Shown here one piece after another: positions 1 through 64,000 of a DNA stretch of 64,000 nucleotides (positions within the stretch are counted from its first letter, which is position 1; every line of letters begins with the position of its first letter). The stretch spans positions 61,841,516 through 61,905,515 of the forward strand of contig NC_081355.1 of assembly GCF_030684315.1 (NCBI RefSeq), written 5' to 3'. The stretch comes from Stegostoma tigrinum. Its lineage: Eukaryota. The notes beneath the pieces were generated by a model. The model did no database searches. It was not told where the DNA came from and saw nothing but the letters and a program-made list of their open reading frames with translations. Made by a program: the position numbers and the translations under genes.

Positions 1-3000
1 CTCATACATGGAGGAAATTGAGGACAAATAACTGTGAACTTCTCTATCTTCCCCACTTCCTGATGGGCCCTCCCACTGTAAACACTTCATGTTTGTTGGT
101 GGCAGCTGTTCAATTTCTGTGTCAGTTTGCTACTAATCCGGTTTTGCTGGCACATCTGTCCCTCCTTCATCTGCTTGTGTCTTTGTTGCATTGTAGCAAA
201 AGCAACAATCACACCTGCTGTGCCGGGTCTTTCAGTCTCACAATGAACCTATGTCAGGAACATAAAGAACAGAACAGGCTCTTATCAAGGAGAATAGTCA
301 ACTGTCACATCCCTTACAAATAACAGCTTAACATGCTTCTCAATAGAGCAAATAGCATTCTGACAAGGACAGCAATATGTTGCCTCATCTTGATACTTTG
401 ACATAAGACCTTATTTTGTCAAGTGTTTCACCAGTCATCTGACAAATAAATGCAAATAAGTGTCTAAACGCTAGCTGCACATAACCTACAAAAAGCACCA
501 TTACATGTGAGAGAATCTTGCATTATTCTCACAGTTCTGGTGGAGAGGGAATTAGTTCTGAGCCTTGTTGCATCATAGGACATCTCATATTAGCTGTATG
601 CATTGTGGCCCACAGTTCCCTCTTTTAAGGGTATCTGTAATTAGTTCTGCTTCACAGAGATATCTGCCTACAATCTGCAAAGATCAGTGAGATGATCGAC
701 ATTGTCTGTGACCAGCATTTGCACCCCGACTGCTTGTACATTGCAGGTATTTCACATTAGTGATGATATAATTGCAAACAATGCAAATATGTACTCTTCA
801 AAATTCACCATTAATGAAATTGAAAGGCCTCCTGTAACACAGAGATGGAGTGGATGGGCTAAAAGCCCCATTTTGTGAAGAAGGGGTTTACAAATTTGAC
901 AAATGTGAGGCCCCTTCAAAAGGCAACACAATTACTTTGACTTCCATGTGCCAATGCTGAAACACACCTGCAGGCACTACACTCTGAACTTTGAACATTA
1001 GCTTAAGATCACGCATTTACCTCACCAATGCCTATGGCGCATGATAATGATTGTCTACCCCGAAAGTTGAAGCCTAGTTGCAAAAACAGCAGTCACTTTC
1101 TATTTACTCATTGCCTGCACATAGGAGCATTTTTCACTTCACATTGTGAAGCATGAAACACTGCATGGAGCTACGAATGGGTGAGTTCTACACTTCCAAT
1201 ATTTCAGTTGTTCCTGGACAGAGACTCACACACGGATGATGGTGAAAAGAAAGAATATCTTTACATGTGATGGGATATTTACAATGGACTGTCACCTGTG
1301 CCACCTATGTGCTCTCAGGTCTTCTTCCTTTCTCTCTCACTACATCTCAGTACAGTCCCAGGGGCCACAGTTGGAGTAGAGGGAAGGTATCCTAAATTGG
1401 AACCTCTTGCTTTGGAAGTATGGCTGGATGATCTTAGTGGGATTTGTATTGAGAGGGCCCGTACATTCTGATGTATCCTGTCCACAAATGAGTGTACCCT
1501 TCTCTGCTTGACAGGCAGGGTGGAGATGAAAGGCCAGCCATCTCTTCAATGCCTTAAGAAGAGACTTCTGAGGTGGCAGGATTTGATTCCTCCTGCAGCC
1601 AGTTAACTACTGGCACGACCCTGTCCCCTTGTAAGGAAGGGAGTCAGAGTGACATCAAGGTTCCTCATTCCCTGTCACCTTGGCATTGATGCCAAGCACC
1701 AATGGTTAGAGCTTTGGAGTGCAAATCTGTGTGCATACCCAACAGATTCTGAGACTGCTGTACCCAGGTCTCCATTTCATCTAGCAGTCTGTCCATGGAG
1801 GCACTCAGATACAAACATGACTGAAGCAGCATCATGGATACGGCATTGCTGCACACTTGTTTTCATTGCCCAATGCCTCTAACAAACCTGCCTGCTGATC
1901 CTGTGTCTACTTGTATGCATATATGAAGCCCCTAACATCATGGGTTCCTCTCCTTCCAGGGGCAGAGCAAATGTAATATTATGATGCCTAATCTTCTGAG
2001 TGTCAGCAACATGGGGTATCTCTCCTCAGACATTTGCAGAGAAGTATTTAGCAGTATTTGTTCTGGTGACGTAGGGAGTGGGCAGCGGGGAATGGCATGG
2101 CATCCATGCTTTCTTCCTCAAAGGTGGTGGAGTGCAGCCACCTTGACCACAGCCATCATGGAATCCTGCAATTGACAAAGAGGAAATGTCATAAACAAGG
2201 TTGGTGCATGATGTTGTGGATGCTAACATAAAATACACAGTGACAGCATTGGGAGGGTAGCACATCAATAACAATGTATGTCACTTCATTGGCGGGGCAC
2301 AGAGGCTTCCACGACCCCACAATAGCAGCTCGCAGTCTTCACTGCTGACAGCCAAAATTCTCTCCTCATAGGTGCTGTTGTGTGCATGTCAGGCACACTG
2401 CCACCTATCTTGGCCTTTTTGGACCTGCTTTGAGCAATTTACTCCTGGAAAGGAGATGTGAGGATTTGAGTAATCTAAGTGGGTTCCATTTGAAATTGAT
2501 GTTAAAGACTCTCTTTGTCACTCTCTCCATATTGTATATCACTGCATAGCTACTTCGAATTGGTCCATCTGTCTGATACTATATTTGTGATACCTGTTAA
2601 TGTTAAGTACATAACGGTTAGATAAAGTATATTTATGTTAGAGCTGAATCCATATTAACAGTGATTGCTGCTGTGTAGTTGATAGGGATGTAGTGAATTA
2701 AGCAGTGGCTGAGACAAGTGGTGTGATTAGCAAAAATGCCATCTGAAGATGAACTCATTCAGCTTGAAAGCTTTTATAAGATCATTAAAGTTCTTCCTAC
2801 AATGGATCCATATCACTAACATTTGCTGCTTTTGCACTGGCTCCTAAGCACATGTCCGGAGAACTTCTTGCCATCAATCCTTTACCTGAGACTGCAAAAC
2901 ATCTCTCCTTCATTCCAGCTCTTCCACCAAGGCCTCTGCACCATTATGAGAAACTTTTAGCGTATTTATCTATAATTGTCAGAAATTATTAATCCTACAC

Positions 3001-3519
3001 AGATACATGACTGCCCTAATCCAACTATAATACTTTTATGATCTGTGTTGAGGCTGTTTTAAAATGGTGTTGGACTCTTGCAAAATCCAGCCCACTGATG
3101 ATTTGTGCAGTCAGGAAGCAATGTGAATTATATAGGCATAGAAGTAAATGATTCATGTGACCAGTTTGTTTTATCATTAATGGTTGATCTGTAACCGATC
3201 TCTACATAACAGTCTGTGCCCTTCATGCCTAAATATCTTTAGGTAACCAAAAATCAACAGCCTCAGTTTTAGAACTAAGAATTAATGAAGGATTAATTGC
3301 TGTCCGTAGAAGAGAATTTTGAACTTTTACCATATTTTAGATGCAGCAGTGTTTCTTAATTTCTCTTCTGAAAGGCTTGACTCTAATAGCTTAAAAGAAA
3401 TCCCTTAGAAAAGGCGGTTTCATTTCACAATTTTAAATGAAGTAATAAAATTACAACTGCTGTAATTATAATCTTCTAAAGTTCTTTCAACCTAGCACTT
3501 TTCTTTTAAATTGGAAATT

Positions 3520-4080
3520 TATGCATGTCATTCCGCTTTTTGAGAAAGCTGACATAGAGAAACTTGTGAGCTATAAACCAGTTGGCCTAACATTTATTGT
3601 AGGAATATTACTAGAGTCCATAACCAAATGTAGGATGACTAAATACCTTGCAAACATTAAAATATTCAGAGAAAACCACATGGATTTATAAAGGGAAGGT
3701 CTCACCTGTGAAGTCTGATTGAAATTTTTAATGAGTGACTGAAGTGATGGGTAGGATAAAGTCTGAATGTTATTGAAGTGGACTTCCAGAAGAACATTTG
3801 ATGACTACTCTCATTGGAGATTGCTAGTCAAATTTGAAACTCATGAAATTCAGTGAAAAAAATTGACTTGTTTTGGAAATTGGCTATATGGCAGGAGACA
3901 GAGAGTAGGGATAATGAGTAGCTGTACTCTGATTTGCAGAACGTGACTAGTGGTGTCCTGAATGTACCACATTTAACAAAAGCTTAGATGTTGAGATGGA
4001 AAGTCATGTATTCAAATTTGCTGACAACTCAAAGATAGGTAGTAAGCTGTTACAGATGGAAACAAAATTACAAAGACTAA
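3520..4080 (+). mobile_element. Degenerate CR1 LINE ORF2 (RT region) fragment
   Basis: Decayed CR1 RT landmarks in order: tataaaccagttggcctaaca (~YRPVSLT), ggatttataaagggaagg (~GFMKGR), gacttccagaag (DFQK), aaatttgctgacaactcaaag (~KFADDTK); many stops and indels. Confidence 0.75.
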
Positions 4081-4678
4081 TCATTTTAATATATTTTCTC
4101 CTGGGTTTTGTTCTCAATTAAAGTGGCCACTCAACAAGTGTCCATGTTCTGGATTGAATGACACCTATCAGCAAGGCTTTACCCATTGCTCATCCTGTGT
4201 AAAGTTTTCAATTACATAAAGGCCAAACTCTTTTTTGAAGTTATCTATACCTGGTATTCATTCACAGATATTATTTTGATTTCCATGATCTGAAAAGTCA
4301 GGACATCAGTCTATGTCTTTTTGATAATTCATACCCATTGGAAAGTCCTCTGGGGAGGCTCCCCTTCAAACAGGAAGGTCTTCTTGTCACTCTACTAGTG
4401 GAAAGTGTTTCAAGTGATATTTTTGCCATGTGATGTTATGTGTTTCAAAAACAATGATGGTCTTAACATAGTTCATGGTTTACACTATGCTAATTAAATC
4501 ATTTTCCTCGGAGCCAAAGTTCATATACTCTCCAATGTTGGGAGACAGTATTGCAAATTTTGTACCCTAAACCACTACAATGACAACTCCCTAACAAGTT
4601 ATAAAATTTTACATTCTTACTTTTTTTAATCAAAGAGGTTACAGTGTCCTTTTATAACTTCTGTTACACATCACAAAG

Positions 4679-5660
4679 ATGACCGCAGGGTCAGTGCTGG
4701 GACCTTTGTTATTTGTTATTTACATAAATGATCTGGATATGAATGTACAGGGAAAAATTAATAAGTTTGCAGATGATGCAAAATTAGGAGGTATCGTTAA
4801 TGGTGAAGAAGGTTATCAAAAATTACAGAAGGATCTTGATCAATTCGGAACTGAGGACTAGCAAATGCAATTCAATACAGATAAGTGTGAAGTGTTGCAT
4901 TTTGGAAAGTCAAACCAAGATAGACAGTAAATGGTAAAGTCCTGAGGAGTGTTGTGGGACCTAGGAATACAAGTATATAGTTAGATGAAAGCAGCATCAC
5001 AGGTAAACAGGGCAGTGTAGAAGACATATAGTGTGCTGGCCTTCATTGGATGAGGCATTGTGAATGGGAATTTGGATGTTATGTTACAGTTGTATAAGTT
5101 GTTGGTGAAGCCACATTTGGAGCATTCTGTATAGTTTTGGTCACCCTGTTGTAGGAAATACAAAGTTAAACAGTAAAGTGTCCAAACAAGATTTACGAGG
5201 TTGTTGCCAGGACTAGTAGGCCTGAGTTATAGGGAGAGGTTGGCCAGGATAGAACTTTATTCCTTGGAATGTAAGAGAATGAGGGGTGACCTTATTGAGG
5301 TGTTTAAAATCATGAGGGGCATAGATAGGATGAATGCATCTAGTCTTTTTCCCAGGAGTGTGGAATTGAAAACTAGAGGGCATGGGTTTGAGAAGAGATG
5401 GCAAAAATTTAAGAAGGATCTGAGAGGCAACTTCTTCACACAGAGAGTAGTGCACATATGGAATGGGCTGTTGGAGAAAGCGGTTGAGTCAGGCACAATA
5501 GCAACTTTAAAAAAAAATTGGATAGGTGCATGGATGGGAAGGGTTTAGAGGGGTGTGGACCAAATGCAGGCAATTGGGACTAGCTGAGTGGACACCATCA
5601 GCATGGACCAGTTTTGGCCGAAGGGCCTGTTTCTCTGCTGTATTACTCTATGACTCTAAA
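4679..5660 (+). mobile_element. 5'-truncated CR1 LINE (RT C-terminus plus 3' tail)
   Basis: ORFs give GSVLGPLLFVIYINDLD..KFADDAKLGG and RMRGDLIEVFKIMRG..FFTQRVVHIWNGL; ends in a CR1-type microsatellite tail (actctatgactcta). Confidence 0.93.
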
Positions 5661-5959
5661 TCAGCCCTTGTGTTCCTTTGGACTATGAATATCTCAGAAG
5701 GAATGTTGTACCTTTAATCATAAGTTCTTTCCTCCTCCATCAAATGATTTTCTATTGTGGTGACCATTTTCTAAGTGGCTGCAGCTCTCCTCCAACCCAT
5801 GACTTGATGTCTACAATTAGAATTAAAGTTTGTTTGATCTGGTTCATGAGACCTATCCCTACGATCCTCACCAGGTGGTCTGTCTTGGACCTCAGCCATT
5901 ACTGATTCAGTATATCAAGTCATACATCTGTTTCCCCATCTCAGAAGTCCAAATCTGAA

Positions 5960-6420
5960 ACTATCAAGGTCTCACTAAGATTTTAATACAGTGATAGTGG
6001 GGGCAAAAAGATTGCTTCAGTTTTTGGGGGGAGAACCTGATTTCTAGTGGGGAAATAATTAAGCCAGTCTTGAGGGAGGGGGTGGAGTGAAAATGAAAGA
6101 ATAGAGATTGGTCAGATGAAAAGTGGGACTCATTTAGACACCCCATAGCAGCTATCACCAGCTGGTTTTCCAAATGGAGAAATATGCTGACTATGGTAAT
6201 GTCTCCCACAGCACCAGAAGGATGTGAGATGTCATGGTCAAAACAAGGCACAGCAGATCCTTGCTTAATAGATGCTGACTTGGATCTAATGCTGGAAGCC
6301 ATAGGGCAGAACAGCTGGGTTCTCTTCTGGAGGGAGGTATTGTTGAAATTTCGAACTAATTGAATCTTGACAGAGTGAAAGTCCATCCTAGTAAAGGATC
6401 TCAGTGATCTGTTGCTGGGT
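5960..6420 (-). mobile_element. Very old LINE (L2/CR1 group) RT-region remnant
   Basis: ORF 5964..6386 has MDFHSVKIQLVRN (~F..FF..KI..IR) and QSLFFHFHSTPSL (~QSGFR..HSTETAL); weak, motif-level similarity only. Confidence 0.4.
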
Positions 6421-6976
6421 ACCTTTATGATGCCATGGATGCAATCAACAGTAGACTGAACCCGGGAAAATCAAATGATGGAAACAAAATTCATGCCCTT
6501 TATCTCTGTGAGTCTGTGTCTGTGCCCTGATAAATCAGTGACAGTGAGATGCAATAGATGCAGCAACTTTTCAGATGCAACCAAAGGACAAAGCTGATCC
6601 TTTTAAAGGAGCCTGACATGTCCTTAGCAAACTCTTCCCTTTCTCGTCAACCCTGATCAAAGGTGGGGCAATGAGTACCCATACTAAATCATAAGTCTCA
6701 TTTTGCTCTGTTGACCTTCTTACGGAGCAGGGGATGGCTTGCGGGACATTACCACCTGCATTCAAGTAAACTGTTGTTGAAGGTTCAGGTAATCCGTCTG
6801 TGAAAACTGGAAGTGCAACCTGTCAGTGAAATTTTAAATTAACTTAATTGGTCTGAATTGGAAAGGAAGTAGGATTCCTACCTTTCCCTTCCCCATCACA
6901 GCTCAATTTTGCAGAGATAGCACTGTGTGGAGCTGGAGGAACACAGCAGGCCAGGCAGCATCAGAGGAGTAGGAGA

Positions 6977-7010
6977 GTTGACGTTTCAGGTCGGGACCCT
7001 TCTTCAGAAA
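6977..7010 (-). ncRNA. Minimal hammerhead ribozyme motif (PLE family A variant)
   Basis: Minus strand reads CUGAAGA-A-GGGUCCCGACCU-GAAAC-GUC^AAC; core intact, stem I only about 2 bp. Confidence 0.6.
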
Positions 7011-7034
7011 TGGGGGAGGGAGAAGGGAGCTCAA

Positions 7035-7348
7035 GCGGCACGGTGGCTCAGTGGTTAGCACTGCAGCCTCACAGCGCCAGGGACCTGGGTTCGATTCCCA
7101 CCTCGGGCGACTGTCTGTGTGGAGTTTGCACATTCTCCCCGTGTCTGCGTGGGTTTCCTTCAGGTGCTCCAGTTTCCTCCCACAGTCCAAAGATGTGCAG
7201 TTTAGGTGGATTGGCCGTGCTAAATTGCCCGTAGTGTTCAGGGGTGTGTGGGTTATAGGGGGATGGGTGTGGGTGGGATGCTTCAAGGGGCGGTGTGGAT
7301 TTGTTGGGCCAAAGGGCCTGTTTCCCCACTGTAGGGAATCTAATCAAA
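7035..7348 (+). mobile_element. HE1-type tRNA-derived V-SINE, full length
   Basis: A box (tggctcagtgg), B box (ggttcgattcc), V-domain (gtgtggagtttgcacattctccccgtgtctgcgtgggtttcc) and CR1-like tail (aagggcctgtttcc). Confidence 0.93.
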
Positions 7349-7885
7349 TATATAGACAGAGGAGGGATGAAGCTGGGGAAGGTAGGTGGTATGGTGATAG
7401 ATGAGTGCAGGTAGGGAGTGGTAGGAGTTGGTTAGTGAGGTGGGAGGCACAGATAGGTGGGAGAGAAGATGCGCAGGTTGTGTCTGGGCAGGTTGTGTCA
7501 GGTCAAGGAGGCAGGAATGAGAGGGAGGGTTGAGGCCAGGGGTGGGGAGACTTTGAAACTGGTAAAGTCCACATTTCGGTCATTGGGCTGTGGGATCCCA
7601 AGGCAGAATATGAGGTGCTGCCCCTCCAGTTTCTGGGTGGCGTCATTGTGACACTGGAGGAGACCCAGGATGGACATGTCACCCAGGGAGTGGGAGAGGG
7701 AGTTGAAATGGTTCGCGACTGGAAGGTGTTGTCATTTGACACGAACAGAGCGCGGGTGCTCTACAAAGCAGTCTCCGAGCCTCTGCTTTGTCTCACCAAT
7801 GTAGAGGAGGCCACTTCGGCAGCAGCAGATACAACGGAACACATTGAGAGATGCGCAGGTGAACATCTGTCTGGTGGGAAGGTGC

Positions 7886-8290
7886 TGTCTCGTGCTCCCA
7901 TGAGGAGCTTGAACAGTTAATCAATTTTACTAAACACTTTACCCCAAACTCAAGTTCACCTGGACCATCTCTGATACCTCTCTCTCTTTCCTGGATCTCT
8001 CTATCTCCATCTCTGATGACCGCCTTGAAACCGACATTTATTTCAAGCCCACTGACTCCCACAGCTACCTAGACTTTACCTCCTCTCACCCACCTTTCTA
8101 CAAAAATGTGATCCCCTACTCCTAATTCCTTCACCTCCGCCATGTCTGTTCCCAAGATGTGGTGTACCACTCCCGAACATCTCAGCTGTCCTGTTATTTC
8201 AAGGGCTGCAACTTCTCCCCTTTGGTGATTGAAAATGCTCTTGACTGCATCTTTTGCATTTTCTGCACCTCTGCCCTCACATGCCCTCCT
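7886..8290 (+). mobile_element. Penelope-like element RT C-terminal fragment
   Basis: Plus-strand translation around 7987-8092 gives FLDLSISISDDRLETDIYFKPTDSHSYLDFTSSHP, the typical PLE RT FLD..T.IY.KPTD...YL...S.HP block. Confidence 0.85.
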
Positions 8291-8294
8291 CCCA

Positions 8295-8965
8295 ACAGCT
8301 CATTCCACACATGCACCACTCTCTGCATGATAAAGTTGCCCCTTAGGTCTCTTTAAATCTTTTCCCTCTCACGTTAAATAGATGCTGTCTAATTTTGGAC
8401 TCTCCCACCCTGGGGAAAAGGCCTTGCTTATTTACTCTATCCATGCCCCTCATGATTTTATAATCCTCTATAATGTCACCCCTCAGCCCCCGACACTCCA
8501 GGGAAAGTAGCCCCAGCCTATTCAGCATCTCCCTCTAAGTCAAACCCAGAACGCTGGCAACATCCTTATAAACCCTTTCAAGTTTCACAACATCTTTTCT
8601 TCCTACAGCAGGGACACCAGAATGGCATGCAGTATTCTGAAAGTAGCCTAACCAATGTTTTGTACAGCCACAACATGACGCCCCAACCACTATATTCAAT
8701 GTACTGACCAATAAAAGCAAACTTTCCAAATGCCTTCTTCACTATCCTATCTAGCTGTGACTCCACTTTTAAGGAACTATGAACCTGTACTTCGAGGTGT
8801 CTTTGTTCAGCAACTCTTCCCAGGACTTTACCATTAAATGTACAAGTCCTGCTCTGATTTCCCTTTCCAAAATGCAACACTTCACATTTATCCAAATTTA
8901 TCTAATGAGCCACTCCTTGGCGCATTAGCCCATCTGATCATGATCCCATTGTACCCTGAGGTAAC
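8295..8965 (-). mobile_element. CR1 LINE ORF2 C-terminal fragment
   Basis: ORFs: DKCEVLHFGK..LYKTLVRLLSEYC..FWCP and RLGLLSLECRGLRGDIIEDYKIMRG. Confidence 0.9.
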
Positions 8966-11229
8966 CTGCATCCAAGCATTTTGTATTACATTTTAAAGTT
9001 GCACCCAATCAAAGATACTGCACTTCCAGAAGCCCAAGGCTTTAATATTGTCGGTCTCCCATACTCCATGTGAAGTGACAGAACACTAAAATATCAGAAC
9101 TATAGTCAGCTACATTCTTGTAACAACTCTCCATTAAAAAACTATATTGACCTACAGTACAAATTATTTGTTGAGTTCCTAATAAAATTAGCACTAATAA
9201 ATCGGTGTCGCTACATTTGACACTTAATCAATATTAATTGTATTCACAAGGCACTAATGCCTATGTGAAAGATCCCTCACTCTGATCAGTCACCTATTTT
9301 GGTTGCATTGTTATGCTAAAATGACAAGCATAGCTCTGATCCCTCCATATATGTAATGAAGGTGAATTGATGCCAGAATCATTACTGGTCAGCATTCCTG
9401 AACATGCATAGCGCAGTTAAATCAGTAAAAGAGGCCAGGTTAAAATCAGGTAGGAGCACATTCAAAATCAAAATGAGTTATATGATTAAAATAACAACAG
9501 TGCTAACTAATATGATGCTCTATCCATTTTATAAAAGAATAAGTTTTATGAGCTGATGTAACTGGATATCAATTAACAGATGTTACAACATGGAAAAGAA
9601 ACAGCATCAGTACATAGAATAAACCAAAAATAGACTTAATTTTAAAGTGTTCTGACATTTTTTAATCACAGAAAATTGTACATACCCCTGCTTTCACTTG
9701 TTAACATATCATTTCGACCAATTAATGGTGAAGATTCCTGTGCATCTACTTGAAGTTTCCTGAGCATAAAAAACACTAATATTGAACTTTATTGTTTTAA
9801 AGGAAGTTTAAATTACAAATATAAAGAGAAATTAAACATAACTTTTAATACTGATTCACAGTTTAAGCTCAAATCATCCAGCCATGTAATCCCATGTTGT
9901 TGTTTTAGTGTAAATTGGTATAAAATTATTGTCTTTATTCAAGATCATTCTGGAAAGCATGGCATGATAGCAGCTAAATTGTGCTTTGTTGGTGCATTAG
10001 AAATAGTTTTTTTTCAAATACTTTGTACTCAAAAACAACAATTAACACTGTGCTTAATAGCCAAAATATTGCAAAAAATTTTATGGATTCCAAGATTATC
10101 TTACAGATTTCAGGAATTAAAGATTAATCTTCTGGGCACACTAACAATCAACCCAGGAGAAAATTGTATTTCTTTTTAGACAATTCTTGACTATTTTCAC
10201 TTATTAGTTGTAAAATATTGCATATTAAAAGAATTACAGGAAAGTTAGACACAGCTGGTCATGTGATGAAAAATGATGTGATAAAATATTCAGGACTATG
10301 TCCAACCAAAGTTGGCATGGCTGGATTTAACAAGGCAAGTTTAAAACACAGGTGCAATGTACAAGTCAGTGACGGCATCTTAAGTTAAAAGTATGTGGAT
10401 TAAAATAAGATATCAAGCAGAGCACACTCTTTTCAAAAACATATTTATAATTGACACTGTCCTGAGACCTGAATAACCAGAGACCATGCCACCTCACGAT
10501 GAAACAACCTAACCAGTCCCACTTTCCCAAGCAATGTCTATAATCCTGTAAGTTACTTGCCAGCAGGCATACATTTTTTTGAAATCATTGATTATTTCTA
10601 ATCCCTCCACCCTTGTGGGAACTAAGTTCCAAGTCATTATTATTCACTGTATAAAATTATCTACCTTTGCTCAAAATCTTAAATATGTTTCCTGGGCCCT
10701 TTACAATTAATGAATGAACAATTTCCTTGTGTTCCTTATAACCTGTAATATCTTCATTAAATCTTTCTTCAATCTCCTCTGCTCCAAGAGCATCTTTTCA
10801 ATCTAATCTCCAAAACATCCCAATCCTAGATACAGTTTGGCAAATCTCCTAGGTACCCATTCAAAGACTTTCACATCTTTCCCAAAGTACAGTGGCTATA
10901 ACTGGAAGCAATACAACTGATGAATCATTAGCACTATGCTGAGTAACTAAATGTTGCAAAGAATTTTATGGGTTCCAGGATTTTCTTCCAGACTCCAAAA
11001 TTTGAAGATTAATCTTCTGGCATAGCTGAAAGCAATCCAGGGGAAAATGCCTTTGTAAACTTACATTTTACAAAATTATAACAATATTCAGGATAGGAAC
11101 AAACAGTTGCTTGATTGGTAGGAAAGGTGAGAGACTAGTCGGGGTTTTATAAAGTTTGAACATAGTGTCTATGTTTTTGTGCACAATGTTTCCATTCAGG
11201 AAACCCAAAATCCCATATGTTCTGCTCAC

Positions 11230-13500
11230 AAAAGAACATGAAATAAAAGCAGAGTAGGACAGTCAGGCCTTCAAGCCTGTCCCTTAATTCAATAAGAAAA
11301 TGGGCTGATCTGACCCAGGCCTCAACTTCACTTCCATGCCAGCTCATCATAGCCCTCAACTCTCCAATGCTTGAGTAGAGAATTCCAGGCTTTTGAGAGC
11401 CTCTCAGGTGAGAATTTCCTTTACATCTCAGTTTTAAATGAGTATTGCCTTATTCTGTAGCTATGCCGTCCAGTTCAAGATTACCCCACTAATTGAACTG
11501 AATGAGATTGTTCATTTAATTTAAGTAACTTAAACTTTTATTCAAGTTGAAGCCACTGATTTAAGATCTGTGTTACTCTCCCTCAAACTGAATTTGAAAT
11601 TCTGCCACATTGTGATCATTATCTACTACAAGATCTCTTATTAATCCTATCTCATTACAAATTACCAGATTTAAAATAGCCTGTTCTTGGATAGGTTCGG
11701 CAAGTACTACTCTAAGAAACAATTCCTAATATATTCTACAAATTTGTCTTTCTTGTTACTGTTGTCCATTTGATTTATCCAGTCAAGCATGGCATAGATG
11801 GAAAATTGGAAGAAATGGTCAGTCCGTCAGGGAGTGGTCAGAATTTGAACTGGGTTTTGGATTGTGTTTTGGGTGAAAGGAATTTGGCTGTTGATGTTAC
11901 AGCATGAAGAGTTGAAAGCTTTCTGCCTAATCTCCCATAAGCAGTCCTTGGAAGCTCAGAAAATAGAAAATTAAGTATTACGCAGCATGAGATATCCTCA
12001 AAAAACCTTGTCAAACATGATTTCCCTTCACAAATGTGTTGACTCTACCTGTGTTGCATTTTTCTAAATGTCCTGTTATTTTTTTCCATAATAATATACT
12101 CCAGCAATTTCTTTACAACAGATAATAGGCCAAATGGCCTATAGTTTCCTGCCTTATGTCTCCATCCCTTCTTAAACAGGGACGTCACACTGGTGATCTT
12201 CAATTCCTCTGGAACTTCACAGGTTCTGGTGAGGTCTGGAATATTTCAGCTAATACCTCCACCATCACTGTTGACACTGCTTTTAAAAACCCTGGTTTTA
12301 CAACATCTGGCAAATTGTCAACCTTTTATCCCATTAGTTCATCACATAAGGTGTTCCTTATGATAAAAAAAACTGTTATAAGATCTTTCCTTTCATTAGC
12401 ACCTTGTTTGTCTGTTATTTTTTAGGATGTTTACAGTGTCCTCCACATTGAAGGCTGATGCAAAGTATTGCTTTAATTTACCTGCCAGTTCCCTGTCTAT
12501 TGTTACTAGTTCCTTAGTTAATTCCTTCAGAGGTTCCATACTTACTTTAGCGCTCTCTTTGTATATTCCGATGGAAACTTTTGATATATGTCGTTATACG
12601 TCTAGCCAATTTACTTTCATAATCAATTTTCTCCTTTTTAGCTCGAGTCTTTTCCTGCTGATTCATGAAAAATTCCCAATGCCTAGGCCTAGCACTGGCT
12701 TTTCACAATTTATATGCCTTACTTTTTAGCTGGATATTCTCCTTGGCTGTCTTTTTAAAATATCAATGCTGCATTCTTTTCATAGAAATTTTTCTTTGAC
12801 CAGAATATAATTTTGATGAATGTGATGAAATATCTGCTTAAATGTCTACCACTGCTCATTTGGTGACTTTCCCAACCCATTTTGGACAACTCTTCATAAT
12901 GCTTAAATAAAGTTGAGGACAATGATTTAAGACCTGAGTTATTCTCCCTCAAATTGAATTTTAAATTCTATAATGTTGTGATCGTTACCCACTATGAGAT
13001 CTCGTATTAATCATATCTCATTACAAATTACCGGATATAAAATATCTTGTTCTTGGGTAGGTCCTGCAATGTACTTCTCTAAGAAGCAATCCCTAATACA
13101 GTCTACAAATTTGTCTTTCATGTTACTTTTGTCCATTTAATTTGTCCAGTCAATGTGCAGATTACTACCATCTGTAACATGCCTCCATTATTTCCTGATG
13201 TATATTTTGTCCTACGGTAATGCAACTCTTCATTGGCCTATATAGGACATCATTCCAAGACCTCTTTCCCTTACATATTTCCATACAAACTTTCTACCAT
13301 CATGATTTATTGCATCTATATCAGTGCTGTTTGCTGTATTGATACCATTTTTTATTAACAAAGCTACTTCCTTTTCCTTTCGTCTATTCTTACAGAACAC
13401 TGGATACCCTTGAATACTGAGTTCCTAGACTTGCTCTGCAATCACTTCTCCATTGTAGCTATCAGTTATATTTTTTGCTTCTATTTATGGCATCAACTTA
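11230..13500 (-). mobile_element. Cluster of old CR1 LINE fragments (3' end, RT and endonuclease pieces)
   Basis: Decayed matches to the CR1 copy at 52337-55100 (e.g. ggcctatagtttcct, ttgtccagtcaatgtgcagatt, gataccccttgaatac); 11540-11790 and 12920-13150 are parallel copies of one CR1 region. Confidence 0.65.
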
Positions 13501-13506
13501 TCTAAC

Positions 13507-13716
13507 TGTTGTGATTGGACCAATCTCACTGACAATGAGATCCTTGATTGGGGTTGATAACCAGGGAGCCCAAGCTGACAGATATAAACAGGAGATTCAG
13601 AGACACTCCTGATCTAGGGACTGGCTCTGAGCTTGCTGGTCAGAGCCCATGTACTCTGCACATATAAATAAATTGTGGCTTGGTGACAGGATACTGGCAT
13701 AAATGCAGTTATTTTA
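13507..13716 (+). mobile_element. Probable solo LTR (copy 1)
   Basis: ~210 bp, starts TG, has TATA-like gatataaac and aataaa, flanked by ctaac/ctatc (possible 5-bp TSD, 4/5 match); second copy at ~38055-38272. Confidence 0.55.
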
Positions 13717-14254
13717 CTATCGTTATATAAATGCTTTGTCCAAACAAATAAAGAACCTTAAGTTTTGATATTTTACCATTATTGTGTACTTTGGTCCTAA
13801 TTTTAGTTAAACCGTTCTGCATACATTTCCACCTGTTTCCCCTCATCTTTACTATTCGCCTTTTCATTGTCATGTACCTGCTCTCATTCCTTTTGAGGTT
13901 TTTAAATCTTCACTTCACATAAACTTCATTTCACATCAAATTAACTTAACAAAGCTGAGTTAAGTTGATGAAACATGTGGCATGATACATTTACTCATCT
14001 GTGAAGAAACACTAGGCATGAGATGTATCTTTTTCACTTGAGGTGTTTATGTCTTTAATTGTAACTTTATTAACAAATCTGAACAGACACATAGAGCAAA
14101 GTTTTTGGACATGCTTGGAGCTTTGAGTAGGGTGAGCAGGGGAACTTTTTCATTGGGTAGGAGCCAAAAATCCAGTTTCCTAACTGTGGGGTGAAGCTTT
14201 TCTATTATTCTCAGAACACATTAGGCAGGTCAACTTCCTCAAACTGCATCATGA

Positions 14255-14390
14255 ATAAAAACAAAATGTTGTGGATGCTGGTAATCTGCAATAAACACTG
14301 AAAATACTGGAGAAAATCTGCAGGCCTGGCAGCATTTGTGGAGAGAGAAATAGAGTTAACACCAAGTCCATTATAATTCTTCTTCAGAAA
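14255..14390 (-). mobile_element. Degenerate PLE pseudo-LTR fragment
   Basis: gatgctgg..gcaggcctggcagcat..ttcttcagaa layout shared with the pLTRs; HHR decayed. Confidence 0.55.
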
Positions 14391-14785
14391 TGGGCTCTTC
14401 ATTGTGAACCTGCTTTGCACTTATTTGCATGTTATCAGTACTCATTAAGATATCCACCTGTTAGAATTATATTCATAGGCACAGTCTTATTAGCCAAAGC
14501 AGGAAACACTTGTTCACAAAAACAATTATGTACACATGAGACATGTACCTGGTGGGGAAGACTGCATCCTCCAAACTTAGTGTCTACAAACTTCTTTGTT
14601 GATTTGTCTTCTTCATAAACAAAGCTGTTTCTTTGTGTAAGGTATGAAGCCTGACTGGATCGACCAGTTCCTGAGAAGTTTCAGTCATACAGAGTTTGTT
14701 TTCTTGTAGTTAACTGCTTATAGTGTAAGTTGTGAAACCTCTCCATGTTCAACAACTTATGGAATGTCTAAATAATATCTCGTCT

Positions 14786-14981
14786 AAGATAATAAAATGT
14801 GAGGCTGGATGAACACAGCAGGCCAAGCAGCATCTCAGGAGCACAAAAGCTGACGTTTCGGGCCTAGACCCTTCATCAGAGAGCTTTTGTGCTCCTGAGA
14901 TGCTGCTCGGCCTGCTGTGTTCATCCAGCCTCACATTTTATTATCTTGGAATTCTCCAGCATCTGCAGTTCCCATTATCTC
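14786..14981 (+). mobile_element. PLE family A pLTR hairpin insertion (66-bp inverted arms around an HHR core)
   Basis: Arms 14786-14851 and 14882-14947 (1 mismatch); TSD taatatct[c/a]gtct at 14773-14785 and 14982-14994. Confidence 0.9.
14849..14882 (-). ncRNA. Minimal hammerhead ribozyme motif
   Basis: Minus strand: CU-CUGAUGA-A-GGGU(CUAG)GCCC-GAAAC-GUC^AGC; intact core, palindromic ACGU in place of stem III. Confidence 0.8.
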
Positions 14982-15494
14982 TAATATCTAGTCTGCTTTG
15001 TTATAGTTAAAATTGTCAGGAGAGAAGGCAAACTTGGCGCATGACCCTGTCCAACCAAAGCAGCCAAATCAGCTAATTCCAGCAGCTCTGACTGAGGCAT
15101 TCAAATGATTGCTGCTCAATTGAATTCAGCTCATGTGACACATTAGGGAGGGGAAGAGAAACCCGGAAACTGTGTATCAAGATTCAGTCACATCCCTTAA
15201 ATTAATTGCATTAAATTTGGTTTTCAGTATAGAGGATAGCATAAAACAATTAGATACTGTTCTCTTCAGCAAAAACAGTGTGACCTATTAATTAGGTGTG
15301 GTGCTAACATTCAGAACATCTCATCTGGGCTGGAGAGGAGCACATATACCCATATACAAATTGGCATCAGGTAAATAAACTTGCCTTAAGATTTCCCAGT
15401 ACCAGGAGCAGACTTCATTTGATCAATGATGGAGAACCATATAACTAAGGTTTTAGCTAGAACTTTAAACTAATTGGGGTGACTTTCCCCCCCG

Positions 15495-15836
15495 CCCCTT
15501 TATTCATTAACAGGATGAGGGTGTCACTGGCTAGGCAGCATTTATTGCCCAGTGGGCAGTTAAGAGTCAATCACATTGCTCTAGGGCTGGAGTCACATGT
15601 AGGTCAGAGCAGGTAAAGTTGGCAGTTTCCTTCCCTAAAGACATTAGTGAACCAGATGGGATTTTCCCCTGACAATTGACAGGGATTCACAGTCATCATT
15701 AGACACTTAATTCCAGATATTTATTGAATTCCAATTACGCCGTCTGCTGTGGTGGGATTCGAACGCAGGTCCAAAGAACACTATCTGGGTCTATAGATTA
15801 ACAGTCCAGTGACAATGCCACAAGGCCATCGCCTCC
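15495..15836 (-). mobile_element. tRNA-derived SINE, family 2
   Basis: Reverse-complement homologue of 50086-50447; B box (ttcgaatcc on the minus strand) and tail gggcaataaatgctg. Confidence 0.8.
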
Positions 15837-16245
15837 ACTGCAGGATGTTCCCGTGAGGCTGCCTGGCTGCTGTGTTCCTCCAGCTCCACACTGCATTGTC
15901 TCTGACACCAGCATCTGCAGTTCTTGCTATCTCTTTTCAGCATTGTCAACTGGTTTACTGACAAAGGATGTCAAGAAATTGTTCCAGCTATCTGCAGATG
16001 AATGAATAGCAATGCTGGAAGTTTTTTTGCATGACGAGAGAATGATAATTTATTTGTGCCATCTCAGTAGGCAGATGTGAGCAGTCACTCACCATTGAAA
16101 GACGTGCTTTGCCAATGGCACTAAAGTTCAGTGCAGTGATATCTGTACAGGTGTTTCTTGCCACTGGTTCCTTTCAAAACTCAATTAAAGACATCTGTGA
16201 CATCTCCCAGCCAATGGGCCACAAATAAAGTCAGACATTTACTGA

Positions 16246-17105
16246 GATAACAAAGTGTGGAGCTGGATGAACACAGCAGGCCAAGCAGCATCTCAGGAGC
16301 ACAAAAGCTGACGTTTCGGGCCTAGACCCTTTATCAGAGAGGGGGACGGGGAGAGGAAACTGGAATAAATAGGGGGAGAGGGGGAGGCGGACCGAAGATG
16401 GAGAGAAAACAAGACAGGTAGAGAGGAGAGATCTCTGATGAAGGGTCTAGGCCCGAAACGTCAGCTTTTGTGCTCCTGAGATGCTGCTTGGCCTGCTGTG
16501 TTCATCCAGCCTCACATTTTATTATCTTGGAATCTCCAGCATCTGCAGTTCCCATTATCTCAGGTAGAGAGGAGAGTATAGGTGAGGAGGTAGGGAGGGG
16601 ATAGGTCAGTCCAGGGAAGATGGACAGGTCAAGGAGGGGGGATGAGGTGGTAGGTAGGAAATGGAGGTGCGGCTTGAGGTGGGAGGAAGGGATGGGTGAG
16701 GGGAAGGACAGGTTAGGGAAGCCGAAGCAGGCTGTCTCTGCTTCCCTAACCTGTTCTTCCTCTCACCCATCCCTTCCTCCCACCTCAAGCCGCACCTCCA
16801 TTTCCTACCTACCACCTCATCCCGCCTCCTTGACCTGTCCATCTTCCCTGGACTGACCTATCCCCTCCCTACCTCCTCACCTATATTCTCCTCTCTACCT
16901 GTCTTGTTTTCTCTCCATCTTCGGTCCGCCTCCCCCTCTCCCCCTATTTATTCCAGTTCCCTCTCCCCATCCCCCTCTCTGATAAAGGGTCTAGGCCCGA
17001 AACGTCAGCTTTTGTGGTCCTGAGATACTGCTTGGCCTGCTGTGTTCATCCAGCTCCACACTTAATTATCTTGGATTCTCCAGCATCTGCAGTTCCCATT
17101 ATCAC
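16246..17105 (+). mobile_element. PLE family A inverted-repeat insertion (~335-bp arms) with a nested solo pLTR
   Basis: TSD tcagacatttactga at 16231-16245 and 17106-17120; left arm 16244-16430 plus 16577-16723 is the reverse complement of 16738-17071. Confidence 0.9.
16431..16560 (+). mobile_element. Solo PLE pLTR with intact HHR motif (core 16435-16462)
   Basis: Own 16-bp TSD caggtagagaggagag at 16415-16430 and 16561-16576; reads CUGAUGA-AGGGUCUAGGCCC-GAAAC-GUC^. Confidence 0.88.
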
Positions 17106-17530
17106 TCAGACATTTACTGATACTGTTTACAAAAAGCAATACAGTTTGTCGAGTTCATCTTGGATCCAGAGAGCCAAAGTGCCAGAATTATTAGATTTGC
17201 AGACAGCCATCATTATAATCCTTCAGGTCCATGCTACCAATGACTACATGCATAGCTCATTCAGAACTCCCAGGCATCATCCAGCCAAATTCCTGACGAG
17301 AAAGGGATTTCTCTCCCTCAATCTCCCAGTACATGGTGACTACAGGCAACAATTTCTGAAGGTGAGTATCAGCTATCCAGGGAGTGACCATAACCTAAGT
17401 GATGTTGTGCATTGTCCCAGCTTCCTTGCATGTTTGGCCTTTGCATCACCTACAGGATTGGCTCATGATTGAGTCCGGATATTCCTAGAAGGCATGGCAA
17501 ATGACCCCAGCAATTTCTATTATTATTAGA

Positions 17531-18910
17531 TATAAGAACATAAGAACTAGGAGCAGGAGTAGGCCATCTGGTTCCTCAAGCCTGCCCCGCCATTTATTAA
17601 GAACATGGCTGATCTTTTTGAGACTCAGCTCCACTTACACACCCACGCACCATAACCATTAATTCCCTTACTGTTCAAAAATTTATCTAGCCTTGCCTTA
17701 AAAACATTCAGCGAGGTAGCTTCAACCGCTTCACTGGGCAAGGAATTCCACAGATTCACAACCCTTTAGGTGAAGAAGTTCCTCCTGACCTCAGTCCTAC
17801 ATTTGCTTCCCTTTATCCTGAGGCAATGCTCTCTAGTCCTAGTTTCACCTGCTCGTGGAAACAACCTCCTTGCCTCCACCTTATCTATTCCCTTCATAAC
17901 CTTATATGTTTCTATAAATCTCCCCTCATTCTTCTGAATTACAATGAGTATAATCCCTGTCTACTCAGTCTTCCCTCATAATCCAACCCTGTCAACTCTG
18001 GAATCAACCTAGTGAATCTCCTCTACACTCCCTTCATGCTAGTGTATCTCTTCTGAAGTAAGGAGACCAAAACTACACACAGTATTCCAGGTGTGGCCTC
18101 ACTAGGACCCTATGCAGCTGCAGCATAGCCTCCGTGTTTTTGAACTCCATCCCTCTAGCAATGGCAGACAAAATTCCATTTGCCTTTTTAATTACCTGCT
18201 GTACCTGCAATCCTACTTTTAGCGATTCATGCACAAGGACACCCAAGTCCTTCAGCACAGCAGCGTGCTGCAATTTTTTTACCATTTAAAACATAGTCCA
18301 TTTTGCTGTTATTCCTACCAAAATGGTGACCTCATACTTATCAACATTGTACTCCATCTGCCAGACCTTTGCCCACTCACTTAGACTATCTATATCCCTC
18401 TGCGGACTTTCAGTGTCTTCTGCACACTTTTCTCTAACACTCATCTTAGTGTCATCTGCAAATTTTGACACAACACACTTAGTCCCCAACTCTAAATCAT
18501 CTATGTAAATTGTAAACAATGGCGGTCCCAACACTGATCCCTGAGGCACACCACTAGCCACTGACTGCCAACCAGAGAAACACCCATTTACCCCTCCTCT
18601 TTGCTTTCTACTGGTCAACCAACCCTCTATCCATGCCAATACATTACCTTTAATACTGTGCAACATTATCTTATGTGGCAGCCTTTGGTGTGGCATCTTG
18701 TCAATTGCCTTCTGGAAATCCAGATGCACCACATCCACAGGTTCGCCATTATCCACCATGTAAATAATGTCCTCAGAGAATTCCACCAAATTAGTTGAAC
18801 ATGACCTACCCTTCATGAAACCATGCTCGGTGTTACCAAAGGGACAATTTATATCCAGATGTCTTGCTATTCCTTCCTTAATGATAGATTCAAGCATTTT
18901 CCCCACTACT
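17531..18910 (-). mobile_element. 5'-truncated CR1 LINE, well preserved
   Basis: ORF 18286..18906 RT (HGFMKGRSCSTNL..LDFQKA..GVPQGSVLGP..KFADDTK); (gttcttat)n tail; closely similar to 52337-53715. Confidence 0.95.
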
Positions 18911-21900
18911 GGCTGCCAAAACCTGATTGTGCTAGATTTGAGGCCTGTTGATTTTGCATGAACTTTGTAGACACTGAGAAATACTGGATAATTATGGCAC
19001 AGAAGTGATCCTGATTTTGAGGAAATTCTTTCTTTTAAATATTAACTAATTAGATTACTTTGATTTTCACTGTAATGGAATTATTCACTTTCCACAACAA
19101 CTGGTTGCTCAGTTTCCTGGCAACAACGTCAGTATTGAGTTCTGCAGGCATAAATAGAAGCCCTCATAGTATGATTCAAACCATTGTTTACAAAGGACAT
19201 TCGTCTATTACTGGGAGGTAAAGGGGATGAAATATACTGATTACTGAAATCCAACCATGTAGGTTGCATTACTTTCAGAGGACAAGTGAATGATACCTTC
19301 AGCTTTCTTCGCGGTGCTGCTAATGATGTACATTTGAGTCCCTAGGCTAATCATTGACCCTCGAGGCAGACTACAAGGAAAACGCTGAGCAGTTAGAAGG
19401 TTTAACAGATTGATGAAAAGAATCTAGTGCAACATGCACATTTGCTTCAAATGTAATGTTTTCCCAAAGTGACTTTAATGTTGTTTAAAATTTTTCTTTT
19501 CCTACTACCACATCTTGGTATCACCACAGCAGCTGCAGTTGAGCCCTAGGAATCATGGTGACTGATTTGCCATTTGCCTCAGGTGACATTGGCAGCTGAC
19601 CTTTGTTGTGCCTATGCCTAGAGGGCTCTGGTATGTGACACACAGGTGCAAGAGCAACCTCTTTGGGCTAACCTGTTGGAGGCATCTAGGTCCCTAGCAG
19701 AAGGGATACAGTGCAGCAGGGCACCCACTGTATAATGCACCTTCCTTATCCCTCGAGGAAATAGGACATCTGAAGGGAAGCCAAGATCTCTTGAACCCTC
19801 TTCCATCCAAGCAATGAATTATAGCACCCGTGGCTTGAACAATGGAATAAAGGGTTTTAATGCATATCTGACAGATCCTGACTACTTTGCTGAGCCTGAT
19901 ATTTCATGGCAACCATCATCTGTTCCATGGATGCAGCTATGCACTTGCATGCTGGAGCAACAATATCAGGCTGAACTTGGAAAGAAACCTCTGCCCCTCG
20001 ATCCAGGCTGCATCTAATCACTGACACATCTGCTGCTTGCATCTGCATCCTATCAGTTCATTAAATGGCTGAGTGACTCAGTACAGTGACTCATCATCTG
20101 TACTGCACTCTCCAAGAGCCTGTTCTCCAAAAGTCTTCTGAATGTCAGAGAATTCAGATGTTTCTTCCTCCTGAAGCTGCATGCCGTGTCAGTATTATGC
20201 TGTCAGAATGTGACATCAGGTCCATACAGATACACAACCCACCAATATCTCTTGCCGTAATGGAGGTTGAGGAGGGATGATTTGATGGTGTTTTGTCTGA
20301 GGTCGTGGCTGTTCCTTCTTAGCAAGGCCTGTAAAGCAGTGTTAGAGATGGATTAAGGGTTGGAGCCCTTCTTGTTTTCTTTATCCTTGCTTGCAATTAG
20401 GATCCAGAGACTGCAGACAAAAACAAAGATTTGTTATTGGTGCAAGCCAATGCCCATATGCTTGGTTTGGAGACATTGCTGTTTCATGTGCAGGTGGGAG
20501 TAACTGCGTCGAGGTTTTTTTTCACTAGATGACTATAGATATTCATAGATGCAGTTTTTTGTTGCTCATCTGCCAGCTCAACAGTCTGCTCCTAAGGGAA
20601 TGAGAAGCCTTATGTTAGGCACTACCACTCTGTCTGTACCATCATGCTTACGCATATTTGGCTCCTGCAGAACAGATAAAGAATTAAGAAACATTAGTAT
20701 AGATAAATGAGCATTTTGCCTGCAGTGATAAATACAGACAGATCACAGATGTCGAGAGCTGTGATTGTCCCTGTCTGTTACTTATAAGCAAAATATGGTA
20801 TGGGGAAAGTTAGAAGTTAAAGGTTTTTTTCAGTGAAAGGTAATACAGCATCAAAGGGCTAAATGAAACTGAATAAAGCTTCATATGTTGTGTGTGGCTC
20901 ATAGTCCTGTAAGATTTTCATCCCAAAAACTTCTTTTGTGCTTGTTACTTTGTCTCATGCAAGTTTTTCAACAAAGACCATCAGATATGTGGGGTTTCTG
21001 TTAGCTGTGATGAAAAGACAGTGATACATTAGATAATGACTGTTATACGTGGTTATGTTTTGGCAAATGAGAGCCAGGCAGTAGCACTGTGGTGCAAGTA
21101 GTGCAACATTGGTAGAAAAGGAGTGATAGACATTAAACAAACATGAGGCATTTGATGAAGATGTCTCACATCTAATCTTGTTGTAACAATCCTACGCAGT
21201 GGTGTATTTATATTGTTAACCCATGTTCAAAGATACATAAATCATTAAGTAAACAATGGCACATAGCCTGCTGATGTACAGAAGATCATGCATCTTCTTG
21301 CAGACCAGACCCAGTATCTGATTCTTCCTTAGACCCTAACCTACATAGCCATCTTCGTTATTTGAGAGAGCATTTTGTTGCCATCCCTTAGAATTAATAC
21401 ATCCCACATTTCCCAGATGGTCTGCATGACAATATCTACAGAAGTGGCAATAAAGTGTGGAGCTGTCTTTTGGGAGGGTGTCTGACATCCAATAGAAACT
21501 GAATGGTGCTTTTGACTTGCAGTGCTGTTTTGGTTTCTTTTATATATGGTGCCTGAAAGTTGGAGCTGATAAAGGCCTGACATCTGGCCTGCCCACCCAT
21601 AAAATTTGGCATTGTAAGCATGCATCGATACGTTATGAGCCCAGAGAATCAGATCATATGGAAAAACATGGTTCTCCACCCTGCAAGCGTCCGCAGACTT
21701 CCATGCCCGCTTCAAGGCCTCGTCTTAAAGGAAGAACATTACGCCCATGCAGACCACTTTATGCTCTCACTTGCACACTTTTGAACAAAATTTAAATTCT
21801 GGGTCATCAGCTTTCAATTATATAAAAAAAATAAAAGTGACACTTGCACCACTATAGGGTCAGGCAGTGACCATTTCCAATGAGAGAATCTAACCATCTC

Positions 21901-21964
21901 TGAAACTCAAATTACTAAGACCTAATTTCCCACTATCATTATTATGGGAGTTATCATGGACCAC

Positions 21965-22230
21965 CCATATTATTGAAACATACAAGATTCTGAGGGACTT
22001 GCCAGGATAGACGTTGAGAAGATGTTTTCACTAGTATGGTAATTTTGATCTACAGGACAAATATAGAATAAGGGGAGACGCATTTAAAACTGTGTAATGA
22101 AGGAATTTCTTCTCCCAGAAGATCGCGAATGTCTAGAATTCTCATCCCTAGAGATCTGTGGAGAATAAATCACTGAAGGTATTTAAAGATTGACAGATTT
22201 ATAAAATATCAGGGGGTTGACAGCTCTGCT
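21965..22230 (+). mobile_element. CR1 3' fragment
   Basis: attgaaacatacaagattctgaggg (~IETYKIL.G) and ggaatttcttctcccagaag (~NFFSQ). Confidence 0.65.
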
Positions 22231-23084
22231 GCTATTAGGGGGAAATTTGGGTATGATGAGTTAACCTTTAAATCCTCAAGAAGTTTCAGCCAGGATTGCG
22301 ATGAGGTATAAACAGAAATTGCTAGAGAACCTCAGCAGGTCTGGCAGCATCAAAGGGAGAAAGAAAACTCTTGGTTTCAGATTTTCTGCATGCACAGTCC
22401 TTTTTTTAATTAAAATGAGGTGGAGTGTTTTGGTTAACTTCACAAGCAATGATCATATAAATCGTTTGAGATTCATTTCAAGAAAATAGTCAGGTTAAAA
22501 GAAATATTACTTAAACTGCATAAACATGCTTGGCTGCTGATGCAACAGACAAAGTCTCTGAAAACGCAACATGGCTGACCAGTATTAACTCTGAGGCCTT
22601 AATGGAATATGAGGATGAGCCTATACCACGCCTAGAACATCAAAGCGTTGGGGCTTGATCAAAGATGGGAATGAAGCGATAGCTGTTGGTAAGTTAGGGA
22701 GTGGTGAGATCAGGGGTAAACTGTGCCCTGCCACTTTTGGAATGTGTGAAAATCAAGGGTTTTGTCTAAAACAGACTATTTCAGAATTCAAGCAATGTAT
22801 TATCAATGCGATTTACAAAATATAAAGATTTGGTGAATCTTTGTTGAACTAAGAGTGTTACTTCAGCATTCTCTCTGAGGTAGACTCTCTCAACACTAAC
22901 TCAATGAATAGTTGTTCACATGTACCTTGAGGCTACTGAGATTATTTCATAAAATAATCTACCACAACACTGTACTAATGCAAAGAAAGTGAGGCCTGGG
23001 GCAGATCAGCCATGACTTTGTTGAATATTGGGGCAGGCATGAGGAACCAAATTGTCTATTCATGCTGCAAATGCTTAACATAAT

Positions 23085-23560
23085 ACTATAGCTCCAAGAA
23101 CAGGTCAGTGCTGCGAATTCTGCAGTAAATAACTAGCCTCCTGTTTCCCAATGACTGTCTACCATCTACAAGGCAGAAGTCAGGAGTAATGGAATACTCT
23201 CCACTGGCCTGGATGAGTCCAACTCCAAAAAACAATAAGTTTGACATCATTGAAAGCAAAGCAACCCATTTCATTGGCACCCCATCCACCAATTCAACAT
23301 TCATCATCTTCATCACCAATACACAATGGCAGTAGTCCATGCAATCTGCACGATGTACTGCAGCAACTCACTGCAGCTCCTTCAACAACACCTTCCAAAT
23401 CCAAAATCTTGAGCGCCTTGAAGGACAGAAGCAGCAAATACAGGGGAGCAGCATCACCTGCACTTTCCCCTCCAAACCACATGCCATCTGATTTGACAGC
23501 ATGCTGCAGTTCCTTCAATGTCATTAGGTGAAAATTCCCAAACTCCCTACCTAACAGCCT
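23085..23560 (+). mobile_element. LINE (CR1/L2 group, different family) ORF2 C-terminal fragment
   Basis: atctacaaggcagaagtcaggagt..atggaatactctccactggcctggatg reads IYKAEVRS.MEYSPLAWM, the LY...VRP.LEY...W LINE motif. Confidence 0.7.
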
Positions 23561-25024
23561 TTTACCTACCTCTTGGGCCTTCTTGATGTAGACTGGTTGA
23601 TCTCCCTTTTTAACTTCTTGTAGCCTTTGATCTTATTCTTTCATAATAAAAGGGAAAAACAATCAAATTACTATATTATATGTGAAAGTCTTATGTTTTA
23701 TTATATTTGTAAATAAAGCTTATATTATAGAATGTGCGGTTTAAATACCATATTACTCTGCAAACCAATGAATGGCATTAGTATCAACAACGATGCATCC
23801 ATAAATTGAATAATGTAATGCTACCAATCTGAAAAACAGAACACGGGTCTAATTTTTGGGTGGACCTGAATTTCAGTTGCCAGGATACCTGCCAGAAAAA
23901 AGCATGCACCAAATGAATTTGTGCCTAGGGAGGTCAAATGATCACAAAGAGTGCCAATGCCACCTTCTGTACACATTGGTGCTATCAGTTCTTGATCACA
24001 CCAAAAATGGCATATGTTAGGAGGCAGCAACATTTTAATGGATCCTTAGATGCTGGAATGATTTTGTAACGCACTTTGACATGATTTCTTCTAGCAATTG
24101 AACTATGGCCAGGAAAAAAAGTAGAAAGAGAAGCAATAAAAATCAGTACACTATTGCAATTGGAGGGAAAAAAATTGAGATACACAGCACAAATCTTTAT
24201 CCTTAAAAGTGGTGAACTCGTGGGAGATGGGATGGTGTGCCTGGAACGGGGCTATAGCATTATTAGTTCTATTAGTTCTGTGTAGAAAGTAAGAATTCAT
24301 TGTGTGGCCAAGATTGACAGGGTCTGGTGTATTATCCAGCTGGAATATGCTAAATATGAAATTTGTTGCTTGTGTTGCACAACAGAAAAGTATGAACATA
24401 TCTTCAACAAATGTTAGTACAATGGGAAATGATTGAGCCCAGAGTCAAAAGATGCATACAGAGACCAACCCTGAAAGGGAAAATTGTCTAATTATTCCCT
24501 GCCTTTTAGTTAGCTACGTCAAGACATATTCAGAGGATTAGTTTGAAAGCAGAAATGGGTATCTAAAAAGAAGAAAGCTTTTTGGTAAATCAAAAGTCGA
24601 AAAAAAAATCAGTAAACCATAGGAAATCAACTAGAAATGGAAAATGCCTGCAGTGACCAAGTTCAAGGTGAAAGATACTTAACCAAAAAGCAGAGAAATG
24701 GTAAACCGGAACAAGTGGATAACATGTGGACAAACAGGGAAATAATTTCGCAAAAGCCAAAAATAACTTGCATAGTCTAAGTAAGGAATTTTAACTGCCA
24801 GAACAGATGAATTCTTCTATTGGCGGCAAGTTGAAAAACACTGCAAAAAAATTAGGAAAATTAGGAAGCTGGCACCACCAGTTGACTTCCATAATTAATT
24901 TTAACACATCTGTCAACAAATGAAAAGCCCTATGGAACAGGTCTGAGATTTAAATATGTCAAATTTCATTATGTATCATTTTAATTCTAACTAATTCTAA
25001 ATGCATGTTTTTCCTGGGCTTTTT

Positions 25025-25365
25025 CTTTCACAATTTGGGTGTTGCTGGCATAGTCAGCATTTGCCCACCCCAAATTGCCCTGGAACTGAATTTTTGATAA
25101 GGCAATTTAGAGGGCAGTTAAGAGTCAAGCCTATTGCTCTAGATCTACACTCACATGTAGGCAACAACAGATAAAGATGGTGAATTTCTATCCCCGAAGT
25201 GCATTAATGAACCAGATATTTTCTCTTTGCAACAATTGACAATGATTTCATAATCTCCATAATGGAGATTAATTCAACACTAAGTGATTTTAACTTTTGT
25301 TCCTGAGCATCAGTGTGGACCTCTGGTATACGAGACTGGTGACTTCACCACAGTGTTACCACATC
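25025..25365 (-). mobile_element. Degenerate tRNA-derived SINE, family 2
   Basis: Shares gggcagttaagagtcaa and cattaatgaaccagat blocks with 15495-15836. Confidence 0.65.
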
Positions 25366-27478
25366 ACATTGCAGGAACTCAACAGGTAAAGCAAAGCTAG
25401 AGGCAGCTAACCTTCTGACCACTGATAAAATAGAATGATTTAAATATGATAGTGTTTCTTTACCTAAATTAATTATGGTTTAAAGGACTTGTTCCACAAA
25501 TATGCTTTCAATGTTCTGGAACTGATTTCTAATACCTGAGTAGTTTATCCTTTGCTACCTTGGAGTTTCTGCCTTTAATGTGCACTTTCCAGCTGTTAAC
25601 ATTCATCTGTGCGCTTAGTGATACAGCTGTAACTTGGATCTCTAATGAGGACCAAAACAAGCAGCAGAAAACAATAACAGTTCTTCCTGAACCAACTACC
25701 ACTTTATAACATGTCACATGAACTGATACTCCTACCAGGGAGTATAATTGAGCACCACTGAGATTCAGGTGTCTCAGACATCCGAACAGGAGTTGCTGAT
25801 ATTTGCAGTCACAAAAATCACAGAATTGTTATGTAGCTGCAGGTGGCTACTTACCCGACGTATCTGCACTGACTCTTCAAATGAGCACGGATTGATGCCA
25901 TTTTTTTCTTTTTCTTCCTATAACCCTGCGCATGATTTCTATTTAAAATAATCATCTGAATACTTTCTTGAATGCCTTGATTCAATCTGTCTCCACTACA
26001 GTTCCAAGCAGTGTTTTTCAGACCTTAACCATTTGCTGTGATTTTTTTCCCTCAAATTTCAATTGCTTCTTTCCCAAATCACTGTAAATTTGTGAACTCT
26101 GCTCCCAACCATAAAATTATCTAGGATGAGTTTCTCTCATCTACTGTCCTGACAGCCACTGATTTAGAAAACTTCTATCAAATATTCTCTCCAAGGAAAA
26201 CAATCCCAACTTGACCAATCTATCTTTATAACTGAAGATTCTCATTCCTGGAGCCATTCTCATAGATCACATTCTCTCTAATCCGTACACATTTGTTTTG
26301 AAGTGTAGTGTCTAGAACTGTACACAATACTCTAACTGAGGTCTAACTTGTATTTTCTACAAGTTCAGCATAATCTTTTGGTCTTGCATTCCCCCTTATT
26401 GATGAAGCCTAAGATGCTGTATGCTTAATTAATTGCTCTCTCCACCTATTCTATTACCTTTAAATTATGCAGGAGTAGAGAAACCTGCGTACGTGCATAA
26501 ATCGTTAAAATAGTGTCCATTATTTTACGTGTCACTCCATGTACTTTCTACCAAAGTGAGTCACTTCACACTCGTCCATATTGAAAATGATTTGCCACTT
26601 ATCAGTCCATTCCAAACTGCCAATGTCCTTTTTAAGTATCTTCTCACAGTTTGCAATGCTTCAATGTTTTGTACTATCTACAACCTCTGAAACAATCCCC
26701 TGTGATCAACAAGGTCTAGATAATTTACATTTCAGGAAGAGCAAGGATCCCAATTCCAATCTGTGGGAAATTCCAATATAAACCTTGGTCCCATTTGGAA
26801 AAACATCCATTGACCATTAGTCTTTTTCAGAGCAATCATTTTTTAAATCTACATTGTTACTATCCCTTTTATTTCACAAGTTCTATAACTGCTCACACTT
26901 CTCTTCTGGGGTACTATATCAGACAGCTTTTGTAGTCCATGAACATTACAACACTATTACACTCATTAAACTCTCTGCTCTTCTTTCAGGAAGTTAAATA
27001 TGACTTCTTAAGAAATCCATACTCTCTTTAATTAACCCACACTTCTCCACATGATTATTAATTCCTATCCCAAATTATGGCTTCTGGAAGTTTTCCACCA
27101 AAGATAACTAACTGGTCTATAGTTACTGAGCTTATCCTTGCACACTTTTCTGTTCAAGGGTGCAATGTTTGCAATTCTCCAGCCAGTGCCTCCACAAGTT
27201 GCCGTAGTATCCTCAGATACATCGCATTCAATCCTATGCATTGTCAATTTTAAGTAGTTTATCAAATTCCTCCTTTCCTTTTGTCACCATGGTGTGGTAG
27301 TATCTATTTTATTGATAACTGCAATTGCAAAATATTCATTTGATGTTTCAGCCATGCCTCCTGCTTCCACATGGAAATCCCCCAGCAGTCCGAATTCTTC
27401 TATTTCTATCTTTTGACTACTTATGCGCCTATTGAAGATCTGGATGTGAGTTTGCTCACTGAGCTGGAAGGTTCGTTT

Positions 27479-27518
27479 TCAGACGTTTCGTCACCATTCT
27501 AGGTAACGTCATCAGTGA
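27479..27518 (-). ncRNA. Minimal hammerhead ribozyme motif (PLE family B)
   Basis: Minus strand: UCA-CUGAUGA-C-GUUACC(UAGAAU)GGUGAC-GAAAC-GUC^UGA; 6-bp stem II, 3-bp stem I. Confidence 0.85.
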
Positions 27519-28026
27519 GCCTCCAGTGAAGCACTGGTGTTACGTCCCACTTTCTATTTATCTGTTTAGGTTTCCTTGGGTTGGTGATGTCATTTCCTGT
27601 TCTTTTTCTCAGAGGGTGGTAGATGGGCTCCAAATCAATGTGTTTGTTGATGGAGTTCCGGTTGGAATGCCATGCTTCTAGGGATTCTCGTGCGTGTCTC
27701 TGTTTGGCTTGTCCTCATAGCCACAAAAAGACATGACCCACTATCACTCGTATCCTTACATACAGATGAGGAAGGACACCACTTTGATTGGGACAACACG
27801 TCCATCCTAGGACAAGCCAAACAGAGACACGCACAAGAATCCCCAGAAGCATGGCATTCCAACCGGAACTCCATCAACAAACACATTGATTTGGAGCCCA
27901 TCTACCACCCTCTGAGAAAAAGAACAGGAAATGACATCACCAATGCAGAAAATGACATCACCAACACAAGGAAACCTAAACAGATAAATAAAAAGCGGGA
28001 CATAACACCAGCGCTTCACCGGAGGC

Positions 28027-28066
28027 TCACTGATGATGTTACCTAGAATGGTGATGAAACGTCTGA
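28027..28066 (+). ncRNA. Minimal hammerhead ribozyme motif (PLE family B)
   Basis: UCA-CUGAUGA-U-GUUACC(UAGAAU)GGUGAU-GAAAC-GUC^UGA; this is the uninterrupted form of the Tx1 target. Confidence 0.85.
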
Positions 28067-28989
28067 AAACAAACGTTCCAGCTCAGCGAGCAAACTCACA
28101 TCCAGAACCTCAACCTCAACCTGAGCCATAAATCTTCTCAAAACTCGCTCGTGCCTATTGAAGACTTTGACAATTTTCTTTATGCCAATTATCAGTCACT
28201 TCCCCATCTCCCTTCAGCTATCCCTCTGTTCCATTTTGTTCTTAATAGTTTTTACTACCTGACACCGGTCACAAGCATACTTGTCACCTTAAACTTCTAA
28301 CTCGTGTATCATCTAGGCATTTCCAAATTTGTTACTGTATCTTCCCCTTGAGGGTATAGATCTTGACTGTGCCCTCTTCTCTTTGAAGGTAGATCAGTGT
28401 TCAGTTATAACTGCTCCTGGCAACGACTGGCTGTAATCAACCTGGCCTAACTCCATTCTTGCCCCCTGAAATCAGCTCTCCCTCACTTAATTGTTCTTTT
28501 CCATCTCCATTATAACCTTACGATAAAATGATCCCTACCGCTTAAAATGTTGCTCTCTGACATTTGATCTCCTTGGCCCACCTCATTCTTAATAGATCTA
28601 GCAATATTTCCTTTCTCATGAGCTAGACACATTCCACTGAAGAATTTTCTCCTGAACATAATCTAGGACACTTGCCCTTTGCACTACCACCATTCAATTT
28701 TTGTGAGGAGGGATGAGCAAAGTGTTTATGCAATTTCCTCTACTCATCAGCCAGACTATTATCTGCAGAGGTCAATAACATTTCTTGGACCTCTTGATGA
28801 GAATCTCCAGGTTTCCTCAAAGGGATAAAATAATGTCTGGAGCTTGTGCAAGTTTACTGCTTGACAAAATGTTTTATCATTCTCATTGCATTTTAACTTT
28901 AAACCTCACCTATTAAAGACTCACTCTGTAATAAAGGCATGTGACACTGGACAACATTGGTTCTTATAAAATCATACAGTCCTGCAATT

Positions 28990-29337
28990 TCACAGGGGAG
29001 AGCCACTCTTTAAAACATGGTAATGAATTGCCAAATCAAAAGCATGTAAAGCGTTTTGTATTCTTTGACCTTGTGTCTCATTATCCAGTCTGATGGTTAT
29101 ATAGGTGGACTTGCACTTCATCACCAGCTGGGGAAGGGACCACATACAGGCTCCATGAAGCCTTCTCTCTGGACTCTCCACGGCTAAGGCATCTCCACTG
29201 GAGATGTAGACCCAGGAACATGCGCTGAGATGCAGTGGAATGGAGAAAAAGAAGACAATCTTCTGAGGGGACGTTGGCCGCAGAGGTGATATTTCCATGT
29301 AGATAATTTGTTCCTTGTTGAACTTGTAGATAAGTTC
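28990..29337 (-). pseudogene. Harbinger/HARBI1-like transposase N-terminal fossil
   Basis: Stop-free frame ELIYKFNKEQIIYM..RPTSPQKIV..SSGDALAVES..QLVMKCKSTYITIRLDNETQ, by eye collinear with the HARBI1 N-terminal region (SP..Q, GDAI, FIRFP.DE). Confidence 0.5.
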
Positions 29338-30849
29338 TCACTTGTAAATACGTATGTTGATTTCTAACTAATGTATATTTATATGACTCTCTGTGTAGCT
29401 GCAAATGCAATCTTGAAGAAACTGAAATCAACTATCCTTATCTTTACGTAAAATTCCACAGACCAAGGTGAGAAGTCAGCAGTTGCTATACCATAAGCAT
29501 GCAATGGCTGAATTATAGATGTCTATGACTGGCAACTAGGCTCCATTTTTCCAGATGCACCAGACATTATTGATGCATTATAGGCATTAGTGGAGTGTAG
29601 GGTTTAGCTGTAAGTGTGCATGAAAAAGTCAGGACTACTTGAGTCAAGGAGTTGGACAAAACGGTAATGGCCAGGGTCATGTGGAATACTAAAAATCACA
29701 ACCATCTCCCTCCATACCGAATTGAACTCCCTTCACTATTGTAATCCCCTCTGCATCACAGTTTTCTGCCTCCACTCCATACCATTAAGCTCCTGAGCAT
29801 TCTGCTGCAAAACTAGCCACCCAATTACTCTATCCTTCACCAGACATTGGGTGGCTGCAACACCCAGACTGAACACGGTCTACGCCCTTTTGCGATTTAG
29901 CTAAGCAGTTCCAAACAATGCTTGAGTGGATGATTGGCTGAATTCTGTACAACTCCCTGGCTGTAGAATCATAGAATCATACAGTACAGAAGAGAAGTCC
30001 CATCACACCCTGGACTAGCTTCACTGGATTCACAGGGCTGACCATCACCCATTGCCTGATTGGCAAAGGTATGGACCCTCTCACATGAGCACTTCAATTG
30101 GACATCTGACTGTGTCAAATCCCCTGGACTGATATTGGAGGCTGCCAGTAACTTACTGTACAAAAGCCCCTGACCAGCAAGTGCGTCCCTGGGTGGATAG
30201 CAGTGAGGAATATTCCCTGAAGAACTTTAAGTCACGGCTGTTTGCTTGCAGTTCATGCAGTGTGTTTGACATCTACATAGCTGGCACATGGTGCAGGTGT
30301 GAGACTGAAGTTGCAAAGTGCCCGATAGCAATACGTTCACTTTCATAACTGTTGACTGCTAACGACCATGGCCTCCCTTTGAGTGCTGAATTGTAAACAA
30401 TATAACACTACCAAGAGCTTTTAAACTCAGGCAGAGGGAGCAAAACACAAACAATCAAGGTAAGGCTGAGACGCTGTAAGAATGTAGTTGGCTCAATGTG
30501 ATTGAAAGCTAAGAAAGCAAGCAAACACCCCTAAAATTCAGCCTTGTCTAGTCTATGACCTGGGTGCCTAGTCAAAGTGCAAAGTGTCCTTGCATGATAA
30601 TGATAGTTGTTGATACACTCCAATTTACAGCATTACGATGCAAAGAGTAGTGGTATGTGGATCAGAAGTATGCCATGTCTGGCATGTTTTGGATGTCAGC
30701 ACTCGTAGCTTGCGTGCAGCCGTTGTCTTGGAGGATAGCCTGAAATATTGTTGCCTGACGTCAAGAATGCCCTCCAAGTTTCATGTCAGAAAGTTCAAAC
30801 TCTTCGTGGCAGGTGGTATGATCAAAAGTTGCACATTAATGAAGTGACA

Positions 30850-31330
30850 CTTGCAGTCAATGAGGGTGATAACAAGCAATATTCCCTATTAACTGTCATC
30901 GCTCCACTGCCTAGCAATAATTTTGTCTTGGCACCCAGAACTCTGTTGGAAAATGCAGCCAGTTGCTCCAGACAGCAAGATTACTCAAGCAATCTCCCAG
31001 ATTTCCTGCCATTGCCAATTCATTCATGATTTGGTAAGACTGTGCCCAAAGTCTTATTTCTGCAATGTTGAAGTCACCCGTATATATTGACACAAAGGGC
31101 AACTGGTGGTTGACACCTCAGAGGAACCCTGCTATTGATGCCTAGGAAATACAACTGAGGCCACCTGACCACATGGTTTTGTGCTGTACAAGTCATCAGA
31201 ATGATGAAGATATAATTCAGACACTAGGTCAAATCTGAAGGCATTGTTCAGTATGAACTGGCAAGAATTACCTAAGTGATGATAGTCTGAAGTGTTTTGT
31301 ACAATATTGCATTGCAGTAAGGACTAGAGT
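30850..31330 (+). pseudogene. Harbinger transposase C-terminal fossil
   Basis: Ordered pieces WWLTPQRNP, RKYN*GHLTT, FRH*VKSEGIVQYE and VLYNIALQ match WLMTP.RNP, RYN.AH..TR, FRCLD.SGG.LQY and VLHNIA. Confidence 0.7.
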
Positions 31331-33276
31331 TGCAGGAGGAAGATGAACAATGGGAGGACAGGAGCCTGCAGTCTCAAACTATGCTGCCTATGATGCTCAG
31401 GATGGATAGATTCAGGCATGCTTCAATTAAGGAGAAATAGTGAAGGCACTGAAAACATCAATTCTGAATTCATGGTGGTATCCCAATTTCTAATATGAAG
31501 AAGTCCTACTTAGAATATTTCATTCATCTTACCATATACCCATAGCCTTTGTTTGACCCTTGTTGTAGCAGTCTTCAAAAGGCATACGGTCACTTGGTGG
31601 GCGGCAGGAAAATTGGGGAGGACAAGAGTTTTGAATTAAAGTTTATGACTGTAAATCATTAAAACAGAAACGTGCCATTTTAATATAATGTTAGAAACCA
31701 AAGTAATGTTCTCCCACAAATTATTTGTCTCCTTTTCTAGTATTTGTGGATGATCCAAGCCCTATAGTTCAATAGAGGTAGAAGCAGGTTGCTTGTATCC
31801 CACACTGACTGCTCAAAGAATCTTGGCCAACATCTTCTGAGTTTATTTTCGGCCACTGGGGTTCAGCCAAAGACTGTCCTAAATGCATCAATGAAGGGGA
31901 AAATTTTGCCAATTGGGATAGCCTCCTGACCAGGGTTTCAGAGGGGGTTGATAACATGAGGTGGTAAGGAGATGAGAATGAAAGTTCTTTGTGCATTCTA
32001 TACATCCTTTTTCTATTTACCATCTCATACATCACCAAAAACATCTTTAGTAGCCAAAATCTGAGAGTGTTTTGCTGCACTCAAGTGAAATGCTGAATAG
32101 TCAAGGCAGGTTTTCCTGTTTAAGAAGACAGCATGAGTATGCAGGCCATTGCTGAGAGTCAGTATGCACTGTTTTCTATTGCATCTGAATGCTTCATGCA
32201 GGTGGCCACCACTTTTATGAATGTGAACATTAGCATGAAGGCCTGAGTCACCAGGTTTGCATGTCAGTAACAGATTTCTCTAATTTCTGTCCAATGTTGT
32301 GCAATGGTTCTAAAAATACTGACTGAACACCACAGATCTGTTGTGCCCGTGTCAAATCTCTCCATGACCTACTTACTTGATCTCATTCTGCAAACTTTCT
32401 TCTGTAGCCCAGCATTTTTTTCTCTTCATTATCAAAATCTCCTGTGAAAATGATTTGGTCTCCACCACATTCTCAGGAAATGCAATACAGGCCCTAATCA
32501 CTCTGCCTAGAAAAATTTTCCTCATGTCACCCCTAGTTCTTTTGCCAATTACAAAGCCATCTTTTTATTGACTGGCACCCATGGGACCAGGAGCATATCA
32601 GTTGGTCAAACTTTGACATAAAAATGCACGCTAAGTAATGGAAACATTATGCAGGGGTTTACACATCACTGTTATACTTAATTTATAAATCACTTAAATA
32701 ACAATGCAACTTTTCCTTAAATAAACTTAATGGCAGAGAGTCTTATCACTTGCACCCTTAAATGATTACTTGGACATTGTGGAGATCGCAATAATACAGC
32801 AAACTTTTGGTATTCGAGGTAAATAATTTTTATTGGTTTATTGAGAGTGCAGGTCCATAAAATGCTGGTTAAAACAAGCGCTGCTGTACCTAAATCTGTG
32901 TCTTCTTGTTCATGGCTCTTCATCAAAATGAAGAGTTTTTCCCAAGCTATTTAATCCAGAGCAACACTATCAAGTCTCTTATCTGAAGAGGACATACTCA
33001 GTCCAGGCCTTGAGAAACATCCAAGACTTTTCATATAGAAAAGAATGTACATTCCACAGAGCTAAGGTATGCTGCCAAGTCTTTCTTTCCAAGACCCATT
33101 AACTAGAAATATTTACCAGCTACTCATTTCCTGGCTTTGACATCACCACAGCTGTTTTATTGTAAAGATGTTACATTTATGATTAGTGGTTTTGTTCGAG
33201 GCTTTCACGGTGCCCAGTCACTATGTTGGAAATGGAACCCCCCGTACAGCTGTCTGGTAAGTGATTACAATAATTG

Positions 33277-33625
33277 AGAATAGAATCCCTAAAATTCAGA
33301 AAGTGGCCAATCAGCCCATCATGTTTGCATTGACCAACCAAACAGTGTCCCACCCAAGCCCTCACCATATCCCTGTAATTCTATTTACCACAGCTAGTCC
33401 ACCTACCCTGCACATACCTGGACACTATGGAGCAATTTAAAATGGCCAATCCATATAATCTGCACATTCTTTGGATTGTGAGAGGAAACAGAGCCCCTGT
33501 AGGAAACCAACACAGATATAGGAAGAACGAGCAAACTCCAAACAGATAGTTACCCAAGGCTGGAGTCAAAACTAGGTCCCTGGCGCTGTGAGGCAGCAAT
33601 GCTAACTTCTGAGCCACTATGTCAT
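33277..33625 (-). mobile_element. HE1-type SINE (diverged)
   Basis: Reverse-complement match to 7035-7348 over head, V-domain and tail. Confidence 0.85.
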
Positions 33626-34971
33626 CAAGTAGTTCCTGATGTTCTTCTTTAACCCTTAATTCTGGATACAGTCACCAGTGGATCTGTTACCTAATCTGCT
33701 AGCATCTTATCAGGATTACTGATGTGAATAATCAGTAGGATGAGCTACTTCAGAGAAGTTGACAAGCAAGAAAGACTTTGATCAGTGAAACAAAGGAGCT
33801 ATGTCCAAATTTTTATAGTACTTCTCTTCCTCACTTTGTGAACTGATTAAAACTATATGGATTCCATACAGGATCACCAGATATCACTGACAGACCAGCC
33901 TCCTCTCCAAGTTTGTGGCTGCGTAGCCTCTGAAATCCAATTGCTGTTGTGAGTTGTAATTAGTATTTGTTCCTTTGACAGATCCAGCATGTCAGTTCTG
34001 CCTCCTGCTCTCCCACACTCTTCGCTGATTTACACCTGCTTCCAGTTTCCCAAACAATGGTGTGGCTCAATCTGAAAGCTTGAACAACTTTTGGCTTAAC
34101 TATTTGGGTTCCAGCCCTGCAAATAAATCTTCCACTTGGCTAAGGATTAAGTTGGGAAAATTCCACCCTCTATTTCTGTAAGCATTTTCGATTCTATTTA
34201 AGGGAGATCTAGTTTGGAGATCTTACACAAGTCTCAGAACTGTTGAACAGAGTGCTATTTCAAAGTATATTTCTAATCATAGCAAATTCCAGTGCAAAAA
34301 TCCATTGAAGTCTCATGGCAAATTTGGGAATATAGAACTGCCATCACAATTCCTGTGATGCTTGTCACAAAATCTGGGTCATTACTTACACTTCAGCAAT
34401 AAGATAGTCAATTTAACATTGCACAGAAATGACAAGCTATATGCAAATCATACTTTAACATTGATTTTATTGTTGAATTGATGAGTTATACCAGATTTCT
34501 AGCAGCAAGAGTGTCAAAGTATGAAGAGTTTTAGAAGAAAGTCAGACTGAGACTCACCAGATTCACATTGTTTTCAACCAATTTGTTTTGTGCAAATCTT
34601 CTGTTCTTTCTATGAAATGGCTTCTTCATACCTTTTGTTTTAGAAAAAGTACATTATATTGGTAACATGTTTTTCTGCTTCCAACAGGGAATCTGGATTT
34701 TAGAACCTTTGAAAAACATAGCACAGTCTATCATGTCTGAGCTGACTGAACAAACTAGTCACTTATTCTAATCCTATTTTCCATCACTTGGTCTGTACCT
34801 TGTAGGTTACAGTATTCAGCTACAGATCTAATTTCCTTTTAAATCAGTTGTGCCTTCTGCCTCAATCACCAAAATGGTGGTGAATTCCAGAAACCCATTA
34901 TCCTCTGAGTGAAGACAGGTTTTCTTCATCTCCCCTCTAATCTTTCTGCTTAATAATCGCCTTCAATGCAT

Positions 34972-35155
34972 CACAGATAGTAATAACTGCAGATGCTGGA
35001 GTCAGAGTCAATACAGTGTGGAGCTGGAGGAACACAGCAGGTCAGGCAGCATCAGAGGAGCAGGAAAGTTTGTTCTGATGAAGGGCCCCAACACGAAACA
35101 TCAACTTTCCTGTTCCTCTGATGTTTCCTGACCTCCTGTGCTCCTCCAGCTCCAC
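34972..35155 (-). mobile_element. PLE family A pLTR hairpin insertion (53-bp arms around a decayed HHR)
   Basis: Arms 35018-35070 and 35103-35155; loop contains plus-strand CUGAUGA (35075) ... GAAAC-AUC^ (35102); decayed TSD cttcaatgcat/cttaaatggat. Confidence 0.8.
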
Positions 35156-35405
35156 CTTAAATGGATGTTCCCTTTGTAATTGATCCCTCTGCTAGTGGAA
35201 GCAGGTCTTCCTTATCCACTATTTCTAGTTCCTCATGATGTTTACACACCAATTAAGTTGCTTACTCTGTTTTAATTTAAACACCCTTTGTTATACAATT
35301 GTTCCACACAGCTGCAATTTAAGCTTTGGCAATATTCCTGTAAATCCCCTCAACATTGTCTACAGAAATTGCATTCTTCCCGTGAGCAGAACTATAAACA
35401 ATTCT

Positions 35406-36575
35406 GAAATAACAAGGTGTAGAACTGGATGAACACAGCAGGCTAAGCAGCATCAGAGGAGCAGGAAGGCTGAGGTTTTGGGCCTGGACCCTTCTTCAGA
35501 AACAGGGGAGGGAAGGGGTTTCTGAAATAAATAGGGAGAGAGGGGGAGGTGGATAGAAGATAGATTAAGGAGAAGATAGGTGGAGAGGAGACAGACAGGT
35601 CAAAGAGGCGGAGATGGAGCCAGCAAAGGTGAGTGTAGGTGGGGAGGTAGGGAGGAGATAGGTTAGTCCGGGGAGGACGAACAGGTCGAGGGGGCGGGAT
35701 GAAGATAGTTGGTAGGAGATGGGGGTGGGGCTTGAGGTGGGAAGACGAAATAGGTGGGAGGAAGGACAGGTTAGGGAGGCGGGGACGAGCTGGGCTGGTT
35801 CTGGGGATGCGGTAGGGGGATGGGAGATTTTGAAGCTTGTGAAGTCCACATTGATACCGTTGGGCTGCAAGGTTCATAAGCCGAATACAAGTTGCTGTTC
35901 CTGCAACCTGTGGGTAGCAGTGTTGTGGCACTGCAGGAGGCCCAGGATGGACATGTCGTCTGAGGAGTGGGAAGGGGAGTTGAAATGGTTTGCGACAGGG
36001 AGGTGCAGTTGTTGAGTGCAATTTGAGCGCAGGTCTTCTGCAAAGTGGTCCCCAAGCCTCCGCTTGGTTTCCCCGTGTACAGAAGGCCACAATGGGAACA
36101 GCGGATGCAGTATACCACATTAGCAGATACGCGGGTGAACATCTGCTTGATGTAGAAAGTCTTCTTGGGACCCGGGATGGGGGTGACGGGGAGATGTAGG
36201 GGCAGATGTAGCACTTCCTGCGATTGCAGGGAAAAGTGCCGGGTGTGGTGGAACTGGAGGGGAGTGTGGAGCGGACAAGGGAGTCATGGAGAGAGTGGTC
36301 CCTCCAGAAAGCAGATAACGGTGGGGAGGTTAAAATGTCTTTGGTGGTGGGGTCAGATTGCAGATGACGGAAGTGTCGGAGGATGATACGTTGGATCCAG
36401 AGGTTGGTGGGGTGGTACGTGAGGATGAGGGGGATTCTGTTTTAGGAGTTATTGCGGGGAGTGGGTGTGAGGAATGAGTTGCGGGAAATGGAGGAGACAC
36501 GGTCGAGGGCATTCTCGACCACTGTGGGGCGGATGTTGTGGTCCTTGAAAAACCAGGATATCCGAGATGCTTGAA
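35406..36575 (-). mobile_element. PLE family A (Neptune-like) 3' part: GIY-YIG endonuclease and pLTR
   Basis: Translations ANVVYCIRCSHCGLLY.G, GETKRRLGDHFAE..PVANHFNSPSH..RLQEQQLVFGL; pLTR at 35406-35500 with mutated HHR. Confidence 0.9.
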
Positions 36576-38054
36576 AAATGAGGACATACCTGTGGCCTAA
36601 CCAGTGCATTTATATGGTTCCAACAATACATTCCTACTCTTGTAATCAATAGTTCAACTGATGAGGAAAATAATCCAATTTGTCTTCTTTACCACTTTAT
36701 TTACATGTTCTACCACGTTCTGTGACCTGCGGCCAAGCACTCTAAGGTCTTATGTCCTCACTCTTGCTCAATATTGTCCTAGTTTATTGTACATTCCCAT
36801 GCTTTGTTGGCTTTCCACAAGTGTGTAACCCAGCTTGGATACCATTTGCCACATTTCCTTCCACTCAAATCATTGATGTAATCCTGCAGGTGATAATCAT
36901 CCTGTTCACTATCAGCTACCCAAACGTGCAAATCAAAATAATTAAGAAACGCCTCAAACAACAAAGAACCCAACAGTGATCCCTGTGGAACATCAGTGGA
37001 AATTACTTTCTACTTGCAAAAACATCAGTTAATTGTAACACACTGTTTACCATTTTAGAGTCAAGTTCGGATGAAACTAGCCTCATTCTTCTGTATCCTA
37101 TGGACCTTAATGTTTCTTCCTAGTCTACCATGTGGGACATGGTCAAATGCCTTACCAAAATCCATGAAAACAACATATATTGTACTATTTTCAACCTGCT
37201 TGTTGCTTTCTCAAAACCTTCTCTTAGAAAGACATGACATTTCCTTCACAAAACTGTCCCAGATTAATACACACCTTTTCAATTAACAGTTAATCTTGTT
37301 CAGTCAATACTGATTTTAATAATTTGCTCACCATAGAGGTCAGACCGACTTTTATAATTATTTGGTACATTTTTTACACCATTTTTGAATAATGGTACAA
37401 AGTTTGTTGACCTCCAATCCTCTGGTCCCTTGTATATGTGGTGAGGATTGAAATCTTCTACCTCTATTGCTCTTCCATTCTTCTTCCTCACACTGTCACA
37501 TCCCCACAGTCAGCACACAGATGGGCTGCCTGTGTTGGCACCAACTTGACTTTGGCAGCATTCTCTGAAGGAAATACTGCTCACAACTCTACTAAAATGC
37601 AATTCTGATGAGCAAGCAAAATAGACCTGGGTCTCCTACACTGCCCAAGTCTCAGACTGTCAGACAGACACCAATTCCTTCTCTACCTTTATGCATCAAT
37701 TTTTCAGTGACCACTTATCCCAAATGTACAATTCTACATGGTCCTCTCACTCCAGCTACTGTTTAGGTTCCAAAACCCAGAGCTTAAATTTGTGCACTGG
37801 TAACATTTTCTGCAGATGTGTTTGTCTGGGACACACAGTGTGGCCATGACTTCAGACATGCTGCAGGATGGACATGCCATGGTGTTTAACTAATTTGCCA
37901 TTCCATGACTTTAAAAACTATTCGGTATAATTAGAATAGGAGAGAGCTTACCAGTACTCACCAATCAGCTTCTTCAACTGTACCAAATTAAGAGCCAAAT
38001 ACAGGAGGCTAAAAACGGTACAGGTGAAAAAGAGCACCTTCTCTATTCCCCCAC

Positions 38055-38272
38055 TAGTGGTTTGTGGATCTCTTTGAATATGAGATCCTTGATTGGAATT
38101 GTTAACCTGGGCCAATCAGGGAGCCCTAGCTGATAGATATAAACAGGAGATTCAGACAGTCTCTTGATTTTAGGGGCTGACTGTGAGCTAACTGGTCAGA
38201 GTCCTTGTACTTTGCACATGTAAATCAAGGGTGACTTGTTGATGGGATACCGGTCACTTTGCAGTTAATTCA
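38055..38272 (+). mobile_element. Probable solo LTR (copy 2)
   Basis: Homologous to 13507-13716 (tgagatccttgattgg..gatataaacaggagattcaga..ggatac); ends CA. Confidence 0.55.
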
Positions 38273-38787
38273 TTCACCTAATCCCCAACTTTACACTCTG
38301 TACAAACAAAGCAGCACGTGCTTCTTGAAAAGCAATCGACTTAAGCTTCAAAAAACCAGATTAAAACAGCCACTAATTAACTAACTGCAGCTTCTCTCAG
38401 ATCTGCACACCTGATTTAAGGCTGCAAGAAAACTTGACTTCTCTTAACTTAAATTGTAATGTTTAGTTAAAAATTTAGTTCTTTCATTAAAAAAAAATTA
38501 GACTTTGGATGTAAAAACAAATACCTCTTAAGATTCTCAGTGCAGACTTGCTGGAAGCACTGGCAACAGATGAGGCTACAGCAATGTAGTGTTTTAGAGG
38601 TTCTGTCCCATACTTCTCCATGATTTTGTGTCAATTATTATTTTTCTGTACAAATAATAAAGTTGCCAATAATCCCTGAGGCTTATAGGTCTGTTCTCTC
38701 ATTAGTGGTGACTGGTAGTGACTAAGTGCACTCAGGATACAACGATATGATAATATCTAGGTGGAAGCTAAGTACCTGAAAACCACT

Positions 38788-39006
38788 GTTAATAAAGTGT
38801 GAAGCTGGATGAACACAGCAGGCCAAGCAGCATCTCAGGAGCACAAAAGCTGACGTTTCGGGCCTAGACCCTTCATCAGAGAGCTGGGTCTAGGCCCGAA
38901 ACGTCAGCTTTTGTGCTCCTGAGATGCTGCTTGGCCTGCTGTGTTCATCCAGCTTCACACTTTATTATCTTGGATTCTCCAGCATCTGCAGTTCCCATTA
39001 CCCCTA
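38788..39006 (+). mobile_element. PLE family A pLTR hairpin insertion (82-bp perfect arms; intact minus-strand HHR at 38852-38879)
   Basis: Arms 38790-38871 and 38886-38967; perfect TSD tacctgaaaaccact at 38773-38787 and 39007-39021. Confidence 0.92.
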
Positions 39007-39738
39007 TACCTGAAAACCACTAGCAACATCCTATTCACGCTCTTTTGATCTGATATTTCTCAAGCACACAAGAATCATTATTACAGCCACTATTTATAAA
39101 TTAAGGAAGATTAAGGAGATTCTTTTTGATTTTGAATCATATAGTGTGTGTGTAGCTGTATGTGCTTATGTTAAACAGGCTTACATTCCTGGCACAAAAT
39201 CATAAACAATTTAGTTTAGTCTTCTTAGAACTCTACATTGTTGAAGTTGGTCTTTTCAATTTTAAATCCCTCAACATGGTTCAGCACCAAAAAATCATTG
39301 AGACCAATGCGAGGTCAAAAATGAATGAACGCATGGTGGACAAATGGCCATAGTTTAATCTGTTATGGAGGGAATTCAAAGTTCCTTCATAATTATAACC
39401 CCAAGCTATTTTCCTCTTGATTTTCGTTGTGTCAGGAAGGCCTGTTGTGCAAAATACACTCCCCTAACCTCCCCACACCACTCCTAATTTGGGCTCCCTG
39501 TTTTAAATGGGGAACATAAATCAGGTTTCCTCTCACATGATTTTTGTCTACTAGTGCAAAATGTGAAAGTCCGTTTAAAGCACACCTGCTTGATAGCTTC
39601 CAGGGAATTTAGGGGCACTCTGCAAGGCTAGTGTAAAATGTTCTGCCACCTTCAAAGGTCTCGAATTGTTCAAAGATGTGTTTTTAACACTGGTCAGCAT
39701 TGTGTAATTGTTCAATTGCATGGCAGTATTTTCCCAAT

Positions 39739-40130
39739 GGACAAACAGGCAGAAAGCTAGCCACCAGGATAAATGAACATCAACTAGCCACAAAACGACA
39801 TGACCCACAATCACTCGTATTCTTACATACAGATGAGGAAGGACACCACTTTGATTGGGACAACACATCCATCCAAGGACAAGCCAAACAGAGACACGCA
39901 CAAGAATTCCTAGAAGCATGGCATTCCAACTGGAACTCCATCAACAAATACATTGGCTCCAAATCAGTCTACCATTCTCTGAGAAAAAGAACAGGAAATG
40001 ACATCACCAACATAGGAAATGACATCGCCAACCCAAGGAAACCTAAACAGATAAATAGAAAGTGGGACATAACACCAGTGCTTCATCAAAGGCTCACTGT
40101 TGATGTTACCTAGAATGGAGATGAAACGTC
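39739..40130 (+). mobile_element. PLE family B, 5' part (GIY-YIG C-terminus up to the HHR); host of the Tx1 insertion
   Basis: GQTGRKLATRINEH..HHFDWDNTSI..EFLEAWHS; collinear with 27720-28063. Confidence 0.9.
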
Positions 40131-40134
40131 TGGG
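40093..40134 (+). ncRNA. Hammerhead motif reconstituted at the PLE/Tx1 5' junction (core mutated in this copy)
   Basis: CUCA-CUGUUGA-U-GUUACC(UAGAAU)GGAGAU-GAAAC-GUC^UGGG; A-to-U change in CUGAUGA and one stem II mismatch; 4-bp stem I CUCA/UGGG. Confidence 0.6.
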
Positions 40135-40334
40135 AATGAACCTTCCCGCTCAGTGAACCAGCTTACATCCGGAACGCAATAAAGACCCACTCTTTTGTGG
40201 ACCAAGAAGAGGAGAGCACAACTGTGTTGGAGCTGGAAGAAAGCTGTCGGGTTGGCTGTGAACCCTTGCAACCAGTGGATCTTAATGCTAGCTTTGGCCT
40301 AACGCTGGTTCAGGGGAGCAGCCAACCTTCAACA

Positions 40335-41799
40335 ATGGCTGCGGCGAGTGCTCGTGCCCCGGGTCAGGGGGTCCGGAACACCATCCGCATTTCTGTGAAG
40401 AAGGTGGATGAAGGTGCACCTGTGGACCGCACCTTCTTTGTGAAGAGGGTCCTGTTGGACTGTTGCGGGTTTGCTGCTGTGGACATTTACTGCCTGCAGG
40501 ATTTCCCTGGAGGAGGTTTTTACGATGTAACCTTCAGGAGTGCCGAGCTTTGCGAGTGCTTCCTGGATGTTTTCAAGGAGAAAGGAGGTGAGGGCCCCCT
40601 CTCTGTATTGACCGCTGTCCCGCTGTTCGTGATGCCAGCGCAGTGGAGCCGTATGGTGACTGTACACATGTACAACCCGCATGTGCCAGCAGTTGATGTC
40701 CTGACCTTCCTTGGAGGGTACGTGAAGGTGGAAGGGGACCTAACCAACATTATGGACGCCTTCGGCATCTGGACCAGTAAGAGGCAGGTCAAGGTGATGC
40801 TGAGGATGGGCGCGGACGGGAACATTGTACACCCACCGTCCAGCTTCGCGCTTGGCGGGAGCAAGGGCTATCTGACCTACGCAGGGCAACCTAAAGTCTT
40901 CCATGCCTGTGGTAGGTCAGGTCACGTGGCGGCCGACTGCAAAGCCACCATCTGCAGGAACTGCAGGGAGGAGGGACACCTTGCAAAGGATTGCCCACAA
41001 GAGAAAAGCTGCAACCTTTGCAGGGAAGCGGGCCACCTTTATAGAGCATGCTCGCGGTGGGGGACGACCTACGCCCACGTCACCGGCAGGGGCAATGCGG
41101 GGCAAACCCCCCCGGAGGAGAGGAAGGCACCAGGGCCCTGCAAGGACCCCGCTAATGTGCAGGAAGGCCAGGTCGTGCAGGAGGGTCCAGCCCCGCAGGA
41201 TGGGCCCGAGGCCAGCAAAGCGCCCCTGCAGGCTCAGCTCCCCCGCCGACAACCTGGAGTCGATGGAGGCGGCAACAGGTGATCCAGGGGAGTGGACAAC
41301 AGTCCAGAATGCGAGGAGGAAGGCGCTCCAGTGGGCCCAGGCACCGCAACCATCAGGCGGGAAGAGGCAGCTACAGGGGGACTATAAGAGCTCCTCTGAC
41401 GAGGGAGATTCAGAGGATGCCCGCCCAAAGCAGAAGTTAAAGATCTCAAGGGAGAAGGAAAGCAGCACCCCGCTTCCAGGTGACGGGAGGCGTCCTGAGG
41501 CTCCCTCCGACACCCAGCCATGTGCCGCTGGAGCCCTGGAGGGGCCCCTGGAACTTCCAGGCGGGAAGGAGGAAACAGCGCGTCCCCAGCCTGACCCAGA
41601 GCCGGACTCTCCTGCCTCCGTACCCCCAACGGGGGGATGCCACCCGGAAGGCAGCATGGACGGTTTCCTGAGCCCGGAGAGCATCCAGCAGTTAGCCCGG
41701 GCAATGGGCATGAAGGGACAGATGGAGGGGCTGGGCCTTGGACTTGGGGAGGGCACTGCAGTCACTGCCCACAATGGGGGTACGAGTTGCGAACATTAA
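40335..41799 (+). pseudogene. Tx1 ORF1, ZCCHC3-like zinc-knuckle nucleic-acid-binding protein (one frameshift near 41240)
   Basis: ATG at 40335 (acaATGG); knuckles FHACGRSGHVAADC (first C lost), CRNCREEGHLAKDC and CNLCREAGHLYRAC; low-complexity tail continues in frame 40903..41799. Confidence 0.85.
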
Positions 41800-44700
41800 T
41801 GTGCGCAGCGTCAAGTCCACTGCAAGATGTGTGTCCACGTTGGCCTACCTGACCACCGTCAAGGTGGACCTCCTGTTTCTGCAGGAGTGCGGGATACCGC
41901 ACCTCGGCAGGTACGGGAATTGGTCCGGCACCTGGACCTGTGGGCCTTCGATCTGGTTGGGGAGTAACAACTGTCGCTCCTTGGGCCTGGCTATTCTGCT
42001 GCGGGGGCGCAACTTCACCATCACTCAAGTTCAGGAGGTGGTGGGGGGGACGCCTCCTAGTGGCTGATGTCACCTACAGGAACGATCCCCTGATCAATGT
42101 GTATGCCCCAGCGGTACGGAGGGAGCGGGTGGCCGTCCCGCAGCGGCCTCCACCCCTGCTGGCTACGTCCAGGCCGGTCATCCTAGGCGGAGACTTCAAC
42201 TGCATCATTGATGCAGATGGAAGATCCGGCGTGGGGACAGCGGATGGGGGGAGTCAACTGGACGTCACGTCCAGATTCCTGATGGGCACCGTGAAGGATG
42301 CCAAGCTGCTCGATGTCTTCAGCACCCCTGCAGACTGAGCGCAGCGGAGATACACCTGATCGCTGCCAGACGGGTCTATCTGCTCAAGGATAGACTTCCT
42401 GTTTGTGTCACGGGCGTTCTCGGTCAGGTCCACCGGCGTCGAGCCGGTGTTCTTCTCTGACCACTGCCTCCTGCTGGCCGACTGTCACTTACAGGATGAC
42501 CAGCAGGCCGGCAAGGGGAGGTGGAAGCTCGACACGACTCTGTTGACCCCAGAGAACGTCGAGGAGCTTAAGAGGGAGTACGCCAGTTGGAGAACCGTGA
42601 AATCCCTCTTTGAGTCTCTGGGCGACTGATGGGAGACGGTGAAGGAGAACATCAAGAGGTTCTTTTTCCTCAAGGGTGTTCGGAAGGCGAGACAGAGGAG
42701 GGGAAAGCTGTCGCGACTCCAGAAAAGGGTGCAGAACCTGCTCCTTCTGCAGTTGATGGGGGTCGATGTCACGGAGGACCTCCGCGAGGTGAGGGGCCAG
42801 CGAGCCTCGTTCTTCGCCGCGGAGGCCTCCAGGATAATTTTCCGGTCCAGGGTCCACTCCGTGGAGCAGGACGAGACTTGCTCGCGTTTCTTCTTTCAGA
42901 AGGTGCACAAAGAGAGCTCTGTGCTTAGCTGGCTGAAGGAGGACGACGGCTCGGTGACGTTATCTTGGCTCGACATTTTGAGGATCAGCAGATCCTTATG
43001 CCGGACTGTACGACGCGAAGCCCACGGAGAGCACGGCCTCTGAGTCGTTCCTGTCATCTATCACGGAGGTCTTAGATGACGGCACAAGGGAGTGGCTGGA
43101 CCGGCCGACATCCCTGGACGAGCTGACCAGAGCCCTCAAGCCCTTGGAGAGGAATAAGACTCCCGGGAGCGACGGCTTACCGGTTGAGCTGTATTCCGCT
43201 CTGTGGGACCTGGTCGGCCAGGACCTGCTGGAGGTGTACGCTAGTGCGCTTCGGGCAGGGGAAATGTGCAAGTCCACGAGGAAGGGTATCATCACCCTCA
43301 TTTACAAGAGGAAGGGGGAGAGGGAAGAAATTAAGAATTGGCGTCCCATTTCACTATTGAACGTGCACTACAAAATCCTGGCCAAGGTCATAGCCAACCA
43401 GGTCAGGTCTGTCCTGGAGTCGGTGATTCACCCTGACCAAACCTGTGCTGTGCCGGGCAGGAAGATCGCTGAGAGCCTCGCGCTCATCAGGGATACGATC
43501 GCCTAGGTGCAGGACAGGCGGGTGGACACCTGCCCCGTCAGCCTGGACCAGGAGAAGGCCTTCGAAAGGGTCTCTCATGCTTACATGAGGGACGTCCTCT
43601 CCAAATTGGGGTTCGGGGAGGGCATCCGCAATTGGATCCGGCTGCTCTACACCAACATCGTTAGCGCAGTCTCAATCAACGGGTGGGAATCGGACAGTTT
43701 CCCCGTCAGATCTGGAGTCAGGCAGGGTTGCCCACTCTCTACTGCCTTGTTCGTGTGCTGTGTGGAGCCGTTCGCCGCATCCATCAGGAAGGACGTGAGC
43801 CTGAAGGGCGTGACTATCCCAGGCAGCGGAGGCCTTCAGGTCAATACCTCCCTGTACATGGACGATGTCGCCATCTTCTACACCGATCGTCGGTGGGTGA
43901 GTAGGCTGTTGGACATCTGTGGCCAGTTTTAACTGGCCTCGGGTGCCAAAGTCAATAGGGTTAAGAGCGAGGCCATGTTCTTCAGGAACTGGGACGACCG
44001 CTGCTTCATCCCCTTCACCGTAAGGACAGACTACTTGAAGGTGCTAGGTGTTTGGTTCGGTGGAGCTGGGGCGTGCACTAAGACTTGGGAGGAGCGTATC
44101 ACCAAACTGAAGCAGAAGCTGGGCAGGTGGATGCTCCGGTCCCTCTCCATCGCGGGTAAGAACCTGGTTGTCAGGTGCGAGGGGCTTTCGGTACTGTTGT
44201 ATTTGGAGCAGGCCTGGCCTATTCCGTGGACCTGCGCCGCTGCGGTCACCCGGGCCATCTTCCACTTCATTTGGGGGTCGAGGATGGACCGGGTCCGCAG
44301 GGACACCATGTACAAAGACCTGGAAAATGGGGGAAAGGGCGTACCGAACGCCACCCTCGCCCTGATGGCTACCTTTGTGTGCGGCTGTATCAAGTTGTGC
44401 ATAGATCCTCAGTACGCAAACACCAAGTGTCACTACTTAATGAGGTTCTACCTGTCCCCGGTGTTGTGAAGGATGGGCCTGGCCTCGTTGCCGCGGAACA
44501 CTCCGAGTAGTTGGACCGTCCCGTACCACCTGTCCTTCGTGCAGAAATTTTTGAAGGGAAACACCTTTGACCACAAGGCCGTCAGGCAGTGGTCAGCACG
44601 TAGTATCCTCGAGACCCTTTGGGAAAAGGGGAGGGTGGATCCTGTCGTGTGGTTCCCCACACAGACTGCCAAAATCGTTTGGCAGAATGCCTCATCGCCA

Positions 44701-45186
44701 GAACTTTCAAACAAGCACAAGGACATTGCTTGGCTGGCGGTGAGAGGGGCTCTGCCTGTGAGATCCTTTATGCATGCACGGAATCTCTGCGCCACCGCAC
44801 GCTGCCCTTGAGGTGGCTGCGGGAGGGACGAGACTGTCGATCACCTCCTTCTGGAGTGTGCCTATGCGCAGGAGGTCTGGAGGGGGATGCAGTAGTATTT
44901 GTCGAGGTTCGTCCCGATTAGCTCCGTGACGCGGGACTCCGTGCTCTATGGGCTGTTTCCCGGGACGCACACTGAGACCAACATCAACTGCGCCTGGAGG
45001 ACCATCAATGCGGTGAAAGAAGCTCTTTGGTCTGCCCGCAACTTGCTGGTCTGCCAGCTGAAAGAACTGACCCCGACCGAATGTTGCAGACTGGCGCACT
45101 CCAAGGTCCAGGACTACGTGCTGAGGGACACGCTAAAGCTTGTGGCAGCTGCCGCCAAGACGCGGTGGGGAACGACCACTGTATGA
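41774..45186 (+). pseudogene. Tx1 ORF2: AP endonuclease, reverse transcriptase and C-terminal zinc finger (several stops and frameshifts)
   Basis: NINVRS, LFLQEC, INVYAP, GGDFNC, SDHC (APE); KTPGSDGLPVE, NWRPISLLN, GVRQGCPLS, YMDD at 43855-43866 (RT); CP.GGCGRDETVDHLLLEC (Zn finger). Confidence 0.93.
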
Positions 45187-45470
45187 AACCCCTCGTCCAG
45201 AATAGAAAAAAGGGCCCTTTCTGGTAACTGGGCCCAGCTGGCGCCTTCCCCAACTGGTCAGGAGGCCAACTCGGACTGTGCATGGTGACGACTGCCAGGG
45301 CATTTTCTTTGCTTTGTTTCTTTTTTCTCTTCTTTGTTTGTTTTTTTCCTTTAGTTGGTGTACGTACTTCCTGGGTAACCCGGAGCGGCTTGCATGACTG
45401 GGTAGGTGTACAAATATGTTTTTTTTTGTACATCTTATGAATAAAGCATATTTTTTCAAATAAAACAAAA

Positions 45471-45564
45471 GGTGACGAAACGTCTGAAAACTAACCTTCC
45501 AGCTCAGCGAGCAAACTCACATCCAGAACCTCAACCTGAGCTACAAATCTTCTCAAAACTCGCT
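45471..45564 (+). mobile_element. PLE family B pLTR, 3' remainder downstream of Tx1
   Basis: ggtgacgaaacgtctgaaaa..caaaactcgct continues 40116 exactly as in the empty copy at 28050-28149. Confidence 0.93.
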
Positions 45565-46805
45565 AAAGGGAGGTGATGCATAACAAATCTGGTAGAATGT
45601 TTTCAGGAGATGACCAAGTGTTTGAAATGAGGGTAGGGCACTTGATGTAAGTTTCGTGGATTTCAGCAAGACGTTTGACAAGGTCAGACATGAGAAACCA
45701 ATAAAGAAGATATAAGCTCATGGTAATCAAGGTAACTTGGCAAGATGGGTGCTAAATTGGCTTAGTGATAGGACACAGAGGGTGTGGTAGAAGCTGTTTG
45801 TGTGACTGGAGCCCAGTGTGCAGTGGCTTAACATGGGGATCATTGCTAGGTCTCTCTGTTGTTAATGATATTCACAAATGATGTAGCTGAGAATGTAAAA
45901 GGGATGTTAAGTAAGTTAGTGGATGACATAAAGATTGGCCAGGTGGTTAACAGAAAGAAAAAAGGTATTAGGTTATGGGATGATATGCCAGATGGGCAAA
46001 TCAGTGGCAGAAGGAATTTAATCCTGATAAAAATGAGGTGATGCACTTTTGAAGAGGGAACAAGACAAGGAAACGTCCACGGAATGAGAAGACACTAGCA
46101 GCCTAGAGGGACAGTGATGTCTTGGAGTGTTTGTCCACAGATCCCTTAAGGAGGCAGGGCAGATTAATACAGTAGTTAAGAAGGCATATGAGATGCTTGC
46201 CTTCATCAATCATGACACAGACTGTAAGAGCAAGGAAGGCATGTTGGAGCTGTACAGAGCTTTGGATAGGCCAAAGCTGGAGTACTGTGTGCAGTTCTGG
46301 TCACCACACTATAGGAAGGAGGGGCTACATGGGAAGGGTTGGAAACAAGACTCACTGGGATGTGCCTGGGATGGAGCATTTCAGCTATGAAGAAAGGCTG
46401 GATAACTTCAGGTTGTTTTCTTTGGAGCAGAGAAGATTTGGGTGGAAACTGAGGGAGGTGTATAAGGTTAGAGCAGCATGGACAGGGTGACTAGAAAGCA
46501 GCTTTTCCCCTTAGTCATTAACATGGGTGAATAATTGTAAAGTGCATGGGAGAAGGTTTAGAGGGGATTTGAGGAAAACCTTTATCACCTCAAGGTTCGC
46601 GGGAATGTGGAATACATTGCTTCGGAGGGTAGTTGAGGCAGGAAACCTCACAACCTTTAAAAAATAATAGGGAGAGCACTGTTATAACATTCAAGAATAT
46701 GGGCATAGTGTGGGAAAATGTGATGAGATAGGTAGTAATAATTTTCGGGCAGTGCAGTGTTGGTGGGCTGAAGGGCCTCTTCTGTACTGTATGATTCTAT
46801 GATCC
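45565..46805 (+). mobile_element. 5'-truncated CR1 LINE
   Basis: SKLVDDIKIG, LELYRALDRPKLEYCVQFWSPHY; tail tatgattctatgat. Confidence 0.88.
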
Positions 46806-46849
46806 TGGCAACTAGCCTGTCTTTGATCCAATTTGTTTGTCAAACACTC

Positions 46850-48015
46850 TGTGCTTTGTGACAGAAAATGTTACAAGATCTTTCCTCACATTAGAATCTT
46901 GGTTACTGTTACCTTTGGAATGTTTATTGTGTCTTCTGTCATGAAGACCGATGCACAATATTGATTTAACTTTTATAATACTTTTTATAGACTTTTATAG
47001 TAATCGGTTTCACTTTTATTAATTACACAGTTGCAGCTTCCAAGTGTCCACACTTACTTTATCTACTCTTTGGTTGTTATATATCCATGGAAGTTTTTGC
47101 TGTTGGTTTTTACATTTCTCGACAATTCACTTTCAACATCATTTTTTCCCCTCTTTATTAGCTTTTCACTCATCTGGTGCAAGTTCCTGAAATACTCCAG
47201 TTCCTCTGGCCTACCAACCGTTTGTGTTGCTTTGTATGCCTTGGTTTTTAATTGAATACTCTCCTTACCATCTTTGTTAACCACAGGTAGTTCATCCTTC
47301 TCATAAAATCCTTCTTTTTGACCAAAATAAACGTTTGCCGAGCATTATGAAATACCTGCTTAAACATCCACCACTGCTGTATTGGTTGGCATTCTACTTA
47401 GTCTATTTCCCAGCCCACTTTCAAAAACTACAGCTAATGCAGGAGAAATTAAAAAGGTGCGCAAAAGCCTCATAACAGATTCAAAACATTAACTCTGTTT
47501 CTCTCTGCATAGTTGCTGCCAGACCTGTTGAGACTCTCTAGCTTTTTCTGTTTCTGATTTCAGCATTTGCAGCATTTTACCTTTATTTAACACTTTGGAC
47601 AGCCTTTTTTTCATACCTCTGTAGTTGTCCTTATTGAGGTTGTCGGCAATTGTTAAGATTCAAATTGCTTTCCTTCAAATTTGAAGATCAAATTCTACCC
47701 TGAGATAGTGGGAAATTCCAATGCTAGAGAATCTGAGACAACAAGGTGTGGAGCTGGATGAACACAGCAGACCATGCAGCATCAGGTCCAGACCTGAAAT
47801 GTCAGCTTTCCTGCTCCTCTGATGATGCCTGGCCTGTTGTGTTCATCCAGCTCTACACCTTGTTATATCATATTCCACCGTGTTGTGATCGTCGCTCCCC
47901 AGAGGATTCTTAATTATGATATCTTTTATTAATCCTACCTCATCACATATTACTTGAATTAAAATAACCTATTTCCGGGTAACTTCTGATAAATTTTGCT
48001 CTAAAAGGCAATCCC
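46850..48015 (-). mobile_element. Old CR1 EN-RT linker fragment with small PLE pLTR insertions (47430-47590, 47700-47867)
   Basis: ORF 47063..47284 resembles the CR1 linker (LSRNVKTNSKNF..YI); 47700-47867 is a decayed pLTR hairpin flanked by tcaaattctacc/tcatattccacc. Confidence 0.6.
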
Positions 48016-48017
48016 TG

Positions 48018-48150
48018 TTCTGAAGAAGCGTCACTGGACTTGAAACATTGACTCTTCTTTCACTCCACCGATGCTGCCAGGCCTGCTGTGTTTCTCCAGC
48101 AATTTATATTTTTGTGTCAGATTTCCAGTATCCACAGTTCTTTGTTATAT
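48018..48150 (+). mobile_element. Degenerate PLE pLTR with HHR relic
   Basis: CUGAAGA..GAAAC-AUU followed by gatgctgccaggcctgctg..ctccagca. Confidence 0.55.
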
Positions 48151-48769
48151 TTCAGCTGGTCCTGTACCTTAAGCAGAAAGCCCTGTTGGTTGCTATGCAA
48201 AGCGTGTGTGGGAGCACATGTTCAGACTGAAGACCAAACTTGTGAGGATTTAAATGAGATAGGAAGATTTACCTAGTTTGTCTGGAGGGAGGATTCTTCA
48301 ATGTGTTCCTCATCATGGAAGTCAGTTTTGGGTTTAGAAGATATCTGGATAGTAAAGGAACATGGAAGCAAGTCATCAAGAAAACTGAAAATTGCTTTGA
48401 AATTGTTCCTGGAATGTATCAGCTTAGGGGACACAGGAAAATATAATCGTGGACTAGAATTTTCTGTCATTTTAAAATTTAAATAAAGAACCTTTTCTGC
48501 AGTTTAGTAACACACGACTCATTAACATTTGCTCGAATGGACACACATTCATATGAAGGGATCTGCTTTCTGTAAACAAAAAGTTTTGACCCTTAACTGA
48601 ATTAATTGAGAATTTGAGGCCAATTTCCCCATTGTTTTCTCCATGGCAATACCTTGGTCAGAGCCAACTAATCAGTACTTTATAAATTGTTGTTTCCATT
48701 TAAATTTGACATTTTTCTATTTATCCCAATGAATACAAGGCAAAAATCTTCAACAGCATTTAATATTTC

Positions 48770-49093
48770 ACAATACTCCTGCAGTGTGGAAGCAGACCAT
48801 TCGGCCCATCAAGTCCACACTCACCCTCCAAACAGCAACCCTCCTGACCCACCCCATACCCTATCCCTGTAACCCTGTAGTTGCCGTGGTTAACCCATCC
48901 AACCTACACACCCACGGACACTATGGGTAATTTAGCCATCTGACCTGCACATCTTTGGGCTGTGGGAGGAAACCTATGTAGACATGAGGAAAATGTGCAA
49001 ACTTCACACAGACAGTCGCACGAGGGTAGAACTAAACCCAGGATCCTGGTGCTATAAGGCAACAGGGCTAACTGCTAAACCACTGCACCACCC
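48770..49093 (-). mobile_element. HE1-type SINE (diverged)
   Basis: Reverse-complement similarity to 7035-7348. Confidence 0.8.
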
Positions 49094-50085
49094 CAAGTCC
49101 AGATTCTACAGCTTCTTGAAAAATTGATTAGTAATTTTGGTAGGAAAGGCTTGACACTGTTATCACCTTCTATGTAACTGGGAAATTCTTTTTTAGCTTC
49201 CACCTCGGTAGGCCTCTCTCTCACATTCTCTCCTTCTCTCAAGCTCCACAAAACAACATTGGTAGAAGGACCCACTGAATATGTTTTGTTGCTCTTCTTA
49301 ATGTCCGTGGCTCATTTTCAGCTGTCTAAGCCAGAGACTCCAGCAGAAAATATTGTTGAAAGAAGTGCTGCAATCCCAGCAGAGACTGATAAGTTTTTAA
49401 AAGAAAAGAATCCACAAAGGAGAAGCAATTAAACTTTTCAAGCAGGCTTAAATACAAACTGCTAGGGAACACTGGAAAGTAGGATTATTTTTAAATCACT
49501 CATTAATTTCATGATTGATTCTAAATCTAGATTGTAAAATCAATGGTTCACCAGTCTATGCGTCTAATGTCTCAGTTATTGGCATGACATCCATTTCCAT
49601 TTAACTCTAAAGATTTTCAGTGTTTTAATGCATTGTTTCACAGGACATGGATGGCACTGGCTAGGATTTATTGTTCATCCTGAATTACTTTAAAAAGTTG
49701 GTGGTGTATATCCAACAACAACAACCTTCCGCTTTGTGCTAGGTATGAAGATCTTACCCTGATTCAAAGTGACCCCAGTTTTGTTACATCTTCTTGATGC
49801 CAAACGCAGTCAAATATTACATTGATATCAATGGTAGTCCTTCTTGCCTCACCTAGAATTTAGCTCTTTTATCCATGTTTAGACCATTGTCTTAATAATG
49901 CCAGGAGTTGAATGGCCCTGGTGGAACTCAAACTGAGCATCAGTGAGCAGGTTATTAGTGAATGGCTTCGGCTTCATAACACTCAACAACAACTCCCATC
50001 GCTTTGCTGACAATCAAGAGTAGGCGTCCGGGAGAGTGATTGGTGAGTTCGTATTTGTCTTTTATTTTGTTTGCACAGAAAGAGT

Positions 50086-50447
50086 GGAGGCAATGGCCTA
50101 GTGGTATTATTGCTGGACTGTTAATCCAGAGACCTAGGCAATGTTCTTGGGACCCAGGTTCAAGTAATGCCACGGCAAATGGTGGAATTTGAATTCAAAA
50201 AAACAAATTTAGAATTGAGAGTCTTAATGCTGACTATGAATCCATTGTTGATTGTTGGGAAAAACCCATCTGGTTCGTTATTGCCCTTTAGGAAAGGAAA
50301 CTGTCATCCTTAGCTGGTCTGGCCTACATGTGATTCCAGACCCACAACAAAGTGGTTGACTCTTAACTGCCCTCAGGCAATTAATGATGGGCAATAAATG
50401 CTGGCCTAGCCGTCGACACCCTCATCCTGTGAATGGATTAAAAAAAA
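50086..50447 (+). mobile_element. tRNA-derived SINE, family 2, full length
   Basis: A box (tggcctagtgg), B-box-like ggttcaag, tail gggcaataaatgctggcctagcc and A-run end. Confidence 0.85.
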
Positions 50448-50829
50448 GACATACCTGAGCTAGGTGAAGAAAGGATTTTGTCTCCATTAGGACAGTGCGC
50501 TGTTACTCCCACAAATACTGACATGAACAGATCCATCTGCTACTAGTAATTTCATCAGGACAAAGGTCAAGTTCATTTTCCCTCTTAGTAATTTCCTCAC
50601 AACCTTTCTAGCAGCTATATACTTTATGATTCAATTACTTGATTTTGTCAGGCCACTACTTGACTAAGAGGTAGCCACGGGGCCCAGAATTGGGCTCTCC
50701 CAATTTTAGTGCAAGCCTTCGGAACTTAATAACATTTTCCATGGTAAATTGAGCTAGGTTTGCAATTATTGTTTCTGGTTCTGAGGTTGATGTAGGTGGT
50801 TCATCTAGTTTCATTCCTGTTAGATTTTA

Positions 50830-51127
50830 CAGTGGCTTGAATGACTTGCTAGGCCTTCTCATGGGACATTTAAAATTCAGTCACATTTTTGAGGGCCTAA
50901 CCTTGAGGGTGTCAGTTTCCCTTTTCTAAAGGAAATCAGTGAACCTATTAATTGTGATGACACTCAACAATGATTTAACAGTCACCATTACTGGGAATAA
51001 TTTTTAAAGCCAGATTAATTATTTGAATTCAAATATCATCAGTTGTCATGGTAGGGTTTGAGCTTGTGTCCCCGGACTATTAGCCTGTGACTTTGGATTA
51101 CCATCACTATTATGCCACTGCCTTCCT
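50830..51127 (-). mobile_element. Degenerate SINE, family 2
   Basis: Decayed reverse-complement match to 50086-50447. Confidence 0.6.
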
Positions 51128-51214
51128 CTGTAATTGTATGTTGTGATGGTTTCGCAAAGAGACCAGCTGGGAAAGAATGTAGTATAGAGGTTGAAGTGGA
51201 GTAGAACAAGATAT

Positions 51215-51497
51215 TGAATCCTTGCAATGCTAGAAAAGGCAATTTGATCCACTGAGTCTGCACCGACCCTCCGAACTGCATACGACCCAAAATCACCACT
51301 CCCACAACCCCACATATGGTTTTTATCATAGCCACTCCCCCTAACCTGCAGATCGTTAGACTGTGGGAGGAAACCAGAGACCCAGAGGGGACCCATGCAG
51401 ACATGGGGAGAATGTGCAAACTCCACACAGTCACCCAAGGTTGGAAACAAACCCAGTTCTGTGGTGTCGAGGGGCAGCAGTGCTAACCATTGTGCCA
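51215..51497 (-). mobile_element. HE1-type SINE
   Basis: V-domain reverse complement ggggagaatgtgcaaactccacacagtc. Confidence 0.82.
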
Positions 51498-51524
51498 GTG
51501 CAGAAGTCTGAAAACAGACCATCC

Positions 51525-51655
51525 AGAGATAATGGGAACTGCAGATGCTGGAGAATCCAAGATAATAAAGTGTGAAGCTGGATGAACACAGCAGGCCAAG
51601 CAGCATCTCAGGAGCACAAAAGCTGACATTTCGGGCCTAGACCCTTCATCAGAGA
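51525..51655 (-). mobile_element. Solo PLE family A pLTR (HHR with one CpG change)
   Basis: Near-identical to the 38788 pLTR; minus strand CUGAUGA..GAAAU-GUC. Confidence 0.88.
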
Positions 51656-52336
51656 TATAACCTTTGCTGAGCTCTTGTGATGAAGTGTTCGTGGCACTGA
51701 GTCAGACAGCCTGATTCAAGTCCCACCTAACCCAGTGCCATAATGTAACTGAACAGCTGATTTTAGGACATTAGCAGTGATAGTGTCCCTATCTCTAAGC
51801 CAGGTGGCCTGGATTAACTCTCACCTCTTCTGGAGGTGTACAATAACATCTCTGAACAGGTTGCTTAATAAGATCTACAACTGTTTGTCAGTATTTCCTT
51901 GAACTTTAATATATTAATGTTTCACTGTCTGATATTCAGTAGCCTAATTTACTCCACAGCTGTTTCCTTATATTAGTTATAGATTAACTCCCAGCCAGAG
52001 GTATTTTACCTTGATGGCTCAGATGGCATGTTGTGAGTCTCTCTTCAGAACTAAGGCTTGACAACACCTTGGCTTCTTCCAATGCACTTTTATACCACTG
52101 TCTGGTTTTCTTTAAATTTTCCACCTGTCAACATAAAGGATTCATTAGAATACTGTCAACTTCATTTTGAAATATTTTAGCAACACAGAAGTGCTGGATT
52201 GTTCAATTACAAAGAAATATGAGTATAAGAGAGGCTCCAGAAAACAATGAAATGACTGATTCCAAGTGGAAACAAGGGAAACAAGATAAGCTCTGAGGAA
52301 GGATTGGAGAACCTCAGTTTTGAAAGGTAACAGGTA

Positions 52337-55300
52337 CATAAGAACGTAAGAACTCAGAGCAGGAGTAGGCCATCTGGCCCCTTGAGCCTGCCCCGCCATT
52401 CATTAAGATCATGGCTGATCTTTTTGAGACTCAGCTCCAGTTATCCGCCCACTCACCATAACCATTAATTCCTTTACTGTTCAAAATTTATCTAGCCTTG
52501 CCTTAAAAACATTCAGCGAGGTAGCTTCAACCGCTTCACTAGGCAGGAAATTCCACAGATTCACAACCCTTTGGGTGAAGATGTTCCTCCTGACTTCAGT
52601 CCTACATCTGCTTCCCTTTATTTTGAGGGTGTGCACCCGAGTCCTAGTTTCACCTGCTAGTGGAAACAATCTCCCTGCCTCCACCTTATCTATTCCCTTC
52701 ATTATCTTATATGTTTCCATAAGATCTCCCTTCATTCTTCTGAATTACAATGAGTGCAATCCCAGCCTACTCAGTCTCGCCTCATAATGCAACCCTCTCA
52801 ACTCTTGAATCAACTGAGTGAATCTCCTCTGTACCACCTCCAGTGCTGTGTATCTCTTCTCAAGTAAGGAGACCAAAACTGCACACAGTACTCCAAGTGT
52901 GGCCTCACTAGGACCCAATACAACTGTGGCATAGTCTCTCCATTTTTAAATTCCATCCCTCTAGCAATCGTAGACAAAATTCCATTTGCCTTTTTAATTA
53001 CCTGCTGCACCTGCAATCCTACTTTTAGTGATTCATGTACAAGGACACCCAAGTCCCTCTGCACAGCAGCGTGCTGCAAATTTTTATCATTTAAAACATC
53101 GTTTGTTTAGCTGTTATTCCTACCAAAATGATGACCTCACACCTATCAACATTGTACTCCATCTGCCAGATCTTTGCCCACTCACTTAGACTATCTATAT
53201 TCCTCTGCAGACTTTCAGTGTCTTCTGCACACTTTGCTCTACTACTCATCTTAGGGTCATCTGCAAATTTTGACATACCACACTTAGTCCCCAACTCCAA
53301 ATCATCTATGTAAATTGTAAACAATTGCAGTTCCAATACTGACCCCTGAGGCACACCACTAGCCACTGACGGCCAACCAGAAAAGCACCCATCTACCCCT
53401 GCTCTTTGTTTTCTACTGGTCAACCAATTCTCTATCCATGCCAATACATGACCTGTAATACCGTGCAACATTATTTTATGTAGCAGCCTTTGGTGTGGCA
53501 CCTTGTCAAACGCCTTCTGGAAATCCAGGTACACCACATCCACAGGTTCCCCATTGTCCACTATGGAAGTATTGTCCTTAAAGATTTCCAACGGATTAGT
53601 TAAAGATGACCTACCCTTCATGAATCCATGCTGGGTATTTCCAATGGGACAATTTATATCCAAACGTCTTTCTAAATCTTCCTTAATGATAGATTCAAGC
53701 AATTTTCCCACTACCAAAGTTAAGCTAACTGGCCTAAAGCTACCTCCTTTTTGTCTACTTCCCTTTTTAAACAGTGGCGTCACATTGGCTGTTTTCCAAT
53801 CTGCAGGAACCACTCTGGAGTCCAGTGAATTTTGGTAAATAATTACTAGTGCATTTGCTATTTCCCCCATCACCTCTTTTAGTACCCTGGGATGCATTTC
53901 ATCAGGGCCAGGAGACTTGCCGACCTTTAGCCCCATTGGCTTGCCCTGAACTGCCTCCATCATGATAATGATAGTTTCTAGGTCCTCACTTGCTTTAACC
54001 TTCTTGCTATCAGTTTTCAGCACGTTATTTGTGTCTTCCGCTGTGAAGGTCGACACAAAATAACTGTTTAACACCTCGGCTATTTCCTCATTCCCAGTTA
54101 TTAAATTGGCAGTCTCATCCTCTAAAGGACCAATGTTTACCTTCATCACTCTTTTACCATTTACATATTGAAAGAAACTTTTGCTGCCTGCTTTTATATT
54201 CTGGGCAAGTTTACTCTCACAATCTATCTTACTTTACTTTGTAACTTTTTTTGTGGCTTTCTGTTGGCCTTTAAAGATTTCCCAGTCTCCTAGTTTCCCA
54301 CTACTGTTTGGTTTTTTGTGTGTGTTTTTTTTTCAATCTGATGCTTCCCTTTATTTCCTTAGACATTCATGGCTCTCTCTTTTCCTACAGTTCTTACTTA
54401 TCACTGGAATATACTTCTGCTGAGCACTGTGAAAAATCAGTTTGGAAGTCCTCCACTGTTCCTTATTTGTCCCACCATTAAGTTTTTGCTCCCATTCTGC
54501 CTTAGCTAACTCCTCCCTCATCCCAACATAGTCTCCTTTGTTTAAGCACGGGACATTGGTACTGGATTTAACCTTCTCACGCTCCATTTGTATTTTAAAT
54601 TCGACCATATTGTGATCGCTCCTTCTGAGAAGATCCCTAACTGTGAGATCATTAATTATTCCTGTCTAATTACACAGGACTAGATCCAGGATAGCTTGCT
54701 CCCTTGTGGCTTCCATTGCATATTGTTCAAGGAAATGATCACAGATGCATTCAATGAACCCCTCCTCAAGGCTTCCATGACCGAGCTGGTTTGACCAATC
54801 AATATGTAGATTAAAATCCCCCATGATAATTGCTGTACCATTTTTACCTGCATTATTATTTCTATGTTTATTGCCCGCCCCACCACAATGTCATTATTTG
54901 GCTGAGAAACCACAACTATCAGTGACTTCTTCTCCCTGCTGTTCCTAATTTCCATCCAAATGGTTTCAACCTTTTGTTCAGTAGAACCTATATCATCTCT
55001 CATTACTGCCCTGATATCATCCTTAAAAATCAGAGCGACACCACCTCCCTTACCTTCTTGTCTGTCCTTCCAAACAGTGTGCTACCCCTGGATACTTAAT
55101 TCCTCTGAGCATTCAGATGAAGTGCCCTAATGCCAGTTTTTGCACCTTCTTTTTGAGTCCTATCACCTCCATTACTAACAGTTCTTGAGTTCTCCTTCCC
55201 TTTTTTTCCTAATTTTCAATGGAGCTGAAGCTTCCTCGTCACCTGCTAACCTGCTGCTTTACCTTCCATTTATTGTTATACTCCCTGTACACTCCCTCCT

Positions 55301-56275
55301 CCCTTCCCCCCTACTTACTAGTTTAAAGTCCTATTGACCAGCCTATTTACCCTTTTGCCAGAACACTGGACCCAGCCCTGTTCAGGTGGAGTCCATCCCA
55401 GCGGTATAGCTCTCTCCGGTCCCAGAACTGGTGCCAGTGCTCCATGAAAAGGAAACCCTCTTTCCCACACCACTCTTATAGCCACGTGCTTACTTCCTTC
55501 CTCCTCACCTCCCTATGCCAATTTGCATGTGGCTCAGGCAGCAATCCAGAGATTATGATGCCTGAAAACCTGTTTTTTACTTTTGTTCCTAGCTTTTCAT
55601 TATCCCGAAACATGTCTTTTTTCCTCATCCTGCCTATGTTGTTGGTACCTACGTGGATCACAACAACTTGATCCTTCCCCTCCCTCCCTAGTATCCGCTC
55701 AAGCCGGTCAGAGATGTCTCGCACCCTGGCACCAGACAGGCAACACACCATGCGGGACTCTCTATCCTGCTTACAAACGATACTGTCTATCCCCCTGATG
55801 ATGGAATCCCTACAACTACAATCTGTCCTTTAGCTCCCCCCTCTTGAATGGCTTCCTGAACCATGGTTCCATGGTCAGTTGACTCATCCTTCCTGCAGCC
55901 CTGTTCCTCATCCACGCAGAGAGTAGGTGCCTCATACCTGTGGGGCAATGTCAAGGGCTGCAGCTCCTGAGTTCCTGTCTGCAGGGTTCCTCTACCTGCC
56001 TCATTCACAGTCACACACTACTGTTCCTGGTCACTGATTGAATTAACATTAGTTAATCTACTGGGTGTGACTGCCTCCTGGAACACAGCATCCAGGTATC
56101 TCTCCCCATCCCGGATGTGTCACAGTGTTTGCAGTTTGGATTCTAGCTCATCAGTTTTGAGCCAGAGCTCCTCAAACAGCTAACACATGCTGCAGATGTG
56201 GTCACTGCTGTTCTTAATGGGATCAGCTAGCTCCCACACCATACAGTTAAAACACATCACCTGACCTGTCATCTC
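52337..56275 (-). mobile_element. Near full-length CR1 LINE (esterase-type ORF1 and EN/RT ORF2, disrupted)
   Basis: ORF 55476..55751 VCCLSGARVRD..VVIHVGTNNIG (SGNH/GDSL esterase); ORF 53091..54149 RT (KSPGPDEMHPRVLKE..FRPVSLT..GVPQGSVL..KFADD); (gttcttat)n tail. Confidence 0.95.
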
Positions 56276-57732
56276 TATTTAATTAATTATTTAAAATTAA
56301 TTAGGTTTTTTTTAGTTTTGCAGAGTTGTCTCTTTAAGTGTTCTCTGTACCAGTAAGTTTACTTTGTTATATACAGAGACAAGTGAAATGGGATTACTGA
56401 AGTATAGAAAATAGAAATAAATTCAGAATAGATTTTTAAAACCAAGAGAATTAGACCAAAAGGCACATTTTCATTAAAAGTGAATTAAGGCAAAACCTAG
56501 CAAGAACATTTTTGCACTTTGAATAATTTTGCCAGGTTGTAGGATCCAAAGCATAAGATTATACAAAATACAAATGGATGCTTTAATAGGAAGGACAACA
56601 TTCAAGAGGAATAGTCTTGAGGCAAATAGATTTGCCGAATTTTTTATTTGTCTTACGTTCTTACTTTTCTGCTTGAATGACAGAATCTAATTTAACATTT
56701 AAGACCAGGCAATCCAAGGAACGATCCACCAGTGATCTCTATGTTGAGATCAAATGCTTCATCTCTATGTTGAGGCATTTGCAGTCATCATCAGCATTTG
56801 AGATGATCAGCCTCCTGGGAAGTTCTTCTCCATGCACCTCTGTCAATGACCATCTTCTGCCATTTTTTGACCATTTTTCCCTCAAGTTCTTCTACCACTG
56901 TTAAAATATTCTGGATCCAAAATGGGCTTCATTTTAGCCCTAATTACTAATTAGTAGGAATTTTAAACTGCTCATTCCCTAGTCATCTCTGTTTTATACT
57001 TCTCTCAGTGAATTCCTTGATTATTTCTCAAATTTGATTTTTAAATTCTTGGGCTTCTCTGGACATCATTATATTTTAGAAATGGATGACACTATATGAC
57101 CTTGTTAATACTCAGGGTGAAATGTCACAGGGGTCTGAGTGACATCAGTAATGGTGAGATGTGTGGCAGAATTGGACAAGAGGTGTTTTCATAAATAGTA
57201 TGGTGAGATTTTTACTAGGCAGTGATGAAAGGCCAAATGACAGGGATTAATACTTGCTAAACGTCTTATTGTGAGTCACAACTCACCTTATTAATATTCA
57301 ACCTCCCATTTTAGCAATTGCACTGAACAAGCTCAGGAAAATTCAATAACAAAACCAGAAAGGCTACCTGATTTGTTCTACTCACTACTCACTCCAAATG
57401 ACCTCCATGTTGCCTGCAACCAAATCACAGAGCAGGGCATAATCAAAAGGCACCACATGCACCCTCCTCCATCACAGTTGCACTGCAAAGCAAACCAGCA
57501 ACAGGCATTGGATGGCTGAAATGAGGGCATTTTGCACACATGGACAGGCACCCAACTTGCACACCAGACTACAGTGCATCTCAGCGATGTTTGCTTGCTC
57601 ACTAAGTATTCACTCAGAGTCTACCTTCGTGCTCACAGCATCCCTGCCTTGCCTTGCTGTGTCAAGAAGTGCAGTAACAAAAACAGGCAGCTTGGATTGC
57701 TACTAAGCAGGCATCAGCACAGGAAGTTCACA

Positions 57733-58051
57733 TTTTTTTTGGATTAGATTCCCTACAGTGTGGAAACAGGCCCTTCGGCCCAACAAGTCCACACCGCCCC
57801 TTGAAGCATCCCACCCAGACCCATCCCCCTATAACCCACACACCCGTGAACACTATGGGCAATTTAGAATGGCCAATCCACCTAACCTGCACATCTGTGG
57901 ACTGTGGGAGGAAACCGGAGCACCCGGAGGAAACCCACGCAGGCATGGGGAGAATGTGTAAACTCCACACAGTCACCCGAGGCTGGAATTGAACCCGGGT
58001 CCCTGGCGCTGTGAGGCTGCAGTGCTAACCACTGAGCCACCGTGCCGCCCC
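57733..58051 (-). mobile_element. HE1-type SINE, young full-length copy
   Basis: Closely similar reverse complement of 7035-7348, including A and B boxes. Confidence 0.93.
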
Positions 58052-59354
58052 TTATGGAAGTGCAATGCATCAAGCTGGTAGCACCATATCAAAGTCTTAG
58101 AGGAGTAGTACTCCCTGAAAACCACGGAAGGACAGGTCAGTCAGAAAGGCCCGGCGTAATAAGTCAATGGCAGCCCCTCTCATTTCATCCAGGGAATTCA
58201 TCATATTTCGGCATCTACTCAGGGCTAAATTGTTTAGGGGTAATTTCTACAGTTCAGGTAGTAGGTCACGGGGTCAGTCTATTAGCTCCATAGCTGCAAA
58301 TCTGGGAAAGAGGGGAGGGTAAGTTAAGACTAATGCAGTCAGGGACATATATAGGGACCAATCAGGGGTGCTGGCAGAACCTGCCCTACTTTGATTGTAC
58401 AGTTAAGTTGGTTGAGGGGATGAGCCATGGTCAGTCATCATTGGGTATGTCCATAGAAACTAAAGGGACAGAGTGGAGACAAGTGTGGTCACAGCCAAAG
58501 TCTGAGCTTTAGGAAGTTAGTCTTCAGGATTGGGGGCTGCAAGCTCTGGACAAGGGTGCAGTACAAAGCCTGAACAGGGCCAACAGGATTTGCAAGGGTA
58601 GGAGAATTGGTGACGTATGGCTGGGGAAATGTAATGCAGGTGTAGGAGAGGAGAGGATGGGTGTGTACAGTCAGGAGCTCCCTGACTTGATGGGTGGAGT
58701 GAATGGCCTCCCCTGCATGGTCACCTCATATGCCAGGGGCTGAGAGGAAAAGTTGGGCAGGTATAAGAGCATGCGGAAGGGTTGGGTGTAGATATGAGGA
58801 AATGTGAAGCCTGTTACAAGAAAGTGGATGTGTATGTTTGGGGGTTCACCATTATGTTCAGGCTGAAGTTGGAAGACACTAATATAGGAGCACTCACTGC
58901 TGATTCAATTGTACTGGAAATTTAAATAATGGGGAAGAAAATGGCTGTGAGCACATTTGGAGTAGATGGGGTAAGTAACTTAGCCTGTGTGGATCGAACT
59001 CCAGGCAACACCAATCATAGGGCTTTTAAACGAAAAGTACAAAGATCATGAAATTTACAGTACACGGTAAGCAGGCTACCTACTTCCTGGCCAACAGTTT
59101 TGATCTTCTCTACACTGCACCTCCCTGGTTTGGCTATTGTTCATCAACTCTTTGGCAGCTACACCTTTGTGCAGAGGGAGCCAAACATTAGGGTTGCTTA
59201 ATGAGGAGGAACAAAGGTGTCACTATGACCCAATGCAATGAGTACATATTGCTCTCCCTCCTTCCAGATGGTGCAGTAGGTCTTATATAGCTGTGAAGTA
59301 CTGCTGCATGGTGTGAAAATGCATTTGGCACCTACACAGAGAGAATCGCATAGA

Positions 59355-59606
59355 GGATGGCACAGTGACTCAGTGCTATTCCACCCTCAGGCGACTGGCT
59401 GTGTGGAGACTGCATGTCCTTCCCATGATTGCATGGGTTTCTTCTGGGTGTTCTGGTTTCATCTGACAGTCCAAAGATGTGCAGATTAGATGGATTGGCC
59501 ACGGGAGATGCAGAGTTACAGCAATAGGGTGGGTCTGGATAGGATGCTCTTTGGAGGGGTGGTGTGGGCTCAAAGGGCCTGCTTCTACACTCTCGGGACT
59601 CTATAT
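59355..59606 (+). mobile_element. HE1-type SINE with deletion in the tRNA head
   Basis: tggcacagtgactcagtg..gacagtccaaagatgtgcag..aaagggcctgcttc. Confidence 0.75.
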
Positions 59607-61124
59607 GAAAGTTAACATCAGGAACAGGGAATGACATTCCAGTCTTTTTCACTCACGCCACCAAAGTATCCTCCACAGATTTTCTTCTTTCTCTCCCTCT
59701 TGCTATTATTTATTGTGCTACCTGGTTCTACAGCTGAGATAGACACAGCATGCTCAGCAGCTGAGTGTAGAAGGTTTGGTGGGGCAATTCCCAGAACACT
59801 TGAGTCTAAATAGGGCAGAAATGCCCAGGGTCTTTTTGCCACAGGAAAGTTGACTGTTCTTGATTTCAACTTCAAAGGGTCAGAAAGGAGGTCAAACAGG
59901 GTTGAGTTGGAAAGCTTGGCCACCTCTGAAGTATCCTATTTGGACAGTGCAGAGAGGCCTGTGGTTTCATCTCCAGCTAGGTACCTCCTGGCACCACCCT
60001 ATCTCCTTGTGAGGAAGGAGCATCTGGTTTGGTGTCAACGTTCCCTGTTACCATGCTTTTGGTCCTGGGGAGCAATGACTGGGGAAATGGAGTATCGGTT
60101 TGTGTATCTGTCCAGTAGCTCTGAGGGTACTGGACCTGGCATCTACCACCATGGCAGCTACCACCATGCCCAAGGAGACAGCTAAATGGATGCAAGATTC
60201 ACTGCATTTTGCAGCTTTTGGACACTGCGCCACTGCACCCATACGCTATTGGTGCTATGCCCTGAGATTTGACTGCAAATAATGTAAGATCATCTCCTGC
60301 TTATATCTAAGCAGGCACCTGGTCATGGCAGTCTTCTGAATGCCAGCTGTCTGGCTGTTTCTTCCTTGAACAGCTGAGAAACTTTCAATGTGAGATTCTC
60401 ATAAGATTGTGTATTCACTCTCTATGTATACCATTCCCTCCAAAGTAAATATCTGAGCTGATATGGGATACAGGAGGCAGCCTTGCTTCTGCTTCCTCTG
60501 AGGCCTCAGTACCCTCATGCTCAAGAGTTCGAAGAGGGCACTTCTGGGGAACCTGGTGTTTATCCAGTGAGATCATGAGGAGGTTAGAGAACCTTCAAGA
60601 CAAAAGAAACAGAACTTGACACAGCCAGTGATTAGCAGTGGTGTACAATCGTTAAGAGTGACAATGGGGTTAATGTAAGAGTTTGTGGTACTCATTTGGT
60701 GGGACACAGGTTTTTCAGCATCTCTACAGGAGTGGGCCTGACGCTGTTCTGTGAAGACTACAATTCTGACCTCTTATGAGTTGACAACTAAGATATCAGA
60801 CACCCTTACGTCTCCATCTCCTTTGTTATGGATCGTCTTCTCCCGTGATGAGATCAAGGGGGCAAGATGAGTGCAATTACTGTCGGTGGCATAGCTGTTA
60901 GTGCTGTTGCATGAGAGGTGAAGTGGTGACGTGTTCTGAGGGAGTGAGGAGACAAGCAGAGAAGTTAGTGGTATGGGCAGTTAGGATGCAGAGAGCAAGT
61001 GAGAGAAAGCATTACATGCAAGACTGAGAGTGAAAGAGCCTGAGCCTTGTTAGGAGATGGGTGCAGTAGCACAGCTGGAATAAGTATTAAATGACAGAGA
61101 GAAAGGATGTCTCATGTATCCTGG

Positions 61125-61320
61125 TGGTGCAGAGAAGATCACGGACCTTCTTTCTGCATTCCTGACTGTTCCTCTGCACCCTGGAGACAGCACTGATTCA
61201 CTGTGGTGACCTCAAAACAGCCTGGCAAGTTTGGCAATGTGACCTTTAGTGCCAGTCGTCCAGGAATACAAATGCTCCTCTGGACAACTCCATCCACAAG
61301 AACCTCCAACTGGTGAATCG
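61125..61320 (-). pseudogene. Harbinger Myb/SANT-like (second ORF) fossil
   Basis: LEVLVDGVVQR then, after a frameshift, ISAVSRVQRNSQECRKKVRDLL, matching the trihelix pattern VNA....R...ECRKK..DL. Confidence 0.6.
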
Positions 61321-61979
61321 CCATGCCATCTTCTATCACGCATTAAGACAAGCCAAGTCACAATCAAGAAGTGCACTAAGTGAGCACAAAATGATGAATA
61401 GTTCATTTTTGCTGCATTCGTGGGTGTGCTTTTGGAGAAGAAATTATAGGTTTTGGTTGGGGATTTTTACTTCAGGATTTGGCCAAATGGATAGTGTGAT
61501 TGGAACACTCCATATGGTGAATGGGGAGGTGGAAAACTCATGGTAGTCATGGGATAGTCTCCTAAGGGCTAAGTCATCTCAGACACCTGTATAATATAAA
61601 AGGATCCCAGCTGTCTGCTCCCTGTCTACTCTTCTTCGTTTCTCGTGATGGCCATGGCTGTGTTCTCACAATGTCAAGGTCGTAACAATCCCAGCAGATC
61701 ATCATGAATTTGGGAAACACATTCCACCTGATTCATCTTGGCAGCAAAACCATGGCTTAAGAGCAGCAATATTCTACATGCAATGTTTCTGGTGGCTGTG
61801 TGGCTTTCATTTTAAGGCACTATCCTTGCATGTTTGGATGGTAGAATAGATTCATTGGACGAGTGAAGTGGGTATGGTTCTTTTCTCTTTTTGGAGATTC
61901 ACAGACAGCTAAAAACACCAGACTGCCTCAAAATGTCATCATGGATATTAAATCAAATGTAGTCATTTTCTGGCAAAAT

Positions 61980-62420
61980 ACAACATGCATGGTCACATCC
62001 AATTGCACACTGATGGAATAGCAGGTCTTGCTATTCCCATATCACTGTGTGATGGCATGAAGGTTCATTCATTAAGTTAATTTTTCTTTGCAAGGGTGGG
62101 AATTTCATTATCCCTACAAATGCGTGCTCATTATCATTTTCTCTGCTTACAGAAAACACACCATATTGAAATTGCTCCTCTTCACATACTGAGACCAAAC
62201 CAACCCCTGGATACAGTGTGAGAATGACATACTTGGCCAGTTTCACCATGTCAGCCACTCCTCCTTGAAATGATCAATCTTGTTGAGATGAATATGGCCT
62301 TAACAGTCATTCGCAGTGTTCTCCTTGTCCTGAATGATGCTGCAAGTCCTCCTGCAGAAAGCACAGTGCTGTTCCCACATTCTTGTCTAATCTAAACTGC
62401 CTCAAGCATTGTTCCTGAAT
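61980..62420 (-). pseudogene. Harbinger transposase N-terminal fossil
   Basis: 62414 downward reads EQCLRQFRLDKNVGTALCFLQEDLQ; QCAIGCDH near 62000 resembles QGAIDCTH. Confidence 0.6.
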
Positions 62421-62904
62421 GAAATAGAGGTGAGAGGAGTACTCACAGAAAACTCATGGCACAGGATCTTCTAGGGAGAGTGTTCCTCTGCTTCAGTCTT
62501 GAAGAACCAATCCTCCCTACCTTCTGCTCAATTGGCAGTCAGGAAGCAGACCCAGGTGCTTGCATATGCAGCCCCATATCTCTTGCTGACTTGATGTGTA
62601 TAGGTAGCCAAATCCTCTGGCATCCCTGAATGGATACACCAAATCATCAAAAGAAGCCATGTATTTCCAAAAGTTTACTCAACAGAAGCCAAAATCACCT
62701 CACCTTCATGTTCCCTGTCTGCCTCCTTAAACAGCACCAATGTTGGGACTGGACCCTGACATTCTTGATTAATAAGGAAATCATAGGTTAAGGGGAGAAA
62801 ACAGGAAAATGGGGTTGTGAAACATATCATACAAGATTTAACGGTGGAACAGACTTAATGGGCTGAATGGCATAATTCTTGTTTTTTTTCTACTTAACAA
62901 ATTT

Positions 62905-63150
62905 TTCTAAATAAGCTGTTCAGAGATCTGGAACTTAAACTCAGGCCTCTAGTCCAGGAGTAGTAACACTACGGCTGCACCACAAGAAGATACCAATTCT
63001 CCTCTTTTTTCCCCTAATGAACCTGTTTAGAGATGTTATTACACATGTGAGGAGCAGGGGGGATTTGAACCCATGTCCCCCATTGCAGGGGTAGGGACAA
63101 TACCACTGCACCACAAGAGGTCCTCATCTGTAACCACTTCTGCACCACAA
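62905..63150 (-). repeat. Internally repeated tRNA-like small repeat; opposite-strand relative at ~51680-51865
   Basis: ctgcaccacaaga occurs three times; B-box-like ggatttgaaccc; ctgtt[c/t]agagat blocks shared with ataacatctctgaacagg at 51843. Confidence 0.45.
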
Positions 63151-63714
63151 GACAGCACCCCTCCAACTTATTTTGCTTGAAGATCCAATACTGCCCTTTA
63201 ATTTTTTTCCCAGATCACCTGTGATTTTATATGTATTTTTAAAAATATATATTTATACATAGTGAGACAAAAATATTTCGAATATATTTTATAATTTTTT
63301 TTCCACCACCAGGAAAACACCCATGTGGACAACTATATATTAATAAACACAAGCTGTTAAGGACAATGGTGGCCTGGTACCTTTATGCCCCTGAACAAAT
63401 GTGGTGGATCCGCTGATAGTGATCAGCAAATGTGTAAAATTGAGCTACTTGGTCCAAGTTTCCATAATGTACATCAAAACAACTGGAATCATAGCCATTT
63501 TATGATGTTAGAGTTTACATAATAATGCTCAATTTTGCACTAATTATCCTATTGAGGTCACAAGGGGATTCACTGCTACTACTCATGTCCCTTCCAATTC
63601 CAGATTACACCATCACATGTTTAGGTGTTTGGCAACACAAGCACATAATAAAATGCCTGACTGTTGTTATCTGAATGTTGATATCTGAGGTAAATCTGAA
63701 ATTGTAACATCTAC

Positions 63715-63900
63715 ATTCTCCCTCGATTCCACTCTCCCTCATTCCCACTCTTTATCTTGTTATTGTGCTCTCCTGTTCTCGTGTGGTGTGCTCACTCTCC
63801 CTCCCTTGTGCTTTCTCTGTCAGTCTCACTTTCTCTTGAACTCTTGTAATCACTCTTTTTCTTTTTTTTTGTTCTTTATTGTCCTCTTATCCTTTTCTCA
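63715..63900. repeat. Pyrimidine-rich low-complexity tract
   Basis: Dominated by C/T with ctct and T runs. Confidence 0.6.
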
Positions 63901-64000
63901 ATTAATCAAGCATGAAGAATCTAAGGCAGAGGAAGAAATGCTTCAGACCCCTTTGTTTTACAGACCACTAGCACTATCTTATCCATATCAGCATTTATCT

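Follow-up and report, generated by a model that had tools for sequence, protein, structure and literature searches.

A Tx1-type LINE family with a dedicated target in the hammerhead of a Penelope-like element of Stegostoma tigrinum

In the genome of Stegostoma tigrinum, a Tx1-type LINE family has a dedicated target in a hammerhead of a Penelope-like element (PLE). The window, a 64,000-nucleotide stretch of contig NC_081355.1, holds a decayed, full-length member of this family (40117-45470) within such a PLE (Table 1). In a minimal hammerhead, the insertion spot separates loop II from the 3' strand of stem II; the PLE reading frame starts here as well, the spot being at about codon 5 of a frame that is open from the ATG at 28036. 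A sequence-only reading of the window had suggested the conserved hammerhead ribozyme of another retroelement as a dedicated target. What stands is the PLE hammerhead site, which adjoins at least 84% of the ends by a strict pattern and 97 to 100% in inspected samples, whereas the conserved ribozyme core as the determinant of targeting is not supported. Very probably, this LINE has inserted repeatedly at one spot of one PLE family (family B), likely because its own AP endonuclease recognizes the sequence of that family.

The flanks that follow the A-tails, which the sequence-only reading had proposed to tabulate, proved highly uniform. Genome-wide, the strict pattern N5-12 GTGA follows 2,467 of 2,952 exact matches to the LINE 3' end, and a reversed-pattern control yielded 0. 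By inspection, the ribozyme 3' half adjoins all of the first 30 3' ends in genome order, 4 of which fail the strict pattern, and 39 of the 40 best 3'-UTR matches (the window copy counted). One of 39 copies was off target (L091). Among 67 distinct ends, the junction register was GGTGA in 34, GTGA in 27, TGGTGA in 5, and CGGTGA in 1.

At the window locus, the empty family B copy reads CTGATGA-T-GTTACC-TAGAAT-GGTGAT-GAAAC-GTC (28030-28063), and in the filled copy the A-tail is followed from 45471 by GGTGAC-GAAAC-GTC and the PLE tail; on both points, and in placing the 3' junction inside the hammerhead at the boundary of loop II and the stem II 3' strand, the sequence-only reading was accurate. 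It also gave the resumption of the PLE correctly, but its claim that the PLE stops at TAGAAT (40116) does not hold, as PLE-like sequence covers 40117-40175. The 5' side therefore holds the whole ribozyme motif, with a core that reads CTGTTGA and not CTGATGA; this change, A6>T (here T6), lies at 40100, which is 17 nt upstream of where the LINE inserted. The 59-nt head is identical at 46 of 59 positions to 45471-45529 and to the empty copy, which match each other at 56 of 59. It rebuilds both the ribozyme and the insertion target, and in the PLE frame it reaches an in-frame stop after 17 PLE codons. Upstream, 39735-40116 is 89.6% identical to a longer natural PLE copy, the endonuclease region of which gave a tblastn match at 39739-40110. 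ORF1 carries one frameshift (its tblastn match is in two frames), and ORF2 is disrupted by two frameshifts and 8 stops; tblastn from an uninterrupted natural copy (L198) matched the window at 84 to 91%.

Table 1. Features of the LINE insertion and of the empty PLE arms in the window
Feature	Positions	Strand	Content or basis
Host PLE (family B) 5' of insertion	39735..40116	+	C-terminal GIY-YIG part of ORF, terminal repeat, ribozyme 5' half
Rebuilt minimal hammerhead, 5' junction	40097..40130	+	Sequence, helix pairing count; predicted inactive
Inherited 59-nt head	40117..40175	+	LINE's own diverged copy of PLE sequence downstream of insertion point
LINE-specific 5' UTR	40176..40334	+	Common to family copies; ORF1 ATG at 40335
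ORF1	40335..41796	+	Two ZCCHC3-like RNA-binding domains, CCHC knuckles; PF23057, PF23058, PF00098
ORF2	41774..45186	+	AP endonuclease, reverse transcriptase, C-terminal zinc motif
3' UTR	45187..45470	+	AATAAA at 45440, short A-tail 45462-45470; sequence, family search
Host PLE resumption	45471..45564	+	Stem II 3' strand, GAAAC-GTC, long-form PLE tail; 88% to 28047-28149
Empty family B PLE arm	27718..28149	+	Intact hammerhead 28030-28063, long tail
Second empty PLE arm	27432..27715	-	Head-to-head with first arm (27718..28149), short tail

The domain content of the insert, an ORF1/ORF2 LINE of the APE-RT kind, fits its earlier assignment as a Tx1-type retrotransposon. ORF1 has CCHC zinc knuckles and RNA-binding domains, and ORF2 of the uninterrupted copy matches PF03372, PF00078, and PF13966 in Pfam. 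The best solved relative of ORF2 is L1 ORF2p (E = 7e-73; R2 follows with E = 2e-16). In a FastTree reverse transcriptase tree of 115 proteins without an outgroup, the LINE is sister to an amphibian group (44 to 49% identity, support 100); the rows of this tree include a zebrafish protein named "transposon TX1 149 kDa," and no curated Tx1L, Keno, Kibi, or Mutsu reference was identified among them. The family also shows a trait of the Tx1 clade, an A-tail at a precise 3' junction together with sequence-specific insertion. It numbers about 3,000 copies in the genome, and 48 of 59 long loci hold a full-length copy that includes the head. No hammerhead half follows the A-tail at any of 80 metagenome loci, all of which are distant (26 to 42%) and uninformative on close relatives. 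Four DNA runs of one sample cover one further locus (L203) in short pieces, none of which bridges the junctions or reveals an empty allele.

The reverse transcriptase piece of the host PLE passes Pfam as RVT_1 (E = 1e-7), and its endonuclease region resembles GIY-YIG below the Pfam cut-off (E = 0.0018), the two pieces coming from different copies. Its terminal repeat comprises the hammerhead, an ORF start at stem II, and an optional tail extension, and the tail ends cluster near +55 and +97, as in PMC11167929. An Rfam scan returned no hammerhead hit for the motif at E<=1, and the hammerhead call rests on the features of minimal hammerheads from PMC4209133. Present are the CUGANGA, GAAA, and UH core, the extra base between 9 and 10.1, G10.1-C11.1, the palindromic 15.2-16.2, a long helix II, and a short helix I. 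Stem II has 6 pairs and proximal helix I has 3 to 4 in the empty copies of the window and in 30 of 30 pattern-selected sites, in which stem II was fixed by the selection pattern. The metazoan PLE hammerheads of PMC4209133 and the anole PLE PAc of PMC11167929 likewise have this core, the extra base before stem II, and G10.1-C11.1, along with a palindromic helix III, an ORF start at stem II, and two tail ends. A LINE that targets the hammerhead motif is not described in the portions of these two papers drawn on here. Rfam hits to microRNA families at 16625-16837 were set aside; all fell below the gathering score and reflect a long inverted repeat.

The head and upstream PLE sequence occur together in 28 of 30 5' ends, and the genome holds about 1,700 such marked 5' junctions. 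In these junctions, RNA-borne sequence mismatches target-borne sequence on either side of the nick, a record of how the 5' end of a LINE becomes attached, which is the retrotransposition step understood least. After removal of pattern-selected central sites from the empty set and of 6 pattern-selected sites from the filled set, the rebuilt core was intact at 8 of 76 filled sites, compared with 27 of 54 empty sites. T6, at -17, occurs at 36 of the 76 filled sites versus 2 of 54 unselected empty sites. The first 100 head-type sites contain it 44 times by hand count, and 12,819 PLE-type sites 145 times. The occurrence of T6 17 nt upstream of the nick in filled sites implies that the LINE RNA starts in PLE sequence; a comparison of filled and empty sites found no diagnostic change upstream of -17, which leaves the RNA start with a bound on just one side. 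On a LINE tree of 49 copies (10 headless loci and L091 left out), T6 is distributed at random, with 15 changes versus 14.6 for shuffled labels, while head positions +11, +21, +29, +53, and +54 agree with the tree (P<=0.004 with 500 shuffles). T6 is inherited about half the time, yet it is present from the oldest to the youngest subfamily, and junction states at filled sites are mosaic.

We propose a mechanism in four steps. The endonuclease would nick the bottom strand at TAGAAT/GGTGAC, where reverse transcription would begin. Transcription of the LINE would begin 17 nt or more upstream of the nick, within Penelope sequence, the likely promoter being that of the Penelope repeat. The cDNA end would then anneal to target sequence on either side of the nick, which may be why most copies are full length, and variable switch points combined with patchy mismatch repair would produce the mosaic junctions; the inherited head likely helps the LINE both to attach its front end and to borrow the PLE promoter. 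Finally, source copies with a dead rebuilt ribozyme would likely be favored, since an RNA cleaved at GUC would lose its cap along with the annealing handle. This selection for a dead ribozyme is the weakest step, and we regard its chances as about even.

Bearing on that fourth step only, an explanation of nearly equal standing to a coin toss is that ribozyme damage is neutral and reflects drift and CpG decay in an unconstrained head, with the T at -17 either arising afresh on integration or supplied by a small number of long-lived sources. Consistent with neutrality, head variability is near the level of the 3' UTR: shared variants occupy 10 of 53 non-CpG columns in the head and 30 of 254 in the 3' UTR, which does not place the head clearly above. 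Core damage falls partly at CpG sites (+6 and +11 are CpG positions), and target-derived 5' extensions drift fast according to PMC3774820. Hammerheads of this minimal kind are weak in vitro (PMC4209133), PLE insertion in vitro does not require ribozyme cleavage (PMC11167929), and T6 deletes one of two adjacent upstream ATGs, another possible reason for the change. However, T6 is not a CpG change and, being inherited only about half the time, should halve with each change of source copy in the absence of selection, instead of persisting across subfamilies; moreover, the separate changes T6, GATT, and ATC all hit core or helix III positions. Ribozyme damage, if selected, would bear on whether metazoan minimal hammerheads cleave in vivo.

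Somewhat more doubtfully, the LINE might parasitize the whole PLE expression unit, sitting behind the promoter and inside the ribozyme, using RNA that starts in the PLE, with the hammerhead disarmed by selection and the PLE tail as a possible second mobilization route. A disarmed hammerhead would keep the LINE RNA capped and supplied with its annealing handle. Were this true, the selection would amount to genetic evidence for in vivo cleavage by animal minimal hammerheads.

The copies differ far more in their surroundings than in themselves. In 7 young copies, LINE bodies are 2.9% apart, whereas divergence is 11.2% in upstream PLE sequences (56/500 sites) and 14.6% in tails (169/1,158), 4 to 5 times as much. 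The PLE markers (-70, a 21-bp repeat, -32, tail +21, and tail length) are scattered on the LINE tree much like shuffled labels (P = 0.13 to 1.0). These are therefore independent targeted insertions and not one hitchhiking composite. It is accordingly quite improbable that one or a few LINE-in-PLE composites were amplified by Penelope machinery, with the shared flank a mark of common descent. Empty partner arms are also common: a long tail is combined with a short one in 18 of 22 empty PLE pairs, and likewise in 17 of 19 pairs made up of a filled arm and an empty partner. One locus has an old copy in one arm and a young copy in the other (L207/L208). Tandem neighbors differ in head subtype; tandem junctions number 246 (control, 8), about 10% of on-target ends, and re-insertion into head-type sites includes the ATC and GATT variants. 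By the same 246 junctions, ATC and GATT sites among them, head changes at +6 to +17 were rejected as a protection against re-insertion.

Amplification by Penelope machinery does draw some support from the PLE tail, in which every read-through RNA ends and to which protein binding and reverse transcription start sites were mapped in PMC11167929. Where both LINE arms of a head-to-head twin are truncated, one tail is long and the other short (5 of 5 cases), and twins share rare alleles evenly along their length (5 to 24, versus at most 2 to 4 in unrelated pairs). Yet twin arms are kilobases long, and in about 3 of 8 twins the two are in different registers; two insertions, one into each arm of a PLE pair, fit this equally well or better. 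Inverted or rearranged loci make up 8 of 39 long loci, and rare alleles are mostly common to both arms in 5 further and 8 earlier inverted loci, a sharing that a PLE-driven route could also produce. Homogenization of twin arms by conversion tracts was rejected, as shared alleles were unclustered in 9 of 10 twin loci (runs test; one P = 0.044).

The site preference itself might have been explained by recognition of the hammerhead core or fold in general, the conserved ribozyme then being the target. The junction does lie inside the ribozyme at the loop II and stem II boundary, and stem II, being an inverted repeat, could extrude at the DNA level. Still, family A PLEs share the same core in 92,636 exact motif copies, as against about 13,000 for family B, and are not targeted: they gave only 122 loose matches preceded by A7, and 0 of the inspected LINE 3' ends adjoin family A. 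Re-insertion also occurred at sites in which GAAAC had become GATT or GTC had become ATC, making general recognition very unlikely and leaving recognition of family B sequence as the preferred reading.

It is more unlikely still that the LINE, like R2 with its HDV-like ribozyme, relies on the rebuilt hammerhead to be released from Penelope read-through RNA. With the head, the motif is complete again, and in most heads the TGGG lengthens proximal helix I from 3 to 4 pairs. An intact 5' ribozyme defining the template's 5' end was nevertheless not found, given the few intact cores at filled sites, and variants upstream of the cleavage site (-17 and +6 to +11) are inherited with the LINE, so the template could not begin at +14. 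Chance insertion into an abundant repeat, for which only the abundance of the target PLE family speaks, is refuted by the flank counts, with one site common to 2,467 of 2,952 ends, and has a negligible probability.

Targeting of other transposons by Tx1 families is already known from published work. Tx1L of Xenopus laevis is likewise an APE-RT LINE at a specific site of another mobile element, Tx1D, and its isolated endonuclease nicks that site in vitro (PMC4494074, PMC1950540). Its target is a piggyBac-type DNA transposon, whereas this LINE targets the ribozyme and ORF start of a retroelement and, unlike Tx1L, has a diverged copy of its target at the 5' end. Crocodilian Tx1 families show a similar preference, with Tx1-Mar in Mariner-N4, Tx1-8_Crp and Tx1-4_AMi in LTR retrotransposons, and Tx1-9_AMi in Harbinger; PMC4494074 proposes transcription from the flanking target for these families and calls an insertion specific at 20% of flanks, compared with at least 84% at near-single-base resolution here. 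"Penelope" has 0 occurrences in the main text of PMC4494074. We found no paper on Tx1 targeting of Penelope, although Repbase entries or the supplements of PMC4494074 may list a case. The family adds a target class to Tx1 elements, a Penelope ribozyme and ORF start, with very high precision and copy number. For targeted gene insertion, too, an AP endonuclease that is sequence-specific and has a short, known target is of interest.

R2 and R1 belong to a different clade and use a different endonuclease, but they offer precedents for the 5' end (PMC3774820, PMC2718515). The RNA of earwig and other R2 elements contains 28S target sequence, like the target-containing RNA that we infer here, and uniform 5' junctions in R2 and R1 arise by annealing of cDNA to the target, the precedent for the annealing proposed above. 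In earwig R2, the inherited, diverged duplicate of the downstream target is 22 bp, versus 59 nt here. The active HDV-like ribozyme of R2 is its own; this LINE, by contrast, has a hammerhead taken over from its host, mostly in damaged form. R1 tandem arrays reflect tandem insertion into a duplicated target, as occurs here.

The Tx1-type LINE at 40117-45470 belongs to a family of ~3,000 copies with a dedicated target site, the hammerhead ribozyme of family-B Penelope-like elements (PLEs), as the sequence-only reading had proposed. A 19-mer from the LINE 3' terminus matches the 3.2-Gb genome exactly at 2,952 positions, and GTGA follows within 5 to 12 nt after 2,467 of them. The first 30 3' ends in genome order all adjoin the ribozyme's 3' half, including four that fail the strict pattern, as do 39 of the 40 best matches to the 3' UTR. 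The single off-target copy (L091:6600-7575, oriented) is a 5'-truncated fragment, tandemly doubled, with a flanking duplication of ~14 nt. Among 67 distinct ends (one assigned by eye), the register, meaning the first PLE bases after the A-tail, is GGTGA in 34, GTGA in 27, TGGTGA in 5, and CGGTGA in 1. The 3' junction of the window copy had likewise been read correctly (see the table).

The idea that the conserved ribozyme itself determines the site did not hold up. Family A, a further group of PLEs, shares this core, yet its hammerhead, found in 92,636 exact copies across the genome, gives only 122 loose matches with A7 in front. Tandem re-insertion sites include GATT and ATC variants. Because this same-core family is barely matched and these variants are tolerated, we infer that specificity is probably set by family-B-specific sequence on either side of the nick rather than by the catalytic core. 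Published Tx1 families include some with DNA transposons or LTR elements as targets (PMC4494074), and transposons figure among the known targets listed in PMC4640811. A literature search, with Repbase and most subscription papers outside its reach, found no report of Tx1 in Penelope. The LINE-in-Penelope system is real and highly specific.

Features of the inserted LINE and of its host and neighboring PLEs (window coordinates unless a locus is named)
Feature	Location	Strand	Remarks
ORF1	ATG 40335	+	two ZCCHC3-like RNA-binding domains and CCHC knuckles
ORF2	41774-45186	+	AP endonuclease, RT, zinc motif
A-tail	45462-45470	+	followed by GGTGAC-GAAAC-GTC and PLE tail up to 45564
Empty family-B PLE arm	27718-28149	+	long tail
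Intact hammerhead CTGATGA-T-GTTACC-TAGAAT-GGTGAT-GAAAC-GTC	28030-28063	+	inside the empty family-B arm
Second empty family-B arm	27432-27715	-	head-to-head with the 27718-28149 arm
Family-A PLE hammerheads	16425-16462, 38859-38905, and others		own minimal hammerhead
Head-to-head twins, two differently truncated LINE arms	L290-L294, L069/L079, L072, L077, L093		rare alleles in common

Judging from its architecture and from protein names in a 115-protein tree, the LINE probably belongs to the Tx1 clade. Its closest proteins are amphibian (44 to 49% identity) and form its sister group in that tree, which includes a zebrafish protein named after Tx1 and among whose rows no curated Tx1 reference was identified. 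Of 80 metagenome loci from distant relatives (26 to 42%), none has a hammerhead half behind an A-tail. The window copy is damaged: ORF1 has a single frameshift, and ORF2 has two along with eight stops. A young copy (L198:2719-7783) has both frames uninterrupted, and terminal branches are as short as ~1% for the youngest members of the family.

The family-B motif has the features of minimal hammerheads described in PMC4209133, helix pairing counted, and went undetected by an Rfam scan; a domain search of family-B pieces recognized RT, with only a weak score for GIY-YIG. The family-B ORF begins at stem II, as does that of an anole PLE (PMC11167929), so the insertion point also lies at about codon 5 of the PLE ORF. 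Family-B PLEs occur as head-to-head pairs. One arm has a long tail (~+97 relative to the insertion point) and the other a short one (~+55) in 18 of 22 empty pairs, and the long/long combination occurs in 0 of 22 (L100-L129, L160-L189, and window 27432-28149). This pairing suggests that both RT start sites serve in every PLE insertion, one on each strand, in agreement with the anole PLE, for which two start sites and extension of both strands have been reported (PMC11167929). Two LINE copies (L200 and L201) later received family-A PLE insertions. Between family-A hammerheads of the window lies a long near-perfect inverted repeat (16625-16837), likely the center of an inverted PLE pair, for which Rfam gives numerous plant and animal miRNA matches below threshold.

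The LINE insertions are independent of one another and are not a hitchhiking composite. Divergence among seven young copies is 2.9% in LINE bodies versus 11.2% in upstream PLE and 14.6% in tails. On a tree of 49 LINE copies having a head (the LINE's own 5' copy of its target), five PLE markers cluster no more than shuffled labels (P = 0.13 to 1.0), register gives P = 0.08 against shuffled labels, and five head positions follow the tree (P ≤ 0.004). The long/short tail pattern recurs in 17 of 19 pairs of a filled arm and an empty partner; for two of these loci the value came from a tandem head, the true tails there also being short. One locus holds an old LINE copy in one PLE arm and a young copy in the other. 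Moreover, copies stack in tandem (246 junctions), and head subtypes differ between tandem neighbors.

Inversion or rearrangement affects eight of 39 long loci, and by our reading ~24 of the first 100 3' ends belong to inverted pairs. The two arms of truncated twins have 1 to 24 rare alleles in common, mostly exceeding the maximum of 1 to 4 for unrelated pairs. These shared alleles are evenly distributed, and the tails are one long and one short in the five loci examined. The kilobase length of the arms and their differing registers fit a scenario in which a single source RNA would have inserted at once into the two arms of a PLE pair, the middle being lost. PLE-driven copying of loaded RNA is a possible alternative, as is a DNA template switch.

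At the 5' end, the PLE had been thought to break off at 40116. Instead, PLE-like sequence extends 59 nt further as the head (40117-40175), which matches the 3' flank, and equally the empty copy, at 46 of 59 positions, whereas those two agree with each other at 56 of 59. Upstream PLE, a whole ribozyme motif, and the head precede 28 of the 30 best 5'-end matches; the remaining two are a copy that follows a different LINE copy and a rearranged one. The LINE is full length in 48 of 59 long loci, and plain 5' truncation occurs only at L192, where ~320 nt of target is lost.

The ribozyme rebuilt with the head is mostly damaged. Genome-wide, there are 1,704 head-type versus 12,819 PLE-type sites. By hand count, the first 100 listed head-type sites include 44 with the core change A6>T (T6, CTGTTGA for CTGATGA), 76 with ATC for GTC, and ~11 with an intact core; the core is intact in ~70 of the first 100 listed A6 PLE-type sites, and T6 occurs in 1.1% of PLE-type sites genome-wide. 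Among loci examined, T6 is present in 36/76 filled versus 2/54 empty, and the core is intact in 8/76 versus 27/54. T6, 17 nt upstream of the nick, shows a random distribution on the LINE tree and is found in copies of all ages, oldest to youngest. The switch from target-type to head-type sequence varies in position between junctions, and of 27 T6 sites with PLE-type +16/+17, 6 are filled; mismatch repair at junctions is thus patchy.

We propose that the element's own endonuclease would nick the PLE target, by analogy with Tx1L, for which such nicking has been demonstrated (PMC1950540). The LINE RNA would begin within PLE sequence, and the cDNA end would anneal across the target, as modeled for R2 and R1 (PMC3774820, PMC2718515). 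The dead rebuilt ribozyme may then be favored by selection. Such selection for a disarmed inherited hammerhead, the most interesting part of the scheme, is plausible, and we give it about an even chance; it would explain why T6, inherited only about half the time, still persists. That persistence counts against ribozyme damage without selection, a reading of nearly equal probability. Against selection, head variability (10/53) is not clearly higher than that of the 3' UTR (30/254), some of the changes are CpG decay, and T6 additionally abolishes an upstream ATG.

Also in the head, a fixed C>T at +37 makes the PLE frame a 17-codon upstream ORF (40103-40156), which may bear on ORF1 translation. 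At 40093-40098 (-24 to -19), CTCACT fits a Pol II initiator consensus, a motif short enough to arise often by chance; as an initiator, it would have transcription begin at -21, slightly 5' of T6.

Follow-up and report, generated by a model that had tools for sequence, protein, structure and literature searches.

Target-specific LINEs of the Tx1 clade are known to insert into other transposons. Those described in PMC4494074 include Xenopus Tx1L, residing in Tx1D, the crocodilian elements Tx1-Mar, Tx1-8_Crp and Tx1-9_AMi, and Keno, Kibi and Koshi. These elements have a CCHC-containing ORF1, an ORF2 with an APE endonuclease and a reverse transcriptase (RT), and an A-rich tail, and are likely to rely on a promoter in the repeat that flanks them. 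A different organization is seen in the R2 elements (PMC3774820), which combine a restriction-like endonuclease with an active HDV-like ribozyme that makes the 5' end. In R2 elements whose RNA retains upstream 28S sequence, for which heteroduplex priming has been proposed, a read-through transcript with a target-derived 5' end goes along with uniform junctions and inherited junction variants. Likewise, the earwig R2 transmits a 22-bp downstream duplication with 3 substitutions (PMC3774820).

A third relevant system is provided by the Penelope-like elements (PLEs). In the anole Poseidon-type PLE, PAc (PMC11167929), and in minimal PLE hammerheads (PMC4209133), the ORF starts at stem II, an extra base is present between A9 and stem II, and a palindromic ACGU replaces stem III. 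PAc additionally unites GIY-YIG and RT domains and displays two tail ends. Minimal hammerheads cut poorly in the absence of a partner or protein (PMC4209133, PMC11167929), and that of the anole PLE requires its protein for cutting while being dispensable for insertion in vitro (PMC11167929).

We investigated a stretch of 64,000 nucleotides from Stegostoma tigrinum, hereinafter the window, in which a LINE sharing the above features of the target-specific Tx1 elements interrupts a PLE sharing those of PAc and the minimal-hammerhead PLEs. The latter are counterparts of the host element and not of the inserted LINE, and the available text of both reports mentions no LINE insertion. Unlike the Tx1 LINEs presented in the available portion of PMC4494074, this LINE targets the hammerhead and start-codon region of a PLE, has a duplication that is inherited and diverged instead of being copied from each target, and carries a damaged ribozyme. 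We consider it probable that the LINE inserts at one site in the PLE hammerhead, inherits a lesioned, PLE-derived front end, uses an uncut RNA made from the PLE promoter and completes its insertion by annealing of the cDNA to the target.

The window locus and its target

Positions are numbered relative to the junctions, with 0 being window position 40117 at the 5' junction and 45471 at the 3' junction; all parts of the locus lie on the + strand. The upstream arm of the target PLE (39735..40116), delimited by BLAST against a near-complete natural PLE copy (L330), is 5'-truncated and consists of the end of the GIY-YIG region and the terminal repeat as far as the insertion site, with its last ~20-30 nt likely replaced by element-borne sequence. 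It is followed by the PLE-derived leader (40117..40175, +0 to +58), a pseudo target-site duplication (TSD), and by the remaining, LINE-specific 5' UTR (40176..40334), the first motif of which has 3,022 exact matches in the 3.2-Gb genome. ORF1 (40335..41799) codes for ZCCHC3-like RNA-binding domains and CCHC knuckles (Pfam RBD_ZCCHC3 and zf-CCHC), and ORF2 (41774..45186) for an APE-type endonuclease, an RT and a zinc-binding domain (Exo_endo_phos, RVT_1 and zf-RVT). Both are broken in the window copy, ORF1 by a stop at 41280-41282 with the rest in a different frame, and ORF2 by frameshifts near 42047 and 42997 and several stops; both are open in younger copies, which show 96-98% identity among themselves and about 92% to the window copy. 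The 3' UTR, with an AATAAA and a short A-rich tail (45187..45470), has an end shared by 2,289 exact matches, and borders on the downstream PLE arm (45471..45565), which is true target sequence reaching the PLE tail end at +94. The insert between the two 59-nt copies measures 5.3 kb. Among named proteins, the LINE comes closest to an RT of Takifugu (BAD04856, 36%) and to a Xenopus protein (45% over 41%), and we call it Tx1-like on the basis of structure and targeting rather than of a tree.

The target PLE has one ORF between terminal repeats (a repeat-ORF-repeat unit of about 2.5 kb in L330), in which RVT_1 is detected above the Pfam cut-off and GIY-YIG at E=0.002, below the cut-off. Its terminal repeat contains a minimal hammerhead of the kind described in PMC4209133, and the ORF begins within this hammerhead, with ATGs at -17 and -14 and a further in-frame ATG at -2. 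In the window, the type I remnant of the same architecture (40088..40145) comprises a CUGUUGA core (40097-40103), stem II (40105-40110 with 40117-40122, helix region 40105-40122), GAAAC-GUC (40123-40130) and stem I, where 40088-40096 pairs with 40131-40134 and 40141-40145. Cleavage is predicted after 40130, i.e. between +13 and +14. The window copy is damaged in stem II and at A6, where CUGAUGA is replaced by CUGUUGA (A6U, at 40100). The motif was identified by inspection: an Rfam scan of the window gave no hammerhead match, and unconstrained folding of monomers and dimers, which appears uninformative on hammerhead activity, returned the active fold for no copy, the PLE included. The 59-nt arrangement is not due to chance, being present at all 30 loci fetched with the leader.

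The alignments behind the original prediction were reproduced. Positions 40117-40175 match 45471-45529 without gaps at 46 of 59 positions, with mismatches unevenly spread (the first 16 nt contain 2, the 43 nt after them 11), while the downstream copy matches the PLE at 28050 at 56/59 and the 59 nt upstream of the insertion match the same PLE at 52/59. An uninterrupted, independent head-to-head PLE pair with two intact-core hammerheads (27432..28149, given without strand) was available as a comparison copy in the window.

Several features of the PLEs and of the window were observed in passing. Arm ends lie near +53 to +61 and +92 to +94 in 12 of 13 head-to-head PLE pairs (L007, L012, L043 and L101, for example) and at +68/+94 in the thirteenth, as though the two start sites of reverse transcription were each used once per insertion. 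Opposite arms of L050/L204 and of L032/L096 have private variants in common, which suggests gene conversion between inverted arms. Among the long PLE copies (L305-L334), the LINE is found in 8 of 26 3' hammerheads, one of these being the query's own locus. A second short repeat family in the window, at 14879 and 38879 on the - strand and 16435 and 35075 on the + strand, has a minimal hammerhead motif of its own, with an extra base before stem II and inverted arrangements, and is possibly a non-autonomous PLE-type element. A near-perfect 170-bp palindrome at 16561-16901 is the source of spurious microRNA matches in Rfam (16.6-16.8 kb).

The LINE family has a target-sequence preference for one site in the PLE hammerhead. 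Each of the 30 3' ends fetched abuts (G)GTGAC/TGAC, which belongs to a PLE in 27 cases and to an earlier LINE leader in 3. On one contig, C1, 84 of 85 leaders taken in order start with the PLE-derived segment; PLE sequence lies upstream of 74, and 10 stand behind another LINE copy as tandem insertions. The same picture could be proposed to arise without repeated targeting, if a composite PLE::LINE unit were spread by the PLE RT, and head-to-head, 5'-truncated LINE arms that each end in a PLE tail (5 of 20 regions), as well as sister arms also occupied by the LINE (12 of 38), are in keeping with this. However, doubly occupied arms often hold different LINE subfamilies, tail lengths and nick variants are not constant from copy to copy or from arm to arm, 10/85 leaders are tandem insertions into an earlier one, and most LINE copies are full length though free PLE copies are short. 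Furthermore, loci differ in how much PLE lies upstream of the LINE, and in 12 of 13 head-to-head pairs the PLE piece on the 3' side agrees with the free arm of its own pair (permutation p=0.0015). Hence, the targets are independent, and it is very unlikely that the PLE enzyme spread a composite.

Inheritance of the leader and of the core lesions

The diverged 45 nt of the leader had been taken for the element's own sequence, derived from a PLE and common to its copies, and this is borne out at all 30 top loci and by the contig C1 series (84/85). The diverged leader is neither confined to the window locus nor that of any common PLE subfamily; at ten positions lying between +16 and +54, most of some 106 junctions have a base other than that of the PLE. 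The loci fetched included no LINE-type leader lacking a LINE body.

The preceding 14 nt, in contrast, do not track the local target as a normal TSD would. For comparison of the 5' and 3' copies 60 loci were fetched, of which 7 were without a 3' tail and 6 more could not be parsed, leaving 47. GAAAC>GATT is present in 8 of these 47 5' copies and in none of the 47 matching 3' copies, and ACAT is present in 22 5' copies and 11 3' copies but common to both at only 5 loci. By hand count, ACAT and AATG number about 73 and 1 among 100 of the listed junctions, against 9 and 11 among 100 of the listed free PLE sites. CpG decay was considered as the cause of the ACAT excess and rejected, as it would affect both ends symmetrically. 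The 12-mers at the 5' and 3' ends differ in lineage alleles such as GATT, contrary to a TSD copied from each target, and a true duplication, if present, is usually shorter than about 11 nt and concealed in homology. As TSDs are variable among non-LTR elements (PMC4494074), the absence of a copied one does not exclude membership of the Tx1 clade. In a few junctions (L057, L103, L208 and L287) target alleles reach +21 to +37; thus, the switch point varies.

The CUGUUGA core had been regarded as a private decay of the window copy, in a model in which the target supplies the core. It is instead a family allele, with 881 exact genome matches as against 12,688 for CUGAUGA; among the first 30 loci listed for each, 29 of the CUGUUGA loci and 1 of the CUGAUGA loci continue into the LINE. 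Nor does the target reliably supply the core, since A6U, located 17 nt upstream of the insertion site and 30 nt upstream of the predicted cut site, comes with the element. Sister arms of the same PLE pair were compared in a set of 44 pairs, 14 of which had been chosen by A6U: at -17 the derived base is on the LINE side in 23 of 43 pairs and on the free arm in 1, and in pairs not chosen by A6U (n=25) the corresponding counts are 11 and 0. From +5 to +13, 68 derived bases fall on the LINE side and 21 on the free arm. In a separate sample, that of the long PLE copies, A6U is seen in 5/8 LINE-bearing sites and 1/18 free sites. Similarly, G16.2A is found in 57/106 LINE junctions versus 10/88 free PLE sites.

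An intact hammerhead core is retained by 180/1,780 LINE junctions versus 8,244/12,814 free PLE sites, a contrast (10% versus 64%) that is inflated by the greater age of LINE-bearing PLEs relative to the average free PLE. In age-matched arms the figures are 1/25 on the LINE side and 10/25 on the free side, and in the fetched unbiased junction set 4/71 cores are intact, in contrast to the intact ribozyme of the R2 type. A complete hammerhead is thus rarely rebuilt upon insertion. The original prediction had each insertion rebuilding an active hammerhead, whose cut at 40130/40131 sets the element RNA's 5' end. In line with it, the leader is element-borne, 180 junctions are intact and the AA>GG change (UGGG) permits a proximal stem I of 4 bp, versus 3 bp in the PLE, with a constrained fold of -13.6 kcal/mol versus -10.8 for the PLE. 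Yet A6U, G12A, GATT and G16.2A are inherited, which is impossible from an RNA cut after +13; moreover, AA>GG represents two common transitions, and the youngest lineages break distal stem I too. Such cutting, which may concern a minority or an ancestor at most, is very unlikely as the general course. What survives of the prediction is the diverged, shared leader captured from a PLE, while the TSD split, the target-supplied core and the rebuilt ribozyme do not.

Element-borne alleles span at least -17 to +58, across +13/+14. Given that a cut RNA could not carry the base at -17, the template RNA would span the predicted cut site uncut. That this RNA is uncut and homology-bearing is well supported, and we hold it with high confidence. 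Among sites upstream of the nick, A6U alone is strongly linked to the element. Alleles upstream of -17 mostly follow the target, and no clear element-borne signal was found there, only -70 (8 versus 1 in the sister arms, unlinked to A6U); the enrichments at -70, -38, -32 and -31 may reflect older targets.

A few LINE-free PLE sites (L051, L318, L236 and the sister arm of L017) show the LINE-type lesions A6U or GGATT, possibly as traces of aborted insertion or gene conversion.

Transcription, reading frame and joining of the 5' end

The LINE lands in codon 6 of the PLE ORF. From the position of the PLE start codons at -17, -14 and -2, the PLE promoter must presumably lie upstream of the insertion site, and transcription of the LINE would begin there, in PLE sequence, as read-through from that promoter. 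A T at +37, a CpG site, changes CGA to the stop codon TGA (40154..40156, + strand) and closes the captured start of the PLE frame; it is present in 105/106 LINE junctions versus 15/88 free PLE sites. The near-fixed stop, which would cut the PLE frame down to a small upstream ORF, seems to fit read-through transcription, yet is a common mutation.

In some young leaders (L245 and L246) the frame of ORF1 is open across the whole leader, and the lineage variants in this frame look mostly non-synonymous by eye. Tandem GGAAATGACATCA units occur at window 40002-40033, and at -110..-85 in other loci. They sit at the distance below which PLE arms escape use as targets, and resemble what we take to be candidate promoter motifs of the ETS/CRE type.

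Most insertions appear to be full length. Among the LINE 3' ends of contig C1 (n=87), 61 are paired with a leader by position and 7 more were complete when fetched, amounting to 68/87. Of the other 19, the 15 that were examined comprise 12 at the centre of head-to-head structures lacking the middle, which are likely to be later deletions, and 3 joined to unrelated DNA; no classic truncated copy with a TSD was seen among the 22 partnerless 3' ends examined on this contig. Two LINE copies lie head to head with the middle missing at L288, L291, L292, L299 and L300, and these are likely deletions in long palindromes formed when both PLE arms were hit.

Fewer than 100 nt of upstream PLE are present at 2/139 LINE junctions versus 24/89 comparison PLE arms, three of the 24 being without alignment. 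This suggests that homology or a promoter-bound target is required upstream; short homology does not account for a need of about 90-100 nt. The upstream PLE lengths show no pile-up marking a fixed RNA start.

These results can be accommodated in the following scheme. The 3' junctions put the first nick at AAT|GGTGAC, to within about 1 nt, and the alleles brought by the RNA copied there show it to be uncut at +13/+14. The heteroduplex of cDNA and target may then be resolved at variable points, with target sequence replacing the -17 lesion in about half of insertions and occasionally extending to between +21 and +37. Dependence of the joining step on homology would make most insertions full length. 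In the least certain step, source copies with a dead ribozyme would be favoured, since a cut RNA would lose its cap and its upstream homology.

Lineage history and the fate of the ribozyme

The lesions differ in standing. G12A is an established inactivating change of hammerheads (PMC13481778), while A6U, GATT and loss of the ACGU palindrome are likely to be inactivating, judging from how the core is conserved and from the dimer model (PMC4209133), as well as from general background on hammerheads. A tree built on 1 kb of internal sequence from 132 copies, each having 900 or more aligned bases, is weakly supported (stars on 13 of the 129 inner branches) and suggests a ladder of older copies with GGATT, then the lineage of the window copy, then younger lineages. 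The window's lineage has an intact GAAACGUC and A6U in 12/23 copies, with no other lesion. In the younger lineages G16.2A is nearly fixed, A6U is present in about 40% and distal stem I is broken, as CCGGCAAG and CCTTACAG in the youngest. A6U recurs in every lineage of the tree and is rare (2/12) in the GGATT lineage. Its frequency differs by lineage (32/57 for TGATT versus 8/35 for GGATT, p=0.002), in keeping with its being inherited and not arising at every insertion; its being made anew each time by a non-templated base is accordingly disfavoured. Copies with an intact core are scattered in the tree and form no clade.

Whether the dead ribozyme was selected is a separate matter, on which we would place about an even bet, or somewhat better. 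A6U could persist unselected in a small number of long-lived source loci, minimal hammerheads cut so poorly alone that pressure to disable them may be small, and about 10% of junctions keep an intact core. Furthermore, the density of lesions in the core at +6..+11 does not clearly exceed that of the non-core leader changes, so that relaxed constraint explains them as well as selection does. One may therefore envisage the same uncut read-through RNA and homology-dependent joining with lesions that are neutral in few long-lived sources, the hammerhead being irrelevant. The many non-core changes of the leader, the CpG transitions among the lesions, the ladder-like tree and the behaviour of the anole hammerhead noted above (PMC11167929) all agree with such neutral decay. 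What it leaves poorly explained is A6U, the sole strongly linked upstream site, which is overwritten in about half of insertions and yet is found in all lineages, is commonest (12/23) in the lineage without other lesions and rare (2/12) with GGATT; the scattered distribution of intact cores is equally unexpected. We regard neutral decay as unlikely, albeit deserving of some weight.

A6U and the +37 stop might alternatively have been favoured for initiation of ORF1 translation and not against cleavage. A6U removes the first PLE ATG (-17) and weakens the context of the second (-14), and the +37 stop is in 105/106 junctions. However, nearly all copies keep the in-frame ATG at -2, the context of which is strong (A at -3, G at +4), the lesions at +6..+11 touch no start codon, and an uncut RNA would still be required. 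This makes a purely translational origin improbable.

Returning to the insertion model favoured here, the LINE appears to share with the 28S-retaining R2 elements (PMC3774820) a read-through transcript, a target-derived RNA 5' end, uniform junctions and inherited junction variants. It differs in that its ribozyme is the hammerhead of the target, mutated in about 90% of junctions. No Tx1 family targeting PLE hammerheads was found in the literature searched, a prior Repbase or Dfam entry being possible, and the words 'Tx1' and 'shark' are absent from the available text of a 2026 retrozyme preprint. The features likely to be new are a disabled ribozyme passed on by inheritance, the closure of the host frame and the prevalence of full-length insertion.

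The family offers population-scale evidence on 5' joining by an APE-endonuclease LINE, a poorly understood step, and an example of a LINE family in which most insertions are full length. It also carries a warning that long diverged 'TSDs' can be inherited leaders. A site-specific LINE completed by homology is relevant to gene-insertion tools. Selection of the lesions, if it occurred, would imply that minimal PLE hammerheads work in the germ line, in vivo, an activity not shown in the available text of PMC4209133 and PMC11167929. Tentatively, and at somewhat less than even chances, we suggest that a hyper-parasitic LINE, inserting almost solely as full-length copies joined through homology, may have repeatedly evolved to disarm the ribozyme of its host element, close its frame and take its promoter, which would amount to an arms race in catalytic RNA.
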